Source of the DNA: Neophaeotheca triangularis
Lineage: Eukaryota
Assembly: GCA_054600435.1 (NCBI GenBank)
Contig: BAAIJX010000039.1
Span: forward strand, 62,001 to 126,000
DNA: 64,000 bases
Direction of reading: 5' to 3'
Both the position numbers and the translations under genes were made by a program. Of the stretch, positions 1 through 64,000 are shown piece after piece; the stretch's first letter is position 1, and each line of letters starts with the position of its first letter. Under the pieces are notes generated by a model, which made no database searches, was not told the DNA's origin, and was given only the letters and a program-made list of their open reading frames with translations.

Positions 1-1
1 G

Positions 2-928
2 ACAGTCCCAGGTAGCTCGCAGCACTACCCAAGCAAGGTCCTTCTTCCGGGTAGGACATTCGAGCAAGAATTAGGCAGCGTCTTCGCCGAGCAGCCTACC
101 ATCACTGGCCCAAGTACCATATATTGGGGGCCCGGCTTCGATCTGGGCAACAGCATGCGCACGAGCGCTCAAGTAGACGGTGAAAGCAACGGGGGCGGTC
201 GCGCCAGTATCAATTTCGCACCACCAGGTGAGTACTCGAACCCAGCAGCCCAAAAGCGCCGAGACGCAGCGCGAAAGAGTACGAAAGCTAGCGATCGTAC
301 CCTTTTCGGCTCGCTCGTCGCTCTGCCAAGGGCAAGTGAGCCTCCTCCGGCTCTCGACCAGCAGAAGCCTTCTTCCCAACGCGCGGAGGCTGACAAGCTC
401 TTCGAAGCCAGCAGCACCCCCGAGATCTCCGAGTGGGCCAGCCCTGGTACGGTGGCAGCGAGCAACGACTACGACCAGCTCCGCCGCAGCTTCGGCTCCG
501 GCGCCAACCTCGCTCCACCATCGTCCGACGTCCTTACCCTGTCTATTGGTTTTGCCGGTGAAGACAGCACTGAGCCCCGTAAGAGTAAGTTCATTACCTC
601 TTACCCTGAGCCGCGAGACGAGCTTTTTCCCTCTTCACGGCTGGCAAAAGACAATGCACCGTTTGAGCCTCGTTTCAGCGCTGACCAAGATACAGACAGC
701 ACGTTTCCCACCCCTGCCCCCTTCGACATTCCCCCTTCCACCATGGCCCAGGGAGTGGGCCGCTCCTCGCCGTTTACCATGAACCAACAAGAGAGCATGC
801 CGGATACCATGGGAATGCCTACCGAGGGCAGCAGTAGTTTCGGCGGAGCGTTCGAGGGCGAAAATTTCGGCCATGAGGGATCCGGGATCGACTGGGGATT
901 CCCGGACAGCTGGTCGTGGGAGGACTAG
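2..928 (+). CDS. 3' part of a gene running in from the left edge; S/P-rich low-complexity C-terminus (possibly a transcription factor tail)
   Basis: Frame is open from base 2 to TAG at 926-928; ends in acidic/aromatic IDWGFPDSWSWED; no domain visible in the window. Confidence 0.6.
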   Translation, partial: TVPGSSQHYPSKVLLPGRTFEQELGSVFAEQPTITGPSTIYWGPGFDLGNSMRTSAQVDGESNGGGRASINFAPPGEYSNPAAQKRRDAARKSTKASDRTLFGSLVALPRASEPPPALDQQKPSSQRAEADKLFEASSTPEISEWASPGTVAASNDYDQLRRSFGSGANLAPPSSDVLTLSIGFAGEDSTEPRKSKFITSYPEPRDELFPSSRLAKDNAPFEPRFSADQDTDSTFPTPAPFDIPPSTMAQGVGRSSPFTMNQQESMPDTMGMPTEGSSSFGGAFEGENFGHEGSGIDWGFPDSWSWED

Positions 929-1342
929 AGGTCCTGGAGAGAGCAGGTTGTTAGGGGTGTCTCTATTTCAGCAAGATGCCAAGGAGCATCGATGGCAAGA
1001 ATTTCTTGAGGAGTGTGAAGATTCCATTGCATCCATCAAAAAGGGGGATTGAAGGGCAATTTCTCGGCGACCGTAGATACAGGGTCCAATGAAAGCACAC
1101 GAGGACTTGCGCTCAACATACATACTCAAGCATCTATACCAGAAGACTTGCATAATGTCGATCTCTCGCATTCGCGGCTATGGATAATTACACACCAGTG
1201 CCCAAACTAACCAGACCATACTAACCAGACCATGCAAAGCGCCAACGCCAACGCCTATTCCCAAACCCCAACCCCAAGCAAAAGACATAAACCAAACTCC
1301 CCACCTCCCTCACAAACCCCAGACCCCAGACCCCTACCCAGC

Positions 1343-1990
1343 TCAAGCCATCTTCCGCCTCCTCATCATAAACTCCTCATCCCTCCTCAACTCCTCCCGA
1401 CCCCTCAACACAGCACGATCCAAACTCGCCTGAATCCTCCCGGCAATCTCCTCGACAGGCGTCTCCATGCCCACCAACCCAATAAACTTGCCCACCTTGC
1501 GCCTCTTAATCCGCACCCTCTCCTTCTCACTCAGCCCCTCATAAGACTTCTCCCGACCCCCACCAGCGCCACCCGCAACCCCATCCCCCTCCCCGGCCCT
1601 CCCCCAAGCCAAAACCCCCGGCTTCTCAGCCACCAACGCCATCAGCTCATCCACAAACCCAACCTCCTGCGCACTAAGCCTCCGCACGTGGCCGCGCTCC
1701 TTGCGGTCCCCGGCAGCAGCACCGCCCAAAGCTGCGGGCTTGGCGAGGAATTCCTTGTCCCAGTTCATGCTGGCCGGGTAGTGGTGCGTCCAGGGCCCGG
1801 GCGTGGATTGGTGGTAGTAGTGGGCGATGCTGTCGAGTTCGTCTTCGGTCAGGAGGTGGAAGGCCATGAGGGTTTTGGGGAAGTTTGGGTGCGGGGGCCC
1901 CGAGGGGAGCGGGACGAGAGGCGCGAGGCGGAGTTGGAGGGTGCTGATTTTGCGGGCTAGGGCGCTGTTGCGGCGGGTTGTTGGGGCCAT
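1343..1990 (-). CDS. Conserved-looking fungal hypothetical protein (~215 aa)
   Basis: ATG at 1990 (MAPTTRR); protein-like blocks PHPNFPKTLMAFHLLTEDELDSIAHYYHQ and RIKRRKVGKFIGLVGMETP. Confidence 0.75.
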   Translation of the reverse strand: MAPTTRRNSALARKISTLQLRLAPLVPLPSGPPHPNFPKTLMAFHLLTEDELDSIAHYYHQSTPGPWTHHYPASMNWDKEFLAKPAALGGAAAGDRKERGHVRRLSAQEVGFVDELMALVAEKPGVLAWGRAGEGDGVAGGAGGGREKSYEGLSEKERVRIKRRKVGKFIGLVGMETPVEEIAGRIQASLDRAVLRGREELRRDEEFMMRRRKMA

Positions 1991-2864
1991 TTTGTGTTTT
2001 TTTTCTTTGCCCGGGAGGGGGTGTTGTGGGGTGGTGGTTGTGGTTGTGTTCAAGTGCTTCTGTTGATGTTGTGGGATGTTTGCTGTGAGGAGGTGTCGTG
2101 GGTTTGGCTGGAGTTGCTGCGTTTTATGTTTGAGGCTTGGTAGCTTTGCTTGAGCGTCTGAATCGGTAGAGAGTGCAGTGAGCTGATGGGAGGCTTTGGT
2201 ATTCTTTTCGCGACCTGCGTGAGAAGAGCGATAACTGTGTTGAATGCTGAGATTGGGACGTAGTGTTGGTTGTTAAAAGGAAGTGGTTCGAGGAAACGAA
2301 TGGCTTGCAGCGTGAGAGCAGGCTTCTCGAGATATATCTCTTTGTGCTAGACGAAATGAGACAAGCCTCTAAGACTCGCGCCGAGATGATCTCTCGAATA
2401 ATGAAACAAAGGATGCGAGTCGCGTGGCAATACAGCTGCTTCTTTGTCTTACCTTCGACCTCGCACCGTCATGGAAGACCAACCTAGGGACAAGCCTTTC
2501 CAATCAGGTGCCACCGAAGGTCGTACTGAGACGACATACCAGAAACGGTCGAACAGTGGTTGCGACAACGAGCGGAAGCATTCGAATCATTGTTTGAGGT
2601 GGACTAAGCGGACATCTAAAAATTGAAATCTGGGACAAAGCCGTGGGTGGAATGAAGCACAGTCTTGGCAAGTGCTCAATGCGGTTCTCATTGGGCAGGA
2701 CTTGTGGCTTTGAAGCGCAAAGTTGTATAGGTTTGCTATTTCGAGTCTTGTCGACATTCCGGATTGAAGCGGGCCTTCGTGGTATTGCCTCGGAACGCCA
2801 TCCTCGCCGCAGAATACAATTTTTCCACGCTTCCACCCCACCAAACACGAACCACTATACGCGC

Positions 2865-3571
2865 TTAAGCGACCAAAGTGCTGGCGGTGGAAGACTCGTA
2901 CCTCCAGGTCGGGGGAAGGGCGCCGACGGACTTGTAGTAGCGAGACAGGCGGTGGATACGGGACTCGATCAGAATCAGGCGGAACTTGCTGTCCTTGTCC
3001 TTGCGGTTGCGCTCGAGATGCTTGCGGACGGCAACGGCCTGGAATCGACAGATTAGTACTTCCAGAGTCCTTCCACAAAGTAACTAGTAGGAAACGCCAA
3101 CTGACCTTCTTGATGAGCTGGTAAAGGTCCTCAGGGATCTCGGGGGCGAGGCCTATTGAATCACTCTGTCAGTCTGAGACCAAGCAGAGGCATAATTGCA
3201 ACAATATTGCATGATGTCCTTTCTCTTGCCGATCATGATTGATCGCATCCCATTTGTTTCAGACAATGTAAGGCATACCGTGGCTCTTGAGGATACGGAG
3301 GATCTTGTTACCTGAAGCGGGTGTTAGTTCGCCATCTCTCTTCCTTCCCACTTTTTCGCATATACGTACCAGTGACGACCTTGACCTGGGCGATACCGTG
3401 GCTGTCACGGAGCAAGACACCGATCTGCGAAGGGGAGGCACCCTTCTTGGCGAACTTGCAGATTTGCTCGACGACCTGGTCCGGGGTGGTCTTCAACCAC
3501 GACGGAGGTGTGCGCGAGTAGGGGATGGCGGAATCGGAGATACCCTTGCCATTGCTGTGCATGCGACCCAT
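2865..3571 (-). CDS. RPS13: 40S ribosomal protein S13 (uS15), 4 exons: 3571-3370, 3311-3279, 3152-3106, 3038-2865
   Basis: [20 protein letters not shown]...[21 protein letters not shown]...[26 protein letters not shown]; three GT-AG introns splice in frame. Confidence 0.98.
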
Positions 3572-6500
3572 CTTGACGGTGTTTGGAGGGGGTGTTGTCG
3601 GCGAGGTGTTGTCGTTGTCGAGTGCGGCGCTCTTGGGTGAAGTCGGCTACTTTGGTGTGGTATAGAAATTGTGCGAAATTGGAGCATTGTTTAGTCAGCA
3701 TGTACCGAAGCTTGGCAGTGAAGGAAAGTTTGCTACCTTCACCTCGAGCTACAGGAACTCTCCATGCTTCTACCACACCATACTTCAACCTTACGATATA
3801 CAAGATGATGTCTTTCGAGAAGGGGTGGCAGCTCTGTGATTTGCTAGAACCCAAGTACGATGGGCCAAACAATTCAGCAAGCCTACGGTGATATCTACAC
3901 TTGCACTGCTCCTGCCACCACTCAGACCTGCGATTTGATCGAGACTCTGAGCGACGCGTCCAAATTCAACTGGCGAACGCACAAGCTGCCCCAGGATACC
4001 ACCGAGTAATCGCGGAAGATCGCTGCTACGACGTAAGCGTCTGGCAAAGGTGAAGAGTCGAACATCGATACGGTCGTTGAACACACCCACATCCTGAATG
4101 CGTGCGAAAGAGCAATGGTTATGTACGGTTACGACACGGACAGGCTCTCAAGGACATCTCTGGTAAGCAATACACCTCCGCTCCCTTCCTCCATTTTAAA
4201 TGATGATACCTATACACATACATTATTTTCTGGTACCTCTTGTTTTAAAGACCCTCTGGTCTTCGTGAACTCAACGGACTTCTGATCGCACTCTGGCGCA
4301 TTATATTTTGCACCGCAGACTAGTTTCAAGCGCTCATTATGACTGACTGCCTTTACAGATATCCTCGACTTCGCCATATTCCTGCACGCCGAACGCTTCA
4401 TAGGCTGCGTAGAACTTGATGGTTTGGCAAGTACTGACAGCCTGCTCACATCTTTTGAGAATTGTAACATACACCGAAGAACAAATCGGATTGCATCGTA
4501 TCTGGTGGCATTTAAGACATAACAATTGGAGTACCGACGGAGTAGCTGTACTCGCAGACCTTTCCGCTGTGACATCGAGCGTGCTGTAAATGCACACGGG
4601 CTACATTGAGCATCTGAGATGCGAGCCATAGATTTAAGTAGCGATGTCAATGATACTCCATATATTCTTGCCCCGACATATCTCCACGACCAACAGCAAA
4701 GCCAACGAGCCTTCATCTAGCATGCGGTTCCAGGCCACCGCAAGCTCTAGTAAGCTTCTGGCAGCATTCTCCCCTGGCTGAATCTAGAGCAGTGAGATTT
4801 CTCAGCAACACTTCGACGTGGGCCGCAGTAGAAAGGTCGAGCGGATACGGCAGCATGAAAAGAGTGCTTCGGTGAAATAGAAATGCCAGTGCCTACATAC
4901 ATGGGCGGCACTGCCGACCGATCCAACCGTGCCACGCGTTCCAACAACTCGCAAGTGAGAACGATACATCGCGGCCAGCCGCTGGTAACTACCTTACTTC
5001 CGGGACAGGGCGACAAGTGCCACCAGTTCAGCCATGTGTGTACCAGTCGGCATCCCACAATACCAAAATTGCGCGGCAGCGTGGCAATAGAATAGTAATA
5101 ATTCTGCCGTTTTCAACACTTCCCGACAGTCCCGATAGCCACTCTCGCGACATGTGTGACAAGTACCTGCGTACCGAGCCACCGTAGGTTGAACTGACAA
5201 CGCACGACAGCTGCTTCTTATTACATGCATGCACGGCGCCTCGTTCGTCAACGTGGCCGTCCCTGCCAATTTTACGATCGGAAGTGAAAAGAATGGGGGA
5301 TGGAAAAGCAAAAACCTTGTGCAGAAATTATCTTTGATTGCCATGGTAAGGTGGTGGAGGTGAGTGGAGCGGAGTGGAGGGATATGAAATTGAGCTTGAG
5401 AGATTTACGTGTGTCTTTTGTTCTAGAATTTTGGTCGAAAAGAGAGGGATTTGATATTGTTATTGGAGTGCCGAATGACTGGCCGAAGGGCAGGAAGGAA
5501 AGATATCAGGCTGCGTTGACTGGGTGATGGTTTTATCAATTGTTTGCACAGCCCGCGTGCCCTAGGCGGTTGGGCCGGCAGGACACGCGGCGACGATGTG
5601 TACTCTTCGAGCCGTGATGCCGTGTCGAAGAGGAGAGCATCTCGTGGTCAGGATCGGCCCCGGCACCGATGGCTGTGATGGTGGTGTGGTGCGGCTTACC
5701 GTACCGTGATGTGGGTTGGCGGGGCGGCAGAATATTAATGTTACGTCTTGGGTGTGTGCGGGTTCTCGTGAAAGATAAGAGGACGGCGGGAGAGGGCAGG
5801 GGAGGGTAGAAAAGAAGAGGATGGTGGTGGACTACTGGTGGTGTCTTGCCGCGAGTAATAGTATTAGCAAGAAAGCGCAGTCTATCAGAGCTTGTTTCCG
5901 AGAGAATAAATCCTTTCTGTCCTGTGTGGGTTGTATCTCAAATCTGTCAGTAGGAGTAGTGTGACTAGTGTCTGCTCTTGCGAAGAAAGTGTGGGTTTCT
6001 TTACGGGCAACGTCCCTGTAAGATTTATCATTCAAGTTGATTTCGGGGTCCAGCACGGTCCAGCTAGCGCTTTGGTGGGCCGAGCCGATGGCATTATTAT
6101 TATTACTATTCATTCCTGGCGGCTGCTGTTTACTAGGTAGGTACTGTTTGGCTATGTTGTAGGTACATGCGCCGTACCTAGGTATCCTCTGGCTACAGTT
6201 GAGGTTTTGCGCAGTGACATACCTTATGAGCCAGAACTGGCATTGTCGTCGTCATGAGCGACCCTCGATGCGACTGGTCAGTATGGGTAAGCTGAAGGTA
6301 GGTACCTGATCCATCTGATTCTGGAGAGAGCGGCTCGGTCGACCGGTAGCCACGTTAGAGCAGAAGAAGCGCCGATCCCAATGGCGGGGTCTGATTGGGC
6401 CAACGCCGAGACCAAAGGAAATTGGTGCCTGCATTAGCGCCGCAGGCATTAAAGTTGCCGTGCAGCTGCCAGCTGATTAGTGTGTCCAGGGTGTGTGTGT

Positions 6501-6991
6501 AGAGGGGAGGGACGGGAGACTTAGGTACTACTGAGAGAGAGGGCACAGGGCAGGCGCGATCCCCTGGGAGGATATTAAGGGACGCCTTCCCCTTTTCTTC
6601 CGCATTCCTCGCTCTTTGCCTCGTGCGCAGAACATCAAACACAGCCTGGTACCTACCCAGACCTACCTACACTCCTTGCCTGGTCACTGCTCCCTCTTCG
6701 TTCACTCCTTTCTTCTACTCCACACTCACTCACTTGTCATTGACTGACTACCCACGCTCATTGAGAACCCTCGGCCAACAATAGTAGCTGAAACACATTC
6801 TTTTACCCTGAAGAGAGCCTGCGACAATAGCTTGGATCAATCCTGCGCCATTGATACCCCCCGTCCAAACACCCCGAAAAAAGAAACAACCTGCGACTCG
6901 AGCCTCCGAACAAACAATCTACAACTCCACATCTAGCAAGAAACAACGACAGACACATACCTCGTCCCCAATCTAGCAACATCTATCCACG

Positions 6992-8533
6992 ATGAAATAC
7001 CTCTACACCACCGCGGCGCTGTTCGCGGCTGCCGTATCCGTTGCCGCGAACAACGAAGGTTGCACCAACGACGGCGGCAATTGGTACTGCAAACAGGTCA
7101 ACGCAATCACCTACCAGGGCGTTGGTGGAAATGGCAAGTACAACAAGGTCACCAGCATGGACGCCAACTCCGGCACCTGCTCCAGCACCCCGCAGGGCTA
7201 CTCCGGTAGCATGTCGCCCTTGAATGAGGAGGTGAGTAAACGGCGCGACTCTTAACCTGCGATAGCTGTCAGCTCATCATGTCCTTTACAGTTGTCAATG
7301 CACTTCCGTGGCCCTCTCAACCTCAAGCAGTTTGCCGTCTACACCCCCGGCGATCAGAGCTCTTCCAAGAAGGCCAAGGCTCGCCGTAGCGCGACTGAGC
7401 GCCGCCATGCTCACGCTCACGCCCACTCTCACCACCACCTTCACCAACACCAATCCGATATCAAGAAGCGCAACGTCGGTGACATGGTCATCGCAACCAT
7501 CAACGGCGAGGTCGTCAGCTGGGCCAATGACTTTGGCGAAAGCGGAGACAAGACTGCTGCACCCGCTGAAGCGACGGCCAAGGCCACCACCGCTGCCACT
7601 GCTGCCGCCGCTGCGGAAACCACCGAGGCTACCATGGCCGCGCCCAAGAACCGTGTCAACATCGCCGGTCTCGGTGGTGACAGCTCCGACGAGTCCTCCG
7701 CTAAGTCCTCGGACAGCCCCGCTACCACTCCCAGCAGCGACTCTTCTTCCGGCAGCTCTTCTTCCGATTCCTCCAGTTCTTCGGGATCTAACGTTTCCGG
7801 AAGCTGGGGTCGTCAACACTACTTCAACGCCGGCTCTGGTACTCAGGATGGCTTGACCCTTCTCAACCATAACGGTGGTTCTGGCTCAGGTGTCTTCGAC
7901 TACTCCTTCGGCAACTCTCTTTCTTACTCCTCGTCCGACGGCAAATCCGGCAGCGCTTCCCCCGAAGTCTTTTCCGGCAACACTATTGGCTCGTCTGATG
8001 AAGTCATCTTCATGAGTGACGACGAATGTCAAGGCGACTCCTGCGGTTACGTTCGCGATGGCACTGTCGCTTACCACGGCTTTGCCGGTCAGCAGAAGGC
8101 CTTTTTCTTCGAGTTCGAGATGCCTGATGACGGCAAGAGCGGTGCTTCTCAATACGACCCAGTCAACATGCCTGCCATCTGGATGCTCAACGCTCAGATT
8201 CCGCGCACCCTCCAATATGGAAACGCCGACTGCTCGTGCTGGACTTCTGGCTGCGGTGAGTTTGACATTATGGAAGTTCTCGCGCCTGGCGACAAGCGCT
8301 GCAAGTCTACCCTCCACGGGAACATCGCAGGTGGCGACAGCAACTACTTCCAGCGTCCAATGTCCGGTCCTATGAAGATCGGCGTTGTGCTCGACGAGGA
8401 CCAGATCCACATCAAGGTTCTCGAGAACAGCTTTGATTTCAGCGGCAGCCTCAGCCCAGATGATATCAAGTCCATCTGCGAGACCGAAGACACTGCAGGT
8501 GGCTTGTACTCCATCTTCAACCTTGCGCAGTAA
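6992..8533 (+). CDS. TOS1: Secreted TOS1/PGA52-like cell-wall putative glycosidase (DUF2403+DUF2401); intron 7232-7291
   Basis: Signal peptide; GGNWYC...PLNEE-LSMHFRGPLNLKQFAVY; His-rich and Ser-rich linker; NMPAIWMLNAQIPRTLQYG..CSCWTSGCGEFDIMEVL. Confidence 0.92.
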
Positions 8534-9340
8534 TCGCAGTGATTCGCCGCGCAAAGTCAAGTCACAACGACAATCAATGATGACAGCAGCAGAGGAGTTT
8601 CGGGCTTGTGGCGGACCGCCGTTCGTTTCTCCTGTCGATATAGGAAGGGCGATGAACCGGAGGCGTGGTCCTTACTCTTGCATATCGGAAGGGTATGGAA
8701 GGCTTTGGCAGTTTCGTTCTTTCAGAGCACGCGTGGAGTCTTTAGGGCGGGTATACCACTTTCTTCACCATGGATGGACGGATGGCTCGGCTGGCCCGAT
8801 CCCCTGCGCGCGGCATATATGTGTGAGGAAATCATGGCTTTGTGAGGGACTCCATGTAGTGTGAGTGTGTTGTGGGAGGGCTGGCTTAGTCTGGCGTGTC
8901 GTGTTTGCAGGGTGTTTGTACACTGAATTTGAACGAAGTACTCTGATCTTTCATTAGCCTGTTGACTAGTCTTGTCTTGTGGTTGCAATAATAATTGCAT
9001 GATATCAGTCGACAGAAGGTGATCACACAGGCCTAGGTACTTGACTGCTGTGTTCCGCGTGTCATTTCCTATCTCATTGTTCGGTCACTGCAGTCCCTTC
9101 CCCACTGCCGAGGTACTATTGCCGTTTCTGGAGAAAGAATCCGGGGAGCGTGACCCGCAAGGCTCACCTGCAAGCCTCGAGATTGCCGACGACATGCCTC
9201 GCCGCCGCTCTTAACCACCGCCGCCTTTACAGACTCCCCCTCCAGATAGCCGCAACTACCAAACACTAATAATTCTACTCCCCGCAAGGTGCGACGCAGC
9301 CGGAGCACATGCCAAGCGGCAGAATTGCGAGCGGCGCACA

Positions 9341-10812
9341 ATGAGTGGCGCATCGCCGCCCAAACCGTGGGAGAGGGCCGGCGCAGGAGCAGCGACTTCA
9401 TCAGGTGAGGGCGCAGTCCTTGTCTTGAAAACAAGTCTTTGTAGGAAGAGCACAGACTAACTGACCCATGAGCAGCAGCAATACCCTCGTCAGCACCTAC
9501 AACAGCGACAGCAGCGACTCCCACAGCAACCACCGCCTCTTCCGCCCCCGCCCTCCCATCTAGACCCAACTCCCTCAATACCATAGCTTCGCAAACAGCG
9601 AGCAACTACTCATCCCCATACGGCTCCGGTTACGGCGGCATGAATTCCATGGGCTCCATGGGCATGAATCGCTTCGGCTCCGGCTACGGTGGTGGCATGT
9701 ACGGAGGTGGCATGGGAGGCATGTACGGCTCGTCGGGCTACGGCATGGGCGGCTACGGCGGTGGCATGTACGGAGGAGGAGGCATGTACGGCGGTGGCGG
9801 CATGTACGGCCGCCCGGGCTATGGACCGCAAGGCCAGGAACCCAGCCTGAGCCAAACAGTCGGCCAAAGCACACAGCAGGCCTTCCAAATGGTGGAAAGC
9901 TTCATTGGCGCCATTGGTGGTTTCACGCAGATGCTTGAGGGCAGCTATATGGCGACACATTCCTCCTTCTTTGCCATGGTCAGCATTGCCGAGCAAATAG
10001 GCAACTTCCGCGATTCCATCGGCGGCGGCTTCATGACACTCTTCCGCTGGATTCGCACCTTGCTCTGCAAGCTCACCGGCCGCCCACCCCCTGCCGACAG
10101 TAAAGAACTTACCCCAGCTAACTTTGCAGGCTTCACTGGAAGCGGCTCTCCCGACGGCGCAGCCGCGCCAGGCGCACCCCCGCGCGTTTCGAAAAAGCCC
10201 CTCGTCCTCTTCCTCCTCTTCGTTTTCGGTCTCCCCTACCTCATGCGCAAACTCATCAACTCGCTCGCCGCCTCCAACGAAGCCGAGCAACAACGCCTTA
10301 TGGCCAACGACCCATACGCAGCGCAACAAAACGCCGCGCCCCTCGATCCAAGCAAACTCGATTTCTGCAAAGTGTTATACGACTACAGCCCACAACTCCA
10401 ACCAGGCCAGCAAAGTACCGAGGGCATTGACCTCGAAGTCCGTGCCGGCGACCTCGTGGCCGTCATCGGCAAAACCGACCCCACGGGCGCTCCCTCGGAA
10501 TGGTGGCGCTGCCGCGCTCGCGACGGCAGGATGGGATACCTCCCCTCCCCCTATTTGGAAGTCATTCAGCGCAAACCGCAGCAGGCGCAGCTCAAGAGCG
10601 CGAGCGCCGCTTCCAGCCCTCAGGACAGCAGGCTGAATACTATGACTGGCTCGGCTAGCGCGAGTGGTGACAGCAGAGTCAACAGTATGAGCAAGGTCGA
10701 CCGCGAGAAGGCGGCTGTGATGCAGCAAGGCAAGGAGCCGCCGAAGCTGCCTGAAGGCAAGGGCGGTGATGTTGGTGTCGAGAGTTTCCAGAAGGGCGGA
10801 TATTACTCTTGA
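9341..10812 (+). CDS. PEX13: Peroxin 13; intron from 9405 to about 9475
   Basis: N-terminal SPPKPWE, GGMYG-rich region, Peroxin-13_N (STQQAFQMVESFIGAIGGFTQMLE..YMATHSSFFAM), TM segment, C-terminal SH3 (FCKVLYDY...WWRCRARDGRMGYLPSPY). Confidence 0.96.
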
Positions 10813-11275
10813 GCTTATGCGCTGGGGCACGCCTATGCTCGTTGTTCTCATTTTTGTCTTGCTGGCTTGGAAGGTTTCATGCTGGAGATAGGGTGCTCGT
10901 GCGATCTAGCATGGCTATTGCGGGACTGGTAGCGAGAGAGTCTACCGGCAAGAAATGGAAAGACAGCATGGTGTTTTAGGCGTTGTTATTACCTTTTCGG
11001 TTCGCGTCTCTTGGGTTCCTAGAGGCTGGGTCTTGTGTATGTATGTCCGACGGATCTCGCAATATTTTTCATTTCCCCGTCTTTCACTCATCCTTGTACC
11101 TGTGGAAGCCCTTGCCAGTGTCACGCTTTCGTGACTCGTTGTCAGGGCTAATTCTTGCGGCTTATACGCTGTTGCTCAGATGTCAACGCCGAAGTGCTAC
11201 GGCCTCGTTTGCAGGAATGACGCCTACTCAGGCTCCGTACCAAAAGTGTGAGACACGAAACGAAACGCAGAACAA

Positions 11276-11278
<3 letters not shown>

Positions 11279-11309
<31 letters not shown>
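11279..11309. repeat. (TG)n microsatellite, about 15 units
   Basis: Directly visible. Confidence 0.95.
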
Positions 11310-11312
<3 letters not shown>

Positions 11313-11798
11313 ACAATCCCAGGTTCTCGCTAAGACTGCTACCTACTCAAGCCCACCCGTGTTGAAACCGCCGCCGCTCTTATTCAGAAAAGACAAGAAA
11401 CCCCAGCCCAGCTCCCTCTTAGACTCAAAGAAAAGGAAAAAAGAAAGAAAGAAAAACTTCAACCACCCGCGAGCAAAATCTCCTGCCCCCCATGTCCGAT
11501 GTGAGCCCAAGAAGTCTTCTCCGCAACCGCAGCCTTGATGCGTTTCGCGCGCTCGGTCTTGCCTTCGATCAGCCCGAGTCCGCAGGTGTGGCCTGCGACT
11601 AGGGAGCCGCAAACGCAGACCCAGGATTGGAGGGCGAGGCTCCTTTGAAGAGAAGAAAGAGTATGTGTTAGTGGATACATTGCTCGGTAGATGGTTGTTC
11701 GTGCCCCTTCGTAAACCCGCCGTGCTGTTGCTCTCGTACCAGATTTCTGCGGTTTTTCTCGCTCGCTCGCTCAGTGAGATTGACGCGGTTTCACTCAC

Positions 11799-13069
11799 TC
11801 ACTTCAGCTTGGCCTTGAGATTGTTCTTGAACTGCGACACCAATTCCTGGTCCCAAGGCTTCTTCACGTCCTTCTTGTCGAGGAAAGTGAAGGCCTGTTT
11901 GCCGAACTTGAGCTTGTCGACGCCCGCAGCCTTGTTGTCCTTCTCGCCCAACGCCTGCAGCAACTTGTACGAGAGCTCGTAGAAGACCTTTGCGGCTTTG
12001 ACCGGGTCGGCGTCGACGCCTACGCCGGTCTCGATCTTCAGCTCGCGCAGGTGCTTGGCGGGGACGAGACCCATCATGGCATTTTTGGCGTAATTCTTGG
12101 TCCAGCCGCCAATGTGGATGCTGCGGAGGCGCTCGACGCTGTTGTTGAGCTGGAGGAGGAAGTCGTTGAGCGTCTGCGTGTTTTCGAAGCGGAGCGTGAT
12201 GTCGTGGAAGATTTGCCCGGCGACATGGTTGATCTGTAGGGGTTTGTTAGCTTCACTTCGAATTACATGGGAGACGTGAGGCTATGTTGTAGACTTACAT
12301 CCTTGCTGACGGCAAGCAGAGCGACACGGTTCTTGTCGCCGGCGCCGTAGGCCTTGGCGAAGCGGTCCTTCTTGCCCTCGATCACGCGCTGGGCTTCCAC
12401 GATGATGGGGCCACCAACAACACCCCGAGAGGCGAAGTAGTACTCGTAAATGAGCTTGCGGACGACCTGAGGAAGGCCAGCGAAGTTGAAGGGTGCGGCA
12501 GGCTTAAGAAGCACAGCCTGGTAGCCAGCATAGGGACCATTGGTGAGGAAGACCTGTCGTGTATTAGCATTGAAAATTGTTGGGTTAGTGAAGCCATTAA
12601 AGCGTAAGCTTACTGTCTTGTGGAGGGCGAATGGGCGCGAAGCCTGGAACTTGACGAGGTGCTCGTATCCCTTGCCGAGCTGCTTGGCCTGGAGAGCTTC
12701 ACCCTCAAAGCTGGCGTTGACAGGGACAGACGCTTCACCTTCCTCAGCCAGGCGTTTGAAAGGAGCCACGGCCTTCTTCTTCTTGGCTGGGGTCGCTTTC
12801 TTCGCAGAAGTCGGTGGTGGAGCACCTGCCCTTTTGGCTGGGGTGACGGGAGCCTTGGCCTTGGCCGCCTTCTGTTTCACAGGTGGGGTTGATGCCGACT
12901 CAGACTCGGAGCCCGAGCCGCTCTCATCTGAAGAAGCGACTGGGGTAGACTCCTTGGGCTTCCCTTTCTAGGGTGGTATGTTAGTGATGCAAGATTTAGG
13001 TGGCAGTATGCAGTGAAGATGCAAGGTGTTGCTTACCCCCTTCGCATTTGCTGGAATTTTGGGAGGCAT
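11799..13069 (-). CDS. Hypothetical protein with K/A/P-rich N-terminus and F-box-like motif; exons 13069-13037, 12967-12299, 12233-11799
   Basis: MPPKIPANAKG|KGKPKEST splices in frame; PFNFAGLPQVVRKLIYEYYF resembles the fungal F-box-like motif; both introns GTAAG...CTAAC...AG. Confidence 0.8.
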
Positions 13070-14943
13070 GGTGTGCGGGGGGTGTTGAGTAGGAAAAGAT
13101 GAATGTTGGGTAGGAAGTAGGCCGAGTTATCTTTTAGAGGGAGGGAGGTATTGGAAGCTGGTCGCGGATGGGAGGTGGAAGTGGAAGTCGAGGTTGCGGC
13201 GGGGGGGAGTGGCAGTTTTGTAGGCAAAGTTGCAGCAGTCTAAGCTCAACCGCGGCCAGCACGTGGCCAGGTGAGAAACAATGACGTGCGAAGAGGTGAG
13301 CTTTGGGTCAGGAGAGCCGGAAGTGAATAGTCGTTGGAGGGATTCTGCTGACGCGCGGTCGAGGAAATCTGCGGGAAACGAGACTTGACGCTTCACTTGA
13401 CTTGCCGGTCTTCCGCTGGGAATTTCGTGCTCGCAAATGGGTGGTGTAAGTGTCGATGGTGAAGCCACAAGCGTTATCAGGAAATAACTGAGAAAAACCT
13501 GAACCGCTTTGTTGCACGTGCAGATGGCAGAGTGAGTTGGAGTGGGATGGTGTTACTCTCGAACATCTGGTTGAGCGCTTCAGTGGGTCTGTTGCTTTTC
13601 ATGGCTAATTTATCGATGCAAATTTGCTTCGATATGAATCCCTCCCCTTGCAATAGCGACAGCATCCGCTGGAATTTCCGCCGTGACTGCAATCTTCCTC
13701 AAGTATAAGACGTTGTAGCGCACGCGGTGCCATCTCCCGGTCTCAACCCACCGATGAAGATAGTAAATACGATACCTTAAGTTCCAATAGACTTTACTGT
13801 GTGGGTTCACCGCGCATGCACTTACGCTCGCTGTCGGCACTTGGAGTGCAGTTTACCTTGCATCGTCTTGCGCTCTCCGCACGCGGTATGGGAGTCTTAC
13901 TAGGTCTAACCAAGCTCAGAGCCGCACGAAATCAAACGAGAAGCTTCACCTACCATAAGACTTCTCGGATCCCATTACGAAGCAGTGTCTTGCCGTATGA
14001 ATGCTTCACAATGGTTCTTGCGATGGTCCAAACATTCTCTCCAGTCCTGGGTGGGGTACTTTGAACAGCCATGCTTGCATCGCCGTCGATATCGAGCGAC
14101 TTCCCTTCAATTTGCCAGCGTCGTGTTTGTGAACGAAACAGGTATCCAGCCATGTCCTGGGAAAGCAGATGTACTTGGACTTACCTTCGGGGCATCCATG
14201 GTCTGCCGCAGGGAAGGACGCTGCTCCCAGCGTTGAGTTACGGCAGCCAGTCCGGCACATTTCCGCCCTGCTTCGGCCTTACTGTCTGCGTTGTCTGCTT
14301 TAGAATTGCCGTGGGAGGAGTCGTAGAAAAGTTGTGCCGCCGAGTGCACATCTTGGTAAAAAAGCTGTATCGTTTTCGTTCGCATTGTATCGGCCTGTTA
14401 GCGTGCTGCTGTCGACCCCGATAGAGATAGCTATCGTTCTTCTTGCCCAAGCATCGGCTTGGGGCGAACCGATCAAAAAGAGGCGGACTCGCAGAAGACG
14501 AGTGATGACCAGCCCCTGAAGCAAGAGTTCCCAACGATCCTATCTCGGAGTCCGACTTCCGATCCCAGCTGTAGACAGACGCTGAGATGAATGAGCTACG
14601 GGTTGCTGGCCGCTCAAATGAGCAAACAGTACTGGGCAATCTCAAGACCGCCAAGAGAGGTACAATGCGTAGGCTATGGGTACGCATTGCCTTGATGCCA
14701 TATCATGAGCGATATTGTACATAATGAAGTAAAGGAAGAAGTGCCCGAAGCGCCTTAAGTGAAGTTTGTATAGCACACCTCAGGCGAAGGATGAGGTGAA
14801 GTCGGAAAGGCTTGGCACGACGCGGACGCGCTTGTGAACGAAACCGAGCTCGAGAGGAGGCATTCCAATTATCTGACTGTTTCGACCGCCGCAGCGTTTC
14901 AATATCTGCACTCGCAACCACATATAAACCTTTATATTCCACA

Positions 14944-15473
14944 ATGGCCGAGCAAATTCCCAACGGTGCCGTCAACGGCGACACCGAGATGACAGAAGGT
15001 TCAGCTCAAGAGGTACAACATCCAGCAATCACTAGCAAACGCGCTTACACTAACAAACCACGTCCCAGGCAATCTTAGACCCAAGCCTCCAAAACGACCA
15101 AACCAACCTCGCGGACCCCACAGACCCCCAGCCGCCTCCAGAAGCCGCCGAACCCTCCATCCCTCCACCAGCACCAGAACACCTCTCGACCATTGCACCC
15201 GCCGCGACAGAACCCCCTCGGGTTGCTCAGACACCACCAGCCGCACCTCCTACCACCACCAGTCGAACGGGCTCAGCGCCGCCGCCGCCGCCGCAACTAG
15301 CTAAGCCAGAGAAAGCTGTCGCGCATGGTGGGCCCACAAGGCAGTACCTGAACACGAACGTTACGCCGCATCTGCTCGAAGGGATGAAAGCGCTCGCCAT
15401 GCAGGAGCCGGACAAGCCGCTGTTGTGGCTGAGCGAGTTTCTGAAAGAGAGGAGTCAAGAGGTGGAGCGCTAA
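14944..15473 (+). CDS. SDC1: COMPASS subunit Dpy-30/Sdc1; intron 15013-15068
   Basis: C-terminal Dpy-30 motif HGGPTRQYLNTNVTPHLLEGMKALAMQEPDKPLLWLSEFLKE after a Pro-rich linker; absent from the ORF track because exon 2 has no start. Confidence 0.9.
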
Positions 15474-18105
15474 AGGTTGTGGTGAAATATCCTTCGGGTT
15501 CAAATGGCGGGCAGTCGCGCTCAGGTGGTCAAAATTAGCGATGGCGTTTAGGAGGTGAGCATGGTGCTAGAGTTTGCTTGCGAGATACCCAAAAAAATAA
15601 GAAGCACTTTTGCGATTTCGCCTACAACGTCTTCTCGAAGCTACATTGCCTTTGAACATTGAATCGATCGATTGGTCGTCATCGTGAAGGGAGAGGCACT
15701 CGACACAAGGCAGGCGCTGGCTGATCGATACACCTTTAGTAGTAGACCGGACACGAATGCCTTCCACGCTCGAACCGAGGGACAATTTGTCCGGCCATCC
15801 ATCAATATTGCACAGTGCGCCAGATTGATTGCGAGCATGGGAACCCCTGCAATATCGAAAGGCTCCCGGCGAGCTTACAACCTCAGCAGCGAACTTTCCG
15901 CACGAGGGTTTGCTTCGATAGCATTGAAAGAACGAGGAAACCCAATCAATCACTCGACACACGAAGCTTGCCAAGTCCGAGAAAATTGCAGACTCGTGAT
16001 ACGGCAAAGACAACAATGCGATCCGCAGCCATCCACCAACCTGAACCAAGTCACGAAAGCACCCGATCCGCGGAAAACCCACGAGAAAGGATTCAACGTC
16101 ATCACAAACGCGCCGATCAATAAGCAAGGTGCCCAGCTGTTTAGAAGCGAAGAACACTGCCCGGCCAAGGCGCCGCAGAATGCGCAGCTCGCAACGAAGT
16201 TAATATCGGGGCACCGGGCTGTCGGTCCGTGCACGGCCATCCCCCTTTTCCCAGCTTTTGACAGCTTGTGACAGCCCTGTAAGCGGTATAGCCGTTTTGG
16301 GAGAACTTCGGAAACTGCACGACTGTCGACAAAACCGGCCTCACACCTTTGGCGCGACTCATGGTCGCTTGGTCTCAGCCTTGCCGATATTAAAGCTGTC
16401 GCATGATGGTCGGGGGTATTAACGAACAGGGCACGAGGTGACATGGACTTGCGCCTTGCTGCCAGGTACTTGGGCATGAACATGCTGTATTTAGATAAAT
16501 GGGTAGGAGCGTGAGGTCATTGACATGATATCAACCCGCTGGAATGCTGCCTCGTCTCCTTTTGTTGTCAACTTGTCACATACCATACTTTACTCTCAAG
16601 CCTTGTGTTCCTAGCGAATCAATCGACGCAACTGCAACATCAGCCCAGCCAGCCCAGAACTCACAACGTGACTAAATCCAGCACCGCAACCATGTCTCTC
16701 ACCTTCCCCAAACGCTTCAACAACCGCAGCAACCAAAAGACCGCGCAAAGTTCACGCGCCGCGCCTTCGAGGCATTTCGTTATGTGTACTTGCGACAGCG
16801 CCGTCCCTGTCAAGCCGTGCATGTGGTACCATCTTTCCGAATGCTGAGCGCAGAGAAGGGCTGCTTGGGAATTCTAGAGGAAGAAGTGTTTAGTAGCGAG
16901 GTGAGTGGAGACTGACAGTGTGTTCTCGAGAAAGGAATGCAAGGTGCTGACTTCGACGGCAAGGACAGTGTAGTATGACCGCGATGCTTCGGAGACAAAG
17001 CGCCGAGCTGGAATCGACTTCGACGCTTCGTTCGCGATCGACGCGATACGGCTGTGCGTTTCAACGCCGTATTACGAAGCCCATGGAATGTCGGACGAGG
17101 CCGGGCCGCGCATAGACGTGGTGGTGTTAGAGGAACGTTGGGAGAGCAAGTCCAAAGCGTAGGGTGAAAGGGCCAAAATGAACAAGGCGAGGTTGCAAGA
17201 GAAGGCATGCGGTTTTGATTGCGGATACAGTGTTATACCCCCAGGATTCTTTCGCCCTTTTACTATTGAGTCATTGACGCGACAGCGATGTGCGCCTTTC
17301 AGACATACACTTCTTCCATGTTATCATGCTTCCCTCCATCGCGCTTGCTCCTGCTCAGCGGGAGATTAGCATGCGCCCAAGTCTTTGGTTCTGTGGGTGG
17401 ATTCTTGAAGAGAGGCAGTAATGTCAGAGAGAAGATTAGGGTCGGCAGCAGCTTCGTGGCCTTCAGGCCGGGGTGAGAGAATCTACACCCGCTTCAAACA
17501 GACAGTGACAATTCCTCGCCCGCAAGCCGTCCGATCGTAGGCTTGTACGACTAAGGATGACAATAGGTTTCTCATCATTGCAGCATTGGACGATGGGAAT
17601 GTGCGGATACTCACAGGCGTGCGGGTGCGTTGAGACTGCGTTGTTCGCAATGATGCAGGATTCCCAAGGTGATGAGTCATTTTCGACTGATTTGAGACTG
17701 TACGCGGACCATTTGAGTTAGCCAGGCTCGTGGACATGGGGTCCTTGGTTCAAGCTTTCGGAATCTCAGAGTAGTTTCAGAGAGAAGATTAGAAGTCGGC
17801 AGAAGCTTCACGCAGTGACGACCGGGGTAGGTCATCTGTTTCCGCCACCAGACAACCCACCCGCAAGAGTCGCTGACATGAAAGGCTTTACGTGAGGGCG
17901 AAAAGGCCCATTTTGTCTCATCACAAGGGATCGGCGCGGTGGGAAAGAACATGGAACAACATACTCCCCTTCCCGAGGTTGGGTGGACATGGCGGCTCCC
18001 AATATCAAGGGTCCTGGTAGGCGTTGTTCATTTGCAGGCCTCGTGGCAGGTAGTAGCCATCGCAGTGTTGCGAGTGTGGGCTAAAATGTCTTCAAGAGGT
18101 GTCGA

Positions 18106-19212
18106 TCAGTAATCGAGTTCAACCGACTCGACCTTGATCTCATCCATCTCCCGGATCCTGCGGTTGTGGGTCACCCAGCCTTGTTCGGGGTCTTCCTCTT
18201 CATCGATGTACTTCTCCCACTTTCTCTTGTTGCGTTGCGCGTAAGGTATCTGTTCTGTACGCCGGCGTAGCTCTCCGATCGAAGCCAACGATAGGTTCCT
18301 TTTACCGCTGGAGCGCTCGTGCTGAAGCAGTTTACTCTTGGTTCCAAGGCCCCCATGCAGTTGCATTTCTTCGAAACCCGACTCGGCTTTAGCCTCAGAC
18401 TCACTCAAGGATTTCTCCTTTTCGTGTGCGTGGTTCCTGAGAAAGCGCGCAATATCTTTGTTCATATCGCTCTTGCACTGTTCAGCCTTTTGTGGCTCCG
18501 ATGCAGTCCCTTCACTGACTTCGCGTGAAGATTGGCTGTAGTTGGCGCCTCGCAATGAGCCGCCATTCAAGGCACTGGCTTCTGCTGCCTCGACACCATG
18601 ACCCTGTCTTTCTCCTTGCTTTAATAGCATCTTCTCAAGCTCACTGCGGCGCATGAACGCAATTTCGGCGTCAGTGATGGTGCGCTTAACGCCGTTTTCG
18701 TAGTATCCCAGGTCGTCGTCGTGTTCGTCATCTTCGTAAGTGGTCTGGCACTGCTGCTCTTTGCCGAGCCAGGCAACATCGTAACCAATGAAAAAGTTGT
18801 CTGGCTTGGTTGCGTCGCCAAAATGTTTAAGCTGAAAGGCTAAGAGATCATTCTTTAAAATCGTCAGTACTTACCATGTTCAGCAGCGCCCCGTGGACAT
18901 CTTTACCTCTGTGATGTTCGGCGTTATAAGTGGAGGAGCCGTTGAGGGTTCTTCCAAGCTTGCAGTAAGAGCAGGGGTAACCGAACGCTTGGTTTCCGCG
19001 CCTGGCGTCAGGTGAGGAGCGTCCGTAGGTGCGCCGTCATCAGATATTGCCGTGTCAGGCATCTCTTCGTCGAAAACGCTGCTCTCTCCTCCTTCTGCGA
19101 CAGCTCGTCGCTCCCTTTTAGCACGTTTCTTGGCTGCAGACCGTTCTTTCAAAGCAGCCTTACGCTTCGCTAGGTAACGCTGACGAGCTGGTTTGTCTGG
19201 GTTGTGCTTCAT
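18106..19212 (-). CDS. DUF3807-like protein; intron 18853-18906
   Basis: Spliced product contains NDLLAFQLKHF...DDDLGYYENGVKRTITDAEIAFMRRSE and ends in ELDY. Confidence 0.8.
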
Positions 19213-19640
19213 GAACTGCGGCGATGAAGTGAGCCTACGTGCGCAGGGAGAATGTGGTGTGAGAGCAATGCTGCCGTGTACTCAGCGAAAGAAGATGGAT
19301 GGGTTGGAAGATGGAAGGTCAAAGGTCGCGGGTGAGCTTCATGAGCATGTGAAATAATGTCAACCTTGGCTTGGAGGCAGGCAGCACGGCGGTCGGGACC
19401 TGCAGAGTGTAGACTAGCGGCGGCCTATGCCGCGATAAGTCTCGCTTGACCTTCCCGCCCCAGGTCTGTCACAGTGTGGCCGCATCCTTCGACGAGTAAT
19501 AGGTACAGCTCGAAACGGTCCAAGGCGACACCTTCAGAGTAGATCAAACCTCCAAGTTTCAACCAACCGGCGGTATACTTGCTCTTACCCTGCGGAATAA
19601 TAGGCCACAGGCTGCGATGCCAGCCGCATTCGACGCAAGC

Positions 19641-20918
19641 ATGGCCACCCTCACCACCGCTGTGAGGCCACAGCTCTCTCGCCGCTCCATCGCCGCCCTT
19701 CAAAAATCACGCTACCCTGTCCTCTACGCTTCGCAAAAGGCCACCTTCTCTACAACTCCGCAGCATGCTCTCCCGGCAGGCGAGTCCCTCTTCCGGTCCA
19801 GTTCCTCAAGCGGTCCGCCCCAGACCTACTTTCAGCGCTCTGGCTTGCCCGCCAACACCATCGTCAAGTTCGTACCCCAACAAACAGCATGGGTAGTCGA
19901 GCGCATGGGCCGCTTCAGCCGCATACTACAACCTGGTATCGCCATTCTCCTACCTGTCATCGACCGAATAGCCTACGTCAAGAGCCTGAAGGAGAGTGCG
20001 ATGGAGATACCCTCGCAAAGCGCCATTACCGCTGACAACGTGACCCTGGAGCTAGACGGAGTTTTGTACACAAGAGTCTTTGACCCGTACAAGGCAAGCT
20101 ATGGCGTTGAGGATGCGGAGTATGCTATCAGCCAGCTCGCCCAGACTACCATGCGCAGCGAGATAGGCCAGCTGACCCTTGACCACGTTCTCAAGGAGCG
20201 TGCAGCACTGAACACAAACATTACGCAGGCTATCAACGAGGCTGCTGCGGACTGGGGTGTGCGATGCTTGCGCTACGAGATCAGGGATATCCACGCACCC
20301 GCGCCGGTTGTGGAGGCTATGCATCGTCAGGTCACGGCTGAGCGCAGCAAGCGTGCTGAGATTTTGGATTCAGAAGGTCAGAGGCAGTCTGCGATCAACA
20401 TTGCTGAGGGTCGCAAGCAGAGCGTCATCCTAGCTTCTGAAGCGCTGAAGGCGGAACAAATCAACACAGCGTCTGGTGAGGCCGAAGCTATTTTGGTCAA
20501 GGCCAAGGCTACCGCCGATGGTATCGATGCCGTCGCGCGTTCTATTGAAGCCGGCAAGCAGAATGCCCAGGGTGCTGTCTCGCTTCGTGTGGCGGAGAAG
20601 TACGTCGATGCGTTTGGTAAGCTGGCGAAGGAAGGGACCAGCGTTGTCGTGCCGGGTAATGTTGGCGACATTGGCCAGATGATTGCGACAGCCATGTCGG
20701 TCTATGGCACTGTTGGGCAGTCGCAAGCAAAGGCACAGGCTGCTATGCTTGGAGCTGGTGGTCAGCAGCAGCAAAAGCACAACCCGGCAGACAGCAGGGC
20801 AGGGCATGAGGAGACTCAGCAGTCGGAGCAGCACGAGGCTAGTGGGCAGCACAGGAACCAGAACGAAGTTACGCAGAGTGTTCTGGAAAGCTTCGATCGG
20901 ACGCAGGAAAGGCATTGA
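19641..20918 (+). CDS. Mitochondrial stomatin-like protein (SPFH/Band 7, SLP-2 type); alternative in-frame ATG at 19617
   Basis: Presequence-like N-terminus; FVPQQTAWVVERMGRF, QSAITADNVTLELDGVLY, MHRQVTAERSKRAEILDSEG. Confidence 0.93.
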   Translation: MATLTTAVRPQLSRRSIAALQKSRYPVLYASQKATFSTTPQHALPAGESLFRSSSSSGPPQTYFQRSGLPANTIVKFVPQQTAWVVERMGRFSRILQPGIAILLPVIDRIAYVKSLKESAMEIPSQSAITADNVTLELDGVLYTRVFDPYKASYGVEDAEYAISQLAQTTMRSEIGQLTLDHVLKERAALNTNITQAINEAAADWGVRCLRYEIRDIHAPAPVVEAMHRQVTAERSKRAEILDSEGQRQSAINIAEGRKQSVILASEALKAEQINTASGEAEAILVKAKATADGIDAVARSIEAGKQNAQGAVSLRVAEKYVDAFGKLAKEGTSVVVPGNVGDIGQMIATAMSVYGTVGQSQAKAQAAMLGAGGQQQQKHNPADSRAGHEETQQSEQHEASGQHRNQNEVTQSVLESFDRTQERH

Positions 20919-22014
20919 GACGGTGTGAACGGTTAGCGACTTCACTCATACTGCCGTGAAAAAAATTCCGGACAGGTGTATAGTAAATGTACATTCTCGA
21001 CACCAACCATTGTGATGACTCCTTGATGAGGCGATGGCGTCAAGTCAGTTGATATCACCCGCTCACATTCACTTGACTAGGTACATCATCATAGGTATTG
21101 TAGGTATGTAGTGTCCGAGTCCGACTCTCAATAGACTCTCGGTACGGCACGTGAGTTTAATAGCTTCAAGAGTCAAGACCAGCTAACCGGGAGGGGAAAG
21201 GTGGGAGGCAGGGCGGTGGGCGGCGGGCAGGCGAGTGTTTGTCGCGGCTGTTGTTAGCGTGGGCCAGCTGAGCGTTCAGCCTGAGCCGCCGTTCGTCTCG
21301 TCTCGTCTCGTCTCGTATCCTAGGTACCCAAGGTTGGTTAGGTAAGGTTCTCCCCCGACTCCTCCACACTACTCGCGCAGACAAACAGCCGGCCGGTGAT
21401 AACGTCCCGTCGTTTGGTCAACTTCAAATCCGCCCGCCTTGAGCCTACAATAACGTTCGTTAATTAATTTGACCGGAGCTCGAGTGAAGTTGAAGATACA
21501 GCACCTACACATTCCGACCCATTCGACCAATACTAAGGTGCCTGGAGTTGTAGCCAGTTCCTCGGTCATTGAAGCTCCGAGAACGCTGGATCCTTCCGAC
21601 CAACCCTCCCGCGCGCGCCAGGAGGCACGACGACAGAGTTGTAGCGGTATATTCCCTTACCGCCCCCGAACACAAGCACCCGCCGCAACCTCACCAGAAC
21701 CGACAAATATAGCTGTTGTACCTGTCCGCTCGTGACGACGTCTTGAAGCATCCACCGCCGACCTTCGCTGGCCTTCATTCCTCCCTTTCTCGCTGTTGCC
21801 TTGCAAGGGGAGCGGCGTGTCTGAACCCCGCGACAACCGCCCAGAAAGTCAATCAGTGACCTCCCTGGGCAAACGCCAGCCTCTACAAACACTTTGTTTC
21901 CCGCTGCCATAGCCCTGCTGCCGCCATACCTCTCCGTCACTCTGCGCCTGGCCTGGCCGCGACATCTCCTACATACCCATACCTCACGTTACAAGCGCGA
22001 CTGTGTTGGTCACA

Positions 22015-25000
22015 ATGTCAGCGGCAGCGCCTCCCGCTTCGCTCCCGCGCACTCCATCCCGTCGTCAGCCACCAGGATACAGCAATACTCCCGACCGCGA
22101 ACGACCGCAACGAACCCAGTCCACCACCTCTCGATCCGCAGCACCGAGCTCGCCACGTCGATCCATGTCGAGCTCACAGACTCCGCAAACGCAACCATCG
22201 TCGCATAGCCGAACCCCCTCCTCCCACCTTGCAAATGTCGCACGGAAAGATTACGAGCAAGGGAATGTCGCGCGCCCGCCTAGCTCACGGAGAAGCGAAA
22301 GCCACGACAGACCGGTAAGGACTGAGTCGACTCGACCCAGCGCAGGCCACACGCGAACGAGCTCCAGGTATAACAGCGAACAGCCCACCCCTGCCGCGCC
22401 ATCTTCGAATGGAACTGAGGGACCGAGATCGAGTCACGTTCCGAGCAGTAATCAAAATATGAGGCGGCGCACGACAATCGATGCGCAGACTGGGAGCTGG
22501 GAGCTTGGGAAAACTATTGGGGCCGGTAGCATGGGCAAGGTGAAGCTTGCAAGGAACAAGGAGACTGGAGAACAGGTAGGGAACGATGATAACATACCAC
22601 GACGGGCATATACTAACTTCTGCAAAGGTTGCCGTCAAGATTGTCCCTCGACAAAGCAACGACGGAGAACACCGTTCAGCTGCCGAGCGAGAACGAGCGG
22701 ACCATTCCAAAGAGGTTAGAACAGCGCGAGAAGCAGCCATCGTCACACTGGTCGACCATCCCTATATATGTGGCATGCGCGACGTCGTTCGGACCAACTA
22801 CCACTGGTACATGCTGTTCGAGTACGTCAACGGCGGGCAGATGCTCGATTACATTATCAGCCATGGCAGACTGAAGGAAAAGCAAGCTCGAAAGTTTGGG
22901 AGACAAATCTCGAGTGCCCTCGACTATTGCCATCGAAATAGCATTGTGCATCGGGATTTGAAGATTGAGAACATACTCATCAGCAAGACTGGCGACATCA
23001 AAATCATCGATTTTGGCTTGAGCAACCTGTTCAGTCCACGGAACCACTTGAAGACGTTTTGCGGGTCGCTGTACTTTGCTGCCCCTGAGCTGTTGCAAGC
23101 GAAGCAGTATACTGGCCCAGAGGTCGACGTTTGGAGTTTCGGGATCGTGTTGTATGTGCTGGTGTGCGGCAAAGTGCCCTTCGACGACCAGAGCATGCCC
23201 CAGCTGCACGCGAAGATCAAGAAGGGTGTCGTAGAATATCCGCCTTGGTTGACTCCTGGTTCGTGAATCCTGACAGAACATGCTTTTACGCGTACTGACC
23301 GCAACCTCGCAGAATGCCGTAACCTGATCGCCCGCATGCTAACAACAGATCCGGCGCAACGAGCTACTCTTGGCGAGATCATGACCCACCCTTGGATTAC
23401 AAAGGGCTTTGGTGGCCCACCAGAGAACTATCTACCTACCAGGAAACCTCTGCATATGCCCTTGGACTCCTCTGTGATTGACAAAATGACTGGCTTTGAT
23501 TTTGGGGCGGCGGACGTCATAACCGGACAATTGTCAAAGATCATCGAAGGCGAAGATTACCAGCGTGCCGTGCGAAACGCCGAGCGAAGATCTATGCAAC
23601 CGACTCCTGAGATTGAGAAGAAGCGCGGCGTTTTCGATTTCTACAAGCGTCGAAACTCGACAACGAGCCGGGACACTCTGAATACCCCATCTACGGAAGC
23701 CATCCAGCTCGGGTCTGACCCGGTTAATGCTTTCAGCCCCCTCATCTCCATCTATTACTTGGCGAAGGAAAAGCAGGAGAGAGAGGCTAGGGAGAAGAAC
23801 CCAGGTGCTCTGGCTATGCCACAGAGCCCAGGCGAGAAGGCTTTGAAGTTGCCCGATTTGCCAGCGCCTCCAGCTGCGCACACGAATAGCGCTGCTTACG
23901 AGATGGTGGGCGAGAAACCAACAGGAGGCAGGTCGAGACCTCGCGCTAGGACACAAGGCGAAGATGATGTTGCGGACGGCATGAAGAATATCAATTTGAA
24001 CACGGCACCTCCGCCGACCAGTCCGCCTGTCATTGTTGCTCAGCAAGAGCAGCAGCATGCCGAGCCTCTGAGAAAAGAGTCGGCTGCTGTGGGTTTACTA
24101 CGGAGATTTAGTACGAGACGGCACAAAGATCCAGTCGAGCGTCCGGATCGCAGTGAGAGGCCGAAGCATCCACCACCTTCTCTTGCTGTCTTTGGGCCTA
24201 GCGAAACTCCACGCAAGAGCTTTAGTGTTAAGCGCACTAGGGACGGGGATCAGAGTGCGACGCGACTCAGGCCGGAATCAAGGGACTCGAGAAAGGAGCA
24301 GACACTCACGCCAGACAGCGAAGCTTCGAAGAAGAGTGGACTTGGGAGATCAGTTAGTGTCAATTCCACCGACATTAGGAGACGGTTCACTAGGCGTGGC
24401 GTGTCTGAGAGTCAGTCGGGCCGGCCCCCACTGAGCTCCCATAACAGCCACGACCAGAGATCGTTCAGGGACAAGGAGGAGCACGCCCCGAGCCTGCGAG
24501 ACGCCGCCTCGGATGCCGAAGCAGCGACCCCCAAGCCACCGTCCAACAATGCAAGTCGCGCCAAATCGATGGGACATGCGAGAAGAGAAAGTTTTCAAGC
24601 CCGCCGCGCTCGCAGAGATGAGGCGCGCACCTCTAACGTCCCGGAGGAAACCGACGCAGATCTGCAAGACGATGCCGACCAAGAGCTAGAAGCTGGCAAC
24701 ACAAGCAGCGGCGGCAGCCCCACGGGCATCAAACCCGTGTACCTCAAGGGCCTCTTCAGCGTCTCCACAACAAGCAGCCGCCCCTTGAACGTCATCCGCG
24801 CAGACATCATCCGCGTGTTGCGCCAACTCGGCGTCGACTACAAGGAGATCAAAGGCGGTTTCGCCTGCCGACACAGCCCTAGCGTCGACTCCGCCCGCCC
24901 GCCACCCGACGACATGGCTCCCTCAGGCGCTCAACCGCAAAGCCCACCCACCGGGTCTGGTAGCCACAAGCGCAAAATCTCCTTTGGTGGCTTCATGGGC

Positions 25001-25372
25001 AACAACCACGCGCGCGCCTCGCCGCAAGCCGACGAAGCCTCGCCGCGCACGCGACATTCCCACAACCACCACAGCAACAACACCAACAACTACAGCGAAG
25101 AAGACGAAGAAGAAGGCGCAACGACGTCGGACGAGAACTTGCAACACCACAGCGGGCCCCGCGCTGGCGCCGGGGGGTCTAGAGCCGTCGGCGAAACTAC
25201 CACGCACGTACAGAGCGACGTGGGGAGCTCCATGGCGCCTGTGCGGTTTGAGATATTCGTCGTTAAAGTGCCATTGTTGAGTCTGCATGGCATACAGTTC
25301 AAGAAAGTTGATGGGGGTACTTGGCAGTACAAGAATATGGCGCAGAGGATTTTGGAGGGGCTGAGGTTGTGA
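22015..25372 (+). CDS. KIN1: Kin1/Par-1/MARK-family Ser/Thr kinase with C-terminal KA1 domain; introns 22576-22627, 23259-23312
   Basis: [50 protein letters not shown] and [21 protein letters not shown]. Confidence 0.96.
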
Positions 25373-26200
25373 GTTGCGTGGTGGGGGGAAGGTGAAAGAG
25401 TGAGACGGTGGAGATGGAAAATGGAAATGGAGATTTCGGGCTCGTTATTATCATTATTCTCGGGTTTGTGGTCAATAGCATAGCAGCATCTTCGCGGTTT
25501 AGTTTTGAGCGTGAGCGTTGGAGCTGGTTGAGCGGGGCGTTTCTTTCGAGTTTCTTCGTTGGTAGCTGAGGGTTGCTTTCCATTGGCATGATGAGCAGGC
25601 ATATGGCTGTATTCTTGAAACTTTCCATATCGATATCAATAACAGCTGATTGTCGCCTTCCTACTGGGAGATTGACGACATGACGAGTTGGCAACGTTAG
25701 TAGACGTCGGCCTTGATTCGTGAAGGAACGTTAACGGGTGTCGGACGGGACTATGGACATTCGCTCTTCCCGAAACCCCGTGATGGCGAATTATGAGGCT
25801 GGGGATCGAGGTGATCGAGGTGATGATGATGTAAGTAATAGTACAACAACGTACCTAATCCAGGGCAGTATCTGTGCGCGTGCCCTTGCTGTCCTGTCGT
25901 CGTGTCGTCGTGTCGTCGGATCCAGCATCACCTCCATCCGTGTCCACTTGGGCCATCATCTCTTTAGCCTTCTCGGCCTGCGGTTCTTCGCTGCTTCCGA
26001 GAGGGCGAAAAGTGATATCAATCTATAACACTAGGTAATTTAATATAACATTGAAGAACGTTCGTTTTCTCTCAAGGAAGTGCAAGACTGTCACTTTCTA
26101 TTATTTATACATACATTGCCTCCCATCTCGCAACCACCATCTTGCTCTCTTTTCCTTTCCTAAGCTTCAATCCCTCAAGTCCAAAGCGGTGTCAAGAAGA

Positions 26201-26989
26201 ATGAAGTTTTCATTGCTTTCACTAGCCCTCATGGGCTCGGCCGTCCTGGCTACGAAAGATCACGGTAGCATTGACGCAGAACCACCGTCACAACCGGAAG
26301 ACCCCTAACATGTTCAAGGCCCCCACCACCGCCACGACGACGAGTGTATCGACAGCATCGGCGCTCCAAACGGCACCGCGTTGGACTACTACAGTCTCGC
26401 AGACGAACGAGCATTCCGCGGCCTCACGTACAAGTGGACGATTGCGTGGGATCGGAAGGTGCGTTCGCTGCCTGCTCGTTGTTCTGCTGCTTCCTGTCAA
26501 AACTGATTCACGTCGACATAGGACTTGGCGACATGGCTGTCCATAACCGCGCCTCAAGTCGTGGCGGATTATAGCGATTACCCAGCCGTCGGAACTTTTA
26601 TAACCGCGAGCCCGGGGCAGATTTTCAACGGCTCCTTTACTGTTACGGGTCTTGGGGATGAGAGACGTGAGTACCATCTTTCCTTGAAACCAAACGAATG
26701 CCAGTTTTGAGATTGACAATGGGTTGGTCGATCAGTGGGCACGCAACACCTCCTCGGCGCCTCTCTGTTCACTCGTACCAATTCCACCCAAGCCAAAGGG
26801 GACTGGCAGGTCCGGGCCCGCCATGTCAGGACGCTGGCGAATGGCACCGAGGCGCAGTGGGATTCCAGCTCGAGCGTCGAGTTTCTCTATCAGATTGTCG
26901 AGGGCGCTTGGAAGATTGGGGGCATCAGGCCTCATACTGTTACCGCTACTACGGGCAGGCCTGAGGATGTCATTGGCCAGTTCCCATGA
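26201..26989 (+). CDS. Secreted scytalone-dehydratase-like (NTF2/SnoaL fold) protein, 200 aa; exons 26201-26264, 26319-26458, 26522-26666, 26736-26989
   Basis: Exons total 603 nt in one frame; signal peptide MKFSLLSLALMGSAVLA; WxxxWDRKD...AP.V..DY...LGTQHLLG...QVRARH...GAWKIGGIRP follows the scytalone dehydratase pattern. Confidence 0.8.
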
Positions 26990-28140
26990 TGGATCTTCGG
27001 GCCGGAGGTAGGGGATGGAAGGGGAGTGCTTTGGTGAAGAGGTTGTCGCATCTGCTGTCTAGTGTTGCGCGACGGCTCGCCAGGCTATCCCAGCGATCGG
27101 TTCATTTCACAGTGTTTAGATAGCACTATGCGTGGAAACAGAATCAAAAGGATTTAAAACCCCCTCGGTACAAGTGCAGCGCTTGCGCATCAATGGCAAA
27201 GTCGTACTCAACAGGAGATCAATCACGCGGCAGCACAACCCAACAGACCCTATCCAATACTTCGCAGCCAGCTTACAGACGTTTGACTTGAGCAAAGGAA
27301 GTCCTCACCCCGCTCCTCGTCCTCGAAGCAGCCAGGTGCCAACCCACTCCCACGAGCGAAGCGTAGCATCTTGACCTCTTCGCCACCGTCTCCGCCCACG
27401 CGATCGAAACGGGTAGAAGGACCAACAGCGCCCCCTTCCCTGACGAGCTGAACCAGTACCGATGCAAGCAGACCGCACCAAAGTCTAAAGGGTTAAAACC
27501 CCAGGCGTCCATCTCGTCAATAGTGCCTCGAGGGCCGTGAGCTTCCTCCCAACGCTTGGGCTAGAAGTGCTACGCTTGCTGGTGTGGGTTAGAGGTCGTT
27601 TGAGCATTTGTGTGCTTCTTGACGGGAGGGTACGAGGCGATAGTCGAGGGAAGGGAGGTGGTGTCGTGCCCTGTTTCATAGTTCAGTGGCTAGGGATGTG
27701 TGGTTATGGCTACCTTGTATGTCACGATTTGGAACCTGGGGCCTTTGTGTTGAAAGTTGAGAGGGTTTGCTGAAGATTAGTGGGGATGGCCGTCCGATAT
27801 AGTCTTGGGTCGAATAGCTAGCTCCTCTAGAGTTGAGACTGGCCGTGATCAGTCGTTCAGTGGTTCATGCATACCATCTGGGGGAACACATGTTGGCCTG
27901 TAGTCGTGTGCCATGCACCCGACTCACGTCTTTCCGATCACGAAATCTAGTGGTAAAAGCTGCTGCATCAAGACATGATTTCGGCGGGCAGGTTAGTTGC
28001 ATTCGGGCAAAGCTACAGACAGCCTCTAGTTGAGCTCTCGCATCCACAAAAACAAACACCCCGGCCCAGCCTACGAAAAAAGGATTTCGCTCCATTCGTC
28101 GAAAGTTACGCCAGCCCCCCGAGGAAGTGATAGATATCCC

Positions 28141-29039
28141 TTACTCCTCAATGTTGCCGCGCTCGCTGACGTACAGACCGTCCAAGAACTTTCGGATATC
28201 CTTGTTCCTCACCCTGCACACCTGCTGGATATCGGCCGCCGACTGGGAAACGTGCTCGAGCGAGTTGCCCGTCAGTTGCAGCTCGTCTTTCTGGTTCTTG
28301 CTCGCCTCGACGTCGACGCCCGGTTGCATGGTCACGTTGCGGACGACCTTCTCGCCGAGGAAGTTCCTGTGGGGGAAAAGTGTCCATGGTCAGCTTTCGA
28401 CTGTCCTGTTGTGGTGCATGCCCAGTAGACCTCGCGATTTCTTGCCCCAGCCCAGCATGTCCAACCGCCTCTTTTCAAGTCCACTCTACCCCTTCCTCCC
28501 GATAGCAGTAAAACAGCATGTTAAAACCTACCTGATCTCAACATCCCACAGCCCAGTCTCAGCGTTCTTGTTCAAGTTGACGTTGATGGGGAAATGTGCG
28601 TAGACGTAGCGCATCTTGTACTTGTAGCCCTTGGTGACGCCGGTGATGAGGTTGAGGATGATGGTGCGGACGGTGCGGAGCGCGGCCACGTTCTTGCGCG
28701 CGCCGTGGTGCATCTCGATGTTGATGACATTCTTGGCCGGGTGCGTGAAGCTGACGGACAGGTGGGACAGGTCCTTGACGAGCTTGCCGCGAGGGCCCTC
28801 GACGGTCACGACGCGGGTCTTGATGTGGACCTTGACTGTTTGGAGCGGAAAGAGAAGTGGTTAGTTTTCAATGGTCTCCTTTTGGCATTCTGCGTATGTG
28901 CCCTGCGAGTGCTATTTTCTTTTCTTCCTGTAATTCCCTCCAGTTCGCTTTCGCTTTCACTCTCATCGGGCGGACTGGGTCGGTCAGACATACCTCCCTC
29001 GGGAACGGTCAGAGACTCCTGCGAGTGGATGTAGCGCAT
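28141..29039 (-). CDS. RPL9: 60S ribosomal protein L9 (uL6); exons 29039-28994, 28835-28532, 28366-28141
   Basis: [25 protein letters not shown]...[15 protein letters not shown]...RNFLGEK...[14 protein letters not shown]. Confidence 0.98.
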
Positions 29040-29643
29040 CTTGTCGGTGTTTGGGCGGGTATCTGGTTGTCGAGAGGCGGCGGCACGCTTTTTGGTGATG
29101 CTGCTGTAGTTCGAAATCCGACTGAAGGTGTGTTAAATCTTGGCACCCAAGGCAGGTTAGCGCGAGAAGTTTTACCGATTCCGAAATCACGTGATTGCAC
29201 TTGCACCACTCTAGATTCGTGCAGAGATACGACGACGAAACTGGCAATGTTTTCGGATTTGCGCGAAGTTACGTTCAATCGGAGAGGTACTTCAGATCAT
29301 GTTCAAGCGTTCTGATGAGCTATAGTCGCAACTACTAGTAAGAAAGCTCATCTACACATATCTTCATGCTGTACCACCTATGCCCCGGGCCCCATCCCAA
29401 GGCCTGGCAGACAAGACGCCTCGCTAAGGTGTGAATATGCAACACGAAACTCTCCCTTGACACCGTCCTCTTTACAGGGGACCCCCTCTCCCCTCTTCGC
29501 CGACTTTCGGCAAAGCAATACAAGCCTTTGGAGCGATGAATCCATTCACAGCCATGCTTCCTCATCCATACACAGTGGTATACCACCTGAGCATGCTTTT
29601 AGAAAAACTCCCTATGTCGAATGTAAGCAATCGCGTCAAAGCA

Positions 29644-32600
29644 CTACTTCTCCGCCTTGACCTCCGGACTCTGCTTCGAACCTTCCCGCTTCAGCTCACT
29701 AGACTCGCGTTTGAGATCTGGCGCCAGAGGGTCGCGCTTGAAATCCGGCAACTTCCTGCTTTCGAAGAGTGGTGTGGATCGTACATGCGTAGACGAACCA
29801 TTGGGCGTGCCAGAGCCTGGGCGTTGCGTCTCGCTGCCGGGTCTGGGTAGTTGAGCGCCTGGTGAGGCGGCCCCAGCTGAAGGCTTATCTTTCGATGGGG
29901 GCGGAGCGGCCACGGCGGCCTTGGGGTCCTTGCCGGAGAGCTTGGCGTACATGGCCTTGAGCTTGGTGCCTGTGACTTGCTGCTCGACCTTCTTCGAGCC
30001 TGGCCAGTAGCTATGTGCGATTTCATCCCAGATCTTGTCCTCTAGTGGCGAGGAATAGCGGTGCTCACGGACTGCGCCGACGATCCGATTGCCAATGCCG
30101 ATAAGACAGGTCTTGATGGTCTTGAGGCGAGCGTCATCGTCTTGCATGTGCTTCTTGGTGGCCTTCTGGACTTTGAGAAGGAGATGGCCGACCGGGTCAA
30201 GAACGCGCTTGACGCGGCGCTCATCATCTGTGAGCTTCACGTCGCCGTTTGTGCCGTGGGGTGAGGCTGGCTTGCGGTAACCGTTGGGCGAACCATGGCC
30301 AGGGCGGCCGTCGCGGCTTATGCTGCCTCTGATGTCGGACTGATGGAAGTTTCTACCTTTCATCGCACCTGGAGCTGGGCTAGCTGAGTTCGTGGGTGTG
30401 TTGAAGCCGCGTCCGTGGAATTGGCCCATATGTTTGCGGTTGTTCCGGTGATGGTTCTCCAAAGCACGCTTGGCGGCGATGTTGGTTCCATTGCTTGTCT
30501 TGTCCTTAAGGACACTAAGGAGATAATTGGCGCGGCGTACGAGATGTACAGCTCCGGGGGATTTCGCTGTCTTGTCTTCGGCTTTGGTGCGCTCCTCCTT
30601 CTTGTCCACGCGGTGCTCTTCGAGGAAGAACTTGTCGGAAAGCCCAAGTTCCTCATCGTCCCTGATAGCAACCCATGCACCGTAGCCATGGCGCGCGATC
30701 CCGACACAAAGCATGCCATCTTCGCGGGCACCCCATGGACAGGTATAGGTGGCAGGCTTGGACGCCTCTGGGACACGGAAGTTGCGCCAATCAGAAACCT
30801 GCTCAACAACATCCCGAACCATGCGCAGCTCGATCGGCCGCTCCCTGATTGTCTCGGCATTGAGACGCTTGACCCCGCGAAAGTCGAAGAGCACAGCTTT
30901 GCGGTCTTTCTTGGTCACCGACTTCTGAGTAGTGCGTTCAATCTCAGCAACACGATCATCCTCCTCTTTGAGTAGGCGAAGACTGGTATCAATCACTTCC
31001 TGAAGGGTACTCTTGATGACATCGACATCACGGCCGATGAGTCTCGCCTCGCGGATGACGTCGTCTTGCCTTTCCTCGATATTCCCGTACCTTTCGTGGG
31101 CGCGGATGAGATTGCGACACTCCTTTTCATTGAGAGGTCTCTTCGGGTCTCGGTTCTTCTCTGCGCGCTGGTTTGAAGGCCCGGCTTCCGAGTCACTTGA
31201 CGACTCGCCTCCTGCAGCAGCTTCGGCTGCCAAATCGCGCGCCCTCTTCTTGGCGGCCCGCTGCGCTCTGGCTTCCTCGGCGTCGTCTGGTGCTCTGCCG
31301 CGCTTGCGGGGTTGGTTCTCCTCGATCACAGATTCCAAGTACTTTTCTTCGTCTTTCTTGCGCTCCTCCTCGCGGATCTTCTCAAGATGCTCCTTGGGGA
31401 TGATTTGATCCCACTCGAGGTCGGGGTCCAGCTTGACGTCGGTGTACTCGAAACTCTTCAAAAATTCCTCACCACCGTCCGTGGTGATGCCTTCTGGCTG
31501 TTCTGTGCGATGCTCTTCAGCGTTCTCGAGAACAGCATCAATGTCGAGTTCTTCCAGCTTCTTCTGATTGTTTGATTGCTCGAACATCTTCTGGCCACGT
31601 TTCTTGAGAATGCGCGAGATGTCGTCGGAAGAGGTTGGCTCGGTGACATTCGCACCAGCACGAGCCATACGGTCCCCAAGGTCCTTGGCCTCTCGGTCAG
31701 TGACACCCCGTTGGATCGTAATGTACTCAAGCATCAGTTTGTTGCGTGCACGCTCAAGGATCTCTTCTTCGACAGTGTCTTTCGACACTAGGCGATAGAT
31801 TGTGACTGGGTTCTTCTGCCCGATACGATGAGCGCGGGCCATGGCCTGCAAATCGGCCTGTGGATTCCAATCCGAGTCAAAGAGGATGACCGTGTCCGCA
31901 GTCATCAAGTTGATACCCAAGCCACCGGCACGCGTAGACAGAAGAAAGCAGAAGTCCAGACTGTCTGCTGCGTTGAAGTGATCAATGGCCATGCGTCGTG
32001 GTCCCGAAGCAATGGTGCCGTCGAGGCGCTGGTGTTGATGCCCACGCACGTGCAAGTAGTCACTGAGGAGATCCAGCATCTTGACCATCTGACTGAAGAT
32101 GAGTACACGGTGGCCGTCCTTCTTGAGCTTAGTCAACAATCTGTCAAGCAACATCATCTTGCCGCTGGACGTGATGAGGGCCTTGAGCATCTCTTCACGG
32201 CTGTCGTTGCCGGCCAATATGCGCTCTTCAGCGTTGGGGAACATGAATGGGTGGTTGCTGGCCTTCTTGAGCTCCATCATGATGTTGAGTAGCGATTGCT
32301 TCTGCCCTTTTGCGCCAGCATTGAGCGCCGTGTAGTTTCGGGTGAGGATGTTTTTGTAATACTCCAGCTGAACGTCGGAAAGCTCGACACGAATAATCTT
32401 TTCCGTCTTCGGTGGCAGATCATTCTCGACCTTTTGCTTGGTTCTACGAATCATGTAGGGTTGGATTGCGTCGGTGAGCTCTGCTAGCTTCTCACTTGCA
32501 CCTTCGGAAGCAAGGTCGAGGTCTTCGTCAACTACGATCTTGCCAGGCATGAGGAAGTCCATGAGTGCAGACAGCTCGCTAATGTTGTTTTGCATGGGCG

Positions 32601-34615
32601 TTCCGGTTATGAGCAACCGACTGGGTGCGCCAAAACCCATCAACTTAGCATACAGCTGAGAGTCGCGGTTCTTCAAGCGATGAGCCTCGTCGACAGCCAT
32701 GAATTGCCACTTCAACTTGGAGAGAAAGTCTGAGTCGGCCAAGATGTACTCGTAGGTGGTGAGAAGCACGTTGAACTTGATCTTGTTGGGGTTGCCATCA
32801 ATGAGCAATTCATGCTCTTTGATGATTTTGCGAGCGGACTCTGAGCCGTTGTAGACAATGTAGTTGAGATCTGGCGTCCAAACATCGAAGGTGTCGGCCC
32901 ACGCCGGCATAGTCGACAGTGGTACCACGACGATGAAAGGGCCTTGCTGGCCACGTTCGTGCTTCAGCCAGCTCATGAAAGAGACAGTTTGAACAGTCTT
33001 GCCCAGACCCATCTCGTCGGCAAGGATGACATTGTTTCCCTTGCACCAGTGATGTGACAAGAAGTTGAGACCGTGAATCTGGAACTCGCGAAGCTGGCCA
33101 CCCTGGATGTAGTCCGGTTGCGTGTGGAAGGCCTTGTACTCGGTTCTTGTGGCGGGATTCGCCTCGCTCTTGCGAGATGTTGGGAGCTTGGAAGACCGGT
33201 CAAGGTAGCGATCAACCTCGGTTTGAGCCAGCTCGCTCACTAGGCTTGCTGGTTCCCACGTGCAAGAGTCGTACATGAGGCCCTTCCATTTCACGTAATA
33301 TTCCATCTCTTCGTCCCCCTCTCTTGCGCCGATGACGCGCTCGACTTTCATGTGCTCATTGAGAGTGTCGAGCTCTGTCTCTCGATCAAGGTTCCACTTC
33401 TCCCTCTCCTCAGGCGCCACGTCGTCCTCATGTGCCAATGCTTGCTCCACCTTGACCTTCTTGCGGAAATAGTTTTCAAGGCGCCGGAAGCCACGCAGAG
33501 ACGAGAGGTTCGCCCACTGTTCCCAGGTGGAATGGTAGTGAGCTTGTCCCTGCCATTTGATGTAGAATTCGTAGTCATGTTTGGTGGCTTCAGCAGGATC
33601 TGCAACGCCATCTCTCAACCTGTGGTTGAGTACCTGGTCAATACCAGCCGATGTGTCCTCTTCGACGTACTGGTAAGGTACGGTGTCGTCTTCGTCTTCT
33701 TCACTGAGGCCGTAGTCTTCCTCTTCGTTGTAATTGGTGACTTTGGCGGCACGACGCGTCGAGAATCGGACCTCACTGGTACTGGGAGTACCCTTGCTGG
33801 ACTGAACGGCCTGTAGTCTGCGGTGCTTCTTGGCGAATGTACGGCCGCGAGCACCTCCGTAAACGTCGTCTTCGTCCTCGTCAGAATCTGCTGAGGAAGC
33901 TCGAGCCGATGTTTGATTGGCGTTGCGCATGGCAGCTACACAAAAAGTTAGTTCATATGCGGTGCTAGAGAGTCCGTCACGACAACAACGGTACGCACCT
34001 GGTCGATTTGAGGCAGTCTTCTGACGCTTCCGTCGATTGCCGGTGTTAACAGCATCTTCGCCTTCGTCCTCGTCATCACTGCTAGGTACCTGAAAGTCGT
34101 TAGTACTGTTTGATCCAACTAAATGTCAAGTGTAAAGACCTACCACATTACGACTCTGGCGTGCCCGACCCTAAAGGTACTGCGTCAGTGATGTGATGTG
34201 TTTGACGCGCTGGAGAGATACGTACGCTTCGCCTCAGCCCATACAGCTCCGGGTTCTGCTTCATGTACTCGTCGTCGTCGACCTCTCCGGCCTTCCTCTT
34301 GCTCGACCGTTGCGAGTCGTCTGACCCTGACCTATCGTGTCGCATTCCACTTGCAGGTTCGGGTGATGGCGCCTCCTCGTCAAAATCTGCATCCTCCTCT
34401 CCAGCCGCATCGGCACTATCGCCCTCATCAGAAGTGGCCATGTCGTGCATAGCATCGTCTTCTGAGGCAGCGTTTTCGTCCTGTCTGGACTCAGTTGGTA
34501 GGGTGGTACTAATGTCGTTTACGTCGGAGAGATCGCTCTCGCTACGCGTCGGTTGGGGAGAAGGGTCGGCACCGTTGGCATCAAAGCCCAGAGCATAACC
34601 ATTGGCAGCAGACAT
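29644..34615 (-). CDS. CHD1: Chromodomain-helicase CHD1/Hrp3; exons 34615-34226, 34170-34144, 34089-33999, 33935-29644
   Basis: Two chromodomains (FYIKWQG, YYVKWKG), SNF2 ATPase (ILADEMGLGKT, DEAH, QAMARAHRIGQ), SANT/SLIDE-like region. Confidence 0.97.
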
Positions 34616-35706
34616 GTCGCTGGCAGGGTGTGGGTGGGTGGGTAAGGGTATGGGCCCCGCTGAAAGGTAGACTGTCAGCAATGTATCTTCCGCTGTGGTA
34701 GTCGCAGGCCCCCAAAATTCGGCAGGTGGACAGAAGACACGCACGCGACCAGATCCCCCACCAGAACGGTGTGGTTTGCTTCAAAGATTCAGGCTAGAGA
34801 ATGGCCGACCGTAAAATGCGGCCTCGTGATGCGATATCGATGGAGGACAGTGACGGGCGATGAAGGCGTTCCGGCGGCCTCTAGACGTGATAGAGCGCTG
34901 CTCCGATGACTGAAGAGCCCAAAGCAGTAGCCGCTTGAATTCCGACCGTCTTGGAAGTTGACAGTGATGATATATGGCTTGATATGAGGCGTGGTCGATG
35001 GCTGATTCTGCGACGCGGACGGGTGTCGAGCGGTCGAATGCGAGCGGTTCAATTGCAAAAGAACGAGAAGAGAGAATACTCACAGGCCATGTCGCGAAAA
35101 GGCCTCGGCGGCAGCAATATGGAAAGGTGGTGGGGTGTTGGGGTTGGGTGGTGAACGTGAGGTGGGTGTGTCGAGACGGGCGAAGTGTCGAACAGTCGGA
35201 CTGGAGATCACGCCTCGCACGGGAGGGCTTTGGCCGAAGCGAAGCCTGAGGACAGGAAGGGTCAAGGCTGCTTTGCCAAGCCGAGCGCCCAACCCTGACC
35301 CTAACATGAAGAAAGGCCCGACACACGCTTGACACCCGACGGACGGCACCCGGATTGGGCGTCTTTGACGATTCGCCTAAAGGTATCGATTGCCGACCGA
35401 AATTTACCCCACGAAAGAACCCCACCAATTGCAGCGGCGGCATTTCACACCCAGTTTACTGCTACTCACGTTCGACGTCGAAAAAGTGACTTACCTACTC
35501 AGTAACCTACCTTTCGCTGCCTCCCGTTTGTGAAGCATCGCTGCTGTCGACTTTGAGCTTCTTCTGTTCCACGCGCACCTGGACAGGAGTAGAGAGTGAA
35601 TCAGATTGCCTTTTGAGTCTTCTCCTCTCTCTCACGGCCGAGTCCAGCAGCACCAACAACGCTTCCTATTGTCTGTACAAGTCAAGACTAAGAAGCCGCC
35701 GCCAAC

Positions 35707-37818
35707 ATGGGTGACAAGTTGACTCGGTGAGTTGCTCTCTTTCACGTCGGGCATGAAAGGGTGCTGACATGAACTTCTAGTATTGCCATCGTCAACAGCG
35801 ACAAGTGCAAGCCTCGTACGTCGATTCTTACCGCCTTCACCGACTCTCAGGACCAGACTGACCCCTCCACCCTACAGGCAAATGTCGACAAGAATGCAAG
35901 AAATCTTGCCCCGTCGTCCGAACCGGCAAGTTCTGTATCGAAGTCGAGCCCACCTCCAAGATCGCCTTCATTAGCGAACGTCTTTGCATTGGTTGTGGTA
36001 TCTGCCCGAAGAAGTGTCCCTTTGACGCCATCAACATCATCAACTTGCCCACGAACCTCGAGACCCAAGTCTCTCACCGCTACTCCGCCAACAGCTTTAA
36101 GCTGCATCGTCTGCCTTTGCCACGGCCGGGACAGGTGCTGGGTCTTGTCGGAACCAACGGTATCGGAAAGAGTACTGCGTTGAAGATTTTGAGCGGGAAG
36201 TTGAAGCCGAATTTGGGAAGGCACGATAACCCACCAGACTGGGAGGAGATTTTGAAGTTCTACAGGGGTTCTGAGCTGCAGAGTAAGAGACTCGAGTGGA
36301 GATTTACCTACCGAGGGCTGTGGCTGACAGTGATGCAGACTACTTCACCAAAGTTCTCGAGGATGATCTGAAGGCCGTCACCAAGCCTCAATATGTCGAC
36401 CAAATCCCTAAAGCTATCAAGGGCACGAACCGCAAGGTCGGGTTCTTGATTGAGAACCGTTCCGAGGTTGGTGAGGATAGGACCAATGAAATCGCTGAGG
36501 CGCTTGGTAAGTAGGGATGTTGCGAAGCTGATAACCGAGCGCAATATGCTAATTGATGCAACAGAGCTGAAGCAAGTTTGGGACCGTGATGTCGACCTCC
36601 TCTCCGGAGGAGAACTGCAGCGTTTTGCCATTGCGATGGTCTGCGTTCAAAAGGCCGACGTGTAAGTTGTGTTCACCAACAGTTTCATCAAGTCTTATTA
36701 CTAACTTCCCTTTTAGCTACATGTTCGACGAGCCCTCCTCCTTCCTCGATGTGAAGCAACGTTTGGCGGCTGGTGCCATGATTCGCAGCCTTCTCGGACC
36801 CGACACCTACGTGATTGTCGTTGAGCACGATTTGTCCGTTTTGGACTACCTCTCAGACTTCATTTGTGTGCTCTACGGACGGCCAGCAGTCTACGGTGTC
36901 GTCACAGCCCCTTTCTCTGTTCGTGAAGGTATCAACATCTTCCTCGACGGAAACATCCCAACCGAGAATTTGCGTTTTAGAGAAGAAAGCTTGCAGTTCA
37001 GAATTGGTGATACTACTGACGACTTCATGATCGACCGGTCTCGTGGCTTCCAGTACCCAGCCATGCAGAAGACTCTTGGAGGTTTCCAGCTCAACATTGA
37101 AGGCGGACAATTCACCGACTCTGAAATTCTCGTCATGATGGGAGAGAACGGTACCGGTAAAACGACCTTCTGCCGTATGCTTGCCGGTGCCGAGAAGCCC
37201 GACGGCGGCCAGCAGGTCCCCCAGATGAACATCTCCATGAAGCCGCAAAAGATCACGCCTAAATTCACTGGAACCGTTCGTCAGCTCTTCTTCAAGAAGA
37301 TCAAGGGCGCCTTCATCAACCCGCAGTTTCAGACGGACGTCTACAAGCCGCTGAAGATGGATGACTTCATCGATCAAGAAGTCCAAAACCTTTCTGGTGG
37401 TGAATTGCAGCGTGTAGCCATCGTGCTCGCCCTCGGCCTACCAGCCGACATCTACCTCATCGACGAGCCATCGGCCTACCTCGACTCGGAGCAGCGCATC
37501 GTCGCCGCGCGCGTCATCAAGCGCTTCATCATGCACAGCAAGAAGACAGCCTTCGTCGTCGAGCACGACTTCATCATGGCCACCTACCTGGCAGACCGCG
37601 TGATTGTATTCGACGGTCAGCCTTCCGTCAAATCCCACGCCAACTCTCCCCAGTCCCTGCTCACAGGCTGCAACAAGTTCCTGAAGAACCTGGACGTCAC
37701 TTTCCGCCGCGACCCTAACACCTACCGCCCGCGTATCAACAAGGAGGGCAGCCAGCTCGACGCCGAGCAGAAGAGCAGCGGCAACTTCTTCTTCCTCGAC
37801 GAGGAGGACAAGTCCTGA
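35707..37818 (+). CDS. RLI1: ABCE1/Rli1 Fe-S ABC ATPase; five introns; divergent from CHD1
   Basis: [59 protein letters not shown] twice, GENGTGKT. Confidence 0.98.
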
Positions 37819-38748
37819 AAGGCGTCCCAGTGATCTGGTCGCATGGCCGTTGCGTGCTAGACTCGCGAAAGTCTAAGGGCACGCCGCGGGCGGCGGCGAA
37901 GCGCAGACGGGTCGTCAAGAGCGGGGCCGATGAGGCTCTGGAACAGGACGAGGCCGAGGACAAAGACGACGAGGAGCTCATTACCCTCCTCGCGTGTTCC
38001 CCATTCGTCACCGTGGTGCTCGCCGCACCCTGTTTTTGGAGCTCAACCTCTGTCTTTGGCGAAGACGCGGTTACGACTCATGGTGCACGACGGTACGACA
38101 CGCGTCCTGTTCTTCTTGAGGGGCTGCTCGCGATGTGTGATGATGCTCGTTCGGTGAGTGTACAGGACGAGGCGAGGTTCTGCTCGGCGAAAGAAGCTGC
38201 TAGTGGTCTGCTGGGAAAGAATACGCAAAGTTCGTGATGCCAGCTTAGTTTGAATAGTCTAACGGGCTTTAGTCCTTGCAATGCCATTCCCTCCTGCTTT
38301 GGAACTATCTCTGATGCTCCTGGGTCCGTCGTTATTTGTGAGCGAATCGTTGTCATTAGTATTTTGTCGACATGTTGCGTCTGTGGAATTGCGCGTTCTC
38401 TTATTCGAATTTTATAGCTTCCATTTTTCCACCTATTGTTTGACGTCGCCAGCTATCAGAGACGAAGGATCGGATCCCAAACCTCAGCGCACCCGGGAAC
38501 GAAGAAAACGACATGCTCGCGGTAGTACCGCTATCGTTACAGTTACAAGATCGATGTTTCCCCGTCTAATCGAAAAGTCGCCACCCCAAACTCTAACCCT
38601 ACGCCAAAGCTTCACAAACAAACGAGACATGTATGTACATACTACCTTCACACATGGCGAAAAAACATACCCACCCCGACCCTGGCACACACATAGACCC
38701 AAATAGCGTTCATATATACGCAACCCGACTCCAACCCAACGCCATCCC

Positions 38749-39612
38749 CTAAACCTTCCTAGCCACAACCCTCAACCTCACATACCCCAGCCACATACTC
38801 CCATCCTCCTCCCTCCTCACCACCGACTCCAAAACCCCACAAACCCACCCCACAACCCTCTCCCTCAACTCCTCACCCTCCAGAACTGCCAAAAATTCCG
38901 CCCCCATCAACCGCACCCAGCCCTCCAACCCGCCCTCCCCGTCCTCCCCCCTATGCATCAATTTCGTAGGCCTATACTCCGTCTCAGCCACCTCAATCTC
39001 AAAACCCAGCTCGCCGAGCACTTTCCGCATCCACGGCTCGCTGGGGAAAAACCACGGACTGGCTTCCCTAGCTCGCGCGAGCGGGACACCATGCGCCACG
39101 AGCCCGGCGATCAGGGCGCTGTGGGTTTCGGCCACGTTGCCCGCGCCGCCCATTTCGAAGACCAGGCGGCCCTGGGGTCTGAGCAGCGAGTGGAAAGTCT
39201 GCAGAGTTTGGTGGCGGGTGGCTGGGTTGCGGAGGATCCAGTGCAGAGCTGCGTTGGAGAAGAGTTTGTCCCATTGGCCCTGGGTGGCCATTAGTGTAGG
39301 GTTCGTGGATAGGGTCGTGCAGTCTTGGAGTTCGTAAGTGCAGGTTTTTGAGTTTGGGGTGTGGGTTGTTTGGGCCGTGTGGATGAAGGCTGGGGAGTTG
39401 TCGAGGCCGTGGATGTGGCCTGAGAGGAGGTGGTTGGCGATGCGGGCTGTGAGTTGCCCGTCGCCGCTGCCGATGTCGAGGATGTGGTCGGTGGGTTGCG
39501 GGGCGAGGAGCTGGAGGACTTTGGTTGTGAGTTGCGGGACGAAGGCTGCTGAGGCGTTGTAGGCTTCTGTTGACCAGTTGTCTTGTCTTGCTTTGGGGTT
39601 GTTGGAGGACAT
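38749..39612 (-). CDS. Class I SAM-dependent methyltransferase (Tam-like)
   Basis: ILDIGSGDG motif I, GLDNSPAFI, DKLFSNAALHW, YVRLRVVARK. Confidence 0.9.
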   Translation of the reverse strand: MSSNNPKARQDNWSTEAYNASAAFVPQLTTKVLQLLAPQPTDHILDIGSGDGQLTARIANHLLSGHIHGLDNSPAFIHTAQTTHTPNSKTCTYELQDCTTLSTNPTLMATQGQWDKLFSNAALHWILRNPATRHQTLQTFHSLLRPQGRLVFEMGGAGNVAETHSALIAGLVAHGVPLARAREASPWFFPSEPWMRKVLGELGFEIEVAETEYRPTKLMHRGEDGEGGLEGWVRLMGAEFLAVLEGEELRERVVGWVCGVLESVVRREEDGSMWLGYVRLRVVARKV

Positions 39613-39795
39613 GGTTGGCCTGTGGTCTTTTCGCTTGTTCGCATGCAAGAGTGTTCAAGTGCTCTGACCTTGCTTGTCGAATGTGATAGTTTGACTGGTT
39701 CGTGTTGTCGAGTATGCTGCTCATGTACACATATGGAGCGGGCATTCGCCGAAATCGGAGGTTGATCTGGCTCGGTCACGTGCTTGAAGTAACTG

Positions 39796-41392
39796 TCACT
39801 CTCTGCCGCCAGCAATCTTTCGTCGGCGCATTAGCTCTGACAAAGGCAAGTCATCTTCGTCGTAGAACTCAGCTTCTTCGTCCACGCCAAAGTCCGCGAG
39901 CCTTTCGCCTTCCTTGTTGCGCCAAGCCTCCTCCCCTTCATCCCTTCCGGCTTTAGCGTTCGGCGAATCTACCAGCTCCGGATCGCTGTCGTAAACATCA
40001 TCCTCTGTATCTTCTGCGTAGTCCTTGTACTTCTGAATCCCACTGCCGTTTGGTGGAGGTGCATCTGCATACCGCTCGTGGAAAGGGCGTCTACGTACGA
40101 TCAGCTCGCCATCAACATACCGTGCTAGGTCCGCTTCTTGACGCCGACGAAAATCCTCAATGTTGACAGCTGCTGTGGGGTCTTCGTTTGGTTGAGGTAT
40201 GCGAGGAGAATGGAAGGATCGATCGGGATCAGGCGGAGGCCAGGGTTTGTTTGCATCTAAGGATTGCATTAGATCAATGGTAGAACAGTAGAAAGAATTG
40301 CAATGAGCCGTACCTTCGATACCATTATGCTCGAAAGCGAGCCCACTTTCGAGGCCTGGACTTCTGGCGAAAGGCCACGGCCAGGCTAATGGGTTGCTGG
40401 TGCCCATGCTTTGGCATACGTTAGCCCAGATGCCAATATCCCATGGAAATTCCTGTCGCTCCAGTCTGATCTTTTTGCCTTCGGGACTGGTCAAGTATCC
40501 TCCAAGCGTTCGAGCCCGGCGAAGCAACGTCTCGTGCCGCTCAATTTCCCAGCCTTCGATGGTGAAGGTGTTCAAAGACATTGACCAGATGGTGCGCCCG
40601 AGTAGTAAGACCAGCGCGAAGAGTACTAATGAATTCACGACTACTAGTACGAAGAGATGGGCCAGCTGCCATATGTTTGGCCCAAGATACTGCGGCTTGT
40701 GAGTTTGTTGTCGTCTCAGGGGGTGGAAAGAATTGAACGTACACTCGGCATATATCGCTTCTCCCAGAGCACCGCAGCTCGTATGGACAAGAAATATTCA
40801 AGGTATGCCATGGAGACAACTGCGTAGAACAAGAAGCGTACGAAATGCGGTAAGACAGAGTGAGAGACGCAGTTTCCTGCGAACTATGTTACCTACCGTA
40901 CGAATTTCAAATGATTGGCAAAGACCTACCTGTCCAGACGCAGTGGTGGTCCATCTTCATGATGCATCTGAGTTGAGGAACATCAGTCATTTTCTCATCC
41001 CTGATTTCGCGGCCGTGAGTGGGATTGAGTACTTACTGCCCACACGTCTTGCAGTGGTGAGCTCGCGGAGGCTTACGAGCTTCGCACTTGCGGCACCATC
41101 GCTGTCTTTGAGCAACTAGATCCGGAGAAGCATGATTGCTCTCAGCATGCCCAGCACTCTCGCCACTGGTGCTCAGCAGATTCTCCCAGTCTCGGGGTAT
41201 CTTGCCCGGAGGCGTGAAGCAGGCTCGCGTATAGCATATGAAGATGCAAGCCACCAGTGCATTGAAGACGTATGCATCGCTTTTCGGTAAAGGACGAGGC
41301 TCGATGTATGCGAAGAGTACTTGAGATGAGTAGGCCAGGAAGGCGATGAGGGAGAGCACTGCTGGGTAGGCGAGGCGTTGGAGGAGATGCAT
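39796..41392 (-). CDS. PFA4: DHHC palmitoyltransferase Pfa4; four introns
   Basis: [76 protein letters not shown]. Confidence 0.93.
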
Positions 41393-42209
41393 TTTTGCAG
41401 CGTATAGTTAGTCATTAATGATTTAGCTGGACAGCATATTGATGAGAGTTATGCTGTCTTGTTGGGGTGCAGATGTGCAGCAGGTAGGTAGTGACTTATG
41501 TTGTTAGTGATTGAAAGTCAATGGAGACCTTAATAAGGTAGATACTACTGTACCGAGTGTACCTCGTATAGGTGCAGGCGATTGGAGATGGAAGATGGCG
41601 TTGCTTGCCGAATGGTCCAGACAGAGCGACCTCGACGATCAACGGGCGTGTCCCGACCTCGCCTCCCACCACCTTCTAGGTAAGCGAGGTAAGGTACTAG
41701 TAATAGTAGGAGGTACTCAATACAGTAATAAACCACGTCGTCGACCACACACACAAACAGCAAAGACAACGTCCAAGGCCTAGGCGTAAAGTACTATTTT
41801 GTGAATTGTTATTGATAACATATTATACCGTAGATCTATGCCGATTTTGTTATTTTGTCCTCTGCTCGTTGCTCGTTGGCGGCTCCTCTCGGCTCTCTAC
41901 GCCGTGCTGCTGCTGCTTTCTCCTCTATTATTATTATTACTAGCTTCAACTCTGTTCACTTTCGTCTGGACTCTAGACATGGACTGGATGGCTACTAGTA
42001 TACGTCAAGTTAAGCCTGAGGCTGCCCCGACTACTACCGTATGTACTTCGTTACTTACCTTACTACTCACGCGCCCCTACACATCAACAGCAACACTTCA
42101 TCTCCAGGACTCAGAAAGCCCGAGAGCGACCGTATGACGAATCTTTCAATTGTACAGTAATCCCGGACCCATTCCGAACTTTCCACCCGCGAGCGGAGAC
42201 CTCAGTTGG

Positions 42210-42234
42210 CACACACACACACACACACACACAC
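42210..42234. repeat. (CA)n microsatellite upstream of the histidine kinase
   Basis: Directly visible. Confidence 0.9.
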
Positions 42235-42444
42235 GCACTACTGGCCTGGCGGTCTGGACCACAGCCGCAGACCGTCCTCCAAACACTCCCCAGCGGACCA
42301 GCGCGACAAAACATTCCACTCGCAGGGCGCGCGCGCAGTACATGAACACTGCTTGCTCCTCATCGCACCGCATGCCATCTGAGGCAGGCCAGGCGTAAAG
42401 AGGGGGCTAAGGCGCTGTGGGGCTGACTAACGACATCCCAAATC

Positions 42445-45400
42445 ATGTCCCGACCGAGAGTGTCATTCGAGGCACCGGGCGATGGCATACACTACAACGC
42501 AAGCCTCGACGGCACTCATCCCGGCTCTTCGGACAGTTACTTTGATGGAGAGGGGGGCGGTGACGAGGATGTATCGTCCACAACATCTGCCAGGCGTCGA
42601 GCCGACCTATCGATACACATACCACCACATCAGTTGCAGGGGACATCCGACATGGCATTTACAGCGCTTCAGTATCTACCCATGCCAGTGCTCGTCCTCT
42701 CGAGCCAGAAATCTATAGTGCTCGCGAACGAGGCAATGGGCAGGCTGGTTGGCATCGACCTGACTGCTGAACAACAAGGCGCAGACAAGAATGTAGCGGA
42801 ACTGAGCACGAAAGAAAGCGTTGAACATCAGACCCCTACGGAAATATTGCAGGGGGCTACATTAGGGGAGCTCGGGATCGATCTCCTGCAGAACGGCAAC
42901 GCCGTATTCGTCGCCTGGGAGACATTCTTGGAGACGGTTGTTGATGATGCCTCCCGGGCACAGAGCACCAAGACGCAGCTCAATACGTTCCACGGAAGAG
43001 ATCTGGACAGAGACTGTACACCAACGGGAGGGATCAGGGATAGTCGGTCGACTTCTCTGGGATCATCGTCCCGTCTCAGCTCATCCAGTGGAACGCGCAC
43101 AGAAGTACACGATGCCGTTGTGGACGTAATCTTCTCCACGCAGCGTGATCCTGCCACGGGGCTTCCTCTGCATTCGACACCTTCGAAAACAAGCATGCCC
43201 GAACACATAGCCGCCCAAATGATAATCTCTGTGTGGGCTACGGAAAGCGAGCAGTATTACACTCTGACTTTTACTGCCCCAACGGGCTCACCTAGTTCCA
43301 CGTCGTCTGAAAGCGCCAGTATCAAGACAACGAGCCGGACGGTGTCGCGGACCCAAACCAGCTACACCAACTCCCTCGGCTCCGGGCTTAGCTCGAATTC
43401 CAGCTCGAATTCGACACCAGCAAGCAAGAGAGCCCGCAAGAATGTCTCTGGGTCGAATTCTGCAGTTACCAGCCCAGGCGTGAGACCGCACATGAACGCT
43501 TTAACTGGAGGTGTACCAGGTAGACAAGCCGCCGTCGCGGCCCCAACCATGTTCGCAAAATCAAACAAACTCAAGGATGCCATCCTGAATTCCATGAGCT
43601 TTCCCGCTTATGCCATGTGGAAAGATCAAAGCTTTGGTATACCCAACAAAGCTGCAATCAAGCTCATCTACCCCTGGATTGAAGACGGCGTATACGATAC
43701 CAACGATGCCCGAGATTTCCTCTCAAACTACGTGCTGTACAACGAGGATTTTACTGCCGAGATACCCTTCGAGGACTTTCCTATATTGTACCTCATGAGA
43801 GAGCAGAAACGATTCGAAGGCCGACGCGTAGGCATGTATTCCGCCAAAGACGACAGCAGATTGCTGTTCGACGTCAACGGCGAACCGATACTCGACGACA
43901 AAGGAGAGTTCTTGGGCGGTCTGGTCATATTTCAGGATGTGACGGATTTTGCAAATACCATTACCGATCAGCGCAGGGAGAACGAAAAGCAGTTCGAGGA
44001 TATTACGAACATGATCCCGCAGATGATTTGGAGGACAAACGCCAAGGGCGAGCATGACTACTACTCGGAGCGTTGGTACAGCTACACCGGGCTATCTGTG
44101 GAGGAAAGTATGGGCGAAGGGTGGCTCAATGCGTTTCACCCGGACGACCTTGCTATTGCCGGCCCAATTTGGGAACACTGTTTGACGACCGGTGAGGAGT
44201 ACCTGGTCGAATACCGCTGCAAATCTGCCGCTGGGGATTGGCGCTGGATGATGGGTCGAGCCGTGCCTATGAGAGGCAAGCACGGCGAGATCGTCCAATG
44301 GTTCGGAACTTGCACTGACATTCACGATCTTGTTCTGACTCGAGAAGAGGCCAAGCAGACGCACTCGCGGCTGGAGCGCGTGATAGCGCATGCACATATT
44401 ACGCTCTGGGCTGTGGATAAGCAGTCTCATCTCACACTGTTCGAAGGCGCCCCAATGTATAACCCAGACAATGATGAAGTCTCGAAGCAGAAGTTGCACT
44501 TCCTCGGCATGCCTCTTGAAGACATTCTGCGAGAGCAAGAGAGGATGGGGGAGTGGCCGGCTTTCAATAATGCTATTGAAGGCATACTCGCGGGCCGCTT
44601 GAAGGATGTCGACTTGACTAGCCTTATTGAGGGCAGTGGCCGCTGGTTCCGCACTGGGCTCTTCCCACTGATGAGGCACGAGCGAGCTGGCGGTCGCGAG
44701 GGAGATAGCTTCATCGACGGCGTCGTTGGAGTGAGTATGGATGTCACTGACATGCGACGTCAAGAGGAGGAACTGCATGCAAGGGACCTCGACAACAGCA
44801 GACTCATGGCGCAGAGCACCGCTGCGAAGGAAGCAAGTAAGATGAAGAGTCAGTTTCTGGCGAACATGTCACACGAGATCAGGACTCCAATCGCAGGTGT
44901 TATTGGCATGTCTGAGCTGCTGCTGGATGACGATACGGGCACCCTTTCCCCCGAGGCCCGAGAGTGCGCCGAGAACATACAACGCTCTGCGAACGGGTTA
45001 TTGACCGTCATCAATGACATCCTTGACTTTTCTAAAGTGGAGAGCGGCAGGCTGGATATCGAAGAGGTGCAGTTCGACTTGTCGGTCGTTATTCGCGATG
45101 TCAACAAGATGCTCGGCTTTGCTGCTGAGCGCAAAGGCTTGAACTTTGTCGACGACATCGAGGAGCTGCGATCATGGAAGGTCATGGGCGACCCGGGCCG
45201 TTTGCGACAAGTCTTGACCAACCTTCTCACGAACAGTATCAAATTCACCACCGAGGGCAGCGTCACTGTAAGCGTGAAGGCTCGAAAGGAGACTGATGAC
45301 ATGGTCGAGGTGCACTTTACTGTGCAAGACACTGGCATAGGCATCGAAGAAGAGGTCCGGCGCAAGCTCTTCAAACCTTTCTCTCAGGCAGACAGCTCCA

Positions 45401-46758
45401 CTGCCAGACGCTTTGGCGGTACAGGTCTGGGCTTGACAATTAGCAAGAACCTGGTCGAGCTCATGCATGGTAGCATCACGCTCGAATCCAAGCTCGGCCA
45501 CGGTACGAAGGCTACCTTCTGGGTGCCGTTTCCCAAAGCACCATATCAGAGCGACGAGACCGCGGTGAAGCTCGGAACCATTCCAGACCGACTGCAATCG
45601 GATATGTCCATCTCTCGGGCCAATTCCGACCACAGTGGTCCTGTGACAACTCCCGTAGGTGGAAACCGAAACGGACAGACTCCTCGCGAGCACTCAAACC
45701 ATGGCTCGATTAGTGGTCTTAGCGTTTGGCAGGAGGAACCTTTGCTGGAGCTTTCCGAAAGCGAGCGCAGGCGCACCAACGTCTTGGTCGTCGAGGACAA
45801 CCCTATCAACCAGCAGATTGCGCTGAAGACAATCAAGAAGCTTGGCTTCCCTGTCAACGCCGTCTGGAACGGGCAAGAGGCACTTGATTACTTACAGAAC
45901 CCATCGCCAGATCGACCACAACCCGACATCATTTTAATGGACGTGCAAATGCCGATTCTGGACGGCTATAAAGCCACGCACATCATCCGTACCGCCAGCG
46001 CTTTTGCCAGAATGCCCGAGGTCCGCGTCACGCCGATTGTTGCAATGACAGCTTCTGCTATCCAGGGCGACCGTGAAAAGTGCCAAAGATCAGGCATGTC
46101 GGACTACCTTGCCAAGCCGGTCAAGAAGGGAAATTTGGAGAGAATGCTGGTCAAATGGGCCATCGAGGGCAAGCGAAAGCGTGAGGAACTCTCACCTGCA
46201 TTCAGCGGCAAGAACCAACCGCCCGCCCGACCGGCTCAAGGCCGCGCCCCTTCCTCCTTCCTTTCGTCAAGCTCAGACCATCTCGAGCCGCCGCAAGATC
46301 ATCTCGAATCCGAGCTCGACCGCCTCGAACTCTCTGAACGCGCGGCCCTCAGCCGCGCCTCCGAGACCGTCGACATGCGCGCCAGCCGCCAACAAGCCAG
46401 TGAAGAAAAGGCCATGAGCCTGCGCGACGACTTACTCATGGAGGCCGGCGAGGACCCGAAGAACAAAATGGGCAGGGGCGATCATTCGGTCGACAAGCAC
46501 TCTACCACCACCGATCACTTGACTACTGAAAACATGCAGAAGATGTCCAAGACCGAGAACCCCATTGCTAGACTCAGAAAGGAGGAGAGTGGGGAGACGA
46601 TCTTCGCATCGGATGACGATAGCACCGCGGCGACGGCTGGGGACGATAACAATAGCGTGGCTCGCACACGGTCTGCGTTGCCGAGCCCTGCGCTGCCGAG
46701 TCCGAGTCTTCCAACTCGTGGACATGGGCCTCGCCCAAGTGGGCGTCCGAGAGGCTGA
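42445..46758 (+). CDS. Cytoplasmic hybrid histidine kinase, PAS/PAC-HisKA-HATPase-REC (probably fungal group V)
   Basis: PAS (W..AFHPDD...WRWMMGRA), H-box FLANMSHEIRTP, N-box NLLTNSIKFT, G-boxes DTGIG/GGTGLGL, receiver ILMDVQMP; no TM seen. Confidence 0.95.
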   Translation: MSRPRVSFEAPGDGIHYNASLDGTHPGSSDSYFDGEGGGDEDVSSTTSARRRADLSIHIPPHQLQGTSDMAFTALQYLPMPVLVLSSQKSIVLANEAMGRLVGIDLTAEQQGADKNVAELSTKESVEHQTPTEILQGATLGELGIDLLQNGNAVFVAWETFLETVVDDASRAQSTKTQLNTFHGRDLDRDCTPTGGIRDSRSTSLGSSSRLSSSSGTRTEVHDAVVDVIFSTQRDPATGLPLHSTPSKTSMPEHIAAQMIISVWATESEQYYTLTFTAPTGSPSSTSSESASIKTTSRTVSRTQTSYTNSLGSGLSSNSSSNSTPASKRARKNVSGSNSAVTSPGVRPHMNALTGGVPGRQAAVAAPTMFAKSNKLKDAILNSMSFPAYAMWKDQSFGIPNKAAIKLIYPWIEDGVYDTNDARDFLSNYVLYNEDFTAEIPFEDFPILYLMREQKRFEGRRVGMYSAKDDSRLLFDVNGEPILDDKGEFLGGLVIFQDVTDFANTITDQRRENEKQFEDITNMIPQMIWRTNAKGEHDYYSERWYSYTGLSVEESMGEGWLNAFHPDDLAIAGPIWEHCLTTGEEYLVEYRCKSAAGDWRWMMGRAVPMRGKHGEIVQWFGTCTDIHDLVLTREEAKQTHSRLERVIAHAHITLWAVDKQSHLTLFEGAPMYNPDNDEVSKQKLHFLGMPLEDILREQERMGEWPAFNNAIEGILAGRLKDVDLTSLIEGSGRWFRTGLFPLMRHERAGGREGDSFIDGVVGVSMDVTDMRRQEEELHARDLDNSRLMAQSTAAKEASKMKSQFLANMSHEIRTPIAGVIGMSELLLDDDTGTLSPEARECAENIQRSANGLLTVINDILDFSKVESGRLDIEEVQFDLSVVIRDVNKMLGFAAERKGLNFVDDIEELRSWKVMGDPGRLRQVLTNLLTNSIKFTTEGSVTVSVKARKETDDMVEVHFTVQDTGIGIEEEVRRKLFKPFSQADSSTARRFGGTGLGLTISKNLVELMHGSITLESKLGHGTKATFWVPFPKAPYQSDETAVKLGTIPDRLQSDMSISRANSDHSGPVTTPVGGNRNGQTPREHSNHGSISGLSVWQEEPLLELSESERRRTNVLVVEDNPINQQIALKTIKKLGFPVNAVWNGQEALDYLQNPSPDRPQPDIILMDVQMPILDGYKATHIIRTASAFARMPEVRVTPIVAMTASAIQGDREKCQRSGMSDYLAKPVKKGNLERMLVKWAIEGKRKREELSPAFSGKNQPPARPAQGRAPSSFLSSSSDHLEPPQDHLESELDRLELSERAALSRASETVDMRASRQQASEEKAMSLRDDLLMEAGEDPKNKMGRGDHSVDKHSTTTDHLTTENMQKMSKTENPIARLRKEESGETIFASDDDSTAATAGDDNNSVARTRSALPSPALPSPSLPTRGHGPRPSGRPRG

Positions 46759-47251
46759 AGGTGATGTTCTCAAGTGCTGCTTGCTAGATTTGCGCGCTCT
46801 CTTGCCAGATTCGATATGCCCAACAGCTTGAAAGTTGTGGCAACGGGGGTTACCCGCCGCTCGCTTAGCTGGGAAGTAGATGCTCTGGGAGACAAGTATT
46901 TCTCCGCGAACGATTCCATCGTTCGATCAACGCATTTACGAGCATTCGCCCACTCTTTTCTGGGCACGAGAGCGGGGTCTCAATATGTTGTAATTGGCGG
47001 TTCTTGCCTACTGAGTTTTTATTGCGATGTTTCACATCTCTTTAAAAGGACTCTTACAACAGCATTGCATGACTGGGAAGAAGACTTTTCACAGCAAGGA
47101 CGGCAATGATTTTGTCGGGAATGCAGATCAGAGAGATTGAAAGCCGAGCGTGTGGTATGCGGGATGGAAATGCATGCAAGGGAGGCTTTTCAGACCGAAA
47201 ACTTCCAACGTCGCGACTACATCAACGTCGCGCTGCCATGTCTCGACAACA

Positions 47252-48617
47252 ATGTATGTCCGGCGCTTAACAGAAGCCTCACCGGCGACCCAACTGATTG
47301 TTCTGATCGCAACATTGCTGCCGATATACTACATATCCTACCAATATCGCCTCATCCACCCGTTCGGTCCACCGCCCGTGGCCTCCTCGCACCCAATCTC
47401 GACAGCAGAATTCATCCGCGAATGGCTCGATGTTCATATTGGTGACCCTTACAACCCTTCGCCGCTGAGAACATATTGCAACCAAACGGAATGGCACCCG
47501 AATCTTGTTTTCAACCTGGACGACGCAAACGGCGGGATCGGCAACGTCCGTGGCAACATTCTCGATTTCCTCTTCTTCGCCATTGAAGCAGGCGCCAGCG
47601 TCATGCTCCCAAACGTGGCAGCCCGCAGCGACGAAGACATCTCCAACGTCTGGGGAAGCGGTGGAAAACTCCCCCTTTCCACCTACTTCGACGAAGAATG
47701 GCTGCTTACCACCATGCTCGACGCCTGCCCGCAAATGGCAATCTACCCGCACGAGCCCGGACAACAAATGGCCGAAGCCCTCCCAGGCCGCTACAAACCC
47801 CATTCCCGCCGCATGGACGTCGACCAAGGCAACACGCGCAAGGCCTACCTCGAGCACCTCGACGCCTGGCTCAAAGCCACCCCCCAACTTCGAGCCCACC
47901 AACCTCACTCTCGTGAACGTCGAGCGCACCCTTTGGGAAATCGACACCCGCTCTTTACCCCCAGGCCTCCGCCGCAACTTTGGCCAAATACTCCGCATCA
48001 AGCCCGAAATCCGTCGCCTCGCGGCCGTCGCCATCCACGCGCTTTCCTCCAGCCACAACCTAGCCATCGACCCCATCGACCCAATCCCCCGAAAAGCCTT
48101 CTATGGCGCCCATCTCCGCGCAGAAAACGATGCCGCCGCCGCGGGTTGGCTCGCCAATCCCGACGCTAACTTCACCGCGCAAACAACCTCCTATCTCTCC
48201 CAAGCCACCTCACACGGGCTCCGAACCCTTTACATCGCCAGCGGCAACACGACTCAAATCTCCGAATTCGTCACGCTCGCGTCCACCAACTCCCCGCCCC
48301 TTAACCTCACGACCAAACACTCCCTCCTTCCCCCATCTGACCTCGCGATTTTGGAAACCCTAACCTGGGACCAGCAGGCCCTTGTCGATTACGAAGTGCT
48401 ACTGAGGTGCTCGCTCTTCGGCGGCATCGTGAAGAGCTCTTTCGCTTATAATTTGGCCATGACGAGGGGCTTGTGGGTTGAGGACGCCGGCTGGGTTGTT
48501 GAGCCTTTTGCCGTCGGCGAGAGGGAGGTCGGCGTTGCTTTTGATGATGGCGTTAGTCGGGTGCTGGGCAGGGATGAGTGGCACGAGATGAGAATTCCTA
48601 GGGGTATGTGGCCTTAA
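47252..48617 (+). CDS. O-fucosyltransferase-like type II membrane glycosyltransferase, interrupted by a 1-nt frameshift at about 47880-47885 (assembly error or pseudogene)
   Basis: First frame gives TM + GGIGNVRGNILD..FAIEAGA; second frame gives FYGAHLRAENDA, LYIASGN, TWDQQALVDYEVL, SSFAYNLA; frames switch at a C6 run. Confidence 0.8.
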
Positions 48618-49145
48618 TTGGTGTGCGAGGATGGGTGGCATGGGGTTTGAGAGTTTTGTGGGCTGGTGCCGGGCGAGTTGCGTTGGGGGAAGTAGAGATT
48701 GTTGGTCTACCGCGACACAAGATGCCGTGGGGGGAGAAGGGGAATGTTGAAGCGTAGGGGTAGTGTGTGGTTCTTGCTGAGCTGCTCGATGCAGTGCCGC
48801 TAGGCAGCCATGCCGTCCCAATCAAAGCCGAACACACGCACGAGGCTAGTAGCAACAAGATCCCTCAGGACTTCTTTCTTCAAGCCCGGTATCTAAAGGC
48901 TTGACGTAACGTGACCGTACTCCAACCACCCAATGCTTGTTCATAGAAAATGGAGTCACGATGCTTGAATGTTGTTTCAATTCGCAGAGCCTCGCTCATC
49001 TATCAAGTGCCCTCGCTTGCCGTGCCCTATAGAAAACTACAGCAAGCCCATCTTCCCAGCCAGCCAACCGTAACGCCATGCTATGCGTACTTTTTGCGGT
49101 GCCTATTGCCCGCGACGCCTGATCAAATCGTCTCATCAGCCCGCC

Positions 49146-50352
49146 TCACACCTGCTCACCGGGCATCAAGTTTCCCCTGACACCAAACATCTTTCCGCTG
49201 ACCACGGCACTGTACCCGTCGACCTGCCTGGCATACTGCTCGACCTGCCTGGCCACCAGAAGCGACTCCAACCTGCTAGGCTCGTTGGGCAGCTTGAATA
49301 GCTTCTGCCACTCCGTCTCGTCCAGCAGCGGCTGCTTGCTCGCCGTCCTCGCCGAGTTCTCGGCTTTGCGCTTCTGCTGCCACTGCTGAATTTTCGCTTG
49401 CTCACGCGCGAGAGAGCGCTGGTAGTATTGGGCATTATTCTGCTCGGTCTGGTGGGCTTCGATCGAGTCGAGGAGGAGGTCGCACGTCTTCTCGAGGAAC
49501 GGGTCGATGCTGAGGTCGAGGCTGTCGAGATTGGGGGCTAGGGGGTTGGTGTTGACGGTAGGGTCGTTGGAGAGTTCGGCGAGCGAGGCGGGGAAGTCAA
49601 CAGCTTTGGATTTGGGGGGTTCTTGCGGGAGGTCGTGGAGGAAGCTGGTCAGGAGGTGGGAGTTGTGAATTTGAATGGGAAGCTCGACGAGGATGTCTTG
49701 GTATCTGAGGTTCGTCTTTTGAATGCTACGGTTATCGTTAGCGAGTGCAAAGTAGTAGTGACCTTCCTGTAGTTTCTCCATACCTCTCGGTCGTGAATTT
49801 GCCCTCCTTGTACGCAGCAGAGAAGCTCGGGCTCAAGCGGTAGGCCTTCAGTCCGAGGCTTCCTTGGCTGCTCCTGCTGGCGTCGAAGACCAGCGCGACA
49901 GCCTTCTCATCCGATGCCTTTTGGTAGAAGGCCTGGTTCTCGACAAAGTTGTGGCTGACAAACTGGCCCATGGAGCAACTGACATACCACCCGGTAACCT
50001 GCGCATCTACATTCACATCCCGAAGCAGCTTGATCATTTCATTCTGGTAGGCAATGTTGCTCTTCGCTCTCGGTGCAGCCTCGGCTTGGTTCTTGGCCTC
50101 GTTCTCACGGTTGTGTTGGTGGTAGCTGTCGGTTTGTGTCGTGGGTGCGTCCGGTACTGAGGCTGGGAAAGGGAAGGTGTTGGTGATCTCTAACCGTTGT
50201 CCGGCGTCCATACCGACCAAACAGCCAGTCGCAGGGGTTGGGAAGAGGGCTGTCGCGTGCTTGATGATGCGCATCACCACCAGCGCTTCCACTTGCACTT
50301 CGCGGAGGAGGCTTGCCGGCCCAGTACCAGCAGTGTTGACTTCGGTCGCCAT
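49146..50352 (-). CDS. eIF3h: Translation initiation factor 3 subunit H; intron 49726-49783
   Basis: MPN domain [53 protein letters not shown]. Confidence 0.95.
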
Positions 50353-50895
50353 GATGGAGTTGTTTTTGATGTTCCTGTTTAATCGTGAGTCGTTGAAGGG
50401 GAACAGGAGCAGTATCGTCGGCGGAGGGCGGAGCGGAGGAAAGCGGTGGGATCTATTGGCCTCGAAGACGTGAAGTTGGAGTTGCCTGCCAAAATTCGTG
50501 CATATGCGTGGGGACACCGGACGTACCCGTTGAGCCTCAAAACCACTGAATTACCCCTCGCCGATAAGCTGATAACACTTCCTTACCGGGCCTGACCTCT
50601 TTCGTCAGCACTCACGTCTACCCAATGAGATTGACTAGCTAACATTATTATTACATGTCCGGTCCCGGTTAGGATCTGAGCCTCCAAGATGGCTTGAAAC
50701 ATGTCGAAAGACGCCGTGGTGCTGTGGGGAGCCACGGAGCTCGTCCATCTACCCACTCTTGCGTACTCGGATAAATCAGGTCGCGCGCCTGCGGGGCTGA
50801 GGTTGACATCACCAACTCGAGCAGTCCCTCAAAGTAGGTAGTAGGTGAGGCTTCCTTCTCATTCCATACCCTTTTGTATCATCAATAATCCGTCA

Positions 50896-51852
50896 ATGGT
50901 CACCAGAGCACTCTCACGGCTCATAAAATTACACGCCAGGGCTACCACACTAGCCACACAGACCGCGCGAGCAGCGACGACGAGCTTACCCCAAACCACG
51001 CCGCATTGGCGCACATTCGCAACCATGTCCACGAACAGCCAATCGCAAGCCCTCGACGCGAACCAAAACGGCGACTCGACGAAGAAAACCTACCACAAAT
51101 CCCCCACAGGCCTCGCGGCCACCACAGCCCAAGCCCACTCCTCCCCGCACTCCCTCCAGCTCTTCGGCAGCTGCTTCTGCCCCTTCGTGCAACGCGTCTG
51201 GATCAGCCTTGAACTCAAAAATCTTGACTATCAATACATCGAAGTAGACGTCTACCGCAAACCGGCGCAACTGCTAGAAGTGAACCCGCGGGGTCTAGTG
51301 CCGGGGCTACGGCACGGGGATTGGGGTTGCTACGAGAGTAGCGTGTTGATGGAATACCTGGAGGACTTGAACGAGGGGAGGGGGAAAACACTGCTTCCCG
51401 GAGACGCCAAGGCGAGAGCGCATTGTAGATTGTGGGCGGATCATTTGAATCGGAATATAAACCCGGCGTTTTATCGGTATTTGCAAGCACAGGGGGCCGA
51501 GGAGCAGGTGCGGTTTGCAACGGAGTTGAGGGAGCAGATTGCTAAGTTGGTAGATGCGGCGGACGGGGCAGGGCCCTTCTTTTTGGGGAGCGAGATGTCG
51601 TTTGTTGATGTGCAATTTGCGCCGTGGATTGTCAGGATGGAGAAGGTGCTGAAGCCGTATAGGGGCTGGCCTGACCCGGAGCCGGGCAGTCGATGGGAGA
51701 AGTGGGTTAGGGCTGTAGAGGCGAATGAGGCTGTCAAGAGGACGACGAGTACGGATGAGTTGTATCTGGACAGTTATGAGCGGTATGCGGAGAACCGGCC
51801 GAATACTTCGGAAGTGCAGAGGGCGATTAATACTGGTAGAGGCTTGCCTTGA
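50896..51852 (+). CDS. Cys-type (omega-like) glutathione S-transferase with possible mitochondrial presequence; second ATG at 51025
   Basis: SCFCPFVQRVWISLE, NPRGLVP, YESSVLMEYL, GPFFLGSEMSFVD. Confidence 0.9.
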   Translation: MVTRALSRLIKLHARATTLATQTARAATTSLPQTTPHWRTFATMSTNSQSQALDANQNGDSTKKTYHKSPTGLAATTAQAHSSPHSLQLFGSCFCPFVQRVWISLELKNLDYQYIEVDVYRKPAQLLEVNPRGLVPGLRHGDWGCYESSVLMEYLEDLNEGRGKTLLPGDAKARAHCRLWADHLNRNINPAFYRYLQAQGAEEQVRFATELREQIAKLVDAADGAGPFFLGSEMSFVDVQFAPWIVRMEKVLKPYRGWPDPEPGSRWEKWVRAVEANEAVKRTTSTDELYLDSYERYAENRPNTSEVQRAINTGRGLP

Positions 51853-53054
51853 TAGCTTATAAGCAGTAGTGGGGGAGGAGCGGTGATTCAATCGCTACTG
51901 GCGTGTGCTACTGCTATCCTGTGCTCCGAGCTTACTCTTCACTTCTAACAGAAAGTAGCCACGGCACTGTCAGGCTGAGAGAATACAGGCTATGCCTTGC
52001 CTCTCGACAGCAGCAGCACGACCTCAATATAGCTCCCTACTGCCGGGAGCAACTGATAGTAGAAGCATTCAGGTAGACTACTTAGGTAGCCTAGTCTCGG
52101 GCGCATTTGCATGGTCTACACTCATCGAGAAAACGGCACAGCTGTCCCCAGACGACTTTCGGGACATAGTAACCAAGGCTTGTTGTGGTAAGAGGCTAGC
52201 GTTCGGGTCTAACACAGACCGGTGGATCGTCCCTTACGTGCCAGTAGTGATTGTGTTGATGAAGCGAGTGCAAAAACGAAACGAGACTGGTCCAGTCTGG
52301 CAAACGCCGTACGAGAGCTTTTTCTTTCCATCGTTGTAATGACAGGATAGAGGGTCAAGGCGACGGCGTGCTTCACCACTGCAGCGTTGGCCTACTGGAG
52401 CTGTTCGCAAAAGGGAGCTGGTGAGTTTGCTTGGGGATGTCTGAAGCAACGACAGCCAATTGGTCGTCCAGACCAAGGACAGGTAATGGCGACGATCTCA
52501 CAGAGTCAATTGACTTGCTCCCTGGACGACCAAGCTTGGAAAAGTGACGGCGATGAAGTCGCCGTCGCCCTTCGCAACAGTTGTCGAAAGGTAGGCCAGA
52601 ACTCTTTGGCAGGCTTCATAACCCACAAACTGGACATTATTCCTCCAGGCTCGAACGTGTTGCAGTACATCTTTCGAATTCCACGACCACAAGTCCGGAA
52701 CGATTCGAACAATGCATAAATCTTGCACAGTGATCTGTCGCCTCTTTCGACCTCTTGATTTATCCAAAGATCCAAAGGACCCTTTGACGAGCGGAATTAG
52801 TTCGCTCCCGAAAGCCATGCCCCGCTCAACCCACACCACAGACAGCTCCCCGCAATCGACGGCCGAGGATCCATAACAATACCCGCCATGTGATCGCATG
52901 GCCAGGCTTGGGTAATGGAGATAAATAAAGACTACGCGTCGCCCGCCAGACGGTAGCTCGAACACTCCCTTTTCTTCCGTTTCTTGAGCGATCAATCCAA
53001 TTTCTTAAAGCTCTTCCGCGCCTTTCCAGCTCTCAACATCCGCTTAAAGCCATC

Positions 53055-54494
53055 ATGTCCGCCCCCGAGATCCCTAAGCAGTGCAAGGCCGGTGTTGTGG
53101 TCAACGAGGGTCCTGACTTTCATGTTGAGATCCAGATGGTTGATGTGCCCGAATGCGGTGGGTTTGCGCAATAGCAACCTAGACGGAACGGCGTGGAACT
53201 GATGGCGGGATGATAGGACCCGACGATGTTCTTCTCAAGCTCAACTACACCGGCCTGTGCATGAGCGATGTGCACTTCATGATGAATGTGCGTAGGCTCC
53301 ATTACAGGGCTTAAGTTGTTGGACTCGGTTGGCTGACTCTATACTTTAGGATTGGGCCGTCCCTCCCATGAGTACGTTCGGAACCAAGTGTGCTGGCCAC
53401 GAAGGCGCAGGAGAAGTCGTCCAGGTTGGGACGAATGTTCAGGGTTGGAAAATTGGAGACCACGGTGGTGTGAAGCCATTGTGGGATGTGTGCCATAACT
53501 GCGAGTCATGCTGGAATGGTAGGTTTCCACCAAGAGTGAGGAGCTGTCGAATAATGCAAGCTGATCACGCTTCCAGGACGCGAGAACTACTGCCCGGGTG
53601 GCGTCTACACTGGTCTTGTGGCGCAGGGAACCTACTGCCAGTACTTGAAAAGCCCAGTAAGTCGGTCAATCTCTTGAAGATATTTCCAAACGTTCACTTA
53701 CATACTTTTGAGGCCAAATACACGAGCCGTATTCCTGAGGGCGTACCCGACCACGTAGCTGGTCCTATCATGTGCTCAGCGTCCACGATGCACCGCTCGC
53801 TCTTGGACTCCGGCTTGAGGCCAGGCAACTTTGTCGTTTTCCCTGGTGGCGGAGGTGGAGTGGGTATTCAAGGAGTGCAGCTCGCAAAGTATGTGTCGAG
53901 CGAATCGACGCGCCCTTGCAACATACTGACGATATTCTTAGAGCTATGGGCATGCGACCTGTCGTAGTCGACAGCGGAGCCGCCAAGAAAGAGCTTGCAA
54001 TGAGGATGGGTGCCGAAGAGTTCGTCGACTTCAAGGAGCACTCTAGCGTCGCGGAACGGGTCAAGGAGGTCTGTGATGGTGTCGGTGCGCACGGTGTGCT
54101 GGTGACGGCTTACCAGGCCTACAAGGGTAAGCTCGAGGAAACCTCGAAAAGTCCTTGATGAGCGTTCCAAACTGACACCTATCGCTTCACAGACGCCATT
54201 AGTTTCGTGGGAGACCGTATCGGCGCCAAGATCATGTGCATCGCACTCCCGCCGGCGGATACGTGTACCATTGGCGGCGATCCCAACTACTTCATTTTCA
54301 AAAACCTGAGTGTCATTGGTACGCTCGTCGGGACAATGAACGACACTGCGGCGACGCTCGATTACGCAAAACGAGGCTTGCTGAAGGATATTGCGGAGAT
54401 CAGGCCATTGTCGAAGATGCCGGAGAGCATTCAGCAGCTGAAGCGTGGAGAAATCGCTGGGCGTGTGGTGATCGACTTCAACGATGAATCTTAA
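53055..54494 (+). CDS. Zinc-dependent alcohol dehydrogenase (MDR family); six introns
   Basis: TGLCMSDVH, GHEGAGEV, CHNCESC..C structural Zn site, GGGGGVG, GRVVIDF. Confidence 0.93.
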
Positions 54495-55698
54495 AAAGTA
54501 AGAAGCGAGAAGAGGAGAAAGAATAAGAAGAGGGGGACACTTGGATGGAATATTGGAATCGAGCGTTCTGTATGTTGTCAATACTCACGTAAAGGTTACC
54601 GTTGCGCTGTTGTCATGGTGGGACCAAAAGTGACCCAAAGATTGTGGGAGGAGTCGCTACCTAAGATGTATACCTCATAACTTACCTACGCCGCTTGTCG
54701 AGAACAACAACCATGATGGATGCCATGTGACTGTCGAGCATACCTACCTTAGGTAACGTGTCTCGGGCATAAGTTAATGAGGTGGAGGATCAAGGGTCAG
54801 GGGTTGGGCTGAAGAGAGACAGTACAGTGACAGTCGGTCGGTCGGCGCACGGCTACTTCCGCCCATATCTACATAAGGTACCTCTTGGCTTGGCTGAAAG
54901 CAGCAACCTTAAGCAAGCTGCACGCGCCCTCACAAGTCACAACCTGGAGGGCAACGGCGCAAGTCATCTATCGAGATTGGACACCAGGCCTACTCGGTAC
55001 TCTACTACTCACATAACAGCACACTCATCACATACCTGCTACTCCTCTGTCAGACCTCACACACTTCACGCCCCACCCCCCCCGTCACTCCAGTCGATCG
55101 CCGGGAGGTTCAATGCCCGTCTGCACCTAAGATCGGCCCCTGGCACTTGCACCAATCAACAAGTGCGACTTCACCTCTCCCGACCATCACTCGGGTTACC
55201 TAGCCATCGCGTGCGACAGCGACTACTTTCTTCACGGTGGATTCAGACGCTTCCTCCGTTCATACCAGCCCGACACCCTCCATCCGCGGTCACGCAACAG
55301 ACGCTCACGGCAAAGTAGACGTCGACTCCCACTTCCGATTAGGGCGGCAATCTCGCGAAACCCAGGACGAGCCGTCCACGACAGCTTCGGCTGAATCTCC
55401 TCCTCCCTTCTATTCTCACAACTTTCCTTCGCGCTACTTTCCTGAGCCGCCCTCCACCGATCCATACCGCGCGCTTGTTACAAGCCCCGCGACTTCTTCC
55501 CTCACAGCGTTCGCGCCTTCAGGACCCGCCCCACCGTTCCAAGAGCAGATCTCAGCCGCGCCCTCGGTTGTTGAAGAGACCAAGGCTGCCCTTCCACGAG
55601 ATACAAAGGAAGGACAGAGCAGCAAGGACCTTGACGACGGCGAGCCTCCTCCACCCTACTCAGAAGGCTCCAGCCCCCTCGAAGGGTTTACATACGTC

Positions 55699-56947
55699 AT
55701 GGCGGCCGCAGGAGCAGCAGCAAGCATCATAACGCAGGTGCCCCAAGGTGGACCTGCGCCAATCAATACCGCACTTTCAGGAGGTCAGTCGCCTAGCAGT
55801 GACACCGAGTCTGCGATCAATCTAACAACGGCAGTAGCTCCGGAAGAGAACCTCAATCTCGAGCTCAGGTATGCATATCGCCAACAAACGTGCGCGAGGA
55901 ACCTCATACTGACTACATTTAGGGGCACCCGCTTCTCAATCTCTCGCGAAGAGCTTCTCACGCTCCCAGAGTTCGTGCTTCTCTCGCTCTTCCCAAACGG
56001 CCTCCTTCCGGATGGACACATGAACAGCTTCTCGGATGGCGATGCCTACCAAATCGACGTAAGCAACACCCCACGCTTGATAACCCAGGCCAAAGCCCCG
56101 GCATCTCTTCAAGGAATCTTGCGAGTGCTGGGTAACGAAGAAGTATATCTATCTGACATTATCTATCGCGCGCAGTACGACCCCACGTCTCTGCAGTACA
56201 TGCTTGAGTTCTTTAGGAATGTTGCACAGACGATACCCCAGAGCGATGACCCGGCGCAATCTAGTCAAGACCTTACATCGCCGAGCACCATGCCAATCGA
56301 GCCAATGCCGGGCAATGCTCGTGACATGCTGCAAGACAGGGCTGGTATCATCGTCCTTCGGGAAGACCTCGACTTCTACGCCATCCCACCACGCAAGGAC
56401 ATCGAACAGACAGAAATGATTGAGGTCAAGCGCGCGGCTGGCAAGGCTCTATTGAGGCAGGATGGCATCTTCTCTGGGCTCAGGAAAAGCGAGGAGCCAG
56501 GCACGACAGAGCAGCATCTCATTGAGATGTTGACCGCAGGGTGAGCATGTTCCACATTCTACCTTGAAACGTGCGACGTTCGCTGACAACCATGACTAGC
56601 GGTTTCGACCACTCTGACACCTGGGGCCATCGCGCTGCTGAACCTAACAAAGCCGTCATTTGCTCCATCGCGCTAGCCCGTCTACGGACCGATATTCGCG
56701 GCGAGGCGGCCAACAGTACCGCCGTCGGCATGGCCCAGAAGCTTCTGTTGTTCTGGCGCAAGCCTGCGCGCAGGTGTTGGTGGGAGGGTGTTGAGCTCGA
56801 CAACGTTGAGGGAGTTGAGGGTAAACTCAAAGTGTGGATTCGCAGAGTCTGGACTTTGGAAATGGTATGTAAAAGACTTTTGAAAGGCTAATTATTGAAG
56901 CGACCGCTAACAGTATCGTGCAACAGAGTGTAATTGGCCTCCGCTAG
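55699..56947 (+). CDS. WHI2: Whi2-like BTB-domain stress/growth regulator; five introns; possible GTG-initiated extension from 55237
   Basis: MAAAG..SIITQV, RGTRFSISREELLTLPEFVLLSLFPNGL, YDPTSLQYMLEFF, IIVLREDLDFY, KLLLFWRKPARRCWW, KVWIRRVWTLEMSVIGLR. Confidence 0.93.
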
Positions 56948-57761
56948 CGTTCCTCGCGAGCCCACCGAGTGTCATATCTTTCCGACAATAAGAGTTACTA
57001 ATACCCATGTGGATTTCGAGAATTCTTAGGAATGCGCAGTATGCCCGCGTGAGTGCCGAAGAGTTCGGAGAGACCTACGAGAGCAGCAGCGGCGGCAGCA
57101 GCGGCAGCACATACTCTTCGATCGACGAGTTCATTGACGGAAACTACACCTACCTGCCGGCATTCAGTACTACCGGAATGGAAGGAAGGGAAGATTGAGA
57201 GAAAAAGCGTTGGTTTGCACAGCATGACGGCGCACGGGCGCATGGGCGCGCGTTTGGAAGCGTTGATTCTTGCGACAGTGCAAATCGAGCGGGCGTTGGG
57301 GTCATCTCACAACTGATACCAGGCCACGCGACGGTTTCTGGGTGCGACTTGCGAGCACTGTTAGCGATACATAACCCATTTCAATGTTACACAGCGTTCA
57401 ATGCGATCCATCTCGAGCATCGCGCCAAACGAATGTTATGCTTCATACGTCGAACTATCCGAGCCACACCAACGATGACATTGACAACCGATCAATCGGC
57501 CAACAGACCTTCACGTCGGCATCGTGAGTAAACGTTAGTCTGGAACGCGACGCGAATAGATAGAGGTAAATGCCTGTGTGACTGTTAAGCAGCTAAAAAC
57601 AGCCAGCAGCTAGCGCGACGTGGCTCCGACCCAATTACGACTCGACGCTGCCCGCGGGAAACGGAGGGTTTCCGCGCAGACGTCGAGCTGCCTCGAGTGC
57701 TCCTTGAAACTTTTTGGCGATCACCTACCACCATATCACTGTCTCTTTACCCCCCTACATC

Positions 57762-59308
57762 ATGTCTGACAACGCGAGCAAGCCCGCTGCTGACAATGCG
57801 GCAGGCGCAGGCTCGGCAAAATCCAATCCTGACGTCGCATCAACAGGCGCAGCACAAGCAGCAAAAGATGCCGCGAAGCAGGGAGCCAGAAGCGAAGGCA
57901 ACCCTGCTCTGCGGATGATGTTCTTCGGTAGGGCATAACCAATCATAGCCTATACTTCCACAGTTCAAACTCATACGCAACCTCAGGTCTCCCTCGTCCT
58001 CGTCTCCCCTCGCGCAACTGGACAATCTTCCTCTCAATCACCGGCTCCTTCCTCGGCGCTGTCGCCTACGACCGCTACCAGACCCGCCGCGTTAAGCAGA
58101 AGTGGTGCGATGTCGTTTCCCATTTGGCTGACGAGCCGCTTTCTACGAAAGAGATGCAGCGGCGCTTGACGATTTACTTGGCGGCGCCGCCCGGTGATGG
58201 GTTGCGGAGTGCGCGCGAGCATTTCCACGCCTATGTTAAGCCAGTGCTTGTGGCTAGTGCAATGGACTGGGACGTGGTTGAGGGCAGGAAGGAGGGGGAT
58301 GTAAGATGGAAGACTGCGGAGAGGATTCGGCGGAAGAGGAGAAGGGCTGGGGAGGGCTCAGGGGCTGGTGGTGAGGATGAAGAGGAGCCGGATACGGTAG
58401 CTGTTGTGGAGGAGGTTAGGAGAAGAGCAGGGACGGAGGAGCATGTTGGTGTTGCGGGAGATTTGGTCATTGGCCGGCATACTTGGAAGGAGTACTTGAG
58501 GGGGATGCACGAGGGCTGGCTTGGGCCGGTGCATGCGCCTAAGGCTTCTGAGCAAGATCTGGGACAAGAGCCGCTGTCTGGGAGCCACAGGCCCGGAGAG
58601 CACTCGCTGGGCGACGCTGCAGTGACTGCTTCCGCCAAACTGGCCGCTCCGGATCAGACCGAAGGCGCGTCGAAACAGGAATCATTCACGAATGACGAGG
58701 CGTCTCCCCAGTCGAGCGAGGCAGACCAACCAGAAGCTCAAGAAGAGGAGGCCCCGAAAGAAGAGAAACCGAAACCGCGCAACCCACCTCCCTACCTCAC
58801 GCCCTCGGAATACTCTTCCGCCTCACTCTCACCGAACGCTCCCGAGATCCTAGGCCCAAGCATCGGTATCCGCTTCCCACACATTCTGGGTTTCCGCAAC
58901 ACTCCCATCCGCACTTACCGCTTCCTGACCCGCCGCCACCTTGCAGACGACATCGGACGGCAAGTCGCCTCAGCTGTTCTAGCTGCCCACGAACCCTACG
59001 GCACCGTCACAGCCACGGCATCTGAAGACTCTGCAAGAAGTTCAAAGTCAGGACAGGAGGTGCCGGAACAGAAGAACGTTTTGGCTTTCGAAGAGAGGAG
59101 CTGGTGGAAGACGGTCTACGAACCCAGGAAGGATCACGAGGAAAGTCTCTTGCTCGAGGAGGTTGCGTTGGATGAAAGATTGGCGAACCGCATGAGGAAG
59201 TTCAAGGTGACGGCTGAGGGTGAGGAGAGGGCTAGGAGGATTGCGGAGGGCAAGGAGGTTGTTGAAAAGAGGCTTGGGCCTGGCGAAGAGCCTAAGAATG
59301 ATGACTGA
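57762..59308 (+). CDS. TIM54: Mitochondrial import inner membrane translocase subunit Tim54; intron 57928-57986
   Basis: NPALRMM..GLPRPRLPSRNWTIF, PPGDGLRSAREHF..YVKPVL, GRHTWKEYLRGMHEGWLGP, FPHILGFRNTPIRTYRFL. Confidence 0.95.
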
Positions 59309-59763
59309 GGTGTGTAGATGGATGTGAGGTTGAATAATGAGTCTCGGCTCCGACCGTTTGGAGGTTGCGGCCTTGTTTAGCACTGGCACTTTTCGCCGCC
59401 TAGGAGGACAACGGACGTTAAGAGGGTGGGACCAGGCTGCCGCATACGAGTCGAACCGTGGCACATTTCGTGGCGCTTCTAGCTCAAGGCGACTGCGAGC
59501 GTGTACTAGACTCGGAGCCGTGGATTAAATCAGGATGTAGGATAGAGCGGTACCGTTGTGGACATAGGGAGCGGCTTGCATAGGCTTTGTACAACACCAA
59601 ACTGTATCATACGCCACTCCGGCAAATCGCAACCACAATCCGTACTCCGCTTCATCCTTGACCGCCCGCTTGCTCCCTCCCGCAAAACTCCCGAATAAAT
59701 CAAGAAAGAAGCATCAGCGGAACCGCCACAATCTGTAACTCCCAATCTCACTCCGCATCCCCT

Positions 59764-60512
59764 TCAGAAAGCCTTCCAAAAAGCATCCCCATCATGCGTA
59801 ACCCCGGCCCTGACCCTCAAGCTCTCGCAAAGCAACCTCGCGCTCGCTTCCAGCAAGTCGTCCAAAGCCAACCACACGGTTCCCTGACGATTTCCCCTGA
59901 GCAAAACCTCTTCGCGAACCATGGCCGCGGCGACGAAAGCGTTGTGGTGAGTTGGCGGCGATGGCTGGTGGGGTTGCGGGTGAGTGTCGGTGACGGGTTT
60001 GGCGGCCGTGTCGCGGAGAATGACGATGCGGATGTTGGTGGCGTCGCGAGCGGTCTGGGGGAGGGGGTGGGTTTGTTGGGTTGGCGGGAGGTTGGAGAGG
60101 GTGGTTAGGTTGTCTGTTTGAGGATGGGTGTTAGTTTGCCCGGGCTGGGTGGAAGGGGGTTGGAGGGCTTGCCGGTGATTTGGGCGCGGAGCTCGGTGGC
60201 GGTGAGAGGTGGGATTTCGGGGTTGGTGGGCATGATGATTTTGTTGTTGCTCGAGTGGTGGTTGAAGGGTTCCATGGGAGGGGAGAAGGGTGCTTGCTGG
60301 TGGAAGACGGGGGGCTGGTGGTAGTTGTTGGTATTGTTGCGGTCTTCCTTGTAGGAGAGGAATTGGAATGGAGGCGGTCGGTTTTGGCCGTTGGCTGGGT
60401 TTGAGTATGTAGCTATGGGTGGACCAGGGAAGACGAAGGGCGGATAGTTTTGTCTGACTGGGGTTGTGGGGTTGTTGTTGTTGCCTGCGGCGTTGGAATG
60501 GCGGCAGTCCAT
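59764..60512 (-). CDS. Hypothetical P/N-rich protein (~229 aa) with GC-AG intron 60114-60172
   Basis: Two ORF-track frames join in frame via G|GCAAGC...CTAAC...AACAG|. Confidence 0.65.
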
Positions 60513-61944
60513 GTTTGCGAGGAGGGAGTGCGGGCTTTGGAAGGCAGAGAATGGAGTTTGCGCGAAGGAGAAGAAGTTGAGAGGTTTTAAGTGAACTTTT
60601 GGCGTAAAGTCGTATGCGTTTGAGACAAGTGAGCGGGTGTTTGCTGTGTCTTGCGTGTGAAGGGGTGAGGTGAACCCACAACGGTTTCATTTGAATGACT
60701 TACGAGGGGGTGTTTTCTAGACATTTTCTGAATACATTGCACATGAGCCTAGTAGGTGCCAGTTGGAAGAGACTGCCTGGTTGCTTTGAGCTTGTTCAAT
60801 TCATGTAAGAATGTGCGCATGCAGTGTCGACTTCGACTTGTTCTAGTGACCTCTGGATCTTCCACGGCAACCGAAATGAGGGAGTAAGCTTCATGGGAAG
60901 TCGCTACCACTACTGTGCCGAGTGAAGCATTAGGCCAGTATCGTGGCCTGGCCTTTCCCTTGCTTTGCACGATGACATGGTCTTTGACGCAAAAGGCTCG
61001 TATTCGCTACCCGACAGCCGCATAAGCTTGGAGCATCACAGATATGAAGGATTGATGGAGAGCAAAAGAGAAAACGCGTAAGCACGAGAGGAAGTAGACT
61101 TATTCCATGGAGCATAGACTCGGAAGACCCAAGCACGAAAATCATACCTACCAGCCTGCAAAAAGAGCAAAAAAGAAAGCCTCCAGTAACTTAAGCACTG
61201 GAGGGAAAGTAAACTCATCCAATTGAAGAGGTGGAGTGGTTTATCTTTGGCCTACAAGACAGTTGATATTTAACGTCGGGAACTGCACGACGCCTCCAAG
61301 TCTTTATTTGACCTTAACGTCGCGACTGAGGTAGACGACGGCGGGGATCGAACCGGTGGCCGCTTGATGGGGGGTATCTGTGGTTAGTGTTAGCGTGAAT
61401 TCGATTCCAATTTGGGAGTTGATGAGGCGAACATACCGATTGTGTCTCGATGTTGGAATTTAGGAAGTTTGATGGGGGGTTGAATATATTGTTTATGTTG
61501 TTGTTGCTTCATGGATTCGTGCTAGAGGCCCCTTATTCTACCGTGGCATTCGCAAAGGCGGCAGTTTCGAGCGTTCTTCGCCGTACTGCACGGTCATGGT
61601 CTCTTATCACATTGACAGTGAACTCCCCTCTCCCCCCCCCCAATCTTGACAAGCTGCAAGTGTCGCTTTGAATCTGGCTCGCGAGAGTCTTCAAGGCACC
61701 TCGCACTGTAAGCATCGATGTCTTCGCATAACTTTTTGGACGGCAATACTCAGCTGCATTGATATGTAAGTACACACTTTTTTATGCTCAAGGCAATCAC
61801 CACCTAGCATCACTGAACGAACAAGGAGGCGATACACTTACCGCGTAGCGGTCGCATTCAGCGGCGAATAACTGGACACACAGCAACAGTGCAGCCAAGC
61901 TGCGGCAGTACTCAGAATAGCTTCCAAGGCACCTGGGGACTTCA

Positions 61945-62709
61945 TCAAGGCGTGCCGACATCGACCAGACGTCTCTCCTGTCTTACATCGAAAGCCAACA
62001 TCCGTAAATTAGACGGCTGGCCCCTAAACCGATCATCACCAGGCGGTATCTCCAGCGCAGCTTCGGACCCCAGCACCTCCCGCACAGCCCTCACAAACAT
62101 CCCACGATCCAATTCCTCGGGCCCCGTAATCTCTCCAACCCAAAATTTCACCCTTCCCCGCTGGAGCTTTCTCAGTGGCGACAAGATCCTGGCCTTTTCC
62201 TCCCAACCATGCGTTGCTGTCGTATCCACCCAGCTGACGGTGACAGCATTCAACTCCGGAGCCTGGAGCAAGACATCGCAAGCCCTGTCAGCACGACGTC
62301 TGATCTCGGCGCAGAAGCTTTCCAGTCCAAAGCTGGGGTACTCCTTTAAAAGCAAGATGTCGCAAAAGAAGACGACTTCCACTTTGCGTAAGCGCTTCAG
62401 ACTAGGGCTACGTTCGAGTTTGACGAGGTCTGGGTCTACGCGGAAGAAGTTGAAGGCGTGGCTGAAGATGAGCTTCCACGTGGTTATCTTGTAGAAGTGA
62501 TCGAGTAGCTCGGCGGTGAATGCAGGGTGGATTAAAAGTAGACCCAGCGATGGCGGGCGATGGGACACTGCTGTTATTCCTACTGATGGCAGTGGGTGTG
62601 AGACGTTTTCTTGGGGGATCAGATGAGTCCAAATCTGATCACGGAGTTCGACCGGGAGACGGAGGATGGGAGGAGGAAGTTCAGTCGGGGACGGTAAAGA
62701 CAATGACAT
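61945..62709 (-). CDS. F-box-like motif hypothetical protein, 254 aa
   Basis: PPILRLPVELRDQIWTHLI at the N-terminus; uninterrupted protein-like ORF. Confidence 0.8.
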   Translation of the reverse strand: MSLSLPSPTELPPPILRLPVELRDQIWTHLIPQENVSHPLPSVGITAVSHRPPSLGLLLIHPAFTAELLDHFYKITTWKLIFSHAFNFFRVDPDLVKLERSPSLKRLRKVEVVFFCDILLLKEYPSFGLESFCAEIRRRADRACDVLLQAPELNAVTVSWVDTTATHGWEEKARILSPLRKLQRGRVKFWVGEITGPEELDRGMFVRAVREVLGSEAALEIPPGDDRFRGQPSNLRMLAFDVRQERRLVDVGTP

Positions 62710-62947
62710 GATGATGCTCCCAGAGGTGTTTGCAGGAATTAATTGCGGTTTGGGACGAGGCTAAGGACTTTGATTTTGCGAAGAATTAGGTAGGTCGATC
62801 TCAAATGCTCAAGTTCGACAGCCTACTACTACCTAAGTAGTAGTGAGTACCTAGATGATGGGATGCATTGTCTTGGCGACGTGATTGACGTGGATGTCGT
62901 GTTTGACTTCCCGCCCCCACAGATTGGACAAATGCTGGTTGGCTGAG

Positions 62948-62953
62948 ACGCGT
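62948..62953. promoter_or_regulatory. MluI cell-cycle box (ACGCGT) in the divergent promoter upstream of SLD3
   Basis: ACGCGT followed by GCGCGT about 170 nt upstream of a replication gene ATG; MCB/MBF control of such genes is established in yeasts. Confidence 0.5.
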
Positions 62954-63121
62954 GCGGCGCGTCGCTCCGGATCTTTAAACATCGACTTCATCAATGCCGA
63001 ATATACATACATACACGCAATTATCTTGATATTGCAGTACAGTGTTGCCTCATGGCGTATCTCCATTCTTCCAGCACGAACGTATGACTTACGATGATAG
63101 TTTTATCACTCACGGCCGAGC

Positions 63122-64000
63122 ATGTCCATTCCTAGCCATGCATCCAACAACGCAAGAAACATAGAGAGGCTATCTCAGAAACGGAAGCGAGACGAGAGCG
63201 AGAATGGAGAAATCAACGAAACACCCTTCACTATCCAGGTGTGTGTCGACTCTACGCACTTGTCTTCATGCCCGTGTTGCTGACTACGGCGCCAGCCACC
63301 GTCTTCTGATCCTTTCGGCCGCCCTCTAGTACTTACTCCAATCTGTCTCGTGTCGCGTACTCAGCTTCCCCTCGCCTACCTCGACACCACATCTTCCGGT
63401 GGCCAACTATTCTCAGCAAACATCCAGCCACTAGATGCTGCCATAGACCACGGGCACGACCGGTGCGTGCTCGTCGCTGCTGACGAGAGGGAGGGTCGTC
63501 TACATGCCATTGAAAAGGCGGGGCAAAGGAAATATGCTTTGTGTATGCTTAGAACATGGGTGAGAGAGGACGACTTGGTGAATCGAGCGAGTAGGACCGG
63601 TCATGTGGAAGAGAGGCCCGTCAAGAGATTGGGAAGGGAGCAGAAGCCTGGCATAGCGCAGCCTTGGTGGGCTATTTGTGCCACTGACCCACCAGCTGGC
63701 GCTGAAGATGGCATCGAGGGCTCCAAACAGCCCAAGCTCACGATGCTTATTCCGGAGACAGTACTCGAACAATCGCGTCAAGATGCTGCCCTACCGCACG
63801 GGAACGGTGCCGTCGCCTCGGCACCTGACGAAGCTACGCTGCACTACGACGACAATATGACGACGATACCGACAGAGACTGTGTTACGAGAACTTGGCAA
63901 GCAGTACCTCGATGCTCTCTACACGTCTAAAGCATCACTGGCCTTCTTTGCCAAAGGACCACTGGCACGTGCAAGAGCATGCCTCGCTAGCGAATTGGCA
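63122..64000 (+). CDS. SLD3: DNA replication regulator Sld3, N-terminal part (runs off the window); intron 63239-63295
   Basis: RTQLPLAYLD, LHAIEK...YALCMLRTWV, QYLDALYTSKASLAFFAKGPLARARA, recognised as the filamentous-fungal Sld3 N-terminus; frame open to the end. Confidence 0.8.

Follow-up and report, generated by a model that had tools for sequence, protein, structure and literature searches.

The gene described here is, by sequence, the Whi2 orthologue of a Mycosphaerellales-like Dothideomycete, and we consider it likely that it gives rise to two proteins, a long Whi2 initiated at the near-cognate codon GTG 55237 and a short Whi2 initiated, through leaky scanning, at ATG 55699. The predicted products are 472 amino acids (aa) for the long form and 318 aa for the short form. 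The gene is located in the window, i.e. the whole 64,000-nucleotide stretch of DNA that was analysed. Conserved near-cognate extensions are already known, and the Whi2 case would be a further instance of them.

The Whi2 gene and its upstream neighbour

In fungi, Whi2 is a conserved protein that regulates TORC1 and the general stress response and also has a part in cell fusion and in pathogenic development. The gene and its neighbour are laid out as follows.

55237..56947, + strand: whole Whi2 gene, stop codon TAG
55237-55868, 55923-56058, 56176-56540, 56600-56864 and 56927-56947, + strand: Whi2 exons; the spliced frame is intact
Whi2 introns, ends: GTATGC..TAG, GTAAGC..CAG, GTGAGC..TAG and GTATGT..CAG
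54162..54494, + strand: C-terminal exon and stop codon of a zinc-type alcohol dehydrogenase (ADH), an open reading frame ending in LDYAKRGLLKDIAEIRPLSKMPESIQQLKRGEIAGRVVIDFNDES

The database matches of the gene carry the names "WHI2-like protein P4H10.16c" and "general stress response protein Whi2". When the predicted protein is aligned with a relative, P0008, 375 of 449 residues are identical, and its C-terminus, MSVIGLR, is the same as in the relatives. In the ESM Atlas the first cluster returned for P0008 was likewise "WHI2-like protein P4H10.16c" (score 0.97, which is a lead and not an alignment). Metatranscriptome contigs of relatives (three runs, small shares) cover 56176-57296 and no part of 54700-56175, and they end or join at 56176, 56537 and 56926. 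The Pfam search with P0001 and P0008 returned no family at E <= 0.1, and the open reading frame of the window gave a single sub-threshold match, to HELP (E 0.066; 13 bits, cut-off 27); the PDB sequence search for Whi2 returned no match. BTB_2 is present in 11% of one neighbouring ESM Atlas cluster, and the BTB domain of Whi2 has been described as divergent (PMC6126876). The same source describes yeast Whi2 as binding Psr1/Psr2-type phosphatases and acting on TORC1 and the stress response (PMC6126876). Since the ADH neighbour ends at 54494, the promoter and leader of Whi2 are confined to 54495-55236.

The upstream frame is conserved as protein

55201..55203, + strand: in-frame TAG, 12 codons 5' of GTG 55237
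55237..55698, + strand: N-terminal extension, 154 codons, devoid of Met codons and free of ATG in all three frames
55393..55443, + strand: conserved motif ESPPPFYSHNFPSRYFP, in which P66, P67, F69, H72, F74, Y78, F79 and P80 are (near-)invariant columns of alignment A1
55579..55608, + strand: conserved motif TKAALPRDTK, in which T126, K127, A128, A129, L130, D133 and K135 are invariant in A1

The preliminary description of this DNA had noted that no stop interrupts the frame between ATG 55699 and the TAG at 55201-55203 and that the 154 codons read as protein, with ESPPPFY (55393-55413) and PPPPY among them; the sequence and its translation agree with both statements. It had further proposed that a genuine extension should show a conserved open frame and dN/dS below 1 in relatives, and that lack of conservation would speak against it. 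The extension proved to be conserved, and the frame and the substitution pattern are as anticipated. In the best-matching relatives, 95-100% of the extension-bearing part of the query is covered, and alignment A1, which comprises 21 sequences, contains blocks of invariant residues along its length. In all 21 pairs of seven Mycosphaerellales lineages the dN/dS of the extension was 0.07-0.27 at dS of 0.65-2.5, and in the comparison of the window with the six other lineages it was 0.11-0.16 at dS > 1.4. Comparison with the relatives shows that the extension is evidently translated and under purifying selection. At the same time, it is predicted to be unstructured. The AF2 model of P0008, a low-confidence model overall (mean pLDDT 46) that we used solely for the absence of structure in the extension, has pLDDT mostly below 50 over residues 1-189 (block means 30-51), and the homologous extension has almost no secondary structure apart from two 3-residue helical turns.

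Were the extension untranslated and a mere 5' leader of the 318-aa protein, with its conservation imposed at the RNA or DNA level, the short annotations of N. crassa WHI-2 (298 aa; PMC4184795) and Zymoseptoria Whi2 (300 aa; PMC12135003) would be in line with it. However, the substitutions track the codon pattern, as the above dN/dS and dS values of the window reflect, the Whi2 frame is open over 165 codons, and in the window the first 90 nt of this region fold no more stably than shuffled sequences (z +0.82). This explanation is therefore extremely improbable.

The conserved block begins at an NTG codon

55237..55239, + strand: GTG, the first conserved codon and the putative near-cognate start of the long isoform
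55231..55240, + strand: initiation context ttcacg-GTG-g, with A at -3 and G at +4

The claim that GTG 55237 is flanked by A at -3 and G at +4 agrees with the sequence, ttcacgGTGgat. Protein conservation begins at the codon that corresponds to GTG 55237, whereas 5' of it the sequences are mutually unrelated. The start codon is GTG at 16, CTG at one and TTG at one of the 18 metagenomic loci counted, and it is GTG in the window itself; loci L021, L027, L028 and L030-L035, whose anchor residues are arbitrary, were left out of the start-codon counts and were used only for the absence of in-frame ATG and of ATG in the extension. Two further groups, LDPERIS and LSRTQ, have TTG (nine loci) or GTG (one locus) as the start codon, and the protein relatives show Met there (MDPDQ..., MSRTQ...). 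Among 40 protein clusters the start residue was V in 28, M in seven and L in three, and two more were found to be V on inspection. The synonymous codons GTC, GTT and GTA were never found at the start site. Elsewhere in the gene GTG is rarely used for Val: it accounts for only two of 72 such codons inside the extensions and for 17 of the 169 in downstream exons, and the invariant internal Val columns of the extension are GTT or GTC. In alignment A3, which covers ten lineages, TGGAT is invariant, the nucleotide at -3 is a purine in all ten (A in eight, G in two) and that at +4 is G in all ten. The comparison shows that the conserved block starts at a codon restricted to GTG, CTG, TTG or ATG.

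A conserved near-cognate codon had been named in the preliminary description as something to look for, and it is present across the relatives together with the favourable context and the 5' edge of conservation. A finding under which the GTG would lose its meaning had also been named, namely ATG at this codon in all orthologues, as a sequence error or a private change would leave it; the counts at the 18 loci contradict this. The layout is not private to this genome, being common to Mycosphaerellales and to more distant metagenomic relatives. ATG does occur at or near the start site in P0008, P0030, one Hortaea form and Zasmidium SMVDS, and in P0011, a protein of Hortaea type, a Met codon lies in frame 55 codons upstream, so that AUG-started long forms exist in the clade.

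The ACG at 55234 was rejected as a start codon: its -3 position is a T, and the codon is not kept in relatives, which read caacGTG, catcGTG or caagGTG. A hairpin 3' of the GTG, of the kind that might assist near-cognate initiation, was sought in a consensus fold of seven lineages, in which none of the 11 pairs was covarying; no conserved hairpin was found there, and the idea was abandoned.

Probable lack of an ATG route to the long form

55113..55130, + strand: micro-uORF ATG CCC GTC TGC ACC TAA (MPVCT, 5 codons), with T at -3

Because the TAG at 55201-55203 is in frame, an unspliced upstream ATG is barred from the Whi2 frame. The situation is the same in all 19 sequences compared (18 loci and the window): the frame is closed by a stop 12-48 codons before the start codon, and the interval holds no ATG in this frame. 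Another 18 loci have a complete upstream frame, and all of them lack a Met codon from the stop to PPPPY.

The long form could still be initiated at an ATG in a short upstream exon, with an acceptor between TAG 55201 and the GTG, and the GTG would then be an internal Val codon. The sole candidate in the window consists of ATG 55113 plus CCC, the donor GTCTGC at 55119 and the acceptor TAG at 55201-55203. Its intron would be 85 nt long and in phase 0, and the junction would be in frame; moreover, the database models of several relatives place invented or spliced N-termini upstream. However, the donor has C at +3, unlike those of the four real introns, and in the relatives the uORFs are ATG-TAG or ATG-TAA or contain no GT (L003, L004, L005, L006), L006 having no GT between its upstream ATGs and the GTG. 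There is no AG between the in-frame TGA and the TTG start in L026, so that an ATG exon cannot be joined there, and AG 5' of the start codon is not conserved. The Zymoseptoria IPO323 Whi2 of 300 aa has no upstream exon in the annotation described in PMC12135003. An upstream exon would also leave unexplained the NTG-only first codon, the preserved -3/+4 context and the avoidance of ATG in all frames downstream. We thus regard it as quite unlikely. The preliminary description had listed a spliced-in ATG exon among the findings that would overturn its proposal, and no conserved upstream ATG exon or acceptor was found. It had also listed a transcription start downstream of 55237, against which the purifying selection on the extension speaks, though only indirectly. 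A 3' splice site at GTGGATTCAG, just past the GTG, was considered as well and discarded, since L001, L003, L015 and L016 read GATTCCGAC and contain no AG there.

ATG is avoided between the two proposed start codons

55699..55701, + strand: first AUG after the uORF and start of the 318-aa short form, tacgtcATGgcg, with G at -3 and G at +4

In the leader of the window the uORF stops at 55128-55130, and its ATG at 55113-55115 is the sole ATG between 54780 and 55698. The statement that 55116-55698 is without ATG in any frame stood up to inspection, and the gap from the uORF ATG to ATG 55699, ATG-free in all frames, amounts to 586 nt. It ranks third longest on the + strand of the window, where one ATG follows another at 66 nt on average; of the 63417 intervals of 583 nt within the window, 363 are without ATG. 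Thus, taken within the window alone, the gap is unusual but not unique. The relatives indicate that it is more than chance, because 16 of 16 related extensions (420-561 nt) are likewise without ATG in any frame, compared with 5-15 ATGs in an equal length downstream; the ATG depletion that the preliminary description had suggested looking for is therefore present in every extension tested. These ATG-free extensions fit leaky scanning, since scanning to a downstream AUG requires an ATG-free path. When synonymous codons were permuted, P(0) was 0.03-0.24 per lineage, which is singly weak, and the lineages are related; the product over about nine lineages is ~1e-9 if they are taken as independent. 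Met accounts for 0 of 153 extension residues compared with 10 of 318 in the short form, and internal Met is absent from 38 of 38 protein extensions. In-frame CTG and TTG make up nine of 103 Leu codons in the extensions and 118 of 361 downstream, the two counts coming from different locus sets and being uncorrected for relatedness. On this comparative evidence, in-frame ATG is absent and ATG is avoided throughout the extension. The Met at the short-form start, M166 (ATG 55699), is invariant in all 21 A1 sequences, and TY[VI]M was found in 96 of 120 relatives.

The invariance of this Met does not require a start role, because it lies inside the strongly conserved GFTYVMAAAG. It is in fact compatible with GTG 55237 being the start of a long protein that is the sole product, in which ATG 55699 encodes nothing more than a conserved Met within the chain, and ATG is missing from the extension simply as a consequence of its composition and conservation. 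The weakness of the depletion tests in single lineages and the strong purifying selection on the extension are also compatible with it. Yet the next AUG, with G at -3 and G at +4, would catch the ribosomes that pass the GTG, and all 16 extensions are ATG-free despite synonymous sites being saturated between lineages (dS 0.65-2.5). In addition, the lineages mostly keep GTG, CTG or TTG at the start although ATG could be fixed there. For these reasons we consider a long form alone unlikely. Alternatively, both forms could be made, the short one from a separate transcript whose own promoter or start site lies within the extension or 3' of it. Fungal genes commonly have more than one transcription start, but such an arrangement predicts no pressure against ATG, which is at odds with the 16 ATG-free lineages, and we judge it very unlikely.

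We infer instead that both forms are produced from one mRNA by leaky scanning. The leader would first present one tiny uORF in a weak context, and GTG 55237 would then be the first good initiation site. A minority of the scanning ribosomes would initiate there with the initiator Met-tRNA and yield the 472-aa Whi2, whose additional arm of 154 presumably disordered residues would carry an N-terminal Ser/Thr block, ESPPPF..., TKAALPRDTK and the invariant PPPPY. The other ribosomes would cross 462 nt that are ATG-free in all frames and start at AUG 55699, which would yield the 318-aa Whi2 with the BTB-like core and without the motifs of the extension. The ratio of the isoforms may follow start-codon stringency or the supply of ternary complex. 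Near-cognate starts are usually inefficient, and in fungi most ribosomes normally pass them; the long form may for this reason be scarce, which fits uneasily with the strong purifying selection on the extension.

Short uORFs recur in the putative leaders. In 19 of 21 loci (20 related loci and the window) one with 1-13 codons starts 45-127 nt before the start codon and ends 21-106 nt 5' of it. The comparable short uORF makes the leader resemble, at the level of sequence, those of the GCN4/cpc-1 type, in which short uORFs and reinitiation operate; however, the uORF is mostly single here, and eIF2 dependence is not part of the likeness.

A putative ligase-docking motif confined to the proposed long form

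55645..55659, + strand: PPPPY, a PPxY-type motif, 13 codons 5' of ATG 55699

As the motif lies 5' of ATG 55699, it is carried by the long isoform only. DDGEPPPPY (D144-Y152) is invariant in A1, and the PPPY that the preliminary description had pointed out in the extension is conserved in 117 of the 120 relatives listed. PPPPY may dock a WW-domain ligase of the Rsp5/Nedd4 type, with Whi2 acting as a substrate or an adaptor. The invariant motif in a region predicted to be unstructured is reminiscent of the PY-motif ligands of Rsp5/Nedd4, such as Sna3 and the ART adaptors as they are described in the sources consulted, whereas here the motif is read from the sequence and other WW proteins could be its reader. 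A literature search for Whi2 together with Rsp5 or PPxY returned incidental co-mentions only and no link to a PY motif.

Parallels in other genes

The closest precedent in fungi that we compared is cpc-1, for which conserved near-cognate N-terminal extensions have been described (Ivanov et al. 2017, mBio; PMC5487733). According to this source, the shared traits are an in-frame extension 5' of the annotated AUG whose amino-acid sequence is conserved across Pezizomycotina, near-cognate codons that are likewise conserved and have A at -3 and G at +4, and uORFs in the leader (PMC5487733). In cpc-1 itself more than one near-cognate codon serves (ACG and others); these codons overlap an inhibitory uORF or bypass it, and their use was demonstrated in vitro and in vivo (PMC5487733), whereas the start codon of Whi2 is predicted from sequence comparison. 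Unlike cpc-1, Whi2 has a single NTG, clearly delimited by the point where conservation begins, its uORF ends upstream of this codon, and the extension is ATG-free.

A second parallel is human KCTD11, a Whi2-like protein for whose long form, KCTD11l, initiation at an AUU upstream has been reported (PMC6566181). As a member of the same BTB/KCTD-like group, KCTD11 likewise has in-frame coding sequence directly 5' of its first ATG, and it was long annotated as the short form (PMC6566181, PMC6126876). The AUU of KCTD11 is described as adding 39 residues that complete the BTB domain, whereas the GTG of Whi2 would add 154 disordered residues before the BTB-like core, PPPPY among them; the two extensions are likened by layout. 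A literature search for Whi2 together with non-AUG or near-cognate starts returned nothing on Whi2 itself, its sole match being concerned with KCTD11.

A broader proposal is that the Whi2 leader is an ancient, purpose-built switch that ties the ratio of long to short Whi2 to initiation stringency or eIF2 supply and hence to the nutrient and stress state that Whi2 reports to TORC1; we regard this as a doubtful, though conceivable, reading. The order of elements in such a switch would be a micro-uORF in a weak context (just AUG-stop in some lineages), an NTG in a strong context, an ATG-purged tract of 420-560 nt, which would also be largely purged of in-frame CTG and TTG, and an invariant AUG. 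Long Whi2 would be open to Rsp5-type ubiquitylation or would act as an Rsp5 adaptor, and short Whi2 would be bare. The layout would extend over several deep lineages of Pezizomycotina. The AUU-initiated form of KCTD11 might be an echo of it, and the group could have had N-terminal isoforms with non-AUG starts since early in its history.

Annotation of Whi2 in related fungi

The annotated Whi2 proteins of N. crassa (PMC4184795) and Zymoseptoria (PMC12135003) agree in size with the 318-aa AUG form, and, compared at the level of annotation, they are without the extension, unlike the long form proposed here. In both fungi Whi2 has, according to these sources, been studied as a short protein of ~300 aa (PMC4184795, PMC12135003). 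If many Pezizomycotina also make a long form with a conserved arm of ~150 residues bearing PPPPY and other motifs, a regulatory layer is missing from the designs of knock-in, tagging and complementation experiments. This layer would be one of stability, localisation or ligase recruitment, governed by the choice of start codon. Whi2 may also serve as a clean comparative case, its start codon toggling between GTG, CTG, TTG and ATG.

Gene annotation missed the layout with a proposed non-AUG start that is common to many related fungi. The Whi2 models of the relatives vary: they are short, 5'-partial, provided with unrelated invented N-termini or fused to ADH, an inconsistency that we attribute to the non-AUG long form having been overlooked. 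In Zymoseptoria, the ADH neighbour is also present and appears fused to Whi2 in older models, and the newest annotation of Zymoseptoria tritici IPO323, as described, contains Whi2 as ZtIPO323_020880 in the short form without an upstream exon (PMC12135003). Fused ADH-Whi2 models occur among Hortaea, Elasticomyces and Cercospora zeina entries, and in the database models with PF00107/PF08240 the identical ADH C-terminal sequence is joined to Whi2.

The Whi2 gene and its upstream reading frame

The features of the locus are as follows.

54162-54494, + strand: ORF of a zinc-type alcohol dehydrogenase, the upstream neighbour, ending at 54494
55113-55130, + strand: uORF MPVCT of 5 codons (stop 55128-55130), with the nearest + strand ATG upstream of 55699
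55237, + strand: GTG, putative start of the long Whi2 product (472 aa; frame spliced at four canonical introns)
55699, + strand: ATG, putative start of the short Whi2 product (318 aa; same four-intron splicing)
55869-55922, + strand: Whi2 intron 1 (donor GTATGC; 54 nt)
56059-56175, + strand: Whi2 intron 2 (donor GTAAGC; 117 nt)
56541-56599, + strand: Whi2 intron 3 (donor GTGAGC)
56865-56926, + strand: Whi2 intron 4 (donor GTATGT)

The spliced product ends in MSVIGLR, as do its relatives, which their sources name "WHI2-like protein P4H10.16c" or "general stress response protein Whi2". Metatranscriptome RNA contigs of relatives (three runs) showed breaks or joins at 56176, 56537 and 56926, consistent with three of the predicted intron junctions. 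The best named relatives came from Vermiconidia, Zasmidium, Teratosphaeria, Hortaea and Cercospora (57-67% identity across the query part), and all three best-relative genera whose taxonomy was checked belong to the order Mycosphaerellales. Sequence searches of Pfam and PDB gave nothing at threshold, which fits the published description of the Whi2 BTB as divergent (PMC6126876). The gene order alcohol dehydrogenase-Whi2 is conserved. Introns 1 and 2 are in frame and without stops, and intron 2 is read as coding in many database proteins (columns about 370-419 of A1, our protein alignment of 21 sequences); this read-through may be an annotation artefact or may point to isoforms that retain the intron. 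In addition, contigs from RNA libraries (three runs, two studies), which may include DNA carry-over, matched the last exon and 3' region (56926-57296) almost exactly, with 2 differences in 320 nt, 1 in 214 nt and 1 in 200 nt, so that either this organism or one very close to it occurs in the sampled material.

According to the preliminary description, the frame of ATG 55699 is open far upstream, lacks ATG in any frame and contains a GTG soon after the stop. The frame is indeed open back to the TAG at 55201-55203, all frames are free of ATG from the uORF ATG at 55113 to 55699 (a gap of 586 nt), and GTG 55237, flanked by A at -3 and G at +4, lies within ttcacgGTGgat; the translation of the 154 codons, ESPPPFY and PPPPY included, is also as originally given. 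Only two ATG-free stretches on the + strand of the window are longer than this gap; ATGs there are 66 nt apart on average, and 363 of 63417 segments of 583 nt contain none. By itself it is unusual and proves nothing. The longest such stretch (21106-22015, + strand, 909 nt) runs up to the ATG of a protein-kinase-like ORF whose frame is open just 34 codons upstream, and it therefore looks like a long ATG-free leader, not an extension. The second longest on the + strand is 6381-6992 (611 nt).

Conservation of the extension and of its first codon

Residues 1-222 of the open frame, used as query, matched 200 proteins at E ≤ 0.001, the top ones covering 95-100% of the query part; the best 120 of the 200 were listed. 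In A1, invariant runs are found through the extension (ESPPPF...F..YFP, TKAAL..D.K and DDGEPPPPY..G.SP..GFTY.M). The metagenomic search matched 337 stretches, from which 41 loci were confirmed. As anticipated for a conserved frame, dN/dS was below 1 when the window and metagenomic loci, together representing seven distinct lineages, were aligned codon by codon, with values of 0.07-0.27 in 21/21 pairs at a dS of 0.65-2.5, meaning that synonymous sites are saturated and the protein is held. These comparisons indicate that the extension region is translated in this frame.

The homologue of codon 55237 forms the 5' edge of conservation. From this site on, all sequences follow the consensus (V/L/M)-D-S-D-x-S-S-V-H-T-T-P-S-L-R-G; upstream of it, database N-termini and DNA are mutually unrelated. 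Orthologues do not all carry ATG here: the near-cognate codon proposed earlier is conserved as GTG in 16 of the 18 loci reaching the site, with CTG in L003, TTG in L023 and GAT always as the next codon. A distant group, LDP(E/D)R.S., has TTG in five loci and GTG in L022, and the group LSRTQ has TTG in four; protein relatives of both have Met at the same place (MDPDQ... and MSRTQ...). The site is thus limited to NTG, and GTC, GTT or GTA was never seen there, although GTG is a minor Val codon elsewhere in the gene (2/72 inside the extensions, 17/169 in downstream conserved exons) and the two internal columns of invariant Val are encoded by GTT or GTC. A pattern search located the block in 40 of the best 120 of 200 proteins, preceded by V in 28, M in 7 (in one of them, P0067, a few residues further up) and L in 3; two further matches were mis-registered and have V by inspection, and protein P0008 (MDSDGDS...) escaped the pattern. 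Hortaea has two forms, ...TATVDSDG... and ...QIMDSDG.... The context is kept in 10/10 lineages, with a purine at -3 (A in 8, G in 2), G at +4 and an invariant TGGAT. Judged by such comparisons, an NTG-only site in a kept context marks a start codon rather than a hydrophobic residue inside the protein, and GTG 55237 probably starts a conserved long Whi2 isoform. Every comparative test put forward in the preliminary description supported this core reading.

A possible upstream ATG exon and the putative leader uORF

The main rival explanation is that a short upstream exon supplies an ATG and is spliced into the long-form frame. One junction is possible in the window (ATG 55113 plus CCC, donor GTCTGC, acceptor TAG at 55203). 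However, this donor differs from all four real Whi2 donors, the corresponding uORFs in relatives are ATG-TAG or ATG-TAA or contain no GT, and an AG before the start codon is not conserved, with none at all from the in-frame TGA to the TTG in L026. We therefore regard such an exon as very improbable. Nor is an ATG available without splicing: in all 19 sequences (18 loci and the window) the frame is closed by a stop 12-48 codons upstream, after which no in-frame ATG precedes the start codon, and the remaining 24 loci have no Met codon from the upstream stop (18 loci) or contig end (6 loci) to PPPPY. An acceptor directly 3' of the GTG (GATTCAG) was ruled out by loci reading GATTCCGAC.

The uORF of the window holds the sole ATG within 919 nt. 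A short uORF precedes the start codon in 19 of 21 loci (20 related and the window): it is opened by the closest ATG on the 5' side, 45-127 nt from the start codon, spans 1-13 codons and ends 21-106 nt short of that codon; the micro-uORF loci include L006 and L010, and in L003, L004 and L005 the uORF is a bare ATG-stop. A pyrimidine occupies -3 in 18/19 uORFs (contexts judged by eye). This arrangement hints at a leader adapted to graded initiation, in which the micro-uORF could serve as a reinitiation or leaky-scanning element.

Proposed use of the downstream AUG

With GTG 55237 as the start of the long form, the proposed depletion of ATG was evident across loci: none occurs in any frame in 16/16 extensions (420-561 nt), compared with 5-15 in an equal length past the conserved AUG. 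When synonymous codons were permuted within each sequence, with the protein and its codon usage preserved and no Met introduced, the probability of zero ATG was 0.03-0.24 per lineage; the product over about nine lineages, at saturated dS, is of the order of 1e-9, assuming an independence that relatedness weakens. None of the 153 extension residues is Met, whereas the short form has 10 Met among its 318 residues, and internal Met is lacking in 38/38 protein extensions among the 120 matches listed. In-frame CTG and TTG make up 9/103 Leu codons in extensions (12 loci) versus 118/361 in downstream exons (15 loci), and GTG 2/72 internal Val codons versus 17/169 in downstream conserved exons (likewise 12 and 15 loci), in comparisons of different locus sets uncorrected for relatedness and composition. 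These codons may be scarce because additional near-cognate starts are selected against. All 21 A1 sequences share the Met of ATG 55699, and the context of this ATG has G at -3 and +4. Selection against starts between NTG and AUG would make no sense unless ribosomes had to scan all the way to that AUG, and we infer that the downstream AUG would also be used via leaky scanning, as originally modelled. This two-isoform model is rated somewhat lower than the GTG start of the long isoform.

Motifs of the extension, precedents and annotation

The AF2 model of P0008 (25 aligned sequences), although poor overall (mean pLDDT 46), has pLDDT <50 and hardly any secondary structure over most of residues 1-189, and the arm looks in this model like a disordered region bearing short motifs. 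The PPPY noted in the preliminary description is present, and was found in 117 of the 120 matches listed. PPPPY lies 13 codons upstream of ATG 55699, so it is present in the long form only. PPxY is a classic ligand of the WW domains of Rsp5/Nedd4 (PMC2171029), and recruitment of Rsp5 by long Whi2 is plausible; our literature search found no paper tying Whi2 to Rsp5 through such a motif.

The closest fungal precedent is cpc-1, in which N-terminal extensions, themselves conserved, are reported to start at conserved near-cognate codons that have A at -3 and G at +4 (PMC5487733). Human KCTD11, described as able to replace yeast Whi2 (PMC6126876), belongs to the same protein group and has a reported upstream AUU start, having long been annotated short (PMC6566181). 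No report of a non-AUG or near-cognate Whi2 start was found in the text of the open-access papers searched, where a match on non-AUG starts concerned KCTD11. On the comparative evidence, the Whi2 extension adds to the already known class of conserved near-cognate N-terminal extensions; its comparative signature is unusually clean, and it bears in practice on how Whi2 genes are annotated and investigated.

Whi2 of N. crassa is given as 298 aa (PMC4184795). Among the matches listed, database entries of relatives are 5'-partial, have unrelated N-termini or are fusions with PF00107/PF08240, all of which a non-AUG start would explain; the fused models apparently arise from predictors seeking an upstream ATG. 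The newest Zymoseptoria IPO323 Whi2 model has 300 aa, and older Zymoseptoria models are reported as fused to the neighbouring dehydrogenase (PMC12135003). Alcohol dehydrogenase-Whi2 fusion models are P0017, P0018, P0025, P0032, P0033, P0036 and P0037.
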